In this document: piece after piece, positions 1 to 64,000 of the stretch | How positions within the stretch are numbered: position 1 is the first letter of the stretch | How the letters are laid out: every line of letters starts with the position of its first letter | Assembly: GCA_019747895.1 (NCBI GenBank) | Contig: JAIEQF010000019.1 | Span: forward strand, 792-64,791 | Length of the DNA: 64,000 nucleotides | Source of the DNA: Chthoniobacterales bacterium | Lineage (GTDB): Bacteria; Verrucomicrobiota; Verrucomicrobiia; Chthoniobacterales; UBA6821 | Direction of reading: 5' to 3' | Made by a program: the position numbers and the translations under genes | Notes under the pieces: generated by a model | What the model saw: the letters and a program-made list of their open reading frames with translations, nothing else | Database searches by the model: none | What the model was told of the DNA's origin: nothing

Positions 1-103
1 TATTGGAGGAGGGAAGGAACGGATTGAGATAACAATGGAGTCTGTGTTATATTGAATATTGAAATTTTATGATGAAGAGCAAATTTTCACCAATGATTTT
101 ATT

Positions 104-946
104 ATGAATAACGAGTTAGCAATTTTTGAAAAACATGCCATTAGGCGTACTTATGATAAAAAAACAGAAATGTGGTTTTTTTCTGTAGTAGACATTATTC
201 AGGTGCTTACACAGCAGCCCGATTACCAAACAGCGAGAAAATACTGGAATAAACTCAAAAATCGTTTGAATAAAGAAGAAAGTCAGTCGGTGACAAATTG
301 TCACCAACTGAAATTACCTGCTGCAGATGGGAAAAGTTATTTAACAGATGTTGCGAATGTTAAAACAATTTTGAGACTTGTACAAAGTATACCAAGTCCA
401 AAAGCAGAGCCCATCAAACTTTGGCTTGCTAAAGTAGGATATGAACGAATTCAGGAAATTGAGGACCCAGTTCTTTCTCTTGAACGTGCTCGTGAAATGT
501 GGAAGAAGCATGGGCGCAGTGAAAAATGGATTCAACAGCGTATGACTGGTCAGGAAACCAGAAATAAACTTACCGATTACTGGGCCAACCATGACATAGA
601 AGAAGGGCAAGAATATGCTATTCTTACAAATATTATTCACCAAGAATGGTCCGATGTAACTGTTTCATCACACAAGTCTCTCAAAAAGCTTGCTACACAA
701 AATTTGCGTGATCATATGACTGAAGCAGAACTTATTTTTACTGCTTTGGCAGAACTTTCTACACGTCAGGTTGCTGAAAGTGTAGAAGCAATCGGTATGG
801 CAGAAAATAAAGTAGCAGCAAAAACAGGTGGAAGCATTGCCAGAAAAGCTCGCTTAGAACTTGAAGGCAAAACAGGTAAACAAATTGTGACAGGAGAAAA
901 CTATTTGCCACCTTCCGATGAAAAAAAACAGATAGATAATCAGTAA
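104..946 (+). CDS. Bro-N domain DNA-binding protein (DinD/antirepressor-like)
   Basis: The track ORF 59..946 starts at TTG, and the first in-frame ATG is at 104. The N-terminal FEKHAIRRTYDKKTEMWFFSVVDIIQVL...ARKYWNKLKNRL resembles Bro-N/DinD-type proteins common in prophage or mobile DNA. This is recall, not a search. Confidence 0.6.
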   Translation: MNNELAIFEKHAIRRTYDKKTEMWFFSVVDIIQVLTQQPDYQTARKYWNKLKNRLNKEESQSVTNCHQLKLPAADGKSYLTDVANVKTILRLVQSIPSPKAEPIKLWLAKVGYERIQEIEDPVLSLERAREMWKKHGRSEKWIQQRMTGQETRNKLTDYWANHDIEEGQEYAILTNIIHQEWSDVTVSSHKSLKKLATQNLRDHMTEAELIFTALAELSTRQVAESVEAIGMAENKVAAKTGGSIARKARLELEGKTGKQIVTGENYLPPSDEKKQIDNQ

Positions 947-990
947 AATAAATATTAGTGATCTATTTTTTTTGTAAGTGTTTAACCTAA

Positions 991-1902
991 TCAATGCTTG
1001 GCTTGCGTAAACTCATCAACCAAAATACGTGTTGCTGCAGCAATGACGTCCTCACGATGAGGTGAATCTTTTTTATCTTGGAAAAAAAAGATGGTGATAA
1101 CAATGGGAGCTCCTTCTAATGGATAGAGAATTCCAATGTCATTTGTAATTCCATAATCTCCAGAACCAGTTTTATCGGCGACAATCCATCCTATTGGCAC
1201 ACCAGCTCGGATGCGGTTATATCCTGTAGTGCAGGCTGTCATCCAAGTCACTAATTGCTTTTGTTGAGATGCTCCAAGAACATTTCCAAGAGCTAGTTTT
1301 TGCAAACTATTTTCCATGGCTGCTGGAGTTGAGGTATCACGTATATCGCCTGGGATTCCTGAATTGAGCTCAGGTTCTAGGCGATCCAGTCTGAATACAG
1401 AGTTGCCTATGGAGCGAGCAAAAGAAGTCACAGCCTGAGGACCGCCTAGCTTTTTAATAAGCAGATTTGCGGCATTGTTATCACTGTAACACAGCGCCGC
1501 TGAACAGAGTTCGCTGATAGTCATTCCGGTAGCAAGATGATTTTTAGTAATGGGTGCATAGCCTGAGGCATCTACATCTTGTTCTGTGTAATTCATTTTT
1601 TGCTGCAACAAATGAGGGTCGCTCATGCTCTGTTTTAAAATCGCTGCAGCCACCATCACTTTGAATGTGCTGCAAAATGGAAAAAGTTCTTCAGCTCGAT
1701 ATTCAATGTGCTTTTCGTTCGCCGTATTGACCGCAGCCACACCAAGATGGCCGCCAGAAGAGGCTTCTAGGTCAGCGAGTTGTTTTTGAACTGAAGTGGA
1801 TGAAATTGTTTGAGGAGTGGCAAACAACGGTTTGCAAGCGCTCGCAAAAAAAAGAGACAGGGTAGCTAATAATAAAAAGTGCCTGAATGGAGAATGATTC
1901 AT
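991..1902 (-). CDS. bla: class A beta-lactamase, probable lipoprotein or secreted
   Basis: All class A motifs are present: STFK (Ser-x-x-Lys), SDN, EPELN (omega-loop Glu) and KTG. The track ORF extends to 1968. The ATG at 1902 gives MNHSPFRHFLLLATLSLFFASAC, a signal peptide with a lipobox-like FASAC. Confidence 0.9.
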   Translation of the reverse strand: MNHSPFRHFLLLATLSLFFASACKPLFATPQTISSTSVQKQLADLEASSGGHLGVAAVNTANEKHIEYRAEELFPFCSTFKVMVAAAILKQSMSDPHLLQQKMNYTEQDVDASGYAPITKNHLATGMTISELCSAALCYSDNNAANLLIKKLGGPQAVTSFARSIGNSVFRLDRLEPELNSGIPGDIRDTSTPAAMENSLQKLALGNVLGASQQKQLVTWMTACTTGYNRIRAGVPIGWIVADKTGSGDYGITNDIGILYPLEGAPIVITIFFFQDKKDSPHREDVIAAATRILVDEFTQAKH

Positions 1903-1987
1903 AAGGATGATGCTACTGTTAGTGCTTGGTATGAGAAAAATTTTTTGATAAGGAGGATGGTTTGTCAAAATTAATCACTCCTTTTCC

Positions 1988-2941
1988 ATGTCTTCACTTA
2001 TTCAAAATCCTCATGATCGCTTCTTTCGTTCGTCTATGGCTAATCCACGAATGGCGCTAGAATTTCTACAACATCATTTGCCAGATCACATCACTGAACT
2101 TGTAGATTTTAATTCATTAAAACTCATGCCGGGGAGTTTTTTGGATGAAGCGATGAAGCAATGGATGACAGATATTCTGTATAGCGTTAGTTTAAGTGGT
2201 AAGCCAGGCTATATCTACTTGCTCATCGAGCATCAACGCAAAGCAGATCCGCTCATGTCATTTCGCTTGCTTGAATATTCTATCAATATTTGTCGGACGC
2301 ATTTGAGAGAACATCAGACACAGAAACTTCCTTTAGTCTATCCTTGCGTGATCTACAACGGAGAGGAACGCTATGAATATACGACTGATCTTTTTGAATT
2401 ATTTCAAGATTCTGACTTAGCTCGCGAATTTTTTTTAAAGCCGTTTCAACTTATTGATCTTTCTCAAATTGCTGATGATGACTTGAAAAAGAAGCCGCTC
2501 CTTGGTATGTTAGAAATGTTTTTAAAACATGCTTTTACGCGAGATGCAGTTGCACTTATCAATTCATTAAGTGAAATTATTCGAGGTGTAGAAGCAAAAA
2601 ATGAAATTGAACTTTTAAAGTTGGGATTTAACTATTTGCTAAAGACACAACAATTCAAAGAGAGTATCCTAGCGACTTTTGAAGAGACTTTGTCTGAGAA
2701 AAACAAATCAAATATTATGACTATTGCAGAATCACTAATTGAAGAAGGCATTCAAAAAGGCATGCAACAGGGCATGCAACAATTTCGTTCTTCATTGCTA
2801 AGGCAGCTTGGACGACGATTTCCAAATCAAATTACTTCCAATCATCTTGAGTTAATTGAAGATGCGGATAGTGAATCTCTTTCTCTTTGGAGTGAAAAAC
2901 TCATGGATGCTACCTGTATTGCGGAGGTCTTTGCCTGGTAG
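1988..2941 (+). CDS. Rpn/YhgA-family recombination-promoting nuclease (PD-(D/E)xK, putative transposase_31)
   Basis: The N-terminal NPHDRFFR...DILYSV...YIYLLIEHQRKADPLMSFRLLEY...VIYNGEE pattern is typical of RpnA-like proteins. It is divergent from bla with an 85-bp gap. Confidence 0.8.
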   Translation: MSSLIQNPHDRFFRSSMANPRMALEFLQHHLPDHITELVDFNSLKLMPGSFLDEAMKQWMTDILYSVSLSGKPGYIYLLIEHQRKADPLMSFRLLEYSINICRTHLREHQTQKLPLVYPCVIYNGEERYEYTTDLFELFQDSDLAREFFLKPFQLIDLSQIADDDLKKKPLLGMLEMFLKHAFTRDAVALINSLSEIIRGVEAKNEIELLKLGFNYLLKTQQFKESILATFEETLSEKNKSNIMTIAESLIEEGIQKGMQQGMQQFRSSLLRQLGRRFPNQITSNHLELIEDADSESLSLWSEKLMDATCIAEVFAW

Positions 2942-2991
2942 TGTGCTTAACTTATTACTTAGTAGAAGGAGTAAATATCAGCCTTAAAAAA

Positions 2992-3579
2992 ATGGCGACA
3001 CTTTGTATTTATTGCGGATCTAATGTTGGCAATGATCCTCTTTTTTTAGAGACAGCTCGTTTGGTAGGAAAAATTCTTGCTGAAGGTGACCATACGCTTG
3101 TTTATGGAGGTGGTAGCGTAGGGTTGATGGGAGTTGTTGCCGATGCGGCTCTCGCTGCAGGTGGAAAAGTGATCGGAATCATTCCTGAGCTTTTTGTTCA
3201 GGAGAAACGAGAGATCGCTCATTCAGGTCTTACGGAGTTGCACGTTGTCGACTCGATGCATGAACGCAAATACAAGATGGCCTCCCTGGCTGATGCTTTC
3301 TTAGCCTTGCCGGGAGGGATTGGAACGCTAGAAGAAATCATCGAGGCCTTCACTTGGACGCAGATTGGAATTCATCCGAAGCCGTGTGCTCTTCTTAATG
3401 TGAATGGCTTTTACAATCCACTCATGACCTTACTCGCAGACATGGTGGAGAAAGGCTTTCTACATCGCGAACAGCTTTCTCAATTGATTGTTGAAGCAGA
3501 GCCTGAAGTGGCCATCAATCATTTGCTTTCTCACAAGCCTCGCTTGGTCAACAAATGGATGGAATCACGATGGCAGTGA
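2992..3579 (+). CDS. LOG-family nucleotide 5'-monophosphate phosphoribohydrolase (TIGR00730 type)
   Basis: It has the PGGIGTLEE motif and GGGSVGLMG. The track ORF starts at GTG 2941; the ATG at 2992 (MATLCIYCGS) fits family N-termini. Confidence 0.85.
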   Translation: MATLCIYCGSNVGNDPLFLETARLVGKILAEGDHTLVYGGGSVGLMGVVADAALAAGGKVIGIIPELFVQEKREIAHSGLTELHVVDSMHERKYKMASLADAFLALPGGIGTLEEIIEAFTWTQIGIHPKPCALLNVNGFYNPLMTLLADMVEKGFLHREQLSQLIVEAEPEVAINHLLSHKPRLVNKWMESRWQ

Positions 3580-3784
3580 GGCTTTCGTAAAGCAACTTTT
3601 GTACGGATGCATCTGTGATCGCACGCGCAAGGACTGGAGGGCTTTTGAAAGTGGTATCCATGCTTAGCACATGTTTCACAAAAACAACATTGGTGTTGAA
3701 GTCAATGGTGTTGTCGTAAGCCACCATTAAAAAATAGAGCGCCACCCTAAAGACTGTTGCGGTTTTGACGAGTCGAGGGAGCAT
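3548..3784 (-). pseudogene. truncated DUF2165-like small membrane protein gene (about the first 60 codons only)
   Basis: RLVKTATVFRVALYFLMVAYDNTIDFNTNVVFVKHVLSMDTTF matches my memory of the DUF2165 N-terminus (..FVRHVLSMDT..). Full-length members are about 160 aa. This ORF degenerates and runs 32 nt into the LOG 3' end. Confidence 0.4.
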
Positions 3785-3799
3785 AAATAAAATAGATTT

Positions 3800-4996
3800 T
3801 TATTTTTCCAACCACTTCTTAACGGGAGTGAGTAAAAATTTTTCAATTTCAATGCCACCTTCACCGACGATCAAGTTTCTCAGCGGCTTGAACCGTGTTC
3901 TAAAAATTTCCAATCCTCTAGTTGTGGGGCGACTACGTCCACTTTTGACTTCGATGCCAACAATGGTCTTTCCTTGTTTTAAAACGAAGTCGACTTCGTG
4001 ATTTCCTTCGCGCCAATACTGGACTTCGATCGTTGTCCCAAAAGTTTGATTGAGGAGATGGGCTCCCACGGCTGATTCTACAAGGCGTCCCCAATGTTCG
4101 CGATTACTTATAGCCTGTTCCATTGTTAGTTCACTAGTTGCAGAGAGAAGTGCTGTGTTGAAAACTTGAAGTTTAGGGCTGGAAGCACGTTGATGGATTT
4201 TTCCATGAGTATATTTTGAAAGGCCGCCAACCATTCCTGCGCTTTGTAAAAGTTGCAAATAATGAGCAAGGGTTACCGTATTTCCAGCGTTAGTAAGCTG
4301 ACCTAACATTTTTTGATAGGAAAGAATTTGGCTAGAGTAATCGCAGCTGAGTTGAAAGAGCCGACGCAAGAGAGCCGGTTTGTCAACGCGCGTCATGAGC
4401 AGGATGTCTCGTGAAATACTTGTTTCTACAAGTGACTCAAGGATGTAATGACGCCAACGTTTTGGGTTCTTGATCAGTGAGGCCGCACCTGGGTAGGCGC
4501 CATAATAAATGAATTGCTTGAGATCCCAGTCAAAAGTTTTTTTTATTTCAGCAAAAGACCAATGAGAAATGGGAATAAGCTCAAAGCGGCCTGCTAAACT
4601 CTCGGTGAGACCTGATTGAATGAGCAAAGGAGAAGAACCAAGTAAAATAACATGAAGAGAACTCTTGGTGTGAGTATCATGGTCCCATAATTTTTTGACG
4701 AGTTCGGACCAATGATGGATTTTTTGAATTTCATCTAACACAAGTACGCCTTTTTTCTTCCCGGCTTTTAAATGTGCTTCTTCCCACTGCTGGCGAAGCC
4801 ATTCTTGCCCTTGTAGACCAGGGGCATCGGCGGAAGCGTAATGAAAAGGAATGTCTATTTTTTCAAGGAATTGTTCAATAAGTGTTGTTTTACCAATTTG
4901 ACGAGGTCCAGCAAGCACTTGAATAAAACGACGAGGTTCTTTTATTCGATCTATAAGAAGATCAAGGAGATATTGGCGAATCATAAATTTACTCAT
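3800..4996 (-). CDS. AAA+ ATPase with DUF4143 and PD-(D/E)xK-like C-terminus (COG1373 type), paralog 1
   Basis: It has Walker A GPRQIGKTT, Walker B VLVLDEIQ and a C-terminal HEVDFVL...GIEVKSG nuclease-like motif. The ATG at 4996 (MSKFMIRQY) avoids overlap with the upstream GNAT; the track ORF extends to 5062. Confidence 0.8.
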   Translation of the reverse strand: MSKFMIRQYLLDLLIDRIKEPRRFIQVLAGPRQIGKTTLIEQFLEKIDIPFHYASADAPGLQGQEWLRQQWEEAHLKAGKKKGVLVLDEIQKIHHWSELVKKLWDHDTHTKSSLHVILLGSSPLLIQSGLTESLAGRFELIPISHWSFAEIKKTFDWDLKQFIYYGAYPGAASLIKNPKRWRHYILESLVETSISRDILLMTRVDKPALLRRLFQLSCDYSSQILSYQKMLGQLTNAGNTVTLAHYLQLLQSAGMVGGLSKYTHGKIHQRASSPKLQVFNTALLSATSELTMEQAISNREHWGRLVESAVGAHLLNQTFGTTIEVQYWREGNHEVDFVLKQGKTIVGIEVKSGRSRPTTRGLEIFRTRFKPLRNLIVGEGGIEIEKFLLTPVKKWLEK

Positions 4997-5007
4997 TATG
5001 TCGAGTT

Positions 5008-5034
5008 GATTTACTCGGGAAACTGAGTAAATTT
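5008..5034. promoter_or_regulatory. palindrome GATTTACTC-N7-GAGTAAATT upstream of the AAA+ ATPase start
   Basis: The inverted repeat is read directly from the sequence. A further GAGTAAATTT half-site overlaps the start codon (4985..4996). The same TACTC..GAGTAAA motif recurs at 14061..14103 and 15952..15972. Confidence 0.3.
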
Positions 5035-5048
5035 TCACGTGAGCAGCT

Positions 5049-5522
5049 TTAAGAACCAGCAAGAGAGTCCAACGCTTCGCCCGTCACTCGAAATACAGTC
5101 CATTCGTTCATCGGTATAGCTCCAATTTTCAAATAAAAGTCGATTGTTTTTTTATTCCAGTCTAAGACCCACCATTCAAGTCGACCGCAGTCACGTTCTT
5201 TTGCTAAGTGAGCAAGAAAGGCTAAGAGTTGCTGGCCGATTCCTTTGCTCCGATGGCTTGGCTTGACATAGAGATCTTCTAGATAGATTCCTGGCTTTCC
5301 GAGGAAAGTAGAAAAGTTATGGAAAAAGAGTGCAAAGCCGGCAGGCTCTTCGTTCTCATAAGCAAAAACCACTTCAGCCCGTTTGTTTTTTCCAAAGAGG
5401 TTTTCTTTTAAAAGACTTTCTGTTGCGACAACCTCATGGAGGAGCTTTTCGTAATCAGCTAATTCTTTGATGAATTGGAGGATCAAAGGAATGTCTTCTT
5501 CGGTGGCAAATTTTATATTCAT
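5049..5522 (-). CDS. GNAT N-acetyltransferase (diamine/SSAT-like)
   Basis: The GNAT core is YLEDLYVKPSHRSKGIGQQLL (the Q/RxxGxG/A acetyl-CoA loop). The ATG at 5522 (MNIKFATEED) is the likely start; the track ORF runs to 5549. Confidence 0.8.
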   Translation of the reverse strand: MNIKFATEEDIPLILQFIKELADYEKLLHEVVATESLLKENLFGKNKRAEVVFAYENEEPAGFALFFHNFSTFLGKPGIYLEDLYVKPSHRSKGIGQQLLAFLAHLAKERDCGRLEWWVLDWNKKTIDFYLKIGAIPMNEWTVFRVTGEALDSLAGS

Positions 5523-5598
5523 GATGGAGGTGGTATCATTGCTGTTCAAAACGATTGTCTAATTTAAAATAAGAATGCTTTTTATTGCTGCGAACAGA

Positions 5599-5663
5599 GT
5601 TGAAATGTTGAAGCGTTAACACGTTGAAAAGATCTCGTATTGCTGCCCCTTCAACGTTTCAAC
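5599..5663. repeat. hairpin with 15-bp arms GTTGAAATGTTGAAG / CTTCAACGTTTCAAC and a 35-nt loop
   Basis: Read directly from the sequence. It lies between two minus-strand genes. It shares the TTGAAATnTTGAAG motif with the inverted repeat at 51642..51729 and with 17881..17894. Confidence 0.5.
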
Positions 5664-5740
5664 CGAAGTAGGCCTGCAAAGTAAATAGAGCTTCCTAATT
5701 TCTTTTATCGACTGCTATTTTGGACAAGAGTGAGATGGTA

Positions 5741-6781
5741 TCATTTATCCTGCGAGAAGAAAGAGGTGGTAGGAATAAATTTATCACTCACTTCCCCAGC
5801 ATAGACTTGACCTTGTTGTAGTGGCAGTTTTTTAATCGAAGCTCCTTTTTTGAGATTACATTTATTGAGGTCAACCCAAAAAACATTCGGACGTTCACTG
5901 TTTTCAAAAAAGTAGAGATTGTTTTTTAGATCAGCGGCACTCCGCCAGACAGTAGCGGCAATATTCGGATGAGCTGGATCGGTTTCTGCCATCATTGGGG
6001 TTGAAACATTTCTCATAATGGAGAAAACAACAGCAATGGCTTCTTCGGGATTGGAAGTTTTTTTAGCATTGTTTAAAAAATAACTAGCTCGCACAAATCG
6101 ATCTGATGGGTTGTCTGTACCTGGGAGGAAGGTTCCTTTGAGCTCTTGCCAATAATCATTCAATGCTAATTGTTTTTCGTATGTTGGTTCATTGGTCATT
6201 ACATCATATTTTTTATTGTGATGAACGATTAACTTGCCATCAACATATTCAAAAATCGCATTGTCACCACTCCGGTCAGCAATTGCTAGGTGAACAGTAG
6301 CTTGTGAACCATTAGGGAGTCTGTTTGCAATGATGTTGACAAAGTCTTTACTAAAATCTTTGACCGCCTCGTCAACAGTTGCATAGTTATCCAAAAAATA
6401 TTGAGCCCAAATAAGAATCGATAAATTTTTTCGATCTGGTTTTTGTGCGCCATAATTAGCTGTTGATAAATAGAGCACGTTGGCGCAAAGCCCTTCCGAA
6501 TTAATACCATCAGTGGTTCCGATATTGTAGCCACTTGCGATGAGGTTGCCATATTTTGAAGTCCAGGTAAGGCTCTTGGGATCATGATCGTTGCCGCAAC
6601 GTTTGATGCCAGCAGGAAAGAGCCAGAGGTCTGTTTTAATATCCTCGAACCAATCCATTGTTCGTCCCATGGCCACCATTTTATCAGGCCCTACATAGGT
6701 AATTCTACTACAGGCATGGCTATTTTGGAGCGAGCAAAGAAGAAGGCCAGCAAATGTTGTGATAAGGATTTTTGGTTTCAT
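5741..6781 (-). CDS. choloylglycine hydrolase / penicillin V acylase family Ntn-hydrolase, secreted
   Basis: A signal peptide ends ...SHA|CSRITY, exposing the N-terminal catalytic Cys typical of this family. At 346 aa the length fits. Confidence 0.8.
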   Translation of the reverse strand: MKPKILITTFAGLLLCSLQNSHACSRITYVGPDKMVAMGRTMDWFEDIKTDLWLFPAGIKRCGNDHDPKSLTWTSKYGNLIASGYNIGTTDGINSEGLCANVLYLSTANYGAQKPDRKNLSILIWAQYFLDNYATVDEAVKDFSKDFVNIIANRLPNGSQATVHLAIADRSGDNAIFEYVDGKLIVHHNKKYDVMTNEPTYEKQLALNDYWQELKGTFLPGTDNPSDRFVRASYFLNNAKKTSNPEEAIAVVFSIMRNVSTPMMAETDPAHPNIAATVWRSAADLKNNLYFFENSERPNVFWVDLNKCNLKKGASIKKLPLQQGQVYAGEVSDKFIPTTSFFSQDK

Positions 6782-6791
6782 AAAATATGGA

Positions 6792-7862
6792 TTAGTGATT
6801 TTTTTCTAACGAAGCCATGTCAATAACGAAGCGGTAATGCACATCGCCTTGAAGCATGCGGTCGTAAGCGGCATTGATTTCTTGAATCGGAATCATTTCA
6901 ATTTCAGCCGTGATATTGTGATTGCCACAAAAATCAAGCATCTCTTGAGTTTCTTGGATGCCACCAATCATCGATCCGGCAACGGTTTTGCGGCCATGAA
7001 CGATTTCCGACAAATCAAGTTGTAGCGGCTCAGATGGAAGGCCGACGACGACCATTTTTCCATCACGTTTTAAAAGTGAGAGATAATGCTCTAATTTGTA
7101 GGATGCCGAAATAGTACTCAAAATAAAATCAAAGCTATTGGCGTGTTGCTTCATGTCAGTAGGATCTTTGGAAACAATGATCCCTTTTGCTCCTAACTTG
7201 AGTGCTTTTTCTTTTTTGTGAGGTGAAGTGGTGATGACATAGGTTTCGGCACTAAAGGCATGAGCGAACTTTACCCCCATGTGACCTAGTCCTCCGAGGC
7301 CGACAATACCTACCTTCTGGCCTGGTCCAACGTTCCAATTTCGCAGTGGAGAATAAGTCGTGATACCAGCACACAAGAGAGGAGCTGTTGCTGCGAGTGA
7401 TAAGTTGGCTGGAATTCTTAAAACAAAATCTTCTGTGGTAACAATGCTTTGAGAGTAACCACCGTAAGTTGGTGTTTTTTTGTCTTGTTCGGTGCTGTTG
7501 TAAGTCAGCGATGCGCCGTTTTCACAATATTGTTCAAGGTGTTCTTGGCAAGAGTTGCAGTGACGACATGAATCAACAATCACGCCGACCCCAACACGAT
7601 CGCCTACGGAAAATTTTTGAACAGCGTCGCCAACGGCTTTCACATGGCCGACAATCTCGTGTCCTGGCACCATCGGATAAATGGCTCCACCCCATTCATT
7701 GCGGGCTTGGTGAATGTCGCTATGACAGACTCCGCAATATTCAATGGTGATCATGACATCATGAGGGCCAACAGATCGAAGCTCTAAGGCATGTGGCTGG
7801 AGTGGTGTTGTTGAGCTGAAGGCGGCGTAGGCCTTGGTTTTGAATGAGGATGATGGAGTCAT
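6792..7862 (-). CDS. Zn-dependent NAD(P) alcohol dehydrogenase (cinnamyl-ADH/YahK-like)
   Basis: It has GVCHSDIH and GHEIVG zinc ligands, the structural-Zn Cys cluster CRHCNSCQEHLEQYC, and a GLGGLGH Rossmann motif. Confidence 0.85.
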   Translation of the reverse strand: MTPSSSFKTKAYAAFSSTTPLQPHALELRSVGPHDVMITIEYCGVCHSDIHQARNEWGGAIYPMVPGHEIVGHVKAVGDAVQKFSVGDRVGVGVIVDSCRHCNSCQEHLEQYCENGASLTYNSTEQDKKTPTYGGYSQSIVTTEDFVLRIPANLSLAATAPLLCAGITTYSPLRNWNVGPGQKVGIVGLGGLGHMGVKFAHAFSAETYVITTSPHKKEKALKLGAKGIIVSKDPTDMKQHANSFDFILSTISASYKLEHYLSLLKRDGKMVVVGLPSEPLQLDLSEIVHGRKTVAGSMIGGIQETQEMLDFCGNHNITAEIEMIPIQEINAAYDRMLQGDVHYRFVIDMASLEKNH

Positions 7863-7900
7863 TGGAATTTATTTTTGTGGTGAAATTTTTAGAAAACTAT

Positions 7901-8236
7901 TTAGGGCGTCTTAACATAAACCCATGCCATATTTCCAGAAAGGAGAAGGACATAAGTCCTTTCATAATCTCCAACCTCATAGCTATCAGCATGGATGAGC
8001 TCTTTCGGAGTGATTTCAAAGAGAGTTCCTTTAACAGAATCTTCTGCGTGACCGGTGTAGCTGATAATAGGATGAAATTCCTTTTTACTTGCTGCGAGGA
8101 CATGAGGATCTGTGATTTTAAGCATCGAGAGCTTGTAACCAACGAGAGCGTCTGGAGTTCCCGTCAGGTTGCGTCCAAAAGTTAATAGCTGGACTTCTTC
8201 TTGTTGGAGGGTTCCATACGAAAAAAGTTTTTCCAT
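7901..8236 (-). CDS. gamma-glutamylcyclotransferase (AIG2/GGACT-like) family protein
   Basis: The MEKLFSYGTLQ N-terminus is typical of the family. The ATG at 8236 is preferred over the track start at 8305. Confidence 0.65.
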   Translation of the reverse strand: MEKLFSYGTLQQEEVQLLTFGRNLTGTPDALVGYKLSMLKITDPHVLAASKKEFHPIISYTGHAEDSVKGTLFEITPKELIHADSYEVGDYERTYVLLLSGNMAWVYVKTP

Positions 8237-8423
8237 AGTAACTATTGAAGTAAATGCTTCTATCGGAAATTCAGAATTTTTTGAGCTCCATGTGGGAAAA
8301 GACAATCGCCAACGTGAGGCGCAAGATGAGAGCAGCTCTGGAAGAGGAGGTTTTAGTGAGAAGGTAGAAGATGGTTTGCATGATCATCAAACATAAGTTG
8401 TTTTAGGAATAGGTCTATTTAAA

Positions 8424-8451
8424 AATAATTATTGATAAACAATAATTTATT
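8424..8451. promoter_or_regulatory. AT-rich inverted repeat AATAATTATTG-N5-CAATAATTTATT upstream of the DUF2975/HTH pair
   Basis: Read directly from the sequence. It sits 35 nt upstream of the 8486 start, making it a candidate operator for the downstream YozG-like regulator. This is speculative. Confidence 0.25.
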
Positions 8452-8485
8452 GCTAAATTAAGTTAACTTTTTACTGTATAAAAAT

Positions 8486-9061
8486 ATGGCTACCTCGCTT
8501 CAAAAAATAAAAAACATCAGTCGCTTTGGCTCATTCATCGTGACTCTCTTATTAATAACCATTCCCATTTTCTATATTGCGAAATGGATATTGATTGATC
8601 AGCCAATGATCAAACAGCTTGCTGCTTTAGGAATTTGCTGTGCCATCAAAGGACCAACCGCTTTTATTAAACCATGGATGATTGCTTGGACACCCGGATT
8701 AAAACTATTGGGCTTGGGGGCTGACCTCATTGGGCATCTACCGATGTGGTTCAGTTTTTTTATTTTGAAGTTCATTCTTAAAAATTATAGCGAAGGAAAT
8801 GTCTTCACGACGATCAATGCCCGTTACTATCAATATCTCGCTGGGCTTTTTTTATTGAGTGCATTGGTATGCAAACCCATTTTTGATGCGATGATGACGC
8901 TCGTTGCAACATTAAACAATCCACCTGGAGAGCGCATTCTTTCACTGACTTTTAACATCACTAATATCCAAGAAATTTTGTGGGGAGGCTTTGTCATGAT
9001 CATTGCTTACGTGATGAGTGAAGCGAGTAAGTTAGAAGAAGAGCAGCAATTGACCATCTAG
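8486..9061 (+). CDS. DUF2975-like multi-pass membrane protein
   Basis: It has about four hydrophobic helices and sits immediately upstream of a YozG-like HTH gene, the usual DUF2975 context. Confidence 0.65.
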   Translation: MATSLQKIKNISRFGSFIVTLLLITIPIFYIAKWILIDQPMIKQLAALGICCAIKGPTAFIKPWMIAWTPGLKLLGLGADLIGHLPMWFSFFILKFILKNYSEGNVFTTINARYYQYLAGLFLLSALVCKPIFDAMMTLVATLNNPPGERILSLTFNITNIQEILWGGFVMIIAYVMSEASKLEEEQQLTI

Positions 9062-9080
9062 TAAAAAATTTCAACTGACT

Positions 9081-9350
9081 ATGAAAATTATTGTGAATCT
9101 CGATGTAATGTTGGCGAAAAGAAAAATGAAACTCCAAGATCTCGCTGCTGCTGTTGGCATCACTCCTCAAAATCTTTGTATTTTGAAAACCGGAAAAGCA
9201 AAAGCGATTCGATTTTCAACGCTCGCTAGCATTTGTAAAAACCTGGAATGCCAGCCCGGAGATATTTTGGAATTTTGTGCTCATCCTAAAAAAATGACTT
9301 TCCCCTCATATAAAAAAAAAATCCCTCACTTTTTTTGCGCTATTTTTTAG
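9081..9350 (+). CDS. YozG-like Cro/C1-type HTH transcriptional regulator
   Basis: IVNLDVMLAKRKMKLQDLAAAVGITPQNLCILKTGKAKAIRFSTLASICKNLECQPGDILEF is near-canonical for this family. The C-terminal ~20 aa are extra. Confidence 0.8.
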   Translation: MKIIVNLDVMLAKRKMKLQDLAAAVGITPQNLCILKTGKAKAIRFSTLASICKNLECQPGDILEFCAHPKKMTFPSYKKKIPHFFCAIF

Positions 9351-9372
9351 CTTGGCCTTCATAGTGCAGGCA

Positions 9373-11757
9373 ATGCCGCTGGGTAAAAGTAGAATTGAAG
9401 TCGCAAAAAAGCCACAAGAAAACAGCAGCCTATCTGTTACAGAAAGAACAGCTGCAGCTCGCAGAGAATATGACAGAGGTGATGGTATTGCCTCTGTTGC
9501 AGAGTCAAAAACAGAAGCGGTCACAGCAGAAGAAAATTTCTCGTCACGATTGTGGAATTTATCTTCTCTACAAGATTTCAGGGAAGTTGCAAATCATGCT
9601 GAAGAGATTGGAGAGGATCAGCCACTCTCTATTTTTAGAGAGGAAGAGGGTACAAGGATCGTGGGATGTTTTGATGCTTCAAGTCTCGAATCTCTCTCCA
9701 CATCTCAACTTAAAGAAAATCACAACATTGCAGTCGATCTTTTTGTGCAAGCTATCATCGATGAAAAAGGAACATCTTATACTTACTTTCCGCTGACGCT
9801 AAGATTGAGAGCGATGGAAGAGGGATTGACTCCAAAAATGATCCAACAAGTTTTTGAAAAAATAGATTCCGTTTTTCGTAATGTTGAAGAAGAACCCTTG
9901 GAGTTAGATCAGTTTTTTCGGCAAGCTCCCAAAAAATTGTCTTCTAATCAAATAAAAAAACAAGCGCTGCGAGTCGTGCTCAATTATTTTATGGTTAATT
10001 TTCAAGAATTTTTAGCAAGTGATCTTACTAAAGTTGATTCGGAACTGATGCAACTTGCTCGAGGACATCTTCAAAAATTAAAAACTGCTCAAGCAAGTAA
10101 TAACTTAGGCCTTGCTCTCGCTTATCGAAGTATGATTGATGATGTCCATCATGCTATGATGGCGTGTCAGGAAAAAGAAAATGCTATCGGAAAAAATCCA
10201 AAAATAGCGTGGGAGATGGTTGTTCAAACCATGAAGGAGTCGGCGCAGAGTTATGCTTCTTTGATAAAAGAGAAAAAGCAGAAAGAAGTTCAGTACTTAA
10301 GCTCACTATTGGCAAATTATCATGAGCTAGCACCTTTGCAATTTCAAATCGCTCAATTATTCAAAACAGGAAATGTTGAAAAAACTCAATTGATGCTACA
10401 GCAGCATCCTGAAGAGCTTTTTAAGTCGATCAATATTTATAATGAGCGTTTCAAAGTCGCTCCGTCTGGCTCATTAGAATCAGAGTTGTTTCAAAATCTC
10501 AAAGTTGTTTATGGGAAGATCTTCCAAGCTCGTAAAGAGGCTGCTTTAAAAGAACTTCAACTGGGTGAAGCAAATGCTTGGATCGATTTGGAAATGTGTT
10601 TTCAACAATGTGCCATTGAGATTAAAAAATCTTTAGGAAGATTAGCAACAGAGGGAGCAGAAGTATTGTGGGAACGACATAGAAAAACTTTTCAAGCTTA
10701 TATGGATGCTGCCCATCATAGAAGACTAGTCGCTCAAAGCATGAGAAGTGAAAACGGCATTGAAGCTGAGCAACATCGAGATATAGCGCAACGATACGAA
10801 GAGCTTGCTCAAGCTTGTACTAGGAATTCTTGGACTCATGAAGCAGACTTGATTTGCAGAGAATCGTTGCAGCGACAAATCAATCTTAATGAAGTGCTCT
10901 TGCCGATCGATCAAGCAGGAGTTCGTCGTTTCAAATATGCTCAAAGGCCAGATTTTTTAGAGCGCTTAAAAAAGATCGGTTTTATTTCGGCAGAATCAAA
11001 AAGATTTATGGGATTTTATTTTCCGGGCACCATTCTATTGCTAAAATTGATATATGGATCGCTTGAAAGAAGGGTATTAAAAGGAATCAATGAGAACGTT
11101 CTTTCTTTCTGTTTGAGGGACGATGCAACTAACATGCAGCAAAGGGCAGATATCGTTCTTCAAAGGTCTTTGATGCTAGAAAGCAGTGAGGGTGATGACG
11201 CATTATGTCAAAGTGTAAAACGACTGTACGATCAAGCAGCTGAGGCTCATGTTGAAAGCTATCAGAATGCCAAACAAAGGCTATATCTAGAACTCTGCAG
11301 TCTACTCCTGGCAAATCAAAATATTGAAAAAGTTAATTTCTTTTTGAGAGGTGCTATCAATTTAAAAAAACAGGGAGATTGTTTTTACGATGCTGCTGTT
11401 GCTGCATGGGATCATCAACCAGAAATAGCGCGTCGTTGGGAAGAGATTGCAGCATTAAGAAAGAAAATGAACTTTGTCCCTAGACGTGAATCTTGGAAAG
11501 ATACAGAAGTAGAAAATTTTCATGGTCCGATAGGCGTTCTTTTAGAAGATTGTGAAGATTTTATTGCACTCAAGATGGAAGCCATTAACGTTTTGAAGCA
11601 AAATAATTTTGAAAGAGTACAAATACTTGATGCAACGAATCAAAACTTGCAGCCACAAATCATCACAAGATTAAACGCTATGCATGATCGAGTGAGAGAG
11701 TATGATCATGAAAGGCGAATGGCACGAGCAGAAGCTGCTACCGTTGCAACATGGTGA
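9373..11757 (+). CDS. large (~795 aa) predicted all-alpha hypothetical protein
   Basis: It is a long uninterrupted ORF with no signal peptide, no TM segment and no motif I recognise. The track start is TTG 9352; the first ATG is at 9373. Confidence 0.6.
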   Translation: MPLGKSRIEVAKKPQENSSLSVTERTAAARREYDRGDGIASVAESKTEAVTAEENFSSRLWNLSSLQDFREVANHAEEIGEDQPLSIFREEEGTRIVGCFDASSLESLSTSQLKENHNIAVDLFVQAIIDEKGTSYTYFPLTLRLRAMEEGLTPKMIQQVFEKIDSVFRNVEEEPLELDQFFRQAPKKLSSNQIKKQALRVVLNYFMVNFQEFLASDLTKVDSELMQLARGHLQKLKTAQASNNLGLALAYRSMIDDVHHAMMACQEKENAIGKNPKIAWEMVVQTMKESAQSYASLIKEKKQKEVQYLSSLLANYHELAPLQFQIAQLFKTGNVEKTQLMLQQHPEELFKSINIYNERFKVAPSGSLESELFQNLKVVYGKIFQARKEAALKELQLGEANAWIDLEMCFQQCAIEIKKSLGRLATEGAEVLWERHRKTFQAYMDAAHHRRLVAQSMRSENGIEAEQHRDIAQRYEELAQACTRNSWTHEADLICRESLQRQINLNEVLLPIDQAGVRRFKYAQRPDFLERLKKIGFISAESKRFMGFYFPGTILLLKLIYGSLERRVLKGINENVLSFCLRDDATNMQQRADIVLQRSLMLESSEGDDALCQSVKRLYDQAAEAHVESYQNAKQRLYLELCSLLLANQNIEKVNFFLRGAINLKKQGDCFYDAAVAAWDHQPEIARRWEEIAALRKKMNFVPRRESWKDTEVENFHGPIGVLLEDCEDFIALKMEAINVLKQNNFERVQILDATNQNLQPQIITRLNAMHDRVREYDHERRMARAEAATVATW

Positions 11758-11889
11758 GGGGGTATTGTGTGGAACTGCAGCTCACAGTAGATTGCGCTGA
11801 TGCCTAATGATTTTAATTTTGAAAGTTACTAGTAGCTTGCCAGGAAGTGATGAGAGAGATAGTTTTCTTTTTCTGAAATTATTTTCTTC

Positions 11890-13341
11890 ATGGAAAACAC
11901 TCCGCTCAGCGAGCTCATCGCCATCCGCCGTCAAAAACTTCAAACCTTACGTCATCAAGGAGTCGATCCTTTTGGTGCTGCCTTTGCTGTTTCAGGAAGT
12001 GTTACTGAAGTTGCCGCTGCTTTTCAAGAAGCCTCGCCCGTGCAGGTGGCAGGCCGTATCACGGCTTATCGTGATATGGGGAAGAGTCGCTTTTTAGATA
12101 TCTCAGACATCGGGGGACGCATTCAAATTTATTTTAATACCAAGGAACTAGATGAAGCAACCGTTGCTATGGCTGCGCAACTCGACATTGGTGATTTTTT
12201 GGGAGTGGAAGGAGCTTATTTCACGACCAAGAGTGGAGAAAAAAGTATTCGCGCTTCCAAGCTTGTCATTTTGAGCAAATCGTTACGGCCGCTGCCCGAC
12301 AAGTGGCATGGTGTTCAAGATGCGGAGATTTGTTATCGCCAACGTTATCTCGATCTGATTGCGAATGATTCTTCTCGCACGATTTTCAAACAGCGCATCG
12401 CCATCGTGCGTGAGATACGACGATTTTTAGAAGCGCGTGGATTTTTAGAAGTGGAAACTCCGATGATGCAAGCGATCCCTGGAGGGGCAGCAGCAGAGCC
12501 TTTCAAGACGCATCACAACGCGCTGGGGATGGATCTTTTTTTACGTATTGCTCCGGAACTTTATTTGAAACGGTTGCTCGTGGCAGGCTTTCCAAAAGTT
12601 TTTGAACTCAATCGCAACTTCCGTAACGAAGGAGTCTCTCGCCGGCACAATCCTGAGTTCACCATGCTCGAGGCCTATTGGGCCTTTGCTGATTTTAAAA
12701 AAATGTTAGAGCTTGTTGAAGAAATGATTTGTTCTCTTGCAGAACACATAGGAGTGGGTCCTATTATTGAACATCGCGATGATAATGGAAATGTTATACG
12801 CTCTATCAATCTCGAGCGTCCGTGGCGACGTGCTGCCTATCGTGATCTCGTGGAGACGGCTGTTCCAGGCTGGTTCCAGCTTGATTTAGAGGCGAAGCGA
12901 AAGAAGTGCGGGGAGCTTAAACTCGATATCTCGCATTGCGAAGCTGAGTTTGAAGTGACGCAGCATGTTTTTGAAAAACTAGTCGAAGAAAAATTGATCG
13001 ATCCTTGTTTTGTCACGCATGTGCCCAAAGAGCTTGTGCCTCTTGCTAAGCTCAATGGCAAGGATCCTGCCTCGGTTGATGTCTACGAGCTCATCATCAA
13101 TGGTCAGGAAATTTCTCCTGGTTATTCAGAGTTGAACGATCCCGATCTTCAGCGTGAGCGTTTAGAGCATCAAGCTGGTGGAGAGAAACAATGCCTCGAT
13201 CACGATTTTCTTGAGGCGCTTGAGTATGGGATGCCGCCTGCGGGTGGTATCGGCATTGGGATTGATCGTCTTGTGATGATGTTGACGGGTGCGGCCTCGA
13301 TTCGAGATGTTATTTTGTTTCCGCATCTCAAGACGAAATAG
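11890..13341 (+). CDS. lysS: lysine--tRNA ligase, class II
   Basis: It has an OB anticodon domain followed by the class II core (FRNEG motif 2, GGIGIGIDRL motif 3). Confidence 0.95.
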   Translation: MENTPLSELIAIRRQKLQTLRHQGVDPFGAAFAVSGSVTEVAAAFQEASPVQVAGRITAYRDMGKSRFLDISDIGGRIQIYFNTKELDEATVAMAAQLDIGDFLGVEGAYFTTKSGEKSIRASKLVILSKSLRPLPDKWHGVQDAEICYRQRYLDLIANDSSRTIFKQRIAIVREIRRFLEARGFLEVETPMMQAIPGGAAAEPFKTHHNALGMDLFLRIAPELYLKRLLVAGFPKVFELNRNFRNEGVSRRHNPEFTMLEAYWAFADFKKMLELVEEMICSLAEHIGVGPIIEHRDDNGNVIRSINLERPWRRAAYRDLVETAVPGWFQLDLEAKRKKCGELKLDISHCEAEFEVTQHVFEKLVEEKLIDPCFVTHVPKELVPLAKLNGKDPASVDVYELIINGQEISPGYSELNDPDLQRERLEHQAGGEKQCLDHDFLEALEYGMPPAGGIGIGIDRLVMMLTGAASIRDVILFPHLKTK

Positions 13342-13369
13342 CCGAAAAAAGAAAGGAGAAGAGAATAGC

Positions 13370-13463
13370 CACAAAGAACACAAAGAACACAAAGAACACA
13401 AGGAACACAAAGAAGAATTTTTTTATAAAAAAATTCTAGGGATTTACTTTTTCCTTTGTGTTC
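13370..13463. repeat. 5 x 9-bp tandem CACAAAGAA array, an AT hairpin, and an inverted half-copy CCTTTGTGTTC
   Basis: Read directly from the sequence; units lie at 13370, 13379, 13388, 13397 and 13406. It belongs to the same 9-mer family as 17772..17991, 22983..23169 and 42729..42945. Confidence 0.85.
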
Positions 13464-13517
13464 ATTAATTCTTTTGAATGTTGCTTCCTGTAACTTATTT
13501 TGGAGGGTGGTAATATT

Positions 13518-14045
13518 ATGGGCTCTACAATTATTGAAACAGAGCGACTGTTCCTGAGAACCTGGAAAGAAGAGGATGCGGAGCCGTATTAACAGATGAA
13601 TCAAGATCCTCGGGTGATTGAGTTTTTACCCAAGTCGCTTTCGATGGAGGAGGTGAAGAAATTTATCGCAGATCAAGATCGTTGCTTTCTTGAAAATCGT
13701 TATGCCTTTTGGGCTGTCGAAGAAAAAATAAGTAGAGTGATGATTGGTTTTTGCGGCTTCATGGCAGCAAAAGAACCCCTGCCTGCTTCTGCTATAGAAA
13801 TTGGTTGGAGATTCGCTTTTAACTATTGGGGACGCGGGTACGCGACCGAAGCCGCAAGAGCAGTTCTTGATTATGGATGGAGAACATTGGCCTTCGAAGA
13901 AGTTTTTGCCTGTACCGTTATTGAGAATGATAGCTCACGACGCGTCATGGAAAAAATTGGAATGCAGCGCGATCTCAAAGGCGATTTTGAGGACCCTAAG
14001 CATCCACGTTCAAAGCATGTCTCGTATCGGATCAAGAAGAGATAG
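13518..14045 (+). pseudogene. RimJ/RimL-type GNAT acetyltransferase with an in-frame TAA at 13590..13592
   Basis: From ATG 13518 the frame reads MGSTIIETERLFLRTWKEEDAEPY*QMNQDP. The paralog at 15393 reads ...EPYYQMNQDP (TAT vs TAA). The track ORF 13596..14045 is only the downstream part. Confidence 0.7.
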
Positions 14046-14060
14046 AAGGGCAGCCCACAG

Positions 14061-14103
14061 AAATACTCATTCATTGAGTAAAAATACTCAATCATTGAGT
14101 AAA
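14061..14103. promoter_or_regulatory. two tandem 21-bp palindromic units AAATACTCAnTCATTGAGTAA
   Basis: Read directly from the sequence. It lies downstream of the GNAT pseudogene and 58 nt upstream of the AAA+ ATPase paralog 2 start. Confidence 0.45.
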
Positions 14104-14160
14104 TTTAGTTTATAAGTGAAAACTAGTTGATTATGAGCTAATTTTAAATATATTAAATTA

Positions 14161-15348
14161 ATGAAAATCAAAAGAAATGTCGTTGAAAACATCATTGATT
14201 TAATAAAAAAAGCTCCTTTTCTTTTGCAAATTGTCATAGGTCCTAGGCAGCTTGGTAAGACAACGGCTGTTGCTCAAGTGGTGAAGTCATTGGGATGGCC
14301 AACAGTGGTAGCAACTGCTGATGCTCCTCGCCCTCCAGATGCGGCGTGGATTGAAGAGAAATGGAATCAAGCAAAGGAAGAAGAAAAAAAAAGTAGAGGA
14401 CCCGTCCTTTTGGTGTTAGATGAAATTCAAAAAGTAGAAGGTTGGAGCGAGGTGATCAAACGTCTATGGGATGAAGAAAAAACTAATGGGGGAAAGTTGA
14501 TTGTGATTCTTGTTGGCTCTTCGTCGTTGCTGATGCAAAAAGGAATGACTGAAAGTTTGGCTGGTCGATTTTATTTACATCGATGTATGCATTGGACTTT
14601 TTCAGAATGTCATCATGCATTTGGATGGGATCTGAATAAATGGTTTTTTTTCGGTGGATATCCAGGTCCTGCAACATTGACTCATGACGAAACAATATGG
14701 AAAAATTATATTAATGATTCCCTGATAGAAACAGTCTTGGCGCGTGATGTGATGCAGCTGCAATCTGTCTCAAAGCCTGTTTTGTTGCGTAATCTTTTCG
14801 GCTTTGCGACAGCATTTCCTGCGCAAATTTTTTCTTACAATAAAATGTTAGGACAACTCACTGATGCAGGGAACACGACAACGCTAGCCACTTACTTGAA
14901 GTTGCTTGAAACAGCTTTTTTAGTTTCAGGCTTAGAAAAATTCTCTCGCGGAAAAGTGCGACAACGTGGAAGCAGCCCAAAACTCATTCTTTGGAATAAT
15001 GCCTTGGTTAATGCTTTTGACCAGCGTTCTTATGAGCAGATGCAAAGTGATCCTGTTTGGCGAGGACGTCTCATCGAAAATGCCGTTGGTGCTTATTTTT
15101 TGAATTCGTTGACGACATCAAATCAATCGTTGACCTACTGGCGCGATGGGAATGATGAGGTCGATTTTGTGTTAACAATCGGTCAAGAAATTTGGGCTAT
15201 CGAAGTGAAGAGTGGTCTCCCTGGAAAACTTTCAGGACTTGCAGCTTTTAAGAAAGCCTATCCCAAGGCGAAGTCATTCTTGATCGGAAGCCATGGGGTT
15301 CCTTTGGAAGAATTTTTTACGAAACCTGCGTTGAGTTGGTTTGTATGA
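14161..15348 (+). CDS. AAA+ ATPase with DUF4143 and PD-(D/E)xK-like C-terminus, paralog 2
   Basis: It has GPRQLGKTT, LLVLDEIQ and DEVDFVL...AIEVKSG, and is collinear with the 3800..4996 product. Confidence 0.8.
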   Translation: MKIKRNVVENIIDLIKKAPFLLQIVIGPRQLGKTTAVAQVVKSLGWPTVVATADAPRPPDAAWIEEKWNQAKEEEKKSRGPVLLVLDEIQKVEGWSEVIKRLWDEEKTNGGKLIVILVGSSSLLMQKGMTESLAGRFYLHRCMHWTFSECHHAFGWDLNKWFFFGGYPGPATLTHDETIWKNYINDSLIETVLARDVMQLQSVSKPVLLRNLFGFATAFPAQIFSYNKMLGQLTDAGNTTTLATYLKLLETAFLVSGLEKFSRGKVRQRGSSPKLILWNNALVNAFDQRSYEQMQSDPVWRGRLIENAVGAYFLNSLTTSNQSLTYWRDGNDEVDFVLTIGQEIWAIEVKSGLPGKLSGLAAFKKAYPKAKSFLIGSHGVPLEEFFTKPALSWFV

Positions 15349-15359
15349 AAAAGAAATGG

Positions 15360-15380
15360 CCACAAGGAACGCAAAGAAGA
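15360..15380. repeat. solo half-array CCACAAGGAACGCAAAGAAGA of the 9-mer family
   Basis: Read directly from the sequence, 12 nt upstream of the GNAT ATG at 15393. Confidence 0.5.
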
Positions 15381-15392
15381 AAAATATTTTTT

Positions 15393-15944
15393 ATGAAATC
15401 TACGATTATTGAAACAGAACGACTGCTCCTGAGAACCTGGAAAGAAGAGGATGCGGAGCCGTACTATCAGATGAATCAGGATCCACGTTTTTTGGAATTT
15501 TTGCCGGATACTATTTCAATGGAGCAAGCAAAAGAATATATCGTGAGCACGAACAAGCGAATTGCTAAAAATGGATTTTCTTTTTTTGCTATTGAAGAAA
15601 AAGAGAGTGGTGATTTAGCTGGATCGCTAGGGCTCGAGAAAATTGAAAGCCCATTTCCATTTGCCCCAGCCATCGAGATCGGTTGGCGCCTTGCCTTTCC
15701 TTATTGGGGGCGAGGGTACGCAACTGAAGCGGCTAAGGCAGTTCTTAATTATGGATTTTATACTTTAGGTTTTGAAGAAATTGTTTCCTATGCTTTTGCT
15801 GAGAATCATGCTTCACGGCGTATCATGGAAAAGATCGGCATGGCGCGCGATCTTCAAGGAGATTTTGAACATCCTCATTTGCCAGCTGATCATCGACTTT
15901 CTAGGAGTGTTTTGTATCGGATTAAGAAAGGCGAGAAAGGCTAG
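15393..15944 (+). CDS. RimJ/RimL-type GNAT acetyltransferase (intact paralog)
   Basis: MKSTIIETERLLLRTWKEEDAEPYYQMNQDP plus the WGRGYATEAA acetyl-CoA loop. The ATG at 15393 is preferred over the track GTG at 15336, which overlaps the ATPase. Confidence 0.8.
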   Translation: MKSTIIETERLLLRTWKEEDAEPYYQMNQDPRFLEFLPDTISMEQAKEYIVSTNKRIAKNGFSFFAIEEKESGDLAGSLGLEKIESPFPFAPAIEIGWRLAFPYWGRGYATEAAKAVLNYGFYTLGFEEIVSYAFAENHASRRIMEKIGMARDLQGDFEHPHLPADHRLSRSVLYRIKKGEKG

Positions 15945-15951
15945 CAATAGA

Positions 15952-15972
15952 AAATACTCAGTCATTGAGTAA
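15952..15972. repeat. third copy of the AAATACTCAgTCATTGAGTAA palindrome
   Basis: Read directly from the sequence, 8 nt after the GNAT stop. It is followed by a degenerate half-copy TTTACTCAATGC. Confidence 0.5.
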
Positions 15973-15977
15973 TTTAC

Positions 15978-16430
15978 TCAATGCTTGAATAATGCTTTCA
16001 AGGCCACCACATCAAACTGATCCTTTTCTCTCACTGATCCTGTTTTTAAAGCGATCAATCCTTTTGCATGAAGAAAAGGAACGGTTAGTCCATAAGGCAT
16101 GGTGTATTGAGCAGTCATGGCCTGCATATCGTCGTACTTCATGCCTTGCATTCTAACAAAAATGTCTAAAGGAAACGCTTCAATGATCCGAATAGCTCCT
16201 TCTTCATCGATGAAATCTTCGAGAGAAAGTTCTGAAGCATGTCCTTCTCCAAATGATTTTAATGTGTGAAGTAACAATGTGATATTTTCAGCACTATCAT
16301 CGATGAGAATATCAACATCATCCGTTGTGCGAACTATGCCATTCATCGCAACGGCTAATCCACCGACAACGATGAACCTGATGTTATTTTTTAATAGCAG
16401 CTCCAACAGTTCTTCGAATGTATTTGCCAT
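15978..16430 (-). CDS. Pol-beta-fold nucleotidyltransferase family protein (MNT/AbiEii-like minimal NTase)
   Basis: VVGGLAVAMNGIVRTTDDVDIL fits the hG[GS]-x9-13-Dh[DE]h NTase signature. The protein is 150 aa. Confidence 0.6.
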   Translation of the reverse strand: MANTFEELLELLLKNNIRFIVVGGLAVAMNGIVRTTDDVDILIDDSAENITLLLHTLKSFGEGHASELSLEDFIDEEGAIRIIEAFPLDIFVRMQGMKYDDMQAMTAQYTMPYGLTVPFLHAKGLIALKTGSVREKDQFDVVALKALFKH

Positions 16431-16600
16431 CGTTTTCTTTTTTTGGTGGGAGTCCCATTTTTTCTAGTGATGATTGAAGATTCCTTATTCTATCAAACAG
16501 TGAAAGTTCCTCGATGGGGCGTCCCACAACCTTGCGCAGTTGTTTGTGAGGTGGCAGCTGTGTGGATGACGTTTTCATTTAGTGAGAGTAAATTGTATTT

Positions 16601-17755
16601 TTACTTCAACGCATTCTCCAAATCTTTTTTCAAATCTTCCACAGCTTCAATGCCGACGGAGAGACGGACAAAGCCATCACGGATGCCGAGGAGCTCGCGT
16701 TGTTCTTTAGGAACAGCAAGGTGAGTCATGAGTGCAGGGTGTTCGATGAGGCTTTCGACTCCGCCGAGGCTTTCTGCAAGGGTGAAGAGCTCAGTGCGTT
16801 TTAGGAAAGTTTTTGTTTCTTCGAGATCACATTTTAAATCGAGCGAAATCATACCGCCAAATCCACTCATCTGTTGGCAAGCGAGGGCATGTTGAGGGTG
16901 GCTCTTGAGCCCAGGATAAATCACACGCTCAACCTTGGGGTGCTTTTCCAGCCAGGATGCCAGTTCCATGGCATTGTTATGATGGCGCTCCATGCGAAGA
17001 GCTAATGTCTTCACGCCACGCAATGCCAAGAAACTGTCAAAAGCTCCAGCGATGCCGCCAGTGCTGTTTTGCAAAAAGTGAATTTGTTGTCCGAGTTCAG
17101 GATTATCTCCAATCACAGCGACACCATTGATTACATCCGAGTGACCATTGATATATTTCGTAGCGGAGTGAACGACGATATCAAATCCGAATTCCAACGG
17201 GCGTTGAAAAATCGGAGTCGCAAAAGTATTGTCGGCAACGGTGAGAAGCTGATGTTTCTTAGCAAGGGCGGAAATCGCTTTTAAATCTGCTAATTTCAAC
17301 ATCGGATTGGTTGGTGTCTCCACCCAAATCATTTTGGTGTTCGATTGGATCGCTCTTGCTACGTTTTCCGTGTTGGTAAAATCAACAAGGCTGATCTCAA
17401 GGCCAGCAGAGCGTTTGCGGACACGTTCGAGGATACGATAGGTTCCACCATACAAATCATCACTAGCCACAATATGATCGCCTGGCTGGAGAAGCTCTAA
17501 AATAGTAGCTGTAGCAGCCATGCCAGAAGCAAAAGCAAAGCCGCGTGTGCCACTTTCTAAATTGGCGATACACTCTTCGTAAGCATGACGAGTCGGGTTG
17601 CCTGTCCGAGAATATTCATAACCCGTATGCTTTCCTGGACTTTCTTGAGCAAAAGTGGAACTTAAGAAAATTGGAGTCATGACCGCTCCCGTGATCGGTT
17701 CGGGTTTTTGTCCTGCGTGAATGACGCGAGTATTGAGATGGTGTGAGTGTTTCAT
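16601..17755 (-). CDS. cystathionine gamma-lyase/synthase family PLP enzyme (trans-sulfuration)
   Basis: It belongs to the Cys/Met-metabolism PLP family, with the SATKYINGHSD Schiff-base lysine motif. The protein is 384 aa. Confidence 0.85.
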   Translation of the reverse strand: MKHSHHLNTRVIHAGQKPEPITGAVMTPIFLSSTFAQESPGKHTGYEYSRTGNPTRHAYEECIANLESGTRGFAFASGMAATATILELLQPGDHIVASDDLYGGTYRILERVRKRSAGLEISLVDFTNTENVARAIQSNTKMIWVETPTNPMLKLADLKAISALAKKHQLLTVADNTFATPIFQRPLEFGFDIVVHSATKYINGHSDVINGVAVIGDNPELGQQIHFLQNSTGGIAGAFDSFLALRGVKTLALRMERHHNNAMELASWLEKHPKVERVIYPGLKSHPQHALACQQMSGFGGMISLDLKCDLEETKTFLKRTELFTLAESLGGVESLIEHPALMTHLAVPKEQRELLGIRDGFVRLSVGIEAVEDLKKDLENALK

Positions 17756-17771
17756 AAAAATTTAAGAGGGA

Positions 17772-17991
17772 AATTAACCGCAAGAGAGAGCGGAAAAGAA
17801 AGAAGAGAATTAACCGCAAAGAACGCAAAGATCGCAAAAAAGAGAATATTAGAAAGGCATTATTGATTTGTAAAAAGATACTTCAATTTCAATCATGATG
17901 AATATTCGGAGATGTCTCCAATTTTAAGAATTTCTTAATTCTTTGCGTTCTTTGCGGTTGATTTTTTTTAGTTTTTGGTCTTGCGGTTAAT
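17772..17991. repeat. inverted 9-mer arrays (TTAACCGCAAAGAACGCAAAGA / rc) around a ~95-bp AT-rich spacer
   Basis: Read directly from the sequence. The inner arms are 17810..17831 and 17940..17959, and the outer arms ATTAACCGCAAGA are 17773.. and ..17991. It fills the whole gap between the two trans-sulfuration genes. Confidence 0.85.
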
Positions 17992-18940
17992 CAAGAAAAC
18001 CATTCTGTTTCATCCAAGCGTCATCGACAAATTTGGTGAGGTAGTTGCGGATGCCATCCGCTAAAACAACCACGCACTTTTCTCCTTTTTTTAAGCGCTT
18101 GGCTGCTTGAAGAGCCCCATAAACAGTGGCTCCACAGGATCCACCAACAAGCAGGCCTTCTTCACGAATGAGACGACGTGCCATCAAGAAGGATTCTTTA
18201 TCGTGCGTTTTCACGTATTGATCGACGAGCGAATTATCAAGAACTTTGGGAAAAAAGTCGTAACCAATTCCTTCAACTTGATAAGAATAAACTTCGGTGC
18301 CTCCACCAAGGATTGATCCGTAGGGATCAACACCCACAATAGTGATCTTAGGATTGACCTCTTTGATTTTGCGGGCAATGCCGGTGATGGCTCCACCTGT
18401 GCCCACAGAAACAACAACCATTGCTAAGTTTTCACCTGCATCATCGAGGATTTCTTGTGCGGTTGTACGGTAATGAATATCAGGGTTAGCGGGGTTATTG
18501 TATTGATCGAGGATATGAGAATTCGGAATTTCTTGCTGTAACTTTTTTGCAAGGGAGATGTGACTCTCTGGTGCATCAAAGGCAGCCTCCGTCGGAGTCC
18601 GATAAATCGTGGCTCCGAGGGCCTTGAGGACGACTTCTTTTTCATGACTCATCTTTTCTGGCATCGTGATGATGAGCTTATATCCTTTTGCAGCAGCAGC
18701 CACAGCAAGACCGATTCCAGTATTTCCTGAGGTTGCTTCAATGAGGGTGTCTCCAGGTTTGATCTGGCCAGCTTGTTCAGCTGCTTCGATCATGCTCTTG
18801 CCAATGCGATCTTTGAGAGAACCTCCAGGGTTAAAAAATTCACACTTGCCATACATCTCGCAGCAGAGTCCTTGTGCAACGCGTTGAAAGCGGACGAGAG
18901 GAGTTTTTCCAACAGTGTCGAGGATGGTGTTAAAGAGCAT
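17987..18940 (-). CDS. cystathionine beta-synthase / cysteine synthase family PLP enzyme (no CBS domains)
   Basis: It has the GGSLKDR lysine motif and SGNTG loop of the fold-type II family. The stop codon lies inside the repeat arm. Confidence 0.85.
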
Positions 18941-18983
18941 GGGGCGAGAAGGGATTTTACACTCTCATGCTTTGCTCAAGAGC

Positions 18984-19886
18984 TCAAGATTTTTCCCTTT
19001 CTACAGGCAAAGAAACACCTAAAATCCAACCTTCGATACGGAGTAGTTTTCTGAACGGTGCGGAACATTTTTCTAAATTGAGAAAATTACTATTTTTATG
19101 CATCAGATGACGCATGCTAGCAGCTGAAATCAAAGCGTCTGCTTGATGATCATTGATACTGGAAAAAGAAGGGGAGATTGCTTCAAAAAAAGATAAAAGT
19201 TCTTTGAGTTTTTTAATGTTACGAACTTTGGAGAGTCCATGGTTAGCTTTTTTTAAAAAGAGGCGAGGGTAGATTTCTGCAATGACAATAGTTGCTGCAT
19301 CACAATGCTCCTGTGAGTCAAAAGGCCAAAAAGCGATTTTTTCTTGTAGCTGCATTTTTAAAAAATGAGCCATACGCATTGCTGATAACCCACCCTTGCC
19401 TACTTGTTTTGTACCTATTAGCTTGAAAGGATTTTCAGGAAATCCTAGCTGTTCATTGATACAACTTAATTCTGTTTGGCGTCGCTTTTCTGGAAAATGG
19501 GGAGGTTTTTTTCCTGCAGTCCAAAAGTCATTACAAAAGAGTGAGTCTCGCCAAAACGTATGAGCATAAAAATTAGCCTCTTGAGAACAGATTCGATTAA
19601 TCAAAGCCCAAAGTTCAGTAGCTGTTTGAAGATTTGGAAGTCTTTTGTGAACGGTAGAAGCAGCATATCCAAAATTGCTGTCAATGCCGATGAGGAGACG
19701 TTTGGAGTGGGCTGCATGATTGATAATCCATTCTGCCACATCTATTCGTGCCCACTGGTTTTTTGGCGGAGAAACCAGAGAGACGGATAATTTGTTAGAA
19801 ACTGCTTTTGCGACCGTAATGCTTGGCGTGAGTAGGGCTTTAGATCCAGACCAATCGATAGCAATGAATTCATCAAATGGGATCAT
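18984..19886 (-). CDS. hypothetical protein, possibly RNase H-fold (DUF429-like)
   Basis: Its start ATG overlaps the upstream photolyase stop as ATGA (19883..19886). The N-terminal IAIDWSG and C-terminal HQADALISA...EGWI are reminiscent of DUF429. The fold call is weak. Confidence 0.5.
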   Translation of the reverse strand: MIPFDEFIAIDWSGSKALLTPSITVAKAVSNKLSVSLVSPPKNQWARIDVAEWIINHAAHSKRLLIGIDSNFGYAASTVHKRLPNLQTATELWALINRICSQEANFYAHTFWRDSLFCNDFWTAGKKPPHFPEKRRQTELSCINEQLGFPENPFKLIGTKQVGKGGLSAMRMAHFLKMQLQEKIAFWPFDSQEHCDAATIVIAEIYPRLFLKKANHGLSKVRNIKKLKELLSFFEAISPSFSSINDHQADALISAASMRHLMHKNSNFLNLEKCSAPFRKLLRIEGWILGVSLPVEREKS

Positions 19887-21409
19887 AATTCCCCTTGTTC
19901 CATTTTGTAAAAAATAGACTTTGCTTCTTGTTGAATTGCTTCTTTTTTTTCGTCGGGAAAGTGATTCCATGTGGAAAGCATATAGTTCATACGCTGATAT
20001 TTTTGCAATTGGTGAGCATGACGTGCCATGAAGTCCCAATAAAGAGCATTGAAGGGACAAGCTCGGTTGCCAGTGAGGAGATTGGGATCATAACAACACT
20101 TCTGGCAGTAATTACTCATACGATGAATATATTTTCCGCTAGCTGCGTAAGGTTTGCTGCCGACAATGCCCCCATCACCAAACAAGGCCATTCCGAGAGT
20201 ATTTGGCATTTCGACCCATTCATAAGCATCGGAATAGACTCCCAAGTACCATTGCTGGACTTCTTTCACGTTCAAACCAGCAAGAAGTGCAAAGTTGCCA
20301 GTGATCATCAGGCGTTGGATATGGTGTGAATAGGCGTGTTCTTTGGTATGGTTTACTGTTTCTTGCATACAAAACATTTTCATAGAACCAGTCCAATAAA
20401 AAGAGGGTAGGGCTCGCGTTGCTTTTAGGAAATTGAGTTCGCCGTAGTTAGGCATGTAAAGCCAATAGATTCCACGAATAAATTCACGCCATCCGAGGAT
20501 TTGACGAATAAATCCCTCAACAGCATTCAAAGGGGCTTTTCCTTGGTAGTATGCCTCTTGAGCTTTTTCACAAATCTCAAGAGGAAGCAATAACCCAATA
20601 TTAAGATAAGAAGAGAGCAACGAGTGATAGAGATAAGGCTCGCTTGCGACCATGGCATCTTGGTTATCTCCAAAAAAAGGAAGTGCATGCTGAATAAAAT
20701 CCTCTAGTTCCAGAAGTGCTTCCTCTCGTGTGACTGCATAGTGAAATGGTTGTAATGTTCCAAAGTGATGAGAGAAGTTTTTTTCTACGAGCGCTAAGAC
20801 CTCCTGTAAGAGTGAAGATTTTTGATGCCTCAGTCGTTTAGGAAAGAAAGGCTTGCCTTTGAAAGGCTTTCTATTTTCTTGATCAAAATTCCATTTCCCC
20901 CCTTCTGGCTTTCCTGAAGTATCGATTAAAATATGGTGTTTGCGACGCATTTCTCGATAGAAATATTCCATGCGAAGCTGCTTTTTCCCATTAGCCCAAG
21001 ATTGAAAGTCGCCTTTAGTCGCTAAAAAGCGATCGTCTGGCAAGATCTCGATAGGGATATCACGTTGGAGTTTTTTTATTTCCTCTAACACGCTCCACTC
21101 ACTCGGTTCTGTGATGATGATTTTTTCATAATGCCCTTTTTGGTACACTTTGAGCATTTCTTCAATAAGGGGAGAAGGTTTCTCATCCTCGGTAATAGGA
21201 ATGTAGATCGTTTGAAACCCCTGCTCTTGAAGTGTGCTTGCAAAGTGGCGCATGCAGGCTAGCCAGAAGGCAATTTTTTTTTGATGATGAGAAGGAGACG
21301 ATTCTACGAACTCATAAAAAAAGAGCGTATCTGTTGCTTGGTGAGCACATTTTAAGGAAGATAAGCAAAAAGAGAGTTGATCCTTTAAAATAACAATTAA
21401 TTTTTTCAT
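19883..21409 (-). CDS. cryptochrome/photolyase family protein, FeS-BCP / prokaryotic (6-4) photolyase type (COG3046)
   Basis: The protein is ~508 aa with a C-terminal Cys cluster (FCMQE ... YCQKCCYDP ... NRACPFN), matching the 4Fe-4S ligands of PhrB/CryB-type enzymes. Confidence 0.8.
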   Translation of the reverse strand: MKKLIVILKDQLSFCLSSLKCAHQATDTLFFYEFVESSPSHHQKKIAFWLACMRHFASTLQEQGFQTIYIPITEDEKPSPLIEEMLKVYQKGHYEKIIITEPSEWSVLEEIKKLQRDIPIEILPDDRFLATKGDFQSWANGKKQLRMEYFYREMRRKHHILIDTSGKPEGGKWNFDQENRKPFKGKPFFPKRLRHQKSSLLQEVLALVEKNFSHHFGTLQPFHYAVTREEALLELEDFIQHALPFFGDNQDAMVASEPYLYHSLLSSYLNIGLLLPLEICEKAQEAYYQGKAPLNAVEGFIRQILGWREFIRGIYWLYMPNYGELNFLKATRALPSFYWTGSMKMFCMQETVNHTKEHAYSHHIQRLMITGNFALLAGLNVKEVQQWYLGVYSDAYEWVEMPNTLGMALFGDGGIVGSKPYAASGKYIHRMSNYCQKCCYDPNLLTGNRACPFNALYWDFMARHAHQLQKYQRMNYMLSTWNHFPDEKKEAIQQEAKSIFYKMEQGEL

Positions 21410-21422
21410 AGAGCGAGGAAGA

Positions 21423-22970
21423 TCAAGAAGGAATTACTTTTTTAATGATGGTTGCTAATTTTAATCCAATTCCTTTTGTCGCAGCCATCTCTTCCACGCT
21501 AATCTGACGGAGGCGGCGGACGCTTCCAAAAGTTTTTAAAAGGAGTCTTTTTTTAGCACTGCTAATTCCAGGAATATCGTCAAGAGCGCTTTCTGAAACA
21601 CGCTTGCGCAGGAGGAGCTCGTGATAACCATTGGCGATACGATGAGCTTCGTCACGGATACGTTGAAGGAGGCGTAGCGCTCCTGTGTTTTTGTGCAATC
21701 GAATGGGAGCGGTTTCTCCAGGACGATAGATTTCTTCAAACTCCTTCGCTAATCCAATAATAGGAATATTGCCAAGGTCCAATATTTTAAGTTCTTTACA
21801 AGCAGAGCTTAACTGGCCTTTGCCGCCGTCGACAATGATGAGATCGGGGAGCGGAGAATGTTTGCCTAACTTTTTAAAATGCGATTGAAGTTGTTCTAGA
21901 ATTGATTCTTGAGATACGTCGTCTTGAATTTCTTTTTTTGCTTCTTCAAGAATCCTGCGATAGCGTCGGCGCACCACTTCAGCCATGCTAGCAAAATCAT
22001 CTTGGGTTTTGGTGCTCGTGATGCGGTAACGGCGATAGTTTTTTCGTTCAGGAACGCCGTTCCTGAATTGTACCATCGAAGCCACAATGTGGGTGTTGGA
22101 AATATTCGAAATATCGAAACATTCCATGACACGTGGTTCTGTTGGAAGGTGCAGGAATTGCTGAAGCTCGATAAGATCAGCTTCCGGATCGATGCTGCCT
22201 GGAAGAGATTTGCGGGTAAAGCGACGAGCTGGCTCTGTGGTCGTTTGCAAACTGGTGAAGAGATTGCGCAGGGAGGCCGCTTTTTCAAAGTCAAGGCGCT
22301 CAGCAGCCTGTTGCATCTCCCTTTCAATATCTTCAATCATCGTTCGCGACTTTCCTTCAAGGAAATCGCAGGCTTCTAAGATACGCTGACGATACTCTTC
22401 ACGGGTGACTCGCTGAATGCAAGGAGCTGAGCAGTTTTGAATAATATGATCGAGGCAATGCTTAAAATCTTTTTCAGTTGGCTCTAAAGGTCGGCAGGAA
22501 CGGATGCCAAATTTTTTGGTCATGGTCTTCAGCGTCTGTCGTAGTGCTGGAGCATTCGGAAAAGGACCAAAATAGCGCGCACCATCTTCTTTGCGTAAGC
22601 GAGTGAGCTGAAAATGCGGGAAGGGCTCACTGAGCTGCACGCGGACGAGAAGAAAGCGCTTGTCGTCGCGAAAACTAATGTTGTATTTAGGGCGCCATTC
22701 TTTGATCAGTTTTCCTTCGTACAAAATCGCTTCGGTGTCGCTTTTAACAAGGTGATATTCGAAATCATGAATGCTTTCGATCAACGCGCGTGTTTTTAGG
22801 TCAGCGCGTGTGAGGCGAGAAGGGGTAAAATAATTTGCAAGTCGTTTTCTCAAATCACGCGCCTTGCCAACGTAAATAATCCGATGCAAGCGATCACGCA
22901 TCACATAGACGCCCGGCTGATGAGGGACATCGCGCAGTTTGGTGAGCAGGCTGTTTTTTATTAATGACAT
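21423..22970 (-). CDS. uvrC: excinuclease ABC subunit C
   Basis: It has GIY-YIG (GVYVMRD..IIYVGKA), a UVR domain (LDFEKAASLRN), an endonuclease V-like domain (ECFDISN.., DGGKGQ) and a C-terminal HhH2. At 515 aa it is compact. Confidence 0.9.
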   Translation of the reverse strand: MSLIKNSLLTKLRDVPHQPGVYVMRDRLHRIIYVGKARDLRKRLANYFTPSRLTRADLKTRALIESIHDFEYHLVKSDTEAILYEGKLIKEWRPKYNISFRDDKRFLLVRVQLSEPFPHFQLTRLRKEDGARYFGPFPNAPALRQTLKTMTKKFGIRSCRPLEPTEKDFKHCLDHIIQNCSAPCIQRVTREEYRQRILEACDFLEGKSRTMIEDIEREMQQAAERLDFEKAASLRNLFTSLQTTTEPARRFTRKSLPGSIDPEADLIELQQFLHLPTEPRVMECFDISNISNTHIVASMVQFRNGVPERKNYRRYRITSTKTQDDFASMAEVVRRRYRRILEEAKKEIQDDVSQESILEQLQSHFKKLGKHSPLPDLIIVDGGKGQLSSACKELKILDLGNIPIIGLAKEFEEIYRPGETAPIRLHKNTGALRLLQRIRDEAHRIANGYHELLLRKRVSESALDDIPGISSAKKRLLLKTFGSVRRLRQISVEEMAATKGIGLKLATIIKKVIPS

Positions 22971-22982
22971 CAGGATAGAAAA

Positions 22983-23169
22983 AATTTAACCGCGAAACAT
23001 GCGAAAGAACACAAAGAAAAATTAGTAGATGATATCTCTTGAAAAAGGAGCTGATGTTTTGTTTTGAGCACTTTTTTCTGATAATTACAAGCATCACGAA
23101 AAGGAAAGATCTTCAAAAAGCAAAATAGATTTCTTTCAAAAATTCTTTGCGTCCTTTGTGGTTAATTTT
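22983..23169. repeat. diverged inverted 9-mer arrays around a ~115-bp spacer (uvrC/Fic divergent region)
   Basis: The left arm is AATTTAACCGCGAAACATGCGAAAGAACACAAAGAAAAATT and the right arm is AAAATTCTTTGCGTCCTTTGTGGTTAATTTT, both read directly. Confidence 0.7.
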
Positions 23170-23200
23170 CTTCTTTCCATCTTTTTATTGTACTACAATC

Positions 23201-23264
23201 ATTGCTGATAAATTGCTGATAAATTGCTGATAAATTGCTGATAAATTGCTGATAAATTGCTGAT
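23201..23264. repeat. 11-bp tandem repeat ATTGCTGATAA, 5 full copies plus one 9-nt copy
   Basis: Read directly from the sequence; all five full copies are perfect. The last partial copy continues into the Fic ATG (ATTGCTGATGAAA). Confidence 0.95.
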
Positions 23265-24348
23265 GAAATTTCAACCAAATTATAACATAACTCGAGAGAT
23301 TGCGGGAAACATTTTGCGCATTGAAAAGGCTAAAAAAGAGTCGATCCACTTCCCACTGACGCCAACGGTATTAAGCTCATTGCGTGAATCTGCGCAGCTT
23401 TATACGACTCATTATTCCACCATGATTGAGGGAAATCAGCTAGCGCCCAAAGAAGTGGAAGCAGTTTTAAAAAAAGAAGAACACTTTCCAGGGCGTGCAC
23501 GAGAGGAACATGAGATCAAAGGCTATTATGCGGCTTTAAAAAAAGTTGAGGAATGGGCTGCTGAAAAAAAAGAGATTACCGAACAAACGATTCAAACTCT
23601 TCATGCTCTTGTCATGGGCAATGGACGGATTCGTGTTAAACCAACGCCTTATCGTGATGGACAAAATGTGATTAGGGATAGCAGAACGCGCGCTATTGTC
23701 TATATGCCTCCTGAAGCAAAGGATGTGTCAGCTTTGATGATCTCCATGGTTGATTGGATCGATGATGTAAAAAAAATTCCAACACCGATTGTTGCTGGAT
23801 TAGTTCACTATCAATTTGCAACGATTCATCCTTATTACGATGGCAATGGAAGGACAGCACGACTCTTAACAACGCTGGTGCTACATTTGGGAGGATACGA
23901 TCTGAAAGGACTTTATTCTCTCGAGGAATATTACGCACGTCATCTTCATGGCTACTATGAGGCGATAGGTGTGGGAGCTTCTCACAATTATTATGAAGGT
24001 CGTGCGAAGAGAAGTGTGACGCCATGGTTGAACTATTTTATCGCTGGTATGGCTGATTCTTTTGAAAAGGTGATTGTCAAAATGAAAGACGCTCAAGAAA
24101 AAGGAAATTCAGATCAGAGCGCTTTCTTGCGCAAGCTCGATGCAAGGCAGCGAAAAGCTCTGAAGCTCTTTCAAAAATTTGAAGCAGTCACCAGTCAACA
24201 AATTGGCGCCTTGTTTGATTTTAAGCCGCGAACGAGCACACACGTTTGTGCTGTGTGGGTTCAGGAAGGATTTTTAGAAGCAGTTGGAAGTTCTAATAAA
24301 AATAGGAAATACAAGCTGACTCCTGAGTATGAGTGCCTCATTTTTTGA
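23263..24348 (+). CDS. Fic family protein (AMPylase-type) with an N-terminal inhibitory helix
   Basis: The Fic motif is HPYYDGNGRTAR and the upstream STMIEG fits the (S/T)xxxE(G/N) auto-inhibition motif. The C-terminus is probably a winged helix. The ATG is at 23263; the track TTG is at 23257. Confidence 0.85.
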   Translation: MKFQPNYNITREIAGNILRIEKAKKESIHFPLTPTVLSSLRESAQLYTTHYSTMIEGNQLAPKEVEAVLKKEEHFPGRAREEHEIKGYYAALKKVEEWAAEKKEITEQTIQTLHALVMGNGRIRVKPTPYRDGQNVIRDSRTRAIVYMPPEAKDVSALMISMVDWIDDVKKIPTPIVAGLVHYQFATIHPYYDGNGRTARLLTTLVLHLGGYDLKGLYSLEEYYARHLHGYYEAIGVGASHNYYEGRAKRSVTPWLNYFIAGMADSFEKVIVKMKDAQEKGNSDQSAFLRKLDARQRKALKLFQKFEAVTSQQIGALFDFKPRTSTHVCAVWVQEGFLEAVGSSNKNRKYKLTPEYECLIF

Positions 24349-24390
24349 AGATGGTATAATCTCTCAAGGAACTTGAACCTAAAAACGTGA

Positions 24391-24849
24391 ATGAAAATAA
24401 TATCGATATTATTTAGTGGAGCGTTTTTATTTTTCTGTTTTTCCATAGCAAATCCATATCGTATCAATGGAGAGTGCATGGAGCCTGTCATAAAAGATGG
24501 AAAACTTTATTTCGTTAATCATCTTTATTATAAAATTAATGCTTATAGAGCCGGAGATATCGTTATCTTTCGCCAGAAAGATAAAGTATGGATCTCAAGA
24601 ATTGTTGCCCTTGAAAACCAAGAAATAAAAATTAGCGATCATGCTATCTTGATAGACGAAGCAGTATACTCTGATAATATACAGCGAAGTTGGCAGGATT
24701 GGAGGTATGGAAAATATGGCGTTGATAATATAACAAAAGTCCCATTAGAACACGTGTACGTTTTATCAGATAACTTGTCGGCTCATCATGATGATAGTCG
24801 GATTTTCGGTCCAATTTCTTATCACAATATTCTTGGAAAAGTTTGGTAA
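24391..24849 (+). CDS. S26 (signal peptidase I) family homolog with non-canonical catalytic positions
   Basis: Boxes B to E align with SipS/LepB: NGECMEPV (Ser to Cys), AGDIVIF, WISRIVALENQ (Lys to Ser) and LSDNLSAHHDDSRIFG. It has an N-terminal TM helix. Confidence 0.7.
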   Translation: MKIISILFSGAFLFFCFSIANPYRINGECMEPVIKDGKLYFVNHLYYKINAYRAGDIVIFRQKDKVWISRIVALENQEIKISDHAILIDEAVYSDNIQRSWQDWRYGKYGVDNITKVPLEHVYVLSDNLSAHHDDSRIFGPISYHNILGKVW

Positions 24850-24923
24850 ATCTAAAACTTACTTTTCCTGTAGCTGAAAACAAAATTTTCTCCTTTTTTC
24901 TAAAAGTTTTTTAAAACTCTTTA

Positions 24924-24951
24924 CCCATTACTCGTTACCTATTACTTTGCC
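24924..24951. repeat. period-7 imperfect repeat CCCATTA/CTCGTTA/CCTATTA/CTTTGCC
   Basis: Read directly from the sequence. It ends 6 nt before the GT2 ATG at 24958. Confidence 0.6.
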
Positions 24952-24957
24952 TCCGCT

Positions 24958-25923
24958 ATGATTTCCATCACCATTCCCATTTACAACGAGCGTGAAGCGA
25001 TTACTCCGCTTTTTACAAAAATCCGAGAAGTGATGGATCGTCTTGGTAAACCGTATGAAGTAATTTTCGTCAATGATGGAAGTCATGATGGGAGTGCTGA
25101 GGTGTTGGATCAACTTGCGGCTAACTATTCTCAAGCAAAGATCATTCATTTTCGTCGCAATTTTGGTCAAACGGCAGCCATGATGGCAGGCTTTGATTAT
25201 GCCTCGGGAGAGGTGATCATCCCGATGGATGGCGATTACCAAAATGATCCGGAAGATATTCCACGGATGCTGGCGAAGCTTGAGGAAGGTTATGATGTCT
25301 GTTCCGGATGGCGTCGCGATCGACAAGATAACGCGCTACAACGGAATATTCCAAGCATGATGGCTAATAAATTGATCTCTTTCATTTCGGGAGTAAGGCT
25401 TCACGATTTTGGTTGCTCGCTGAAAGCTTATCGACGTGATGTGATTGAAGGGGTGAGGCTCTACGGAGAGATGCATCGCTTTCTTCCGATCTACACCAAG
25501 TGGCATGGAGCCCGCATTACGGAACTGCCTGTAAATCATTTCGCGCGTACGACCGGTCATTCTAAGTACGGTCTTGAGCGTGTGTTAAAAGTTGTCCTCG
25601 ATCTCATGGTCGTAAAATTTCTTGATCGGCATGCGCAAAAGCCGATGTATGTTTTTGGAGCCTGTGGCTTGATTAGCTTGGCAGCAAGCTTTGGCTTTGC
25701 TCTCTGGGCTATCTTGCTTTTATTGCTAGCACATAAGCCATTCATCACAACACCACTTCCTCTCATGGCCGTGTTCACGTTCCTCATGGGAGTGATGAGC
25801 TTTCTCATGGGATTACTCGCGGAAATGATTATGCGTACTTTTTATGAATCGCAAGGCAAGTCGATCTACCTGGTGCGAGGGACGTGCAATGTTGCTCAGC
25901 GGTCAACGAGAAATTTAAGTTAG
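24958..25923 (+). CDS. GT2 polyprenyl-phosphate glycosyltransferase (ArnC/GtrB/Ppm1-like)
   Basis: IPIYNE, FVNDGSHDGS and MDGDYQNDP, plus two C-terminal TM helices. Confidence 0.85.
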   Translation: MISITIPIYNEREAITPLFTKIREVMDRLGKPYEVIFVNDGSHDGSAEVLDQLAANYSQAKIIHFRRNFGQTAAMMAGFDYASGEVIIPMDGDYQNDPEDIPRMLAKLEEGYDVCSGWRRDRQDNALQRNIPSMMANKLISFISGVRLHDFGCSLKAYRRDVIEGVRLYGEMHRFLPIYTKWHGARITELPVNHFARTTGHSKYGLERVLKVVLDLMVVKFLDRHAQKPMYVFGACGLISLAASFGFALWAILLLLLAHKPFITTPLPLMAVFTFLMGVMSFLMGLLAEMIMRTFYESQGKSIYLVRGTCNVAQRSTRNLS

Positions 25924-25928
25924 CGGAG

Positions 25929-26864
25929 ATGAAAAATAGAAAGCCTCTCATTTTAGTTCTTGGAATGAAGCGGAGTGGGACGAGCGCCTTGACCAAGGGG
26001 CTTGAGGTGATGGGAGTGTCGTTGGGAGATCATTTGATGCCTCCCAATGAGTTTAATAAAAAAGGATATTGGGAGGATTGGGATTTTCATGAGTTGAATT
26101 TTGAGATGCTCAAAGCGTGCACTCAAAATCGCGCTCGGAGGATTCTTCCTCTCTCAGAAAAAGAAACAACTTATCTGCTCAATAGTCACTACGCTGAACG
26201 CGCCTCTCAATTGTTGTGGAAAAAAATGCCTCAAGACCAGCCCCTCGGCGTAAAAGTTCCTACCTCTTCACTCCTCATTCCTTTTTGGAAAAAAATTTGT
26301 GAGCAACTTGATGTTTCTCTAAGTGTTGTTATCGCGCTGAGAAATCCGATCAGTGTTGCCACCTCGGTGGAGGAGAGCTTTGAGGACCTTCCAGAAAAAT
26401 CACTTTGGATTTGGATTACTTCTTTGTTGAGCTCCCTGACTCACTCTGACGGTCATCAGCGCGTTCTTGTCGATTATGATGAACTGATCAAACATCCTTC
26501 TCACCAAATGGAGAGAGTTGCTACAGCGCTGAATTTGAAAATCGATGAAGAGCAACTCCAAAATTACAGTCGCCATTTTATTGATCCCTCATTGCGGCAT
26601 CAATTTTTTCCAGACTATCATTTTGAGAATGACGATTTGTGTTTGAAGCTTGCCGTCGAAATGTATGGCACACTCCTTTCGGTAGCCATGGATCAAACAT
26701 CCTTTCACGATTTAAAGAAGTCTCTTCAAAAATGGTCAAAGACGCTTGCATCCGTTCAAGGGCTTTTGACGATGTTAGAAATGCATGAGTTTACCATCGC
26801 AAAGCTGGTGGATCTCAATCTGGAGCTGAAGAACGACTTGTCGCTTTCTAAAGACAAGACCTAA
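25929..26864 (+). CDS. sulfotransferase family protein
   Basis: LILVLGMKRSGTSAL resembles the 5'-PSB PAPS-binding loop. The ATG at 25929 is preceded by GGAG. The track ORF starts earlier and overlaps GT2. Confidence 0.55.
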   Translation: MKNRKPLILVLGMKRSGTSALTKGLEVMGVSLGDHLMPPNEFNKKGYWEDWDFHELNFEMLKACTQNRARRILPLSEKETTYLLNSHYAERASQLLWKKMPQDQPLGVKVPTSSLLIPFWKKICEQLDVSLSVVIALRNPISVATSVEESFEDLPEKSLWIWITSLLSSLTHSDGHQRVLVDYDELIKHPSHQMERVATALNLKIDEEQLQNYSRHFIDPSLRHQFFPDYHFENDDLCLKLAVEMYGTLLSVAMDQTSFHDLKKSLQKWSKTLASVQGLLTMLEMHEFTIAKLVDLNLELKNDLSLSKDKT

Positions 26865-26965
26865 TCTGCTTGGCCTTCGAGGATTTTTTTTGAATACTCT
26901 TCAGATGATTCAAGACGCTGGTTATTTATTGGAAGCGATAGCATGTAGGATTTTCTTTTCTTTTT

Positions 26966-26998
26966 CCTACAGCCTACAGCCTATAGCCTACAGCCTAC
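26966..26998. repeat. heptanucleotide tandem repeat CCTACAG x4.7 (one unit CCTATAG)
   Basis: Read directly from the sequence. It ends 6 nt before the asnB ATG at 27005. Confidence 0.9.
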
Positions 26999-27004
26999 TT
27001 TAAA

Positions 27005-28867
27005 ATGTGTGGCATTGCTGGCTTTATAGGTTCTGGTGATCGAGAAGTGCTCGTGAAGATGACGAGGGCTCTTGCGCATCGTGGACCCGATGCGGAGGGA
27101 TTTTTCGTTGAAGAAAAACGGGGTATTCATTTTGGGCATCGACGTCTTGCCATTGTTGACCTGACTGATGGCGCTCAACCGATGATAACGGCTGATGGGG
27201 AATTGGTGATTATTTTCAATGGAGAAATTTATAATCACGCAGAGCTGCGTGCCGAGCTGGTTGGCAAGGGATACTCCTTTCAAACGAATCATTCCGATAC
27301 GGAGGTCTTGCTTCACGGTTATCGCGAGTGGGGCGAGGGGATGCTAGAAAAACTCAATGGGATGTGGGCTTTTGCGATCTATGATCGAGGCAAGCAAGAA
27401 GTATTTCTAGCTCGCGACCGTTTTGGAAAAAAGCCACTTTACTATTTTCAGCGCCCTGGAAGTGATGGTGTTTTTGCTTTTGCTTCGGAGCTCACGGCCT
27501 TGCTCCATCATCCGCAGGCGCCACGGAATGAATTGACGTTGGCGCTCAAAAAATATTTTGCTTACGGTTACATTCCAGCGCCGCTTTCGTTGATTGATGG
27601 GATTTACAAACTTCCAGGAGGGCATTGTGGTAGGCTGGATCTTGTCACAGGACGTTGGGAGGTTCGGCGTTACTGGGAGTATCGTCTTGAGCCATGCCAG
27701 ACTGAGCTTCCAGCGGATGGCGGCAAAGCTTGGGGTGAAGCGCTTGTTGAGGTGCTCGATCGTGCGGTAAAACGCCGGTTGATGACAGATGTACCGCTCG
27801 GTGTTTTTCTCAGCGGTGGCATCGATTCTTCAGCAGTGGCTGCGCTAGCGGCACGGCATCTTCCTGCGGGGCGACTCAAAACTTTTAGTATCGGATTTAC
27901 AGATCCTTCGTTTGATGAACTTCCTTTTGCTCGGCAGATGGCAGCTCATCTCGGCTGTGCGCATCATGAAGAAATTCTTGATCTTGAAAATGCGGTGCGT
28001 CTTCTGCCTGGGCTCTTGAGCCGTCTGGATGAACCCATCGCCGATAGTTCCATCTTGCCGACGTGGCTGCTCTCAGGGTTTGCTCGACGTCATGTGACGG
28101 TCGCTTTGGGAGGCGATGGCGGTGATGAGCTCTTTGCAGGATATGATCCTTTTAAAGCGCTGAAGGCTGCCGAACTTTATTCTAAAATAGTTCCTAAAAA
28201 AATTCACCCTGCGCTCTACTTGTTGGCAAGTCGTTTGCCAGTCTCACATCGCAACATCAGTTTTGATTTTAAAATAAAACGTTTTTTAAAAGGGCTCTCT
28301 TTTTCTCAGTCGCTCTGGATGCCTGTTTGGATGGGGCCGCTCAACTTGCAAGAGATAGATAATTATTTTGGTGACAAAAATTCACCGGAAGAAATTTATA
28401 GCGAAGTGATCGAGGCTTGGGAGACTGCTGGTACAGGAGCAAGCCCAGTCGATCGAGCGCTTCAGTTTTTTACACGGCTCTACTTGCAAGATGACATCTT
28501 AGCTAAGGTTGATCGTGCGAGCATGCTTCATTCCTTGGAGGCGCGATCGCCCTTTTTAGACATCGAGGTCGTTGACTTCGCGCGGCGCTTGCCGCACACG
28601 GTGAAGTTTCGCAATGGCACCACGAAATGGATTTTAAAAAAGGCACTCGAGTCGCTCCTCCCTCACGACATTATCTATCGCAAGAAGAAAGGCTTTGGAA
28701 TGCCGATAGGATCTTGGTTGAGAGATGGAAAAATCGTTCCAAAGAGTCCTAAGACGCCAGCTGCAAAAATATTTTTTGAAAATCGCTTGCAAGCGCACCA
28801 ATCAAGAAAAAGTGACGAGCGACTTTTTCTTTGGGCTCAAGCTGTCTTGAGCACCGCTGTTGAATAG
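27005..28867 (+). CDS. asnB: asparagine synthase (glutamine-hydrolysing)
   Basis: It has the N-terminal MCGIAG nucleophile and the SGGIDSS PP-loop. The protein is 620 aa. Confidence 0.9.
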   Translation: MCGIAGFIGSGDREVLVKMTRALAHRGPDAEGFFVEEKRGIHFGHRRLAIVDLTDGAQPMITADGELVIIFNGEIYNHAELRAELVGKGYSFQTNHSDTEVLLHGYREWGEGMLEKLNGMWAFAIYDRGKQEVFLARDRFGKKPLYYFQRPGSDGVFAFASELTALLHHPQAPRNELTLALKKYFAYGYIPAPLSLIDGIYKLPGGHCGRLDLVTGRWEVRRYWEYRLEPCQTELPADGGKAWGEALVEVLDRAVKRRLMTDVPLGVFLSGGIDSSAVAALAARHLPAGRLKTFSIGFTDPSFDELPFARQMAAHLGCAHHEEILDLENAVRLLPGLLSRLDEPIADSSILPTWLLSGFARRHVTVALGGDGGDELFAGYDPFKALKAAELYSKIVPKKIHPALYLLASRLPVSHRNISFDFKIKRFLKGLSFSQSLWMPVWMGPLNLQEIDNYFGDKNSPEEIYSEVIEAWETAGTGASPVDRALQFFTRLYLQDDILAKVDRASMLHSLEARSPFLDIEVVDFARRLPHTVKFRNGTTKWILKKALESLLPHDIIYRKKKGFGMPIGSWLRDGKIVPKSPKTPAAKIFFENRLQAHQSRKSDERLFLWAQAVLSTAVE

Positions 28868-28872
28868 CTGTC

Positions 28873-29097
28873 TTACGCTTTATTCATTGGTGAGAGGAGG
28901 TTACCAATAATTCCTTGCACCATCGACTCTCCCTTTGCTGTAGCATTGCTAGCAGTAGAGCCTGCGTTATTAGCTTGGGATAGCCCTTGTTGAGAGTTCA
29001 CGTTAGAAACCGGATTGCTAGCAGCATTCTGGTTAACTGAAGGTGGTATTGGACTTTGAGAACCGATGGAAGAACTGACGGAAGGTATAGATCCCAT
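28873..29097 (-). CDS. small Ser/Asn-rich hypothetical protein (74 aa)
   Basis: It has an ATG start. Its low-complexity N-terminus MGSIPSVSSSIGSQSPIPPS resembles that of the 30390..31136 product. Coding status is uncertain. Confidence 0.4.
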   Translation of the reverse strand: MGSIPSVSSSIGSQSPIPPSVNQNAASNPVSNVNSQQGLSQANNAGSTASNATAKGESMVQGIIGNLLSPMNKA

Positions 29098-29211
29098 AAT
29101 TTTTTTAATAATTTATACTCAGAGATGAGATAAAAAGAAAATTATTTTTTGTATTCTTTCGCGCTTACTCTTTTTGCTAAAAGATTTGAATTGTCAAAAG
29201 TCTTGTCTTGA

Positions 29212-29246
29212 CCTTCAGCCTCCAGCCTTTAGCCTCCAGCCTATTT
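29212..29246. repeat. period-7 repeat CCTTCAG/CCTCCAG/CCTTTAG/CCTCCAG/CCTATTT
   Basis: Read directly from the sequence. It ends 2 nt before the GT4 ATG at 29249. Confidence 0.85.
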
Positions 29247-29248
29247 CC

Positions 29249-30379
29249 ATGAGCCGTATTCTTGTCCTTTGTTATGAATATCCACCAATTGGTGGTGGTG
29301 GAGGGCGTGTGGCTGCCCAGGTTGCTGCAACTTTGGTTGAACGAGGCCATCAAGTGCGTGTCGTAACGGCAGGTATGCCTCACCTTCCTCGACATGAGAT
29401 GATAAATGGAGTTGAGGTGATTCGAGTGCGTGCTCGGCGCCGTCGCGAAGATACCTGCAGCGTGTTAGAAATGTTGCTTTGGGTGCTTGCGGCTTCTCCT
29501 TTGGCTTTGTGGGAAGCGTGGCGCTGGCGTCCCGAAGTTATCCATGCTCACTTTGCAGTTCCAACGGGAGCTGTTGCGTGGCTGGTTCACCAACTCACTC
29601 GTATTCCCTACGTGTTGACGGCTCATCTTGGAGATGTTCCTGGAGGTGTTCCTGAACAGACTGAACAACTTTTTAAAAAAATCAAATGGTTGACGATTCC
29701 CATTTGGAAAGGAGCAGCGCAAGTGACCGCAGTGAGTAGTTTTGTGGCTGAGCTAGTTCAGAAGGCTTATGGTATTCAAGCTCAGGTCATCCTCAATGGA
29801 GTCCGATTGCCCAAGCAGCAGCCAAAAAAAGAGAATGAAGTCCCAAGCCTTTTGCTCGTGGGACGGTTGAGTGTTCAAAAAAATCCATTGCTCGCTATTC
29901 AAGCTCTAGACTTATTACGCGAGCTTCCTTGGACATTGAGGATTATTGGTGATGGGCCGCTTTCTGTAGCTGCTCACGAAGAAGTGGAGAGACTTCATCT
30001 TCAAGATCGTATCTCTTTTTTAGGATGGCTTTCGGCAGAAGAGGTGAGGCAGGTAATGGAACAAGCTGATCTTTTATTGATGCCTTCGCTTTCGGAAGGA
30101 TTGCCCATGGTTGGTGTCGAAGCGCTCGGGAACGGCCTTGCCATTGTTGGAAGCAGTATTGGAGGCTTGCAAGACATTCTTCTTGAAGGAAAAAATGGAG
30201 CTTTATTCGATCTGACAACAGGAGCTTCTGGTATGGCAAAAGTAATGAAGCCTTTTTTAGAGAACAGGAAAATATTAAACGCATCTCAGCAAGCTTCGTG
30301 GAGTCACGCCGCTTCTTTTGAATGGAGCCATTCCGTTGACCTTTATGAAAGAATGCTTTTTGAGGCGGCTAATCGATAA
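29249..30379 (+). CDS. GT4 (group 1) glycosyltransferase
   Basis: It has the EYPPIGGGGGRVA N-terminus and the C-terminal SEGLPMVGVEALGNG E-x7-E motif. The ATG at 29249 is preferred over the track TTG at 29174. Confidence 0.85.
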   Translation: MSRILVLCYEYPPIGGGGGRVAAQVAATLVERGHQVRVVTAGMPHLPRHEMINGVEVIRVRARRRREDTCSVLEMLLWVLAASPLALWEAWRWRPEVIHAHFAVPTGAVAWLVHQLTRIPYVLTAHLGDVPGGVPEQTEQLFKKIKWLTIPIWKGAAQVTAVSSFVAELVQKAYGIQAQVILNGVRLPKQQPKKENEVPSLLLVGRLSVQKNPLLAIQALDLLRELPWTLRIIGDGPLSVAAHEEVERLHLQDRISFLGWLSAEEVRQVMEQADLLLMPSLSEGLPMVGVEALGNGLAIVGSSIGGLQDILLEGKNGALFDLTTGASGMAKVMKPFLENRKILNASQQASWSHAASFEWSHSVDLYERMLFEAANR

Positions 30380-30389
30380 TCCAACTGGA

Positions 30390-31136
30390 TCAAACAGCAT
30401 TATATTCGCCTACACCTTTAATATGCTGATTGGTGTCCATTAATCTTTGGATGTTTTCTTTGTTATCTTGAGACATTTGTTGTTCTTGCTCCATCTCTTC
30501 CTGCTGTTTATTCATGCGCTCTGAAAAAGCATTTGAGTAGCTTGACTCTATTGTTGGTGGTGTTGATGGCGGTGGTGGTGGAGTGTGGGTCTTGCCAGGT
30601 CCGACTCCAATGCCGCCAGCGCGTCCAGTAGCTCCACCAATCCCTCCAGCAAGTCCGGCGCCTCCAGCGAGACCGCCAGCAAGTCCAGTAGGACCGCCGA
30701 TGCCGCCACCAGGTCCGCCAATGCCACCAGCAAGTCCGGCAGCTCCACCTTTAGCTCCACCAAGTCCTCCAGGTTTACCAAGGCCGCCTTCCAGTCCGGC
30801 AGCCCCACCTATTCCGCCGTCAAGTCCAGCTGCTCCACCGATGCCGCCAGCAAGTCCGGCAGCTCCACCAATGCCGCCATCGAGTCCGAGAGTTCCACCT
30901 GGACCAGCAGGTCCTTCTGGTCGGCCAATGCCACTTGCTATAACGGATTCAGTTGGAGTTATCGTGGAAAAGGAAGAGACAGAAGAGACAGATGGTTCAA
31001 GAGTAAGTAATTGGTTGGAATTATTGGGACTAGGAGATGAAGCCCCTGTTTTATTACTCGGAGAAGGAACGGGACCAGAAGGAGCAGTTGAAATGGAAAT
31101 GTTTGGAGTATTACTAGTAGCGCTTACAGAGGACAT
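30390..31136 (-). CDS. Gly-rich decapeptide-repeat protein (GL[ADE]GGIGGAA x about 8), with a Ser-rich N-terminus, poly-Pro tract and acidic C-terminus
   Basis: It is the longest ORF across a 30-nt-period GC-rich repeat (~30582..30890), with an ATG start filling the gap. The opposite strand also has a Pro-rich ORF, so the strand is not certain. Confidence 0.55.
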   Translation of the reverse strand: MSSVSATSNTPNISISTAPSGPVPSPSNKTGASSPSPNNSNQLLTLEPSVSSVSSFSTITPTESVIASGIGRPEGPAGPGGTLGLDGGIGGAAGLAGGIGGAAGLDGGIGGAAGLEGGLGKPGGLGGAKGGAAGLAGGIGGPGGGIGGPTGLAGGLAGGAGLAGGIGGATGRAGGIGVGPGKTHTPPPPPSTPPTIESSYSNAFSERMNKQQEEMEQEQQMSQDNKENIQRLMDTNQHIKGVGEYNAV

Positions 31137-31150
31137 AAGAAAGATGGTTT

Positions 31151-31300
31151 AATAGACTTCTTTCGAAACTCTACTTTTGACGCGAATTGCGGTGTTGCTC
31201 CGGTGCTCGCGTCATCGAGTATTAACTATACACTCAGCCGCTGCGCGCCGGAAGCTCCTGGCACTTCATCGTCAGAAGCGAGTTTGGAAAGAAGTCTAAT
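31151..31300. repeat. ~145-nt imperfect palindrome element, copy A
   Basis: The arms are AATAGACTTCTTTCGAAACTC... and ...GAGTTTGGAAAGAAGTCTAAT. The core is CGGTGCTCGCGTCATCGAGTATTAACTATACACT. Read directly from the sequence. Confidence 0.85.
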
Positions 31301-31319
31301 GGTTTTTAAGAATTGGTTA

Positions 31320-33257
31320 TTACCGATGAATGAAAACTTGAATAATTCCTTTAGAATAATCAAGTGCGTAATGTGATTTGATATAGGCATAGGTCGGTGC
31401 TGCCCAGTTGGTAAAGCGTGAATGTTCGGTGCCATTAATAGGCCAATTAGTGATAACGATAACAGGAGGATGAAATGTTTCTATTTCTCGAATGGCAATT
31501 TCATCGAAATTTCGTGGTGCAGTGACATCGTCACAGTAGAGGTCATAACGATAAGAAGGGCGATTGGTCATAAAGTTAATTTCCGGGTTGTACGGAAAAC
31601 AAACAACATATTCTCCCTGCTTAGAATGGCGCAGGATGCTTTGATAAATAGCGGAAGCCTCTTCCCACTCGTGTGGTTTTAACTTCACATGAACTCCATT
31701 TTCGCCAAAAAACTCTTTCGTTCTTCCCTCACTGATGGCTATTCCACCCGTTGATTGAGATTGGCATCCATTGATGAAGTAGAGGGAAAGAGTAGCGATG
31801 CCTGTTGCCAAGAACAGGAAGAGAAGTATTTTAAGGAAAATTTTTGAAAAAGGCCATGCTTCTAAGGCAAAGACGATCGCCATAAGAATCGTCACGGTCA
31901 TGGGAACCATGAACTCGCTCAGATGAACCATATCGGGTCGCCAGAAAAAATATTGAGGAAAGAGAGTTAGCGAACACGCAAGAGAGGTGAGGATCAGAAA
32001 AGCTCGATGGCGAGAGTTAGACGGACCTGTTTTTTTGAAAAAGAGTCCCGCTGCCATCAAGATGAGAAGCAGCGAAGTGATGATGGGAAGATAAAGATTA
32101 AGTGCCGTTATTTTTTCACGAAGATCAGACGAGGAGAAAGAGGCACGCAGAAGCGTTGTTTTTGTACTGCTAGATGACGAGGATGGTAGAGTGGAATTGG
32201 AAGGAGTGCTTTGTGTGAAAGTATGTTTTACTGTTGGACTCGATGATGGAGGTGATGAATAAATTTTTTTCAAACCCCGCGTTGCTTGAGTCGTGATCAT
32301 GTGAGGCCACTGCTGATATTGCGTTGCAAAGCGAGGAGCAAAACCGCGATGAAGCGCGTGGCAATAGACAGGAGCATGAAGAGCCAGAAATCCCAAAGCT
32401 CCCAGCGAGAGAGCTGCTATGGAAAGTAATAAGCGACGGGTTACAGGAGTTGTGGCCTCTGAGACAACCCAAGGAAAAAGCAGAGCGAGACCAAAAAATA
32501 TGATGGTTAAGAAAAACCCGAGATCAACCCGAATTAAAAATGTGAGACTGAGAGAGAGTCCCGCAGCTCCAATCCAACCCAATTGTTTTCGATAAGTTGG
32601 ATGAGAATACAAGAATGCTTTAAAAAAAAGAGCCATATTCAACATCACAAGGAAAGCCATGTAATTTCGGAAGAGCTGTCCTGGTAGAATCAAGGTGAGC
32701 AGACCAGCAAGAGCGGCTGCGTATAGCCCGAATATTTCATGCCTCTCAGTCTGCGGCTTGGCCAAAGCCGATGGATACTGTGTCAGGCTCGAATTCTGAT
32801 CGGAGCAGTATGTACTCATACAGCCCCGACCAGAATCCATCACCTTTCTTGTCTCATCAGCTTTTTCCGTCGCCTCGCTGTGAGAGGTATAAAATATCCG
32901 GGCTGGCCGTTTTGTTGTCAACGAAACAACATAAAACGACAGAAGGCCCGTAAGGCTTGCTAAGAAAAAGAAAAAAATTCTTAACACCGTGTAGCTTGGG
33001 CCAAAAATTTTGAACAACGCAACAATCGGATAAAACCAAAAGAGATTATAATTCAAGATGGCCTCAATAAAGGGAGTTTTTCCTTCTAGTAAGCGCAGCG
33101 CAGTGACCCCTTCGACCCCTCCTTCGCCAGACGGATAGAGGCTGCAGCGGTAATAGCTGCCATAGTAGCAAAGGGCGAAGAGAAGGAGTAAGGCAGATAT
33201 CCAGTAGCGCTTGGCGGTTATGGAAGTGTGGAAGTGTGGAAAAGGTGGAGAGATCAT
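31320..33257 (-). CDS. polytopic membrane protein, putative GT-C (ArnT/PMT-like) glycosyltransferase
   Basis: It has about 12 or more hydrophobic helices, an acidic first-loop motif (SGEGGVEGVTALRLLEGKTPF) reminiscent of GT39/GT83, Ser-rich inserts and a soluble C-terminal domain. The family call is tentative. Confidence 0.4.
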   Translation of the reverse strand: MISPPFPHFHTSITAKRYWISALLLLFALCYYGSYYRCSLYPSGEGGVEGVTALRLLEGKTPFIEAILNYNLFWFYPIVALFKIFGPSYTVLRIFFFFLASLTGLLSFYVVSLTTKRPARIFYTSHSEATEKADETRKVMDSGRGCMSTYCSDQNSSLTQYPSALAKPQTERHEIFGLYAAALAGLLTLILPGQLFRNYMAFLVMLNMALFFKAFLYSHPTYRKQLGWIGAAGLSLSLTFLIRVDLGFFLTIIFFGLALLFPWVVSEATTPVTRRLLLSIAALSLGALGFLALHAPVYCHALHRGFAPRFATQYQQWPHMITTQATRGLKKIYSSPPSSSPTVKHTFTQSTPSNSTLPSSSSSSTKTTLLRASFSSSDLREKITALNLYLPIITSLLLILMAAGLFFKKTGPSNSRHRAFLILTSLACSLTLFPQYFFWRPDMVHLSEFMVPMTVTILMAIVFALEAWPFSKIFLKILLFLFLATGIATLSLYFINGCQSQSTGGIAISEGRTKEFFGENGVHVKLKPHEWEEASAIYQSILRHSKQGEYVVCFPYNPEINFMTNRPSYRYDLYCDDVTAPRNFDEIAIREIETFHPPVIVITNWPINGTEHSRFTNWAAPTYAYIKSHYALDYSKGIIQVFIHR

Positions 33258-33293
33258 CAGAATGCCATTTTTTCTTTCTCGTCAGTTTCTTTT

Positions 33294-33323
33294 AAACTCT
33301 TAAACTCTTCAACTCTTAAACCC
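33294..33323. repeat. octanucleotide tandem repeat AAACTCTT x3.7
   Basis: Read directly from the sequence. It ends 1 nt before the cutA ATG at 33325. Confidence 0.85.
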
Positions 33324-33324
33324 A

Positions 33325-33648
33325 ATGACTCCGGTGATTCTTTTAATGACTACCTTTGCAGAAGAAGTGACAGCTGCTTCAACGATTCGAGTGTTAGTGG
33401 AAGAACGCTTGGTGGCTTGTGGTACCATGATTCCAAAAGCAAAATCCATTTATTCTTGGCAAGGCAAGATAGAAGAGAGTAATGAAGTGGTCGTTTTTCT
33501 AAAAACCACACAGGCCTTGCAATCAGCGTGCATGGAGCGTTTGAAGACATTGCATCCTTATGAGGTTCCCGAAATTATCGCTGTCGAACCTACGGCTGTT
33601 AGCGAATCGTACGCTGCTTGGATACAAAAATTTACCTGTAACCTGTAA
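33325..33648 (+). CDS. cutA: divalent-cation tolerance protein CutA
   Basis: The protein is 107 aa. ...ERLVACG...SIYSWQGKIE...HPYEVPEII is typical of CutA1. Confidence 0.85.
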   Translation: MTPVILLMTTFAEEVTAASTIRVLVEERLVACGTMIPKAKSIYSWQGKIEESNEVVVFLKTTQALQSACMERLKTLHPYEVPEIIAVEPTAVSESYAAWIQKFTCNL

Positions 33649-33662
33649 TCTGCAATCTGTAA
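33635..33662. repeat. period-7 repeat CCTGTAA/CCTGTAA/TCTGCAA/TCTGTAA
   Basis: Read directly from the sequence. It contains the last cutA codons and stop, and ends 10 nt before the ruvB ATG at 33673. Confidence 0.85.
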
Positions 33663-33672
33663 GCTTAGCTCC

Positions 33673-34674
33673 ATGAATTCCGAAACACTTTCCATCACGC
33701 CGGATGCTCCCAATGCTTTCTTGGATGTGTCATTGAGGCCTCCCATGTTTGAAGAATTTACGGGACAAGCACGCACGTTGGAGCGACTCCAATTGCTGGT
33801 GGAAGCAGCAACGCAGCGTGGTGAACCATTGCAACACATTCTGCTCAGCGGTCCTCCTGGACTTGGAAAAACAACGCTCGCTCACATTTTAGGCCATGCG
33901 ATGGGAGCAGAAGTGAAAACAACGAGTGGTCCTGCTATTGAAAAAGCAGGAGATCTTGCCGGTTTGCTGACCACCATGCCGCAAGGAGGTATTCTTTTTA
34001 TTGATGAGATTCATCGTCTGCAGCCAGTCATTGAGGAATATCTTTATCCAGCGATGGAAGACTATTGCGTTGATATCATGATTGACCAAGGTCCCAATGC
34101 TCGGAGTGTTCGTCTCAACCTAGCTCGCTTTACACTGATTGGAGCAACAACTCGCGCTGGTATGATCAGTTCACCACTCCGCTCTCGCTTTGGGATGAAC
34201 TGTCGTCTTGATTATTATCAGTCGGAAGAATTGCAAAAAATTGTTCAACGAACGGCAAAGCTTCTTGGCGTTACGATTGACGAGGAGGGAAGTTTAGAAA
34301 TTGCACGACGTTCACGAGGTACTCCACGAATTGCCAATAATCTTTTGCGATGGGTGCGCGATTATGCACAGGTTCGAACTCATAGCGTGGTTGATAAAGC
34401 ATCGGCATCAAATGCTCTTGCGATGCTGGAGATCGATGAAGAAGGATTTGATGAAATGGACAAACGTATTTTGGAAGGGATTATTTATAAATTTGGAGGA
34501 GGCCCTGTTGGCCTTCACTCACTAGCTGTTGCTGTTGGTGAGGAACCTGGAACTTTGGAAGAAGTACATGAACCTTATTTAATCATGCAAGGATACCTCC
34601 AGCGAACGCCGCAAGGACGTATTGCTACGGCGAAGGTTTATCAGAAGTTGGGATTGCCGATGCCGAAGAAATGA
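33673..34674 (+). CDS. ruvB: Holliday junction branch migration helicase RuvB
   Basis: It has Walker [10 protein letters not shown], Walker [11 protein letters not shown], and [16 protein letters not shown]. Confidence 0.95.
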
Positions 34675-44729: not shown

Positions 44730-45104
44730 ATGAAAAATTTTCATTTAAGTTATCTGTTTACATTGCTGATATTTCTTCTATCAGGTTGTGTCACATTACA
44801 TCGACCGAATGAACAACTTGCTGCCGTGTTAAGCAGCTATCATGTGCCCCAGGAAACTTATGACAAAATGATCTATGAGAGAGAAATTGACTATAGTGAC
44901 ATCATGAATTTAGAAAAAAGCAAGGTCCCTACTTCCATCACGACTAAATATTTGAACGACTATAACACAGAGTGCATGAGAGAGCGCATGAAATCTGAGC
45001 AAGAAGATATGAAATCTGACCAGGAATGGGAGAGGACACAGAAGAAGTTTGCTCATGATGCTAAGCGGGATTTTAAAAAATTTGAAAAGAGGAGAAAGTT
45101 TTGA
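44730..45104 (+). CDS. small lipoprotein, paralog of 48722..49237
   Basis: It has the lipobox LLSGC and the shared block SSYHVPQETYDKM..DYSDI..VP..I..YL. Confidence 0.6.
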   Translation: MKNFHLSYLFTLLIFLLSGCVTLHRPNEQLAAVLSSYHVPQETYDKMIYEREIDYSDIMNLEKSKVPTSITTKYLNDYNTECMRERMKSEQEDMKSDQEWERTQKKFAHDAKRDFKKFEKRRKF

Positions 45105-45914
45105 TCAACGCCCTAATTGGGTGGCTCGTTGAATAGCGGCTTGAACAGCTTTTCCAACAATTGCATTTAAATCAGCTTGATCCAGAACCTGTAATCCCGC
45201 AGCTGTGGTCCCTTGGGGACTCGAGATTTCGTGACGGAGAGATTCAGGTGTTGCGGAGGTTTCTAAAACCAGTGCTGCAGCTGCTTCTAAAGTGTGTGCA
45301 GCAAGCTGACGCGAGAGTTTAGGATCAAGGCTAGCTTTGATGCCGGCTTCCATCAGACCTTCTAAAAAAAGGAGAGCAAAAGCAGGGCCACTGCCACTGA
45401 GAGCTGTAACCGCATCCATTTTTTCTTCAGAGACCTCTTCGAGAGTCGCGCTCTTTGAAAAAATTGTTTTCACCAAGAGAAAGTCTTCTGGAGTCGTAGA
45501 AGTATGAGGTGAGAGAACAATCGTTCCTTTTCCAACGCGCACGGCGGTGTTGGGCATGGCACGTAGGATACGAGCTTTTCCAGCAGCAGCTTGAAAAAGA
45601 TCTTCCGATCGAATGCCTGTTGCCATCGAAACAAGCAACTTGTTGGTTAAACTTTTTTGAGAAGCAGTAATGGTTGCAAGGGCCTGAGCAGGCTTGGTGC
45701 AGAGGATGATGATCGAAGTAGCCTCGATGGCTTGATCGTTACTCGTTGCGGAAGTGACTCCAAATTCTTCGGCTAAGCGCTTAGCGGAGACTCCACTATG
45801 AGAAGTGACAATGATTTCGTTGGGCGCGACGCTTTCCGTTTTGAGCAATCCTTGAATAAGAGCTCGGGCGATGCGTCCAGAGCCGAGGAAGGCTATTTTT
45901 GTAGGTTTATGCAT
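45105..45914 (-). CDS. proC: pyrroline-5-carboxylate reductase
   Basis: It has the Rossmann motif IAFLGSGRIARAL and the C-terminal SPQGTTAAGL motif. The ATG at 45914 is preferred over the track start at 46025. Confidence 0.9.
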   Translation of the reverse strand: MHKPTKIAFLGSGRIARALIQGLLKTESVAPNEIIVTSHSGVSAKRLAEEFGVTSATSNDQAIEATSIIILCTKPAQALATITASQKSLTNKLLVSMATGIRSEDLFQAAAGKARILRAMPNTAVRVGKGTIVLSPHTSTTPEDFLLVKTIFSKSATLEEVSEEKMDAVTALSGSGPAFALLFLEGLMEAGIKASLDPKLSRQLAAHTLEAAAALVLETSATPESLRHEISSPQGTTAAGLQVLDQADLNAIVGKAVQAAIQRATQLGR

Positions 45915-46161
45915 GTTACTGTTTACCAGTTTCCTTGGCTTGCGTGTAACAATGCAGCGCTTTCTTTGGCTGTTAACATTTTCTCTCCGGAGTGATCGAT
46001 AGAAAACGCAGCGCTTTTTGTCCAATCAAGTTTTTTATGTGGAGGGCTATTTTTTTCTGGAACAAGGCGTGCTAATGATTTTTCTTTTCGAGTCTTCATA
46101 ATTTCAACTGGTAACTTCAACTAGAGCTTTTGTCCAAAAGTATTTTTGGACAAGGCTCTCA

Positions 46162-47997
46162 TCATGGCGTTAATAAAAAAGGTTTAATCCCCGGAGGATC
46201 AACACGGATATTGCCTTGTTGTGAAGGGGTAAGATTGTTGATTAAGGCTTCAAAAAGTTGTTCATCATGTTCGATGGTAGCTTGAGCTGCTTGAGGAAGA
46301 TGATGGAGTTGCAAAATAAGAATAGAGTTATAATAGGCGGCAGCCAAGGCGCGACGTTCTGTGGGAGCCAGTGATGAGATTTCAGAGCGATCAAAAAGAA
46401 TTTCTGTTGGAGCTTCTGCTGAAAGTAAATTTTGTTTTCCATAGAGGGTGACTCCTTTTCCGATGGCAAGAGGCCTCCAGGCTGGGGCTTTGAGAAAGAA
46501 ACTCTGCCAGTCAAGGCGGCTATTTTCTACCAACGCAATTTGCACATCATAACGATCGAGTAAGCTGCTATCTTGCTCTGACCCGAGAGCCTCATAATCT
46601 TTCCAAAGTTCGTTAGGATGTGGCGCGAAGAAAGAATCGATGAAGACTTTTTTTTGTTCTTTCCAAAGTAAAGAGGCGTAGCTTCCGGTGACAATGGTGG
46701 TGAAGCAAGGAGCGTCGAAGAAATGAGTCTTCGCGAAGTTGTAAGGAGCGTCATCAAAAACAGCAGCTTTACCAAAACCAAAGACGCGTCCTTTTTCTTT
46801 AAAAAAGAATTCGCTTTGCTGAGAGTAAGTCAGGTTGATGATTCCAGCGATCGCGACAAGAATCGCAAGGGTAGTGCCTCGAAGGGCCATGGCACCTATG
46901 CGTGACGCCCAAAGTTCGAGGGGAGGAAGCGTTGCGGTCAAAATGAAAATCGAAACGATCGTTAAATAGCCAGTGCCACGAAGGTAGCAAAACCCAAAAT
47001 AAGTTGTCAGCGCTAAGAGGCCTATCATTCCTAGTTTATGGGGGCCACGATAGAAAAGGAGAAAGATCCAGGCAACGAGCGCCAGCAGCATTGAAGACCA
47101 GGCTGCAGGATGATGCATCACTTTCCATGTGGGAATGAAGTCTCCGCTGAGTGGTGCAGCACTTTTTCCCCAGATGGGTTGAGCCATTTTTGTAGAGAGC
47201 TCTTGAGTAGCGGAAGGATGGCGTTCTTTTTTTAAAAAATGTGTTAAGGAAGAAGCGGTGTGAGTGAGCGATGCAGTGAGAAGTTGTCTTGGTTGCCAAC
47301 TGTAGGTCAAGGTCACCAGCAAAAGGAGTGTGAGCGTGAGTAGTGCTCTGCAGCTAGGGAGAGATTCGGAAAGTGGACCACGACGTAGAAGGTTTTCTAA
47401 TAAATCGCCTCCATAGAGCAGGAGCAGCGAAAGAATTCCCAGCAAGTAAGAAGGATGAATCAATGACCAAATGAAAAAAAGAGGAACATAAGAGGCAATG
47501 AGTTTCCATCCTCCACGACGTGTGTGTTGCACATAGAGAGCCAAGGTCAGAGGAAAGAGCGCCAGTGAAATAATGGAATTGCGAACAACTTGCAGCTGGC
47601 TTGTTCCAAGGCAAAAACCAAAAAAGAGTAGGAGCACTAGTGGTATCCATTTTTGTTCCTCTTGCAGTTTCTTTTTCCAGGGAATGAGGACGAAATAAGC
47701 ACCACCAAACAAACAGACGAGGACGAGGAGCTGCAGAGCCACTGTTCCTCCCCAGCGAAAAAGAAGTGCTAGTCCCGTATCTCCCAGAAACGTGTTGAGG
47801 AGCTCTCGGGCATAGCCTGTGGCGGTGGGCGTAAAATAAAAAAATCCTGCTGCAGGAAAAAGAGTGTGCTGTTGCAGCATCTGCTGACCCCACGCGATGT
47901 GCCACCAGACATCAGCGTTGTGGATGTGAAAAAAGCCGATTAAGGTTCCCAATAGGATGGCTACAATACCAAGTGCCCAAAGTGATTTTTGATTCAT
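46162..47997 (-). CDS. polytopic membrane protein (about 12 TM plus a C-terminal soluble domain), function unknown
   Basis: It is a long hydrophobic ORF. The ATG at 47997 (MNQKSLWALGIVAILLG) avoids overlap with the upstream gene. A GT-C-like role is only a guess. Confidence 0.55.
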   Translation of the reverse strand: MNQKSLWALGIVAILLGTLIGFFHIHNADVWWHIAWGQQMLQQHTLFPAAGFFYFTPTATGYARELLNTFLGDTGLALLFRWGGTVALQLLVLVCLFGGAYFVLIPWKKKLQEEQKWIPLVLLLFFGFCLGTSQLQVVRNSIISLALFPLTLALYVQHTRRGGWKLIASYVPLFFIWSLIHPSYLLGILSLLLLYGGDLLENLLRRGPLSESLPSCRALLTLTLLLLVTLTYSWQPRQLLTASLTHTASSLTHFLKKERHPSATQELSTKMAQPIWGKSAAPLSGDFIPTWKVMHHPAAWSSMLLALVAWIFLLFYRGPHKLGMIGLLALTTYFGFCYLRGTGYLTIVSIFILTATLPPLELWASRIGAMALRGTTLAILVAIAGIINLTYSQQSEFFFKEKGRVFGFGKAAVFDDAPYNFAKTHFFDAPCFTTIVTGSYASLLWKEQKKVFIDSFFAPHPNELWKDYEALGSEQDSSLLDRYDVQIALVENSRLDWQSFFLKAPAWRPLAIGKGVTLYGKQNLLSAEAPTEILFDRSEISSLAPTERRALAAAYYNSILILQLHHLPQAAQATIEHDEQLFEALINNLTPSQQGNIRVDPPGIKPFLLTP

Positions 47998-48064
47998 AAC
48001 AAAAAAAACATCCTGGAGGTAATCCAGGATGTTTTCAAGGTTAGGTTTGCTTTTCCAGCTCGTT

Positions 48065-48562
48065 TTAGTTATCGTTTCCGATAGTAATAAAGGAAGGGAT
48101 ATAGCTTGGTTTATTAGGGATATTTTTGGTTGAAAAGAGAGATATAGCATAGCTCTTGCCGTCGCTTCCAATATTGACAAAAGGAGGAACTTCAACACGG
48201 TCCGTAGTGGTATACCAGTTTGCACCATCATAAGAGATTGAGACAAAATCAGTTCCAGCCAGGTAGAAGAGATGTTTTTGTTCGTCACAGGTCATGTTGC
48301 GAATGGGACTAGGAAAGGAGAGTGTTACTTTGTAGTCAAGCTGACCAGCTTTTTTCCAATCAGTTTGAGTAAAAACATTGTAATTATTGTCGCTCTCTTT
48401 TGTGAGAATGACGTCTACCCAATCAGGTTGAGCATATTGCAACAAGCCCTCGAATGCTACTTTGCTAATATCAAAGGTCGGTTGGTTGACTTCTGCCATG
48501 GAGGCGCTTGAAATTATCAATGCCATGAGTAAGGTTGCTTTTAATGTCTGTTTTAATTTCAT
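48065..48562 (-). CDS. secreted hypothetical protein (165 aa)
   Basis: It has the signal peptide MKLKQTLKATLLMALIISSASMA. I recognise no motif. Confidence 0.55.
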   Translation of the reverse strand: MKLKQTLKATLLMALIISSASMAEVNQPTFDISKVAFEGLLQYAQPDWVDVILTKESDNNYNVFTQTDWKKAGQLDYKVTLSFPSPIRNMTCDEQKHLFYLAGTDFVSISYDGANWYTTTDRVEVPPFVNIGSDGKSYAISLFSTKNIPNKPSYIPSFITIGNDN

Positions 48563-48721
48563 ATTATTGGGTTGGGTGTATTGGTTGAACTACTTAAATG
48601 AGTGGGGTAAGTAGTTGTGATATATTTGACATCTCTGTTAAGAAAACGTTCAAATTTTTTTTAAACCTGATCAAATAATCTAGCTTAACGTAGCACGAAA
48701 AGCTAAAAAAGAAAGAGTCCT

Positions 48722-49237
48722 ATGAAAAAAACCTTTTCTTTTTTTAATATTGTTGGAGGGGGCGTTCTTCTTTTCTTGCTCGCGGCTTGTGCTACTGGTC
48801 CCAAAGTGGATCCTCAAGTCACCGCTGCTGTCAGCGCTCATCAGGTCTCAGCCGAGACTTATGATAAGATGGAGCGAGGGGGAGCGCTAGACTACAGCGA
48901 CATTGCACAACTCGTACAACACGGAGTGCCTTCCAACATCATCGTTGGATATTTGCGGAGCACGGAATGCGTTTACAATTTTTCTTACGAACAATTGCAA
49001 CAATTGCATCACCTGGGAGCAACGCCTCAAGTCCTTAATTATTTGAGCGAGACGCAAGGTTTTTACGGGAACAATACACCCCCTCCACAGCACGGCTCCA
49101 AAGTTCCAAAATATATCCGAACCAATTCGATGTTGAATCAGGATAAGCAACCGTTCTTCTACAATGAGCCGATTGTTGATGATTGGTATGACTCGGCGTA
49201 TGAGGAGTCCTGCTACTCTCCGTTCTCATTTAATTAA
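48722..49237 (+). CDS. lipoprotein, paralog of 44730..45104
   Basis: It has the lipobox LLAAC and the shared block SAHQVSAETYDKM..DYSDI..VP..I..YL. Confidence 0.6.
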   Translation: MKKTFSFFNIVGGGVLLFLLAACATGPKVDPQVTAAVSAHQVSAETYDKMERGGALDYSDIAQLVQHGVPSNIIVGYLRSTECVYNFSYEQLQQLHHLGATPQVLNYLSETQGFYGNNTPPPQHGSKVPKYIRTNSMLNQDKQPFFYNEPIVDDWYDSAYEESCYSPFSFN

Positions 49238-49380
49238 AATTGCCTAATAAATTCTACTGATGCGGCGAAGAGCTTCGTCGTGTCGGTGCTCTCGCCATCG
49301 AGTATGATCTATACACTCAGTCGCTGTGCGCCGCCACTCCTTGCTCTTCATCCGCATCAGCGAATTTCTTAAGCAATTTT
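49236..49380. repeat. ~145-nt imperfect palindrome element, copy B
   Basis: The arms are AAAATTGCCTAATAAATTCTACTGATGCGGCGAAGAGC and GCTCTTCATCCGCATCAGCGAATTTCTTAAGCAATTTT. The core is CGGTGCTCTCGCCATCGAGTATGATCTATACACT. Confidence 0.9.
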
Positions 49381-49402
49381 CTGTATTCGTGAACCAAGGC
49401 TG

Positions 49403-49432
49403 CTACGAACTACCAACTACAAACCACGAACT
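49403..49432. repeat. period-7 repeat CTACGAA/CTACCAA/CTACAAA/CCACGAA
   Basis: Read directly from the sequence, 16 nt upstream of the first plausible comEC start. Confidence 0.8.
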
Positions 49433-49448
49433 GTCCTCCAACCGCAGG

Positions 49449-51701
49449 TTGAAGGGCAAACGCTTTCCCTTTGTGGGGCTTGTTCTGGCGGCGATGGTTG
49501 GGATTTTGAGTGAAGAGCTGCTACAATATCCGAGCTGGTGGCTGATGTTGGGATTAATGGCGGCCTTCGGAGGGTGGTTAATGGTGCGGCGCTGGCGACT
49601 TCCATTTTGCTTTTTATTAGTCGCGCTTTTTTTGGGGCTGATTCATGCCTGGCAGTGGGAAGAAGCTCCTGCGCGGCGAATCGCTTCGTTGATTAACAAT
49701 AGCAATAGCACGGTGCTCGTGAAGGGAGTGGTGACGAGTGAAGTGAAGCGTGTTGGAAAAAATCATGTTACTTTTTTGATGGAGGTGCAGCAGTTGGAAT
49801 GGAATTTCACCACGTTGACTCCCAGTGTGACGATGTTCGTTCATTGGGAGGGAGCGATGCCTGCCTATGGCGATCTGGTTTCGTTGCGAGCAGCAGCTGA
49901 GTCGTCTCCATTGCCAAAAAATCCTGGCGAGTTTAACAAAGCTGCTTGGTTGGCGCGGCAAGAAGTTTGTACGGAATTGAAGATGGATCCATCAGAACCA
50001 GGAGTAATCGTTTCATCAGGACATGGCTTTTTTCTGAAGCGTTGGGCAATCTCATGGCGTGAGCGAGCTGAGAAGGTTCTGGAATTGGGTCTTGAGGGAG
50101 AAACTTCCGTCGTGAGTATTATCAAAGGAATTGTTCTTGGCATCAAAGAAAACGAGGCGTCGATCGATGATTTCAAACTCACAGGGACGATGCATCTTTT
50201 TGCGGTGAGCGGATTGCATGTTGGGATGATTGTCATGATGATTTGGTTTTTTTTAAAATTGCTTCGATTCTCATCGCGGGTTGCTGTGCCTGTGACGCTC
50301 CTTTTTCTTTTCGCTTATGTGATGATGACAGGATGTCACATCGGAAGCTTGAGGGCAGCTGTGATGGCCTCGATTGTGTTGATAGGATTTTTGTTAGAGA
50401 GGCGGCCTCAAATTCTCAACAACTTGGCGGCTGCTGCTTTTTTGTTGCTCCTGTTCAACACGAATCTGCTTTTCTCGATGGGATGGCAGTTTTCTTTTTC
50501 CGTTGTTTTAGCCATTGTGGTCTTGGCACCGCTGTCGGAGCGCTCTTTCAAAAAATATTTTGAGTATGATTCTTTTCTTCCAAAAAGTCTCATTACACTG
50601 TGGCAAAAGCGATGGCAGCACGTCGGGAAGCATGTGGCTCAATTAATCGGTGTCTCCATCGCAGCCTGGGTAGGGGCGCTGCTGCCAACCGCTTATTATT
50701 TTCACCAAATTTCTTTTTCGGCGCTCGGAGCCAATGTTCTTGCAGTGCCGCTCACTTTTCTCATCATGTTGACTGCCTTGCTCGCCATTGGGACGGGCCT
50801 CATCACTTCATCTGGAGCGATCATTTTTAACAATGCCAATTGGCTTTTTGTCAAAATGTTGATCTGCGTCATTCATGGTTTTGCTCTCTTGCCGTGGAGT
50901 TCGTATTCGATCGCTCTTCCGTCTCCCTCGCATCCGCGATTGACGCTCTTTGCTTTTCCTGATGCTCAAGTAGCCCTATTGCAGACAGAAGGAAAGAACT
51001 GGTTGATCAATACAGGTCGTGCCGCCAACGCCACGAAAACGATCTTCCCTTTTTTGGAAACATCAGGCATCAAGCGGCTCGATGGAATTTTGTTAACAAA
51101 TGAAGAGCCAGCTTTCGCGGGTGGGGCGTCACTTTTAATAAATCAATTTTCCAAAGCAATCTTGTTGGCTCCATCAGAGCATGGGCACTCTTATTTATTT
51201 CAACGTTTGATCAAAGCTTATCGTGCAACTCACGATAATGTGATTTCACTTCAACAACGAAACCGTATCGATTTTTCCTCAGCGTGTTGGGGAGAAGTTT
51301 TTGAACCGCCCAACTCTGTCTCACTTGCTTTGAAATTGCATTTGGGAACGACAACGGTGCTGATGATTCCCGATGCTGCTGCTGGTCAGTGGCTCTTGAC
51401 CGATGTTGGGCCTGAAATGTTGCACGCAGATGTGTTGAATCTTCCTTGGAAAAATTGTGAGCTTTTACAACAAAAACCTCTGTTGACAACAATTAGACCG
51501 CGGATGCTGGTTCTACCTGATCATTTTCCAGGACAACAAAAAGTATTTCGTGATAAAGAAAAGCAGCTGCTACAGCAGCACGGCATCACGCTTTTTTCAC
51601 AAGAGGAGGCAGGTGCCATCATCATTGATGTGCTTTCGCAAAAAATAGGGGTCAGGCTTCAAATTTCAAATTTTAATAAAAGATCGGAGCTTTATTTCTA
51701 A
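49449..51701 (+). CDS. comEC: ComEC/Rec2 DNA internalisation channel protein
   Basis: It has a DUF4131-like N-terminus, a polytopic competence domain and a C-terminal MBL-like domain. The start is uncertain (TTG 49449, GTG 49473 or ATG 49494). The track start at 49326 lies inside repeat copy B. Confidence 0.8.
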   Translation: MKGKRFPFVGLVLAAMVGILSEELLQYPSWWLMLGLMAAFGGWLMVRRWRLPFCFLLVALFLGLIHAWQWEEAPARRIASLINNSNSTVLVKGVVTSEVKRVGKNHVTFLMEVQQLEWNFTTLTPSVTMFVHWEGAMPAYGDLVSLRAAAESSPLPKNPGEFNKAAWLARQEVCTELKMDPSEPGVIVSSGHGFFLKRWAISWRERAEKVLELGLEGETSVVSIIKGIVLGIKENEASIDDFKLTGTMHLFAVSGLHVGMIVMMIWFFLKLLRFSSRVAVPVTLLFLFAYVMMTGCHIGSLRAAVMASIVLIGFLLERRPQILNNLAAAAFLLLLFNTNLLFSMGWQFSFSVVLAIVVLAPLSERSFKKYFEYDSFLPKSLITLWQKRWQHVGKHVAQLIGVSIAAWVGALLPTAYYFHQISFSALGANVLAVPLTFLIMLTALLAIGTGLITSSGAIIFNNANWLFVKMLICVIHGFALLPWSSYSIALPSPSHPRLTLFAFPDAQVALLQTEGKNWLINTGRAANATKTIFPFLETSGIKRLDGILLTNEEPAFAGGASLLINQFSKAILLAPSEHGHSYLFQRLIKAYRATHDNVISLQQRNRIDFSSACWGEVFEPPNSVSLALKLHLGTTTVLMIPDAAAGQWLLTDVGPEMLHADVLNLPWKNCELLQQKPLLTTIRPRMLVLPDHFPGQQKVFRDKEKQLLQQHGITLFSQEEAGAIIIDVLSQKIGVRLQISNFNKRSELYF

Positions 51702-51729
51702 TTGAAATTTGAAGCCTGCCCCCTATTTT
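51642..51729. repeat. 30-bp-arm inverted repeat AAAATAGGGGTCAGGCTTCAAATTTCAAATT / AATTGAAATTTGAAGCCTGCCCCCTATTTT
   Basis: Read directly from the sequence, with a 27-nt loop. The left arm encodes the last ~19 comEC codons, and the stop (51699..51701) lies at the loop/right-arm junction. Confidence 0.85.
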
Positions 51730-51771
51730 ATTAGGTAGATCGTCAGTGAGGGCAACGCCGTCAGAGGAAAA

Positions 51772-51820
51772 CAAAAAACCCACTTTCAGAAATAATCTGG
51801 AAGTGGGTGATCAGTTTTTT
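51772..51820. terminator. bidirectional rho-independent terminator
   Basis: The 11-bp stem CCCACTTTCAG / CTGGAAGTGGG has a 7-nt loop. It is flanked by an A6 run on the left (T-tract for the minus-strand gene 51839..52276) and T6 on the right. Confidence 0.7.
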
Positions 51821-51838
51821 ATTAGAACAGATTTTTAA

Positions 51839-52276
51839 CTATGGCTGGACGTCAATAATAATAGTTTTTTTCTTGATGTCATAATTGGTTTCTCCAGTGA
51901 GAGTATCGCAGTAAAGCTTTGTTATTCCTACATCTTGAGCAAAAACCCACATTCGAGAGAAGAAGAAGTGGCCAACAATGCCTGCATCTGCGCTAGCCCA
52001 ATCGCTAGGGTTCCTACGAAGATATTTGTTAGTATCAAAATAAAATGAGAACTCATTTGCTGGAGTCATGTCAGGTGAAAGTGTTGCTGCGGCTTGAATT
52101 CCAAGAAAATCGCCTTTGTGGAGAATAACAGTATCGCCATCATGACAATTTACTTCACCCTCGCTCACATCTTGCTCGTCTCCTACCTCAATGGTTCCGG
52201 GATTTGTAAAAGTTGTTGCAAAAAGTGACGCTGAGCTTAATGCAAGTACTAAGAATAATAGTTTTGTTAGTTTCAT
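51839..52276 (-). CDS. secreted hypothetical protein (145 aa)
   Basis: It has the signal peptide MKLTKLLFLVLALSSASLFA. I recognise no motif. Confidence 0.55.
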   Translation of the reverse strand: MKLTKLLFLVLALSSASLFATTFTNPGTIEVGDEQDVSEGEVNCHDGDTVILHKGDFLGIQAAATLSPDMTPANEFSFYFDTNKYLRRNPSDWASADAGIVGHFFFSRMWVFAQDVGITKLYCDTLTGETNYDIKKKTIIIDVQP

Positions 52277-52373
52277 ATTAATGAAATGTTACTTTTTGAT
52301 AATTGAGGGGTAGCGATGTTTTTTAAAAAACATGTGAGTGTTATATAGGTTTTTTTTAGTGGCGCAATATTTT

Positions 52374-53243
52374 TTATTTTAAGTGATCAAAGCCTGGTGG
52401 CAAGGGGCTGGAAGCGTGGTCAGGCGGAAGTATCTTTCCAATGCAGGTGAGGGAGAGATTGGGAAAATGATCATGCCATTCTTTTTGAATGTTTGGCCAT
52501 TGGTCAGGAGCAACCGTGAGGAGGAGTTCGTAGTCCTCTCCATCGCTGATGGCTTCCTCAACGCTGCAACCTGGGTGGTAGGGGATTTTTTCTTTTTCTA
52601 AAATAAAAGAACAGTTGCTGGCGCACTCGATGCGTGGGAGGTCGCTGGCAAGGCCATCGCTGAGATCCATCATCGCATGAATGCCTGCTTGTGTTGCGAG
52701 CCACTGACCTTCTTTCAAGCGTGGAGTGAAAGTCAGATGTCGTTTACTTTTAAAAGAACCGCCTAATTTTCCCGTCACGCAAATCAAGTCATTTGGTTGA
52801 GCTGTGCTGCGAAGAAGAATAGAAGGCCCTGCAGAACCTGTAAGCGCGACGGAAAGAAAAAGTTTCCTCGGAGAACGTGCCATCTCGCCTCCTACAATGA
52901 TGATTCCAAAAGTGTGTGCGGCTTTTCCAAAACCGCGAGCTAGTTGTAGCCAGTTTTCTTGTTGCCAAGAAGAAGGAGCTGCGACAGTGATCAAAGCATG
53001 TTGAGGTATTGCTCCCATCGCAGCAAAGTCGCTGATTGGTCTGCAGAGGGCTTTCCAGCCGACATCGCTGAGATCATCTTGAGCCGTGAAGTGAACATCT
53101 TCGATCGTGGCATCTGTTTTCAGAACTAAGTTTTTCTGTTCCATCTGAACAACCGCGCAATCATCGCCACTGCCAACGATGATCGAAGCATCGTCGAGAG
53201 GTAGTTCCTTTCGAATTAAATTTAGCAAGTCATCTTCCCTCAT
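52374..53243 (-). CDS. thiL: thiamine-monophosphate kinase
   Basis: It is AIR-synthase-related: GDDCAV, KTDATIEDVHF and MMDLSDGLASDL. Confidence 0.85.
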   Translation of the reverse strand: MREDDLLNLIRKELPLDDASIIVGSGDDCAVVQMEQKNLVLKTDATIEDVHFTAQDDLSDVGWKALCRPISDFAAMGAIPQHALITVAAPSSWQQENWLQLARGFGKAAHTFGIIIVGGEMARSPRKLFLSVALTGSAGPSILLRSTAQPNDLICVTGKLGGSFKSKRHLTFTPRLKEGQWLATQAGIHAMMDLSDGLASDLPRIECASNCSFILEKEKIPYHPGCSVEEAISDGEDYELLLTVAPDQWPNIQKEWHDHFPNLSLTCIGKILPPDHASSPLPPGFDHLK

Positions 53244-53246
53244 TGG

Positions 53247-54098
53247 CTAAATGACGGCTTCTTTGAAAATCAGCAACATCACAATTGAGATTGTGTTGAA
53301 CGTTGCATGCACCATGATATTAGCCCAAAGGGAACCAGTGCGCTCATAAAGCAAGCAGAGTGCTACGGCTAAGACTGTCAGTCCTGGCATGGAAGGTAGG
53401 TGAAGATGCATTGCTGCAAAAAGAAGAGAGGAGAGTGCTATTCCCGGAACACGTCCTAGAAAGCGTCGCATCACGCCATAGAGATATCCGCGAAAAATAA
53501 ATTCCTCAGCGATCGGTGCCACCAATGTCGCCATAGCAATGAGGGAGCAACGCTCTTTCCATCCTGGATGTTTCAAAAAATAGAGGACCAACGACTGCAC
53601 ATCATTTTCATTGGAAACAAAAGGTTGTATGGCTGATTGGCTCAGGACAAGCAAGGGATAGACGGCCGCTAAATAGAGAAGTGCCATCTTGATGATCTTT
53701 CCTATGTGAGGAGGATGAAGGCCAAAGAGAGCGATGGGCTTGAGGTGGCGAAAGTAGAGGAGACCTGTAATGCCACCGACAAGACAAAAGTAGAGAAGAG
53801 AGTTAAGCGCAATCAGAGTTAGATTAATTTGTTCATCCTGACCAAAGGAATTGCAGATAACCCAGATCAACCACGCGCTAAGCAGAGAAGCTGCACCAAC
53901 GTCAACTAAGGTAAAGGGTTGTTCCGGGAGAGTGGATTTTTTTAAAATACGAGAACCGAGCCATCCGTAAAAAAGAAGAGCAAGTGCCAAGAGGAGGAAT
54001 CCCCCAATCGTAATGGACATTAATACCGTTGGATTGTTGAAGTCCAAAAATGGAGCAACGGCTGTGGAGGGTGGCACGGTTGTTGAAAGGAAAATCAT
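53247..54098 (-). CDS. CPBP family intramembrane glutamic endopeptidase (CAAX protease/Abi)
   Basis: It has the EEFIFRGYL, FAAMH and HATFN motifs and is multi-TM. Confidence 0.85.
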   Translation of the reverse strand: MIFLSTTVPPSTAVAPFLDFNNPTVLMSITIGGFLLLALALLFYGWLGSRILKKSTLPEQPFTLVDVGAASLLSAWLIWVICNSFGQDEQINLTLIALNSLLYFCLVGGITGLLYFRHLKPIALFGLHPPHIGKIIKMALLYLAAVYPLLVLSQSAIQPFVSNENDVQSLVLYFLKHPGWKERCSLIAMATLVAPIAEEFIFRGYLYGVMRRFLGRVPGIALSSLLFAAMHLHLPSMPGLTVLAVALCLLYERTGSLWANIMVHATFNTISIVMLLIFKEAVI

Positions 54099-54159
54099 AA
54101 TAAACTCAGTAAGAGTCTATCACAATAATGCTACGACAAGATGTAGAAAGAAAAAAATT

Positions 54160-64000: not shown

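Follow-up and report, generated by a model that had tools for sequence, protein, structure and literature searches.

How does a bacterium hold the dosage of a Fic AMP-transferase in check? Unleashed Fic AMP-transferases are toxic, and to our knowledge dosage control in bacteria is known for very few of them. The question is raised by a locus of a Chthoniobacterales bacterium (Verrucomicrobiota) in which a short tandem repeat runs directly into the start codon of a fic gene. The locus lies in a stretch of 64,000 nt (contig JAIEQF010000019.1 of assembly GCA_019747895.1), here called the window, and all coordinates refer to it. What is this array, and which protein, if any, reads it? The features concerned are the following.

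21423 to 22970, - strand: uvrC, divergent from fic (Pfam)
23201 to 23266, + strand: 11-bp array of six units, five of ATTGCTGATAA followed by ATTGCTGATGA (sequence, TRF, orthologues and family operator)
23206 to 23214, + strand: first of five TGATAAATT motifs, resembling an extended -10 element, TG-n-TAAATT (read from the sequence)
23256 to 23266, + strand: start-codon unit ATTGCTGATGA with in-frame TTG (23257-23259) and ATG (23263-23265), the counterpart of TATGCCGATAA in relatives
23263 to 24348, + strand: fic, encoding an AMP-transferase of the class II auto-inhibited type with a C-terminal winged helix (Pfam, AF2, Foldseek)
24130 to 24345, + strand: region coding for the C-terminal winged helix-turn-helix (wHTH), the proposed reader of the boxes (AF2 secondary structure, HMM)

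Positions 23201-23255 read as ATTGCTGATAA five times with zero mismatches, and in the last unit, ATTGCTGATGA at 23256-23266, a single mismatch (A10 to G) creates the ATG at 23263-23265, from which the Fic ORF continues with AAA TTT CAA. By TRF the array has a period of 11, 6.3 copies, 98% matches and a score of 131, and it is among the top-scoring short-period arrays of the genome. Its core boxes, TGCTGATAA, lie at 23203, 23214, 23225, 23236 and 23247, and the sixth, at 23258, reads TGCTGATGA; together the six boxes span -54 to +9 relative to the fic start. Every full unit carries TGA and TAA, so that the + strand is closed in all three frames, while the - strand is open in all three. An earlier sequence-only reading of this DNA had described five mismatch-free units running into the Fic ATG, with both stops in each full unit and a period of about one helical turn. 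These points stand, and the remark on the period is apt, since with it neighbouring boxes face the same side of the DNA. The sixth unit, which that reading took for a partial one, does create the ATG but is a full unit, homologous to the start-codon box TATGCCGATAA of relatives.

Chance is excluded as the origin of the array, because the doubled unit occurs nowhere else in this 2.06-Mb genome of 44% G+C and a reversed-pattern control in the same genome gave 0 matches. The array is real and lies far beyond chance. Single boxes number 99 genome-wide against 74 expected, and a regulon search of the whole genome returned no second tandem box array. One isolated perfect ATTGCTGATAA is present at 19378-19388, about 3.8 kb upstream of the array and inside an ORF downstream of a photolyase gene; it may be there by chance. 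In addition, a 54-aa ORF on the - strand (23185-23349) passes through the array as ...HQQFISNLSAIYQQFISNLSAMIVVQ and there looks like the tails that arrays encode in the restriction-linked Fic proteins described below. It is probably a by-product of the stop-free box on that strand and not a gene.

The gene behind the array encodes a Fic protein of the auto-inhibited type, as the sequence-only reading had proposed: the Pfam search returns Fic (PF02661, E 1.4e-17), and the ORF contains HPYYDGNGRTAR as its catalytic motif and STMIEGN as an inhibitory motif of class II. The protein has 361 aa if read from the ATG at 23263 and 363 aa from the TTG at 23257, and exact-protein look-ups with either start codon gave no record elsewhere. 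The AF2 model (pLDDT 82, pTM 0.85) places a wHTH at residues 294-352, with helices at 294-303, 311-318 and 322-334 (the recognition helix) and wing strands at 338-341 and 349-352, followed by a short tail helix at 354-359. A full-length Foldseek search retrieves the Fic-wHTH structures 4rgl, 3zcn/3eqx, 8cil and 7xux, SoFic included. Pfam, AF2 and Foldseek thus agree on a Fic catalytic domain fused to a C-terminal wHTH.

The unit is not private to this genome. A scan for ATTGCNGATAAATTGCNGATAA in one genome per GTDB species found at least 119 stretches with the doubled unit, against about one expected. The matches listed come from Chloroflexota, Acidobacteriota, Planctomycetota, Bacteroidota, Thermodesulfobacteriota, Cyanobacteriota and other phyla and, among archaea, from Halobacteriota (Methanothrix, Methanoperedens and ANME-2); unit variants at the Schlafen-type genes treated below include ATTGCGGATAA and, in ANME/Methanosarcinales, the 9-bp ATTGCGGTA. 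In four further genomes that were checked the array is likewise unique, and a dispersed repeat or MITE was rejected on the ground that it is unique in each of the five. Among the matches listed, 58 ORFs next to an array show similarity to the window Fic, which in about 45 extends over the full length with E values of 1e-90 to 1e-109.

The arrangement of the boxes is clearest in the nearest Fic subfamily, represented by an unbiased set of 80 metagenomic loci with 59-68% identity, of which 68 were used for position counts. Here the core TGCnGATAA, or TTATCnGCA on the other strand, sits at fixed positions. With at most one mismatch, TGCNGATAA is found at +1 of the start codon in 61/68 loci, at -21 in 39/68 and at -10 in 17/68, and TTATCNGCA at -49/-48 in 60/68 and at -60/-59 in 37/68. 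Two TTATCnGCA boxes, 11 bp apart, overlap a sigma70-like promoter (TTGAyT-17 nt-CATAAT), and about 19 bp beyond them two or three oppositely oriented boxes run into the start codon. The last of these, TATGCCGATAA, holds the start codon itself (ATG CCG ATA AAA TTT, MPIKF). The window array keeps the same register: its TTG at 23257 aligns with the ATG of relatives, and its ATG at 23263 with their third codon. The window array is the start-proximal half of this putative operator, in which three imperfect boxes have become six near-perfect ones. The promoter-overlapping opposite boxes are missing from the window and its orthologues; a search within 400 bp in the window with up to two mismatches gave no inverted TTATCNGCA partner, and only direct repeats are present. 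Judged by sequence comparison, the box is demonstrably under nucleotide-level selection, and its placement is conserved across the Fic-wHTH family. Of the two functions offered by the sequence-only reading, namely copy-number control of expression and iterated protein-binding sites, such a conserved and position-specific box favours the second.

Closer to the window, the order uvrC-array-Fic-GT2 (a GT2 glycosyltransferase gene) is shared with four other lineages, all of which have the same unit. Position 6, which is C or T, is the sole variable base among the orthologous units, and these are accordingly named C-units and T-units.

G000 (the window genome): five T-units, start unit ATTGCTGATG
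P0002 lineage (three samples, L151/L152/L153): four C-units, start unit ATTGCCGATG
G003: one T-unit and four C-units, start unit ATTGCCGATG
L155 (P0004 lineage): three C-units, start unit ATTGCTGATG
L156 (P0006 lineage): two C-units, start unit ATTGCCGATG

The last unit furnishes the ATG in all five lineages, and their arrays comprise 2.8, 3.8, 4.8, 5.8 and 5.8 units. The Fic proteins of these lineages are 68-88% identical, and the fourfold-degenerate sites of their genes are only 32-55% identical, which is near saturation. That the other ten positions of the unit are invariant despite this points to selection, not recency. The earlier proposal that perfect identity implies recent expansion is therefore half right: copy number differs between lineages, and the window array is homogenised to the T variant whereas most orthologues have the C variant, but identity is also kept by selection between lineages. 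The suggested comparison of strains has a similarly divided outcome, in that copy number differs between lineages (2.8-5.8), whereas no length difference was found within two sister lineages (five assemblies). In the first of them the three assemblies agree on 4.8 units; in the second, two samples have equal intergenic length.

These data bear on the possibility that the array is a contingency locus, at which slipped-strand gain or loss of 11 bp would shift the promoter-to-start spacing and toggle Fic within the population. Perfect units, copy numbers that vary between lineages and homogenisation to the T variant, which implies slippage turnover, all fit this idea, and the array resembles the contingency loci of Haemophilus, Neisseria and others in being a perfect short tandem repeat of lineage-variable copy number at the 5' end of a gene. 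A pure slippage tract, however, needs neither a unit that is conserved across phyla nor a register that is fixed even in relatives with two or three imperfect boxes. The unit is far from arbitrary, since at least 119 species genomes, spread over many phyla, contain it, its placement is position-specific, and length is constant within lineages over the five assemblies. Furthermore, six 11-bp units are, as a matter of general knowledge, short for high-frequency slippage. A contingency locus is on balance improbable.

How did the array come to this site? Across most of the genus, uvrC and the GT2 gene are divergent and 90-350 bp apart, with neither Fic nor array between them. Array and Fic occupy this site in G000 and G003 and in the lineages P0002, P0004 and P0006, the last three identified via protein look-ups. 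On the UvrC tree, Fic-bearing lineages stand beside Fic-less ones: G000 with G012 (L140), which by UvrC is the closest relative of the window genome (94% identity), and G003 with G001 (L148). The uvrC-GT2 sites of G012 and G001 carry neither fic nor array. This scatter implies repeated loss (or gain) of the array and fic as a module. G000 and G003 have a common right-hand junction, and the relationships of Fic and UvrC are roughly congruent; the simplest history would be an old insertion of array and fic followed by several losses.

The same observations can be read differently, with the boxes as a recombination or insertion site that moves Fic and Schlafen-type accessory genes as cassettes under some other reader. 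Presence of Fic and array in G000 and G003 and their absence at the same site in G012 and G001 would agree with such mobility, as would arrays on both sides of a gene in L118 and L022 and the residence of restriction-linked members in mobile defence operons. Yet no recombinase is consistently adjacent, the fixed positions that overlap a promoter in the 68 loci fit an operator and not an attachment site, and the common junction with rough Fic/UvrC congruence fits an old insertion with losses. In a collection of 2.9 million viral contigs only one match was found, which also led to rejection of a phage origin. A role as a recombination site is thus very unlikely.

Some variation at this site concerns the neighbours of fic. 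An ORF resembling signal peptidases (S26), at 24391-24849 between fic and GT2, is present only in the window genome, and fic lies directly next to GT2 in G003, L155 and L156. The G003 sequence after fic (ACCTAAAAATTACTTTTTCTGATG) resembles the window sequence after the S26 gene (ATCTAAAACTTACTTTTCCTGTAG), which suggests a secondary insertion of the S26 ORF at ACCTAAAA. On the other side, between uvrC and the array, the window contains an element of about 190 bp (22983-23169) with inverted 9-mer blocks (AACCGCGAAACATGCGAAAGAACACAAAGAA ... TTCTTTGCGTCCTTTGTGGTTAAT). The P0002 lineage has a related element at the corresponding position, and in G002 such an element occupies the whole gap between uvrC and GT2; G003, L155 and L156 do not have it. 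Further copies in the window lie near 13370 and at 17815-17956 and 42726-42908.

In G003, L155 and L156 only 5-9 nt separate the TTG start of uvrC from the array's far end, and the array makes up nearly the entire divergent uvrC/fic intergenic region. The sequence TG-n-TAAATT arises at every junction of T-variant units, and the resulting TGATAAATT motifs may serve as fic promoter elements, for which they are candidates by sequence. A consensus scan of the intergenic region, upstream of the array and within it, gave no canonical sigma70 site. In the P0002 lineage (L151), TTTACA-16 nt-TAAATT stretches across the left edge of the array and is a second promoter candidate.

A host-read element would do without any dedicated binding protein: the A/T-rich phased units could form curved DNA, act as an UP-like element, offer a repeated extended -10 (TGaTAAATT), or provide an unstructured leader without a Shine-Dalgarno sequence. 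The motif at each T-unit junction is in its favour, and an array that is the whole uvrC/fic intergenic region in three lineages implies promoter function for at least one gene. Moreover, short tandem repeats often precede start codons in this genome, and the genus has many of them. Tandem arrays of 7 bp with 4-10 copies (CAGGTTA, AGTTCGC, CCTACAG, xxTTACx and others) occur by the dozen genome-wide, and one heptad array, at 24896-24946, closely precedes the start codon of GT2. The heptads before GT2, however, differ in sequence among G000, G003 (AACTGCG x3), G009 and others, and vary between orthologous loci where the 11-mer is constant. The array does not belong to this heptad type, whose repeats have a period of 7-8 and vary with the locus; its period is 11, and its unit is identical in five lineages. 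Three further points weigh against a host-read element. The box is common to archaea and numerous phyla of bacteria, whose machineries for transcription and translation differ, it is also placed at the 3' ends of genes and upstream of promoters, and most orthologues have the C variant, which is without the TG of an extended -10. A purely host-read element is unlikely, though a local tendency to expand or a leader function may contribute, given the other repeats before start codons in the genus.

A specialised sigma factor could also be considered, since the C-variant unit contains GCCGATAA, the -10 consensus of sigma-28 (FliA-type) promoters. A literature search with four 11-mers matched only primers and a table of E. 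coli FliA promoters (PMC4183435). The window, though, reads GCTGATAA, in which the CGA core is broken, and within the array TAAA stands 13 nt upstream, not 15 nt. In the genome no sigma of the FliA/WhiG family attains the TIGR02479 cut-off (189.6 bits; best score 111), and the box is common in archaea. Sigma-28 promoter repeats are exceedingly improbable, and this identity was rejected on spacing and for want of a FliA-class sigma above the cut-off.

If the box is a protein-binding site, which protein recognises it? At 64 of the 119 array loci listed, a wHTH-coding segment lies within 60 nt of the array, and these 64 come from a total of 73 wHTH matches within the 806 kb around the 119 listed arrays. 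Arrays also flank genes with the domains SLFN_AlbA_2, HATPase_c_4 and HTH_DeoR, which belong to an enzyme family unrelated to Fic. In L022, L028, L030, L041, L059, L077, L078 and L124, arrays directly follow the stop codon of such genes and are sometimes also found upstream; in L022 two arrays flank one gene. Searched with an HMM of the Fic wHTH, the array-carrying SLFN_AlbA_2/HATPase_c_4 proteins give matches at their C-termini, and Fic and these proteins have in common only the wHTH domain and the array. Across the predicted proteins, the C-terminal winged helix is the sole component common to all array contexts. From this co-occurrence we infer that it is the reader.

[quoted passage not shown] Here an array of two to four TTATCGGCAAT units lies within the last ~15 codons of fic itself, and its three-frame reading yields the tail LSAIYRQ(F/Y)IG(N/S)LSAM, in which the variable residues are those from the two spacer bases. 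About 115 of 120 unbiased cluster representatives have such a tail. Even in RM-linked fic genes of 56-66% G+C the tail codons are always TTA-TCG-GCA, TAT-CGG-CAA and ATC-GGC, and two genes from the Methanoperedens group, 67% identical, share 40/44 bases in the array but only about half of the 60 bases before it. The operon order is hsdS-fic-hsdR, with the hsdR start at -1 to +20 nt after the fic stop. Boxes were also sought at the 5' ends of these fic genes, and none were found. Tail arrays were recorded at loci L020-L138 (for example L128, 7104-7126 in Fic orientation; L248 and L251 are further cases) in many bacterial phyla and in archaea, and a literature search on Fic, Type I restriction and winged helices returned nothing on the box.

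The position of these arrays suggests that a wHTH bound at the end of fic may control hsdR. A broader and more tentative proposal is that TTATCnGCA at 11-bp spacing is the universal cognate site of one winged-helix module, present in Fic and Schlafen/AlbA2-HATPase proteins of bacteria and archaea. The Fic of Type I systems would attach to the end of the gene that encodes it and gate hsdR, and the window array would be another deployment of the module. If true, this would be a self-encoded controller of Type I restriction, with a protein-binding array that doubles as coding sequence. One further scenario derived the window array from the 3' tail array of a former - strand Fic gene whose body had been inverted, as the - strand reads LSAIYQQFISNLSAM like RM-type tails. 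It was rejected, because the register of the array matches the start-proximal boxes of the nearest subfamily and because the proteins of the window, P0002 and P0006 all retain an intact C-terminal LSxxYxxLIF.

For the window, the array is probably an expanded, iterated operator for the wHTH of Fic itself, serving negative autoregulation; the evidence for this is the conserved sequence and placement of the box, its linkage to the wHTH and the precedent of CccR, described below. The recognised core would be TGCnGATAA, which reads TTATCnGCA on the opposite strand; its recurrence at 11-bp intervals would present successive sites on the same side of the helix, and the reader would most likely be the C-terminal wHTH of Fic. 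As Fic accumulates, several copies would bind head-to-tail along the six boxes, which extend from about 60 bp upstream of fic into its first codons. Bound Fic would block RNA polymerase, giving negative autoregulation of a potentially toxic auto-inhibited AMP-transferase, and how cooperative and how strong the feedback is would be set by the count of boxes, 2.8-5.8 in orthologues. We infer the binding of Fic to the array, the position of the promoter and the effect of copy number. Several findings count against autoregulation by Fic: the genome offers no regulon for a transcription-factor role beyond self-control, the geometry in the window is purely direct-repeat, unlike an inverted pair bound by a dimer, as in CccR, the promoter scan gave no canonical sigma70 site, and the genus has many other short repeats before start codons.

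CccR-type self-repression by Fic-HTH proteins is the nearest known system. In Yersinia pseudotuberculosis, CccR binds AGATAATCAT-N26-ATGATAATCT at its own -35/-10 region and represses its own promoter, and binding is lost when the HTH is removed (PMC9755527). Both proteins combine Fic with a C-terminal HTH, and 7xux matches the window protein by sequence and fold. Both genes also have repeated boxes of about 10 bp with a GATAA core in their own 5' region, which in CccR overlap the -35/-10. The differences are considerable. CccR uses two inverted boxes 26 bp apart that are bound by a dimer, whereas in the window six boxes follow one another as direct repeats every 11 bp and reach into the start codon; an inverted pair with a long spacer is lacking there, and an inverted arrangement is found in the nearest subfamily. 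Outside GATAA the box sequences are unlike, and the proteins are only distantly related (E 7e-11). Furthermore, CccR is a secreted T6SS effector while nothing points to secretion of the window Fic, and the window-type box is common to thousands of genes and two protein families.

Binding to 11-bp direct repeats head-to-tail has precedents among winged-helix regulators, such as PhoB on pho boxes and OmpR on its sites, and in plasmid iterons bound by winged-helix Rep proteins. The likeness is one of mechanism only, with no membership claimed: direct repeats of about one turn serve winged-helix domains, and the number of sites sets cooperativity. The window Fic differs in that it has no receiver domain and no replication function, and its reader domain is fused to an AMP-transferase. 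The RM-linked relatives, and only these, also recall the C proteins and C boxes of restriction systems, where a small self-encoded HTH module meets repeated boxes just upstream of a restriction gene. In their case, however, the boxes are part of the coding sequence at the end of fic, the restriction system is of Type I, and the putative reader is the Fic enzyme.

What does this mean for the Fic family? TGCnGATAA at 11-bp phasing is a concrete candidate operator for a family with thousands of members, and the orthologous loci with three to six sites form a natural allelic series for cooperativity. In both archaea and bacteria, the putative operator ties Fic to operons for Type I restriction and to defence genes of the Schlafen-like kind. 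With its period of 11 nt, each base comes to stand in every codon position in turn, and the encoded tail is an amphipathic helix; in this way an array of binding sites can persist in coding DNA. If binding is confirmed, promoters under the control of Fic would be predictable from sequence alone.

Follow-up and report, generated by a model that had tools for sequence, protein, structure and literature searches.

Tandem heptamers near start codons were described by MacGregor (2015), who reported 169 sets of TAACTGA repeats in one Beggiatoaceae genome (PMC4679880). These sets are mostly in the forward orientation and end a few nucleotides before start codons, without an RBS. As possible readers that study considered S1, Csp and CsrA, and the repeats are distributed among marine Beggiatoaceae and some Cyanobacteria and Bacteroidetes (PMC4679880). 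A different family was described by Rehm et al. (2015) in Xanthomonas (GGGAATC) and Nostoc (GGGGAYT), in which heptameric SSRs lie mostly 0-50 bp upstream of ORFs and the G-rich strand is non-coding (PMC4692102). In a preprint on Nostoc, such heptamers are reported to affect the expression of recF and recO (10.1101/2022.06.06.494920). A start-proximal heptamer architecture is therefore not unprecedented (PMC4679880, PMC4692102), and among the long SSRs of prokaryotes heptameric units are the most frequent according to Mrazek 2007, as that work is cited in PMC4679880. In the literature searched, no report of such arrays in Verrucomicrobia was found. Further comparable elements are the cyanobacterial STRR heptamers, with the units CCCCAGT, TTGGTCA and CAACAGT, and the TMV omega leader, a G-poor segment of ACAAUUAC direct repeats and a CAA tract which is an S1-dependent, SD-independent enhancer in E. 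coli, and to which CA-rich or unstructured standby sites are comparable.

The stretch of DNA analyzed here (the window, 64,000 nt at its full length) falls by its RuvB relatives within the freshwater Chthoniobacterales ('Spartobacteria', Verrucomicrobiota), the closest genomes having 86-92% RuvB identity; exact-sequence look-ups with the window's RuvB and with P0004 gave no match. The original prediction placed seven runs of imperfect tandem repeats in this window, and on re-reading the sequence all of their coordinates, and all of the gaps given between runs and start codons, proved correct. Five arrays, all on the plus strand, end 1-10 nt 5' of well-supported ATGs, namely those of GT2, AsnB, GT4, CutA and RuvB. 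The asnB array (26966..26998, CCTACAG x4.7) is located 6 nt 5' of the asnB ATG 27005, an unambiguous start (MCGIAGF), and the GT4 array (29212..29246, CCTTCAG/CCTCCAG/CCTTTAG/CCTCCAG/CCTATTT) is located 2 nt 5' of the GT4 ATG 29249. The cutA array (33286..33323), made of 3.8 copies of the 8-mer TTAAACTC, is located 1 nt 5' of the cutA ATG 33325, and the ruvB array (33635..33669, CCTGTAA/CCTGTAA/TCTGCAA/TCTGTAA/GCTTAGC) is located 3 nt 5' of the ruvB ATG 33673. The GT2 array (24916..24951, CCCATTA/CTCGTTA/CCTATTA...), a weak heptad or 14-mer, precedes the GT2 ATG 24958 by 6 nt. The comEC array (49403..49432, plus strand, CTACGAA/CTACCAA/CTACAAA/CCACGAA) lies within the longest comEC ORF, 16 nt 5' of an in-frame TTG at 49449; the comEC start is uncertain, this candidate TTG being inside a predicted hairpin (~49432-49458, -13.9 kcal/mol, z -2.27). 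The identities of GT2, AsnB, GT4, CutA, RuvB and ComEC are confirmed by Pfam. The proposed arrangement of 4-5-copy arrays before starts holds at the five well-supported ATGs, with the reservation that the GT2 run is weak as a heptad, and is insecure at comEC.

The arrays are imperfect, with 79-92% matches in TRF. TRF reports the asnB array at 26966-26998 (period 7, 4.7 copies, score 59), the GT4 array at 29212-29242 (period 7, 4.4 copies, score 41; as period 14, score 55), the cutA array at 33292-33321 (period 8, 3.8 copies, score 53), the ruvB array at 33634-33662 (period 7, 4.1 copies, score 37) and the comEC array at 49403-49432 (period 7, 4.3 copies, score 39), while the GT2 array is reported with period 14 only (24916-24946, 2.2 copies, score 48). 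Lag matches amount to 24/26 for asnB, 19/28 for GT4, 19/22 for cutA, 18/21 for ruvB and 18/23 for comEC; the GT2 run and the run at 43930-43957 reach only 11/21 at lag 7 and are weak as heptads. In total, the window holds 8 arrays (9 TRF rows) of period 7, 8 or 14 with a score of at least 37, compared with an expectation of 0.45 (the mean of 40 second-order Markov shuffles, with a maximum of 2). An array with another period but an equivalent architecture, missing from the original list, is present on the plus strand at 23201..23270 (ATTGCTGATAA x6.3; TRF period 11, 98% matches, score 131), and its last unit holds the ATG 23263 of a gene in which a Fic domain was found.

The generality of the arrangement was examined by a lag-match scan of a survey set comprising the window and 80 RuvB loci of relatives (L001-L080), 1.34 Mb together. 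At a threshold of at least 17/21 matches, 33 arrays of period 7 are present, vs 0.3 in a Markov null, and periods 5, 8, 10 and 11 give 0, 5, 1 and 2 arrays, making period 7 the over-represented non-triplet period in this set. Arrays are densest in the window and its low-GC relatives, with 6-10 per 100 kb; other Chthoniobacterales have 1.4-2.8, and an outgroup control of unrelated metagenome AsnB loci (AsnB matches, all at 71% identity or less) has 0.7-1.3. Position was assessed relative to the first ATG of ORFs of at least 100 aa. When the arrays are read along the C-rich strand, 17/55 of those with period 7 or 8 end between -8 and +12 nt from such an ATG, compared with 0.96 expected from random placement of 55 arrays (maximum 5 in 1000 trials); read along the G-rich strand, 1/55 does so, an orientation bias of 17:1. 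With the null confined to non-coding DNA, 11 start-proximal arrays are observed vs 1.7. Start-proximal arrays are thus lineage-wide and well above chance, and on this point the original prediction is supported.

The gap between array and ATG has its mode at 6 nt, and the arrays adjoin the ATG even in spacers of 140-380 nt. The start-proximal arrays belong to about 12 non-orthologous genes. A heptad periodicity of start regions in general was considered and rejected, as the initial figure of 35/115 genes was inflated by orthologs; after ortholog removal, lag 7 is the best lag in 20/79 start regions (13 expected, p=0.03), and in the same 79 deduplicated regions the lag-7 preference is absent at -105..-64. 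Because the deduplicated excess is only 20/79, no more than a minority of genes carry arrays (some 5-10%), and in these the arrays fill the 30-40 nt that directly precede the start codon. Phase-locking of the heptads to the ATG was not found (p=0.32); the three best arrays have phases of 4, 2 and 3.

More than 30 different units are present across the window and L001-L080. In the typical unit, 1-3 A or purines precede a pyrimidine block of 4-5 nt; the sense strand is C/U/A-rich, and each unit has roughly one G or lacks G. A unit family YCTNYAR recurs at unrelated genes in the low-GC clade: arrays of the commonest unit, CCTGTAA (TAACCTG in another register), precede ruvB, asnB in L161, cutA in L001 and L002, and one gene in L009; CCTACAG arrays are present at asnB of the window and at a locus in L004; and CCTYCAG arrays are present at GT4 and at asnB in L005. 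GC-rich relatives favor CTCTCAA/CCCTCAA. Composition alone does not account for the repeated use of a few unit families (CCTGTAA, CCTNCAG, CTCTCAA). The original idea of locus-specific units is right insofar as the units differ between loci, and needs amendment insofar as units of the CCTGTAA and CCTNCAG types are found again at non-orthologous genes and concerted evolution is seen in the arrays. With regard to periodic triplet sites of the HutP/TRAP type (NAG, or GAG/UAG, at a fixed spacing), NAG occurs with a 7-nt spacing at asnB and GT4 and not in the CCTGTAA, TTAAACTC, CTACGAA or CTCTCAA arrays. A stop codon in each of the three frames, a feature of TAACTGA, was rejected, many units having no stop triplet, and the diversity of units speaks against pairing of the arrays to 16S rRNA.

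Comparison of orthologous 5' regions, another check named in the original prediction, was carried out from strains to families. For the strain level, a CutA search yielded nine independently assembled contigs from several samples, with 94-97% CutA identity and ~93% nucleotide identity. The cutA array is identical in 9/9 of these close contigs, and the ruvB array varies at a single nucleotide, the first of a unit; no copy-number change was found in either array in the nine contigs. Relative to L161 the GT4 and cutA arrays have 0 changes, for a divergence of 11% at third codon positions. At asnB, (CCTGTAA)x4 replaces CCTACAG in L161, in an exchange of ~90 nt between regions that are otherwise 93% nucleotide-identical. 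Across lineages the asnB array is accordingly of CCTACAG (window), CCTGTAA (L161) or CCTCCAG (L005) units, and L002 has none. GT4 keeps 4-5 units, which are CCTYCAG in the window and L161, CCTGTAG/CCTATAA in L170 and CTGTAG-like in L002, and the GT2 array has an ortholog in L002 that is 69% identical without gaps. The 8-mer array of cutA has 3.8 units in the window, 6 in L003 and 7 in L172.

The ruvB array is in register in five lineages, the window, L001-L003 and L171, with C2, T3, T5 and A6 the most conserved positions of each unit, and some of its changes are common to several units in one lineage (e.g. A7 to G in three units of L002). The array is missing before ruvB in L170, L172 and L005; it is also absent from loci with a fitA-PIN pair inserted between cutA and ruvB, in which ruvB follows PIN by 6 nt. 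The gene after ruvB bears unrelated arrays in different genera (CTTCCAT, CTCATTA, CTCAGGT, CCTAAAG). In these alignments the arrays evolve in concert and turn over between species. What persists is the place, strand, composition and length of ~4-5 units, rather than the unit sequence, and in some contexts the arrays are dispensable. A mobile cassette or MITE at asnB was also considered. The similarity of the asnB upstream regions to other loci is confined to the repeats, with no common flanks, which rules against a mobile cassette and agrees with the original judgment that the arrays are not one mobile element.

With respect to the described systems, the arrays share the position of both the TAACTGA and the Xanthomonas/Nostoc families, and differ from them in unit sequence and in G-quadruplex potential. 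Like TAACTGA sets, which have 2-6 forward tandem heptamers near start codons, the window arrays have 3.8-4.7 copies and gaps of 1-10 nt; in some cases the array runs over the stop codon of the preceding gene, there is no SD and no predicted RNA structure, the downstream genes have no functional theme, and the commonest unit, TAACCTG, resembles TAACTGA. Unlike the TAACTGA system, in which one exact unit is used genome-wide, the present lineage belongs to a different phylum and uses its many units with lineage-specific favorites, and the turnover and concerted evolution of orthologous arrays are documented here. No tandem TAACTGA was found in the 1.34 Mb; the window and L001-L080 likewise contain 0 tandem copies of STRR1-3 (CCCCAGT, TTGGTCA, CAACAGT), TTTTGAA or TTTTGAT.

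The non-coding G-rich strand of the Xanthomonas and Nostoc SSRs makes the C-rich strand the sense strand, matching the strand rule found here. Like those SSRs, the arrays are over-represented intergenic heptamers of which some overlap stop codons. Unlike them, the arrays lack runs of G3-4, which form G-quadruplexes in vitro in the Xanthomonas/Nostoc case: the antisense units here (CTGTAGG, CTGRAGG, TTACAGG, AAGAGTTT, TTCGTAG) have GG at most, and some have no G-run. The Xanthomonas/Nostoc arrays also reach up to 26 copies and are of a single unit type. The resemblance to TMV omega and to standby sites is one of functional analogy without homology, TMV-type elements not being chromosomal bacterial features; these leaders are G-poor, unstructured, repetitive and directly 5' of the start, where they substitute for an SD, and the arrays may work likewise.

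The start regions themselves are poor in SD motifs. In the window and its close relatives, GGAG, GAGG or AGGA occurs in 4% of -20..-5 windows vs 10% at -60..-45, and the G fraction is 0.11-0.12 from -20 to +29. There is no GGAGG-type motif between the window arrays and their ATGs, as had been noted originally. Verrucomicrobia are among the 'SD-scarce' taxa that retain CCUCC in 16S rRNA (PMC10783764). Start regions (-40..+20) have a predicted folding energy of ~-5.5 kcal/mol vs ~-10 in control windows, whether or not arrays are present. For the 19 start-proximal arrays, the array-bearing start regions (-45..+15) average -4.3 kcal/mol vs -10.1 in other genes of the same loci. On the sense strand the arrays fold at -0.2 to -0.6 kcal/mol, near zero, whereas the reverse complements of the asnB and GT4 arrays reach -8.5 and -7.9 kcal/mol, in line with the original view of an unstructured sense strand. 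The GT4 TIR is less folded than 200/200 shuffles. A general effect of repetition on folding beyond composition was rejected: it holds for GT4 and ruvB, but the mean z of the 19 arrays against dinucleotide shuffles is 0.02, so that the low structure is due to G-poor composition, not repetition. In the low-GC clade, start regions without and with arrays are similarly open (-5.7 and -5.3 kcal/mol, respectively), and arrays are thus unneeded for an open start region.

The reading that we tentatively prefer, with a probability of about 0.45, is that the arrays are born by slippage, evolve in concert, and are kept as G-poor, structure-free, SD-independent ribosome-loading regions of 30-40 nt. A 7-nt unit (sometimes 8 or 14 nt) would be duplicated in tandem by replication slippage, and further slippage would keep each array internally homogeneous. 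The host Chthoniobacterales lineage initiates translation without Shine-Dalgarno pairing. As the sense strand is dominated by C, U and A, with G occurring roughly once per unit or not at all, the mRNA on which the 30S subunit loads could not fold, and the arrays may act in translation as structure-free, SD-independent loading regions of the type bound by S1. Cold-shock-domain proteins, with a footprint of 6-7 pyrimidine-rich nucleotides, may also bind and are a second candidate reader; CspB binds pyrimidine-rich heptamers (PMC1904285, PMC7825780). Transcription of the arrays is presumed in general and certain for the ruvB array alone, which overlaps the cutA stop codon (33646-33648) and is thus present in mRNA. 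The repetition probably reflects mainly the way in which the segment arises and is replaced, rather than something that the ribosome reads. In favor of this reading are the excess of period 7, the position and strand of the arrays, the scarcity of SD motifs, the low predicted structure, the constraint on the GT4, cutA and ruvB arrays, and the renewed formation of arrays with different units at one gene. Counted against a leader function are the openness explained by composition alone, the recurrence of a few unit families, the array losses at ruvB and asnB, the lack of phase-locking, the tight divergent spacers, and a peak of TANNNT hexamers at -12. A bolder version, in which the 7-nt period is itself functional, is quite unlikely in our estimate: each heptad would be one site for an OB-fold ssRNA binder (Csp or S1 domains) that coats the leader and delivers it to the 30S subunit, in a protein-assisted, SD-independent initiation pathway common to Chthoniobacterales, Beggiatoaceae, Nostoc and Xanthomonas, and the favorite units (CCTGTAA, CTCTCAA, TAACTGA, GATTCCC) would have co-evolved with the binder.

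The original interpretation, which offered an S1-friendly leader, a platform for a periodic binding factor or a mutational product, is partly supported. The loading-region reading has to be weighed against explanations that assign the arrays no function or a function in DNA. It is conceivable, if somewhat improbable, that they are a neutral by-product: heptamer slippage would be ubiquitous and survive only just before start codons, being lost from coding DNA by frameshift and from promoters and terminators by disruption, and only the G-poor orientation would survive, since start regions need to be open, after which the array decays, with neither repeat nor unit having a function. The sufficiency of composition to account for low structure, the restriction to a minority of genes (20/79 vs 13, p=0.03), and loss without obvious replacement at asnB of L002 and ruvB of L170, L172 and L005 are all consistent with this, and ongoing slippage is evident from 14-nt higher-order duplications and copy numbers of 3.8, 6 and 7; heptamers also dominate long SSRs in many bacteria, according to Mrazek 2007 as reported in PMC4679880. 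A functionless repeat is harder to reconcile with arrays that lie flush with the ATG even where 140-380 nt of spacer is available, with zero substitutions in the GT4 and cutA arrays while synonymous sites differ by 11%, with the retention of an array of 4-5 units at GT4 and asnB despite the change of unit, and with unit families that recur at unrelated genes. A promoter function at the DNA level, which we consider unlikely, would apply if genes are leaderless or have very short leaders, such that the 35 nt before the ATG are the core promoter. The arrays would then provide phased -10-like hexamers (TAACCT, TAGCCT, TAAACT, TAAGCT) and spacing, or bind a transcription factor that reads direct heptads, as ToxR recognizes TTTTGAT direct repeats. 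TANNNT hexamers do peak at exactly -12 from the ATG (14/115 genes vs a background of 2.2), which is the place of the -10 box in leaderless genes and hints that many genes are leaderless here; if so, the array region is promoter DNA. TAACCT is enriched 12.8-fold within 45 nt of starts, including as single copies. The GT4 array has TTGACC directly 5' (29208-29213), 16 nt from TAGCCT, and the -35-like box that is conserved 5' of GT2 in 12 relatives is also TTGACC. Some arrays occupy divergent spacers of 56-67 nt, including the cutA array, which takes up most of a 67-nt spacer, leaving almost no room for a separate promoter. On the other hand, many units have no TAnnnT (e.g. CTCTCAA, CTTCCAT, CTACGAA, CCTCCAG), a 7-nt period is at odds with the 23-bp offset of -35 and -10 hexamers, and neither the 17:1 strand bias nor the G-poor sense strand is expected of a spacer or a factor site. 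The ruvB array moreover lies inside an operon-like gap of 24 nt, and a consensus scan for sigma-70 promoters and terminators was at chance level.

A further rival explanation is the switching of surface-polysaccharide genes (GT2, AsnB, GT4) by copy-number slippage, as at phase-variable contingency loci. The arrays resemble the phase-variable SSRs of Haemophilus, Neisseria and Moraxella in lying between promoter and start codon and in their slippage origin; three of them are within a glycosyltransferase cluster, cutA copy number varies between genera, and genomes that are 93% identical differ by a swap of the sequence 5' of asnB. Unlike phase-variable SSRs, they are imperfect (79-92% matches), are copy-stable among close strains, and precede housekeeping genes such as ruvB and cutA. 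The constant copy number of cutA and ruvB in the nine near-identical metagenome contigs (94-97% CutA identity) indicates that the arrays are not phase-variable, and the GT4 array is identical in L161. We regard phase variation as largely refuted and effectively excluded.

How start codons are found without Shine-Dalgarno pairing is an open question in many bacteria. With the present case, start-proximal heptamer arrays have been seen in four or five phyla that are unrelated, and in every one the C-rich strand is the sense strand. To these the present lineage adds heterogeneous units, orthologous arrays that can be traced from strain to family, and the renewal of arrays at one gene with different sequences, making it a tractable comparative system for SD-independent initiation.

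One run listed in the original prediction departs from this arrangement. The weak CCTTCAG-type run at 43930..43957 had been presented as a related case among upstream, sense-strand repeats; it is antisense to both flanking genes, which are on the minus strand, and does not fit that description. No Rfam match at the gathering threshold was found anywhere in the window. The run is complementary to a CCTTCAGCC element in the TIR of the gene 42921-43820(-), and in the MFE fold it pairs with 43831-43842 in a stem of ~10 bp (overall z -0.97). The pairing arrangement is kept in L003 and L002 with some two-sided changes among the three sequences, a pattern that is suggestive only of a possible long-range pairing between the run and the downstream TIR.

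The region upstream of asnB is wholly unlike over ~90 nt between the window (26910-27004) and the relative contig L161 (3828-3922), the two genomes being otherwise 93% identical. Conservation ends right after a weak hairpin and T-run located 3' of the sulfotransferase gene, and in both genomes the region is terminated by a heptad array, the units of which differ. In the relatives L170 (6554-7261) and L172 (2440-3147), a toxin-antitoxin pair (FitA-like RHH and PIN) is inserted between cutA and ruvB, and the heptad array is gone at the insertion. The Fic-domain gene is accompanied by a near-perfect 11-mer array (ATTGCTGATAA x6.3, 98% matches, 23201-23270), and its ATG (23263) lies inside the last unit; this is the same architecture of an array flush with the start, with a period other than that of the heptad arrays. 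L161 has a NikA-like/PIN pair where the window has the Fic gene and its neighbour.

An intergenic element of ~170-200 bp, with its sense on the minus strand, recurs in the window at 17756-17986, 42720-42920 and 22971-23256, together with a related half-element at 13342-13595. The element carries inverted 9-mer arrays at both ends (TTAACCGCAAAGAACGCAAAGAA - ~110 nt - TTCTTTGCGTTCTTTGCGGTTAAT), and in every case in the window a minus-strand gene starts directly downstream. The (TTCTTTGYG)n-GGTTAA motif found in this element also precedes ruvB in two of the relatives' RuvB loci (L005 and L009). The element may be MITE-like or may serve as a promoter module, the latter reading being based on the 18-nt spacing generated by two 9-mers. 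The conserved spacer 43821-43953 contains a perfect palindrome (TCTATTTTCAAAATAGA, 43898-43914), which lies in a ~90-nt intergenic core that is nearly invariant in two further RuvB loci (L002 and L003) and looks like the operator or promoter region of the minus-strand gene 42921-43820. The core is flanked by G-rich and C-rich heptad runs that are mutually complementary.

A TANNNT hexamer begins exactly at -12 from the ATG in 14 of 115 genes in the window and the RuvB loci L001-L009 (orthologs counted separately), compared with 2.2 in the background, and a comparable peak is present at -15 to -12 in L027-L080. This peak suggests that leaderless genes, or genes with very short leaders, form a sizeable class in Chthoniobacterales. 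Immediately 3' of the comEC-proximal array, a strong hairpin is predicted at 49432-49458 (-13.9 kcal/mol, z -2.27). It encloses the candidate comEC TTG start (49449), and the comEC start therefore would be either located elsewhere or occluded.

The minus-strand ORF 31320-33257 is divergent from cutA, with a spacer of only 67 nt, and contains a minus-strand 8-mer repeat (CCACACTT x2.6, 33221-33241) within its first 12 codons. The minus-strand ORF 30390-31136 (248 aa, no match in Pfam) is made up of degenerate 30/60/90-nt repeats (30607-30900), in which GGN codons abound on the minus strand, giving a glycine-rich, collagen-like sequence; its counterpart in L161 is 213 aa long and aligns poorly. 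Near a contig end in the RuvB locus L004, a minus-strand stretch of ~215 nt (132-346) comprises four different successive heptad arrays (units CATCTTC, CCCACCT, CTTCCAT and CCTACAG), and may be coding or a very long leader.

Follow-up and report, generated by a model that had tools for sequence, protein, structure and literature searches.

The window, by which we mean the whole 64-kb stretch of DNA analysed, contains three copies (A, B and C) of an imperfect palindrome, and we consider it likely that these are resident copies of a non-autonomous palindromic mobile DNA element of about 145 bp. The family to which they belong is abundant and apparently undescribed, with freshwater Verrucomicrobia as its hosts. 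Taken together, copies inside genes, empty orthologous sites, decay and uncompensated changes in place amount to the behaviour of selfish palindromic mobile DNA, and the evidence suggests that the element is not a dedicated RNA gene.

The three copies had been proposed by a first-pass annotation, and their positions (Table 1) are confirmed by a core pattern, an nhmmer profile and a covariance model. With up to three mismatches allowed, the 22-nt core pattern is found in the window only at 31201–31222 (+), 49284–49305 (+) and 58972–58993 (-), and none of 100 shuffled sequences has any match, in agreement with the shared and invariant core that had been described. The nhmmer profile matches 31154–31297 (+), 49236–49378 (+) and 58899–59040 (-) and detects no fourth copy in the rest of the 64 kb, and the covariance model gives scores of 132–158 bits with E values from 1e-30 to 1e-37 (A 158 bits, E = 6e-37; B 153.9 bits; C 132.4 bits). 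The 5' half of the copy A core, GGTGCTCGCGTCATCGAGTAT, is near-invariant family-wide, and the 3' half, ATACACTCAGCCGCTGCGCGCC, is its imperfect pairing partner. Outside the core the arms of A, B and C are homologous at roughly 60–75% and complementary within each copy, and the arm sequences originally quoted as inverted repeats are correct.

Table 1. Element copies, their apical cores and the adjoining stop codons in the window.
Feature	Position	Strand	Description
Copy A	31151..31300	+	Full-length palindromic element; inverted repeat TAGACTTCTTTC to GAAAGAAGTCTA
Copy B	49236..49380	+	Full-length; arm subfamily unlike that of A (AAAATTGCCTAATAAATTCTACTGATGCGG...)
Copy C	58896..59042	-	Full-length; inverted relative to A and B; between dnaK and groES
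Apical core of copy A	31201..31250	+	Conserved; invariant columns, pattern search, core covariation
Apical core of copy B	49284..49333	+	Conserved; repeat family of the window
Apical core of copy C	58945..58993	-	Conserved; inverted repeat of the window
TAA stop, ORF 30583-31152 (proline-rich, low-complexity)	31150..31152	+	At the 5' boundary of copy A
TAA stop, 171-aa lipoprotein-like ORF 48722-49237	49235..49237	+	Overlaps the first bases of copy B

In the window itself no copy is intragenic. The proximity to stop codons noted earlier is correct and even tighter than described, since A touches its TAA, B overlaps one and C starts 25 nt past the stop of dnaK; the other end of C is located 34 nt before the ATG of groES (at about 59077). 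In the boundary analysis 203 and 176 open codons end at the stops bordering A and B respectively, and 21 nt separate the 3' end of copy A from the stop codon of ORF 31320–33257 (-). The statement that the element has no ORF does not apply to copy A, where one frame runs through the whole element without a stop (DFFRNSTFDANCGVAPVLASSSINYTLSRCAPEAPGTSSSEASLERSL), a frame that is translated within host genes elsewhere; copy A is 89–92% identical to two copies (L015 and L041) that occur in frame within long ORFs from other genomes. Transcripts of the neighbouring genes probably include A, B and C, which would form long hairpins in the 3' UTR or between cistrons, and any effect of such hairpins on expression would be secondary. 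By inspection, copy C has a sequence unlike the CIRCE/HrcA operator (TTAGCACTC-N9-GAGTGCTAA), which was considered owing to its location upstream of groES and rejected.

The whole window is without a match in Rfam 15 at gathering score, and copies A and C give only chance-level hits to eukaryotic families (E > 1) when searched at E up to 10. No terminator-like site is seen at A, B or C, where a U-tract is absent and the 3' flanks are T-rich only sporadically, and no promoter-like signal is found inside these copies. With the Rfam and terminator searches negative, the first view that the element is neither a tRNA, a canonical terminator nor a recognised RNA family can be retained.

Further copies, which the first-pass annotation proposed should be sought, are found in large number, namely at least 86 matches to the nhmmer profile in at least 73 loci of Chthoniobacterales MAGs, and the core scan also gives at least 73 loci, mostly in Verrucomicrobia/Chthoniobacterales MAGs. 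The element is present in about nine or more Chthoniobacterales genomes, one MAG with about 90% identity to the window has at least 45 copies, and an independent JGI metagenome sample contributes 20 additional loci. The family is divided into many subfamilies that differ in arm sequence and keep the complementarity, with an apical core of about 50 nt conserved including its mismatches, and essentially one genome contains at least 13 arm clusters at 85% identity. About ten near-identical TAGAGCATTTTC... copies in one MAG have unrelated flanks, and some copies are in tandem or clustered (L057 and L067). Judged from this distribution of copies, the element would have been mobile recently. A 47-aa element peptide retrieved only two short hypothetical proteins from a collection of 5.8 billion proteins, a search in which the word index was probably limiting, and exact-protein look-up of the lipoprotein-like ORF and the GroEL of the window, for variants with an empty A or B site, returned no record, so that the window's own copies have no empty/filled pair.

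Copies A, B and C each form one long imperfect hairpin of about 145 nt, with folding energies on the strand as aligned of -68.0 (z -8.3), -58.1 (z -7.3) and -42.2 kcal/mol (z -2.6) respectively. For B and C the complementary strand gives a fold that is better by about 10–13 kcal/mol (-70.8 kcal/mol for B), and the energies of 55 copies range from -42 to -83 kcal/mol. The consensus hairpin has 55 pairs, and 85.0% of the cells are paired against 66.5% after shuffling, a level that none of 500 shuffles reaches. Among the 51 full-length copies 38 of the 55 pairs have changed on both sides, which bears out the compensatory-looking arm change reported at first. The covariation score is 0.446, compared with at most 0.094 when the partners are slid by 1–3 columns, and covariation extends along the whole 70-nt arm into the core (columns 55–69 with 98–114). 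Conservation is central, and variation is greatest at the termini, i.e. in the outer 12–20 nt.

Some positions remain unpaired in all subfamilies, namely the mismatches at columns 30/140, 41/128 and 79/90 and an asymmetric internal loop. Three conserved columns have A.C mismatches that on the other strand would be G.U, and the mismatch cells as a whole are strand-asymmetric, with 202 A.C against 33 G.T. Counted as one event per 90% cluster, with the three conserved columns excluded, the asymmetry is 57 against 32 (p = 0.01), and under stricter clustering of the scattered mismatches p is 0.08. As a proof of RNA the asymmetry was rejected, since the A.C excess comes mostly from the three conserved columns and the remainder has p values of 0.01 to 0.08. 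Two smaller structures, a GGUGCUCG/CGAGUAUU hairpin given by RNAalifold on the + strand and a local REP-like stem-loop in the 5' arm, are without covariation, whereas the long hairpin covaries, core included. Nor are the outer arms pre-existing host hairpins or target-derived inverted duplications, since the same arms occur at several unrelated loci; the outer arm AGAACCTGTCTTCA recurs in five host genes, and the 1–2 nt of extra complementarity in the flanks is explained by a Y-TA-R flank preference.

About one in five copies (~20%) is located in frame inside a housekeeping gene, in either orientation, and adds about 48 residues to the product. Read-through ORFs contain 10 of the 51 full-length copies, one of these probably being an N-terminal over-extension. 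ORFs that pass through the element and have Pfam domains on either side encode SecA, aconitase, MetRS, DnaX and HolA, and also a PPTase, squalene/phytoene synthase, PfkB and PrmC, and at least ten unrelated protein-coding genes carry the element in frame, with both orientations represented. There is one stop-free frame per orientation, and 21 of 51 copies have no stop in the main frame. Peptides from the same orientation resemble ..NSTxxAxxCGVAPVLASSSINYTLSRCAP.. and those from the opposite orientation resemble ..LSKxAxxD..GAQRLSVSxILDxASTxxTQ... The insert in SecA corresponds exactly to the residues without counterpart in solved SecA structures, and insert-free SecA homologs, which are 94–96% identical on the shared columns, read EN/PR at this point. 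In aconitase element-derived inserts are found at three sites across relatives, with unassigned inserts at a fourth site.

Most of the remaining copies are either flush against an upstream stop, A and B among them, or elsewhere between genes, as is C. The stop of the upstream gene is found at the 5' end of the element in 19 of 51 copies, A and B included, and at the 3' end in none, and this polarity is replicated in independent metagenome contigs. Co-orientation with the flanking genes is 22:6, and of the two strands the one usually co-directional with the genes has the weaker fold.

Orthologous sites in close relatives lack the element and show no visible replacement. The gene for SecA in GCA_964423105 has a core-deleted remnant, decayed remnants are found in aconitase, and at L077 a 9-nt footprint joins two element ends; the element is lost or eroded by internal deletions. 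L079, a decayed in-gene copy, has lost its arm complementarity, and different subfamilies are seen at the same intergenic site in different genomes. Synteny with the window is limited to L023 (JAPLTJ010000080.1), which carries copy C; other syntenic pairs are 70–79% identical and offer no base-level intergenic junctions. Copy C differs at 4 of 147 nt between the window and L023, and its flanks at 9.5% (p about 0.001), and orthologs of the SecA insert have about 5 differences in 144 against 9.9%, i.e. orthologous copies are about three times less diverged than flanking coding DNA. The few substitutions that have occurred in place break pairs or make wobbles, and none is compensated. The first-pass annotation had read the covariation as a sign that these loci are selected for a functional RNA or a cruciform, a conclusion that in this form is not supported, in view of the intragenic copies, the empty sites and the uncompensated changes in place. 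A host-level constraint on the copies may nevertheless exist, because of the low divergence of the orthologs and the strict stop-codon polarity.

At the ends of the element most intergenic copies have TA(G/A) at the start and its complement at the end, the flanks of the youngest subfamily read Y/TA...TA/R in 11 of 12 copies, and the aconitase insert L079 is TA-flanked; the SecA empty site, GATGGAGAAAATCCACGA, is without TA. No clean target-site duplication was found in the flanks of young copies or at the SecA empty site, where the empty and filled sites compared come from strains that are not near-identical. No IS with matching ends is seen in about 590 kb of flanking sequence, and no transposase or other mobilising gene is present among the ORFs between closely spaced copies or in a window-specific 1.25-kb segment (54089–55345). 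The ORFs between paired inverted copies are housekeeping genes, encoding PrfA, PrmC, an HtrA-like protein, a FAD oxidase, YqeY and similar products. A RAYT/Y1 transposase gene was not seen beside the sampled copies in 8-kb windows round them.

According to the explanation that we favour, only copies that fold into the long hairpin and keep the core would propagate, with a mobilising enzyme supplied in trans that would recognise the structure plus the core and not the terminal sequence. Arm changes left unmatched would be lost, and changes would persist only if matched on the other arm; the covariation would then be due to selection on mobility rather than to an RNA function for the host, with templated correction between the arms as a possible contribution. 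Copies persist where the insertion is tolerated. Compensatory arm changes are known in REPINs (PMC3116915), and hairpin competence is most simply seen as a propagation requirement. This explanation leaves the 19:0 stop polarity and the 22:6 co-orientation unaccounted for, which point to an orientation-dependent effect, and the low divergence in place is unexpected of purely selfish, locally neutral DNA.

The same features, together with the strong covariation, would suit a cis-acting structured RNA maintained by the host, for example a 3'-UTR or intercistronic stabiliser, an RNase III site, an attenuator or a stop-adjacent termination or ribosome-release hairpin, the gene-internal copies being by-products; the three A.C mismatches conserved on one strand also hint at a single-strand constraint. 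We regard such an RNA as unlikely, however, as it has to be reconciled with in-frame copies in unrelated genes in both orientations, with sites that are empty in close relatives or filled by different subfamilies, and with non-compensatory changes in place, and as neither a U-tract, an Rfam match nor a promoter-like signal is present and the gene-co-directional strand usually folds less well. Arm complementarity might also result from mutation, by quasi-palindrome template switching or hairpin mismatch repair, without any structural selection. Long quasi-palindromes are a substrate of templated quasi-palindrome mutations, and the element is a long and near-perfect one, in which both-sided changes are very frequent along the whole arm and in which the internal deletions and the footprint at the hairpin base show the hairpin to be active as DNA. 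But specific mismatches and bulges persist uncorrected in all subfamilies, orthologous copies that have diverged in place retain one-sided changes, and the decayed L079 has lost its complementarity, so that a purely mutational origin seems very improbable.

Two known modes of transposition have to be considered as well. An ordinary TIR-type MITE inserting at TA, as in Correia, RUP and IS630/Tc1-mariner derivatives, would be moved by a resident transposase and its arms would appear to covary since both ends match this enzyme. The TA(G/A) starts with complementary ends agree with this, as do the flanks of the youngest copies, which are those expected for TA duplication in a palindromic target, and the bacterial MITEs of PMC2229807 are comparable in size, copy number and AT-rich termini. 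The conserved part is nevertheless the centre, the reverse of a MITE, the most variable part is the outer 12–20 nt, the number of arm clusters would require many transposases, and covariation is not restricted to the ends but covers the whole arm into the core; with the SecA empty site lacking TA and no IS with matching ends in the flanks, this reading is unlikely, and the ordinary MITE that the first-pass annotation had named as a possible outcome is not what was found. Somewhat less doubtful, though still unlikely, is a REPIN-like mobilisation as single-stranded DNA, by a RAYT or IS200-type HUH tyrosine transposase that would recognise an apical hairpin, excise precisely and insert strand-specifically. 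It agrees with the whole-element hairpin and its compensatory changes, as in REPINs (PMC3116915), with the strand-asymmetric mismatches, with the insertion polarity and orientation bias and with the lack of a clear target-site duplication; precise excision could explain the patchy presence at the same sites in SecA and aconitase, and the short footprint too, and the verrucomicrobium Opitutus terrae has REPs inside genes (PMC3733652). On the other hand the conserved blocks are central and those of REPINs terminal, no consistent GTAG tag is present (CTAC/GTAG is limited to some subfamilies, and its side of the hairpin is the wrong one), a candidate 5'-arm hairpin beside a CGTC-like motif (GCGTC) shows no covariation by eye, no RAYT/Y1 gene was seen in the 8-kb windows round the sampled copies, and the asymmetry of scattered mismatches weakens under stricter clustering.

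Beyond selection on mobility in general, structure-recognised mobilisation could constitute a mode that is new for bacterial miniature elements, with a mismatched core, one strand, free termini, fixed-polarity insertion and precise exit, a reading that we put forward tentatively and hold to be improbable. As part of it, the 5' end of the element would land on, or supply, the stop of a co-directional gene, and the sequence in place would be additionally constrained. Precise exit would lead to the same secA or acnA codon being filled in non-sister lineages with closer relatives empty. If true, the element would be a reversible, strand-specific "protein-coding palindrome" in free-living bacteria.

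The closest known kind is the Rickettsia palindromic element (RPE), taken here as an analogue and not as a family of which the element is a member; membership by descent is unlikely because the hosts are Verrucomicrobia, and Rfam offers no matching RPE family. In the accounts of PMC2229807 and PMC10969869, RPEs, especially RPE-1 (Ogata et al. 2000), are palindromes of about 105–150 bp that form a long stem-loop, and by these descriptions they have in common with the element dozens of copies per genome, both intergenic and in frame in housekeeping genes, a stop-free frame with a family-specific peptide, and TA termini in some copies only, with no target-site duplication or transposase assigned. 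The RPE traits found in the element are thus a hairpin repeat of 100–150 bp, in-frame gene fusions and a conserved stop-free peptide, and the likeness is one of described features. RPEs belong to an obligate intracellular alphaproteobacterium and the element to Verrucomicrobiota MAGs from lake and other environments, and the same two accounts were found to mention neither a conserved centre with hypervariable complementary termini, nor both orientations in frame, nor a strict 5' stop-codon polarity.

REPINs are non-autonomous palindromic units forming ssDNA or RNA hairpins with compensatory changes on both sides (PMC3116915, PMC3733652). They share with the element clusters, tandem copies (L057 and L067 in our case), nested insertions and intragenic in-frame copies, the REPs of O. 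terrae included (PMC3733652), and excision footprints have been reported for them, to be compared with the 9-nt footprint at L077. In REPINs the conserved parts are the terminal REP 16-mers and the spacer varies, whereas the element has a conserved centre and variable ends, with none of the end-conserved REP units, which are 20–40 bp and carry GTAG/CGTC tags. With 145 bp and about 48 aa it is also longer than typical intragenic REP dimers (20–30 aa), and REPIN systems include a single-copy RAYT gene flanked by the repeats, of which none was seen in the 8-kb windows round the sampled copies.

Correia/NEMIS, RUP and ERIC are likewise below 200 bp, multi-copy and with TA termini (PMC2229807, PMC10969869). 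For these families there is documentation of RNase III or RNase E processing, of IHF sites and of promoters (PMC2229807, PMC10969869), none of which was seen in the element. Like the element they are often located at gene ends and give long RNA hairpins if co-transcribed, and open frames are present in ERIC and in the short form of Correia, which makes the ERIC/Correia-like architecture suggested at the outset a fair analogy. These families have conserved TIRs, and RUP and Correia follow an IS630-type logic with TA duplication, whereas the terminal sequence of the element is not conserved and a parent IS is not evident.

Integron attC sites are imperfect palindromes in which the structure and not the sequence is conserved, and recognition acts on the folded single strand, in which certain unpaired bases are conserved. 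The element resembles them in being an imperfect palindrome with structure rather than sequence conserved. attC sites are found in cassette arrays beside an integrase gene and bound mobile ORFs, whereas the element is dispersed singly, also inside genes, and has a strongly conserved core; no arrays or integrase were seen near the copies at the loci examined.

To our knowledge, in-frame protein-coding palindromic repeats have so far been treated mainly as a peculiarity of Rickettsia, and short REPs elsewhere as a lesser parallel. The present family, long and RPE-like, thrives in an uncultured, largely lake-derived environmental lineage of Verrucomicrobia and has lengthened SecA, aconitase (at several sites), MetRS, clamp-loader subunits and others by about 48 residues. 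The empty sites, remnants and footprint constitute a natural series on how proteins gain and lose insertions, and the family offers unusually clean data on what persistence needs, i.e. structure and mismatched core kept and terminal sequence free. In practice, copies of the element can break assemblies and lengthen annotated proteins, and covariation screens may mistake it for a structured RNA.

Three copies of the palindromic element are found in the window at the places given by the first-pass annotation, each folding into one long imperfect hairpin (table). With 3 mismatches allowed at most, a 22-nt core pattern matches the 64-kb window only at 31201 (+), 49284 (+) and 58972 (-), with no match in 100 shuffles, and a profile built later found no fourth copy there. 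Rfam gave no match at gathering score in the whole window and chance-level matches only at copies A and C, and no terminator-like or promoter-like consensus is present within or adjoining the copies.

The finding is real and wider than the annotation saw. An exact scan with GGTGCTCNCGNCNTCGAGTAT of one genome per species gave at least 73 loci. About 60 of the matches listed are from Verrucomicrobia/Chthoniobacterales MAGs, and the remaining listed ones, from Actinomycetes and other groups, match by chance and lack the element. The MAG JAPLTJ01 (Lac Pavin) accounts for about 45 loci among the matches listed, and one of its loci (L023; L-numbers denote loci fetched from other genomes or metagenome contigs) shares synteny and about 90% identity with window 52825-61110, indicating that the window derives from a species related to JAPLTJ01. 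An nhmmer profile gave 86 hits among the matches listed, 55 of them full-length, and the hits include half copies and one chimera (L045). Copies in L006, L013, L020, L046, L047 and L056 are broken up by other small elements, and JGI metagenome contigs, scanned separately, yielded 20 further loci. One subfamily has about 10 near-identical copies with unrelated flanks, which indicates recent spread. Tandem copies 144-145 nt apart are present in L057 and L067, and head-to-tail arrays of 2-3 copies have a period of ~144-145 nt; these arrays occupy an intergenic site where another genome (L004) has just one copy.

The apical core of ~50 nt is conserved, its mismatches included, and its 5' half is nearly invariant. 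The arms form many subfamilies, with the outermost 12-20 nt as the most variable part of the element, but within every copy they are complementary despite the subfamily differences. Covariation was measured for a 55-pair hairpin, using 51 full copies in a structure-aware alignment (model R1). Paired cells made up 85.0%, against 66.5% with the 3' partners shuffled (0 of 500 shuffles as high) and 33-47% with partners slid by 1-3 columns. Both-sided change occurs in 38 of the 55 pairs, the covariation score is 0.446, whereas the slid controls did not exceed 0.094, and the core takes part, columns 55-69 with 98-114. A small local one-strand hairpin proposed by RNAalifold was without covariation, as was a REP-like stem-loop within the 5' arm. 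Mismatch cells on the strand of copy A are A.C in 202 cases and G.T in 33, with near-fixed A.C in three columns that would read G.U on the other strand; without these columns, and with each 90% cluster contributing one event, the numbers are 57 and 32 (p = 0.01), while 85% clusters give p = 0.08. The complementary strand is the more stable in 49 of 55 copies, in copies B and C by 10-13 kcal/mol.

On a crude ORF map 12 copies lie inside long ORFs, of which the one in L071 is probably N-terminally over-extended. Pfam domains flank the insert on both sides, indicating that the host ORFs are real genes. Elements co-oriented with the gene are always read in one frame (..NSTxDAxxCGVAPVLASSSINYTLSRCAP..) and opposed ones in a second (..LSKxAxxD..GAQRLSVSxILDxAST..); an annotation-free recount of the 51 copies gave six read-through ORFs in the same and four in the opposite orientation. 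Residues 774-818 of the L064 SecA have no counterpart in solved structures, and the alignment picks up at the same E. coli position. SecA proteins 97-98% identical to it have the insert, whereas those with 94-96% identity over the shared columns read ...DGEN/PRAM... without it (slash, junction), a difference of 144 nt at the DNA level. Aconitases of relatives have element-derived inserts at three sites, and inserts and remnants at a fourth site were not assigned to the element; one protein has two inserts. The insert-bearing JAPLTJ01 protein is annotated at NCBI simply as aconitate hydratase.

The element is polar with respect to gene ends. In 19 of the 51 full copies, A and B among them, the 5' boundary (orientation of copy A) coincides with the TAA/TAG stop of an ORF with 120 codons or more, and no opposite-strand ORF terminates at the 3' boundary (0/51; p = 4e-6); the metagenome sample showed the pattern again, with seven distinct loci at the 5' end and none at the 3' end. 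Where both neighbouring genes run in one direction, the element shares it in 22 cases and opposes it in 6. Each terminus reads TAG/TAA inward, and the young subfamily has apparently symmetric flanks (Y/TA...TA/R, slashes at the boundaries); a TA target does not account for the polarity, nor does the stop codon as such. In L058 the stop codon was pre-existing, as judged from the insert-free ortholog L038.

Presence at a given site is patchy. The SecA of GCA_964423105 has an insert at the same codon with the core deleted, and clusters with insert-free sequences away from the JAPLTJ01 clade. The aconitase site-2 insert is common to GCA_964423105 and JAPLTJ01 and absent from closer relatives; in one close relative the site has just 9 nt, ATGAGACCTC, essentially the two element ends joined. 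The same intergenic site can be filled in genomes with flanks 76-79% identical, at times by different subfamilies. This could reflect repeated insertion at preferred sites, precise or near-precise loss in several lineages, or the movement of alleles by recombination. Changes in place lead to wobbles or mismatches with none compensated, and an old aconitase copy (L079) has largely lost complementarity; the compensated differences thus lie between subfamilies, along propagating lineages. Resident copies nonetheless change more slowly than neutral DNA would: copy C differs from its L023 ortholog at 4 of 147 positions and the flanking DNA by 9.5% (p ~0.001), and the SecA inserts of L064 and L081 differ at ~5 of 144 positions, mostly non-synonymously, compared with 9.9% for the whole gene.

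The element occurs in many copies, is variably present, tolerates being translated and is eliminated through deletion; most likely it is non-autonomous mobile DNA. Its propagation would require fold-back into the hairpin together with the conserved apical core, and arm changes would then persist only if matched. The first-pass annotation had read a selected RNA hairpin or cruciform, which holds only in part: the hairpin is real and its arms covary, but an RNA role leaves the copies inside genes unexplained. Such a host role is possible for some copies, for example stop-flush hairpins or copy C between dnaK and groES. The strand asymmetry, the polarity and the precise loss would be consistent with mobilisation through single strands of the RAYT/IS200-like type; no transposase was found near the sampled copies, no regular target duplication was seen, and the empty SecA site is without TA.

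We file the element as a protein-coding palindromic mobile repeat, a known kind, with some unexplained properties. Its closest analogue is the Rickettsia palindromic element, which has in common with it the size, the hairpin, dispersed copies, in-frame fusion to housekeeping genes with a family peptide, inconsistent TA ends and no established mobilisation route (PMC2229807, PMC10969869). REPINs likewise form a hairpin that shows compensatory changes, and have excision footprints (PMC3116915), and short intragenic REPs are known in another verrucomicrobium, Opitutus terrae (PMC3733652). In contrast to known systems conservation is central instead of terminal, the GTAG/CGTC organisation of REPs is absent, the host lineage is known from environmental metagenomes only, and the literature consulted on the comparison systems mentions no such stop-codon polarity. 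No account of such an element was found in the literature on Chthoniobacterales or Spartobacteria.

Coordinates of element copies and other repeats
Feature	Location	Remark
Copy A	window 31151-31300 (+)	-68.0 kcal/mol, z -8.3
Copy B	window 49236-49380 (+)	-58.1 kcal/mol, z -7.3
Copy C	window 58896-59042 (-)	-42.2 kcal/mol, z -2.6
In-gene copy	L064	SecA
In-gene copy	L053	aconitase
In-gene copy	L060	MetRS
In-gene copy	L011	DnaX
In-gene copy	L005	HolA
In-gene copy	L049	phosphopantetheinyl transferase
In-gene copy	L072	squalene/phytoene synthase
In-gene copy	L069	PfkB kinase
In-gene copy	L050	PrmC
In-gene copy	L015	multi-pass membrane protein
Head-to-tail arrays	L082:11494-11816, L057:2394-2740, L067:4915-5111	
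Copies with apical-loop insertion	L006:581-717, L061:2689-2798, L013:2513-2659	
~85-nt repeat	window 44580-44667 (-)	
~85-nt repeat	L047:6014-6098, L056:1702-1784, L004:5753-5843, L018:5544-5628, L020:978-1044, L046:5322-5403	
Third repeat, paired	window 17803-17846 / 17940-17969, 42735-42778 / 42878-42921	
Third repeat, further single copies	window 15348-15391, 13358-13396, 23144-23181	

Three copies have other short sequences inserted in the apical loop. The inserts in L006 and L061 have the first 27 nt in common (TATACCATCTCCCyAAAATAAmTGGAC), and the L061 contig stops ~110 nt further on, as an IS end would cause; L059 and L060 have a different ~15-nt expansion adjoining the loop. A second small repeat of ~85 nt (consensus GCAACTCGCTCGCTCCCGCGAGGCTCGCCCCTTTGGGGCTGCCTTCGGCAGTCGATCCGGCGGCTGCCACGCCGCACGTAT; 13 hits) contains several short GC-rich hairpins, and several of its hits interrupt the palindromic element. 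In the window it falls in the first ~35 codons of a TPR-protein ORF (43954-44679), where it may be translated in frame; alternatively, the ORF may have been called from too early a start.

The gene order at window 58871-59390 is dnaK, element C, groES, groEL, with groES from an ATG at ~59077 to 59360. The 206-nt dnaK-groES spacer has no CIRCE-like operator by eye, and the 34 nt from copy C to the groES start are identical in a related genome. Seven 30-nt tandem repeats at 30607-30929 lie in a proline-rich plus-strand ORF (30583-31152, PPxSPAAPPMPP) and a glycine-rich minus-strand ORF (30390-31136); the stop of the former coincides with copy A's 5' boundary, a weak argument that it is the real gene. 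A ~1.25-kb segment (54089-55345) with an ORF of 376 aa (54160-55290, -; no Pfam match) is replaced by ~70 nt in the syntenic L023. A third repeat is built on TTAACCGCAAAGAACGCAAAGA(G/T)CGCAAAAAA; at two sites it forms 44-nt inverted pairs, 86-93% complementary, around ~100 nt of intergenic DNA, and could be a small mobile element or a set of regulator binding sites. Finally, 6-7 tandem copies of the 11-nt ATTGCTGATAA are located at 23190-23277, directly upstream of ORF 23257-24348.
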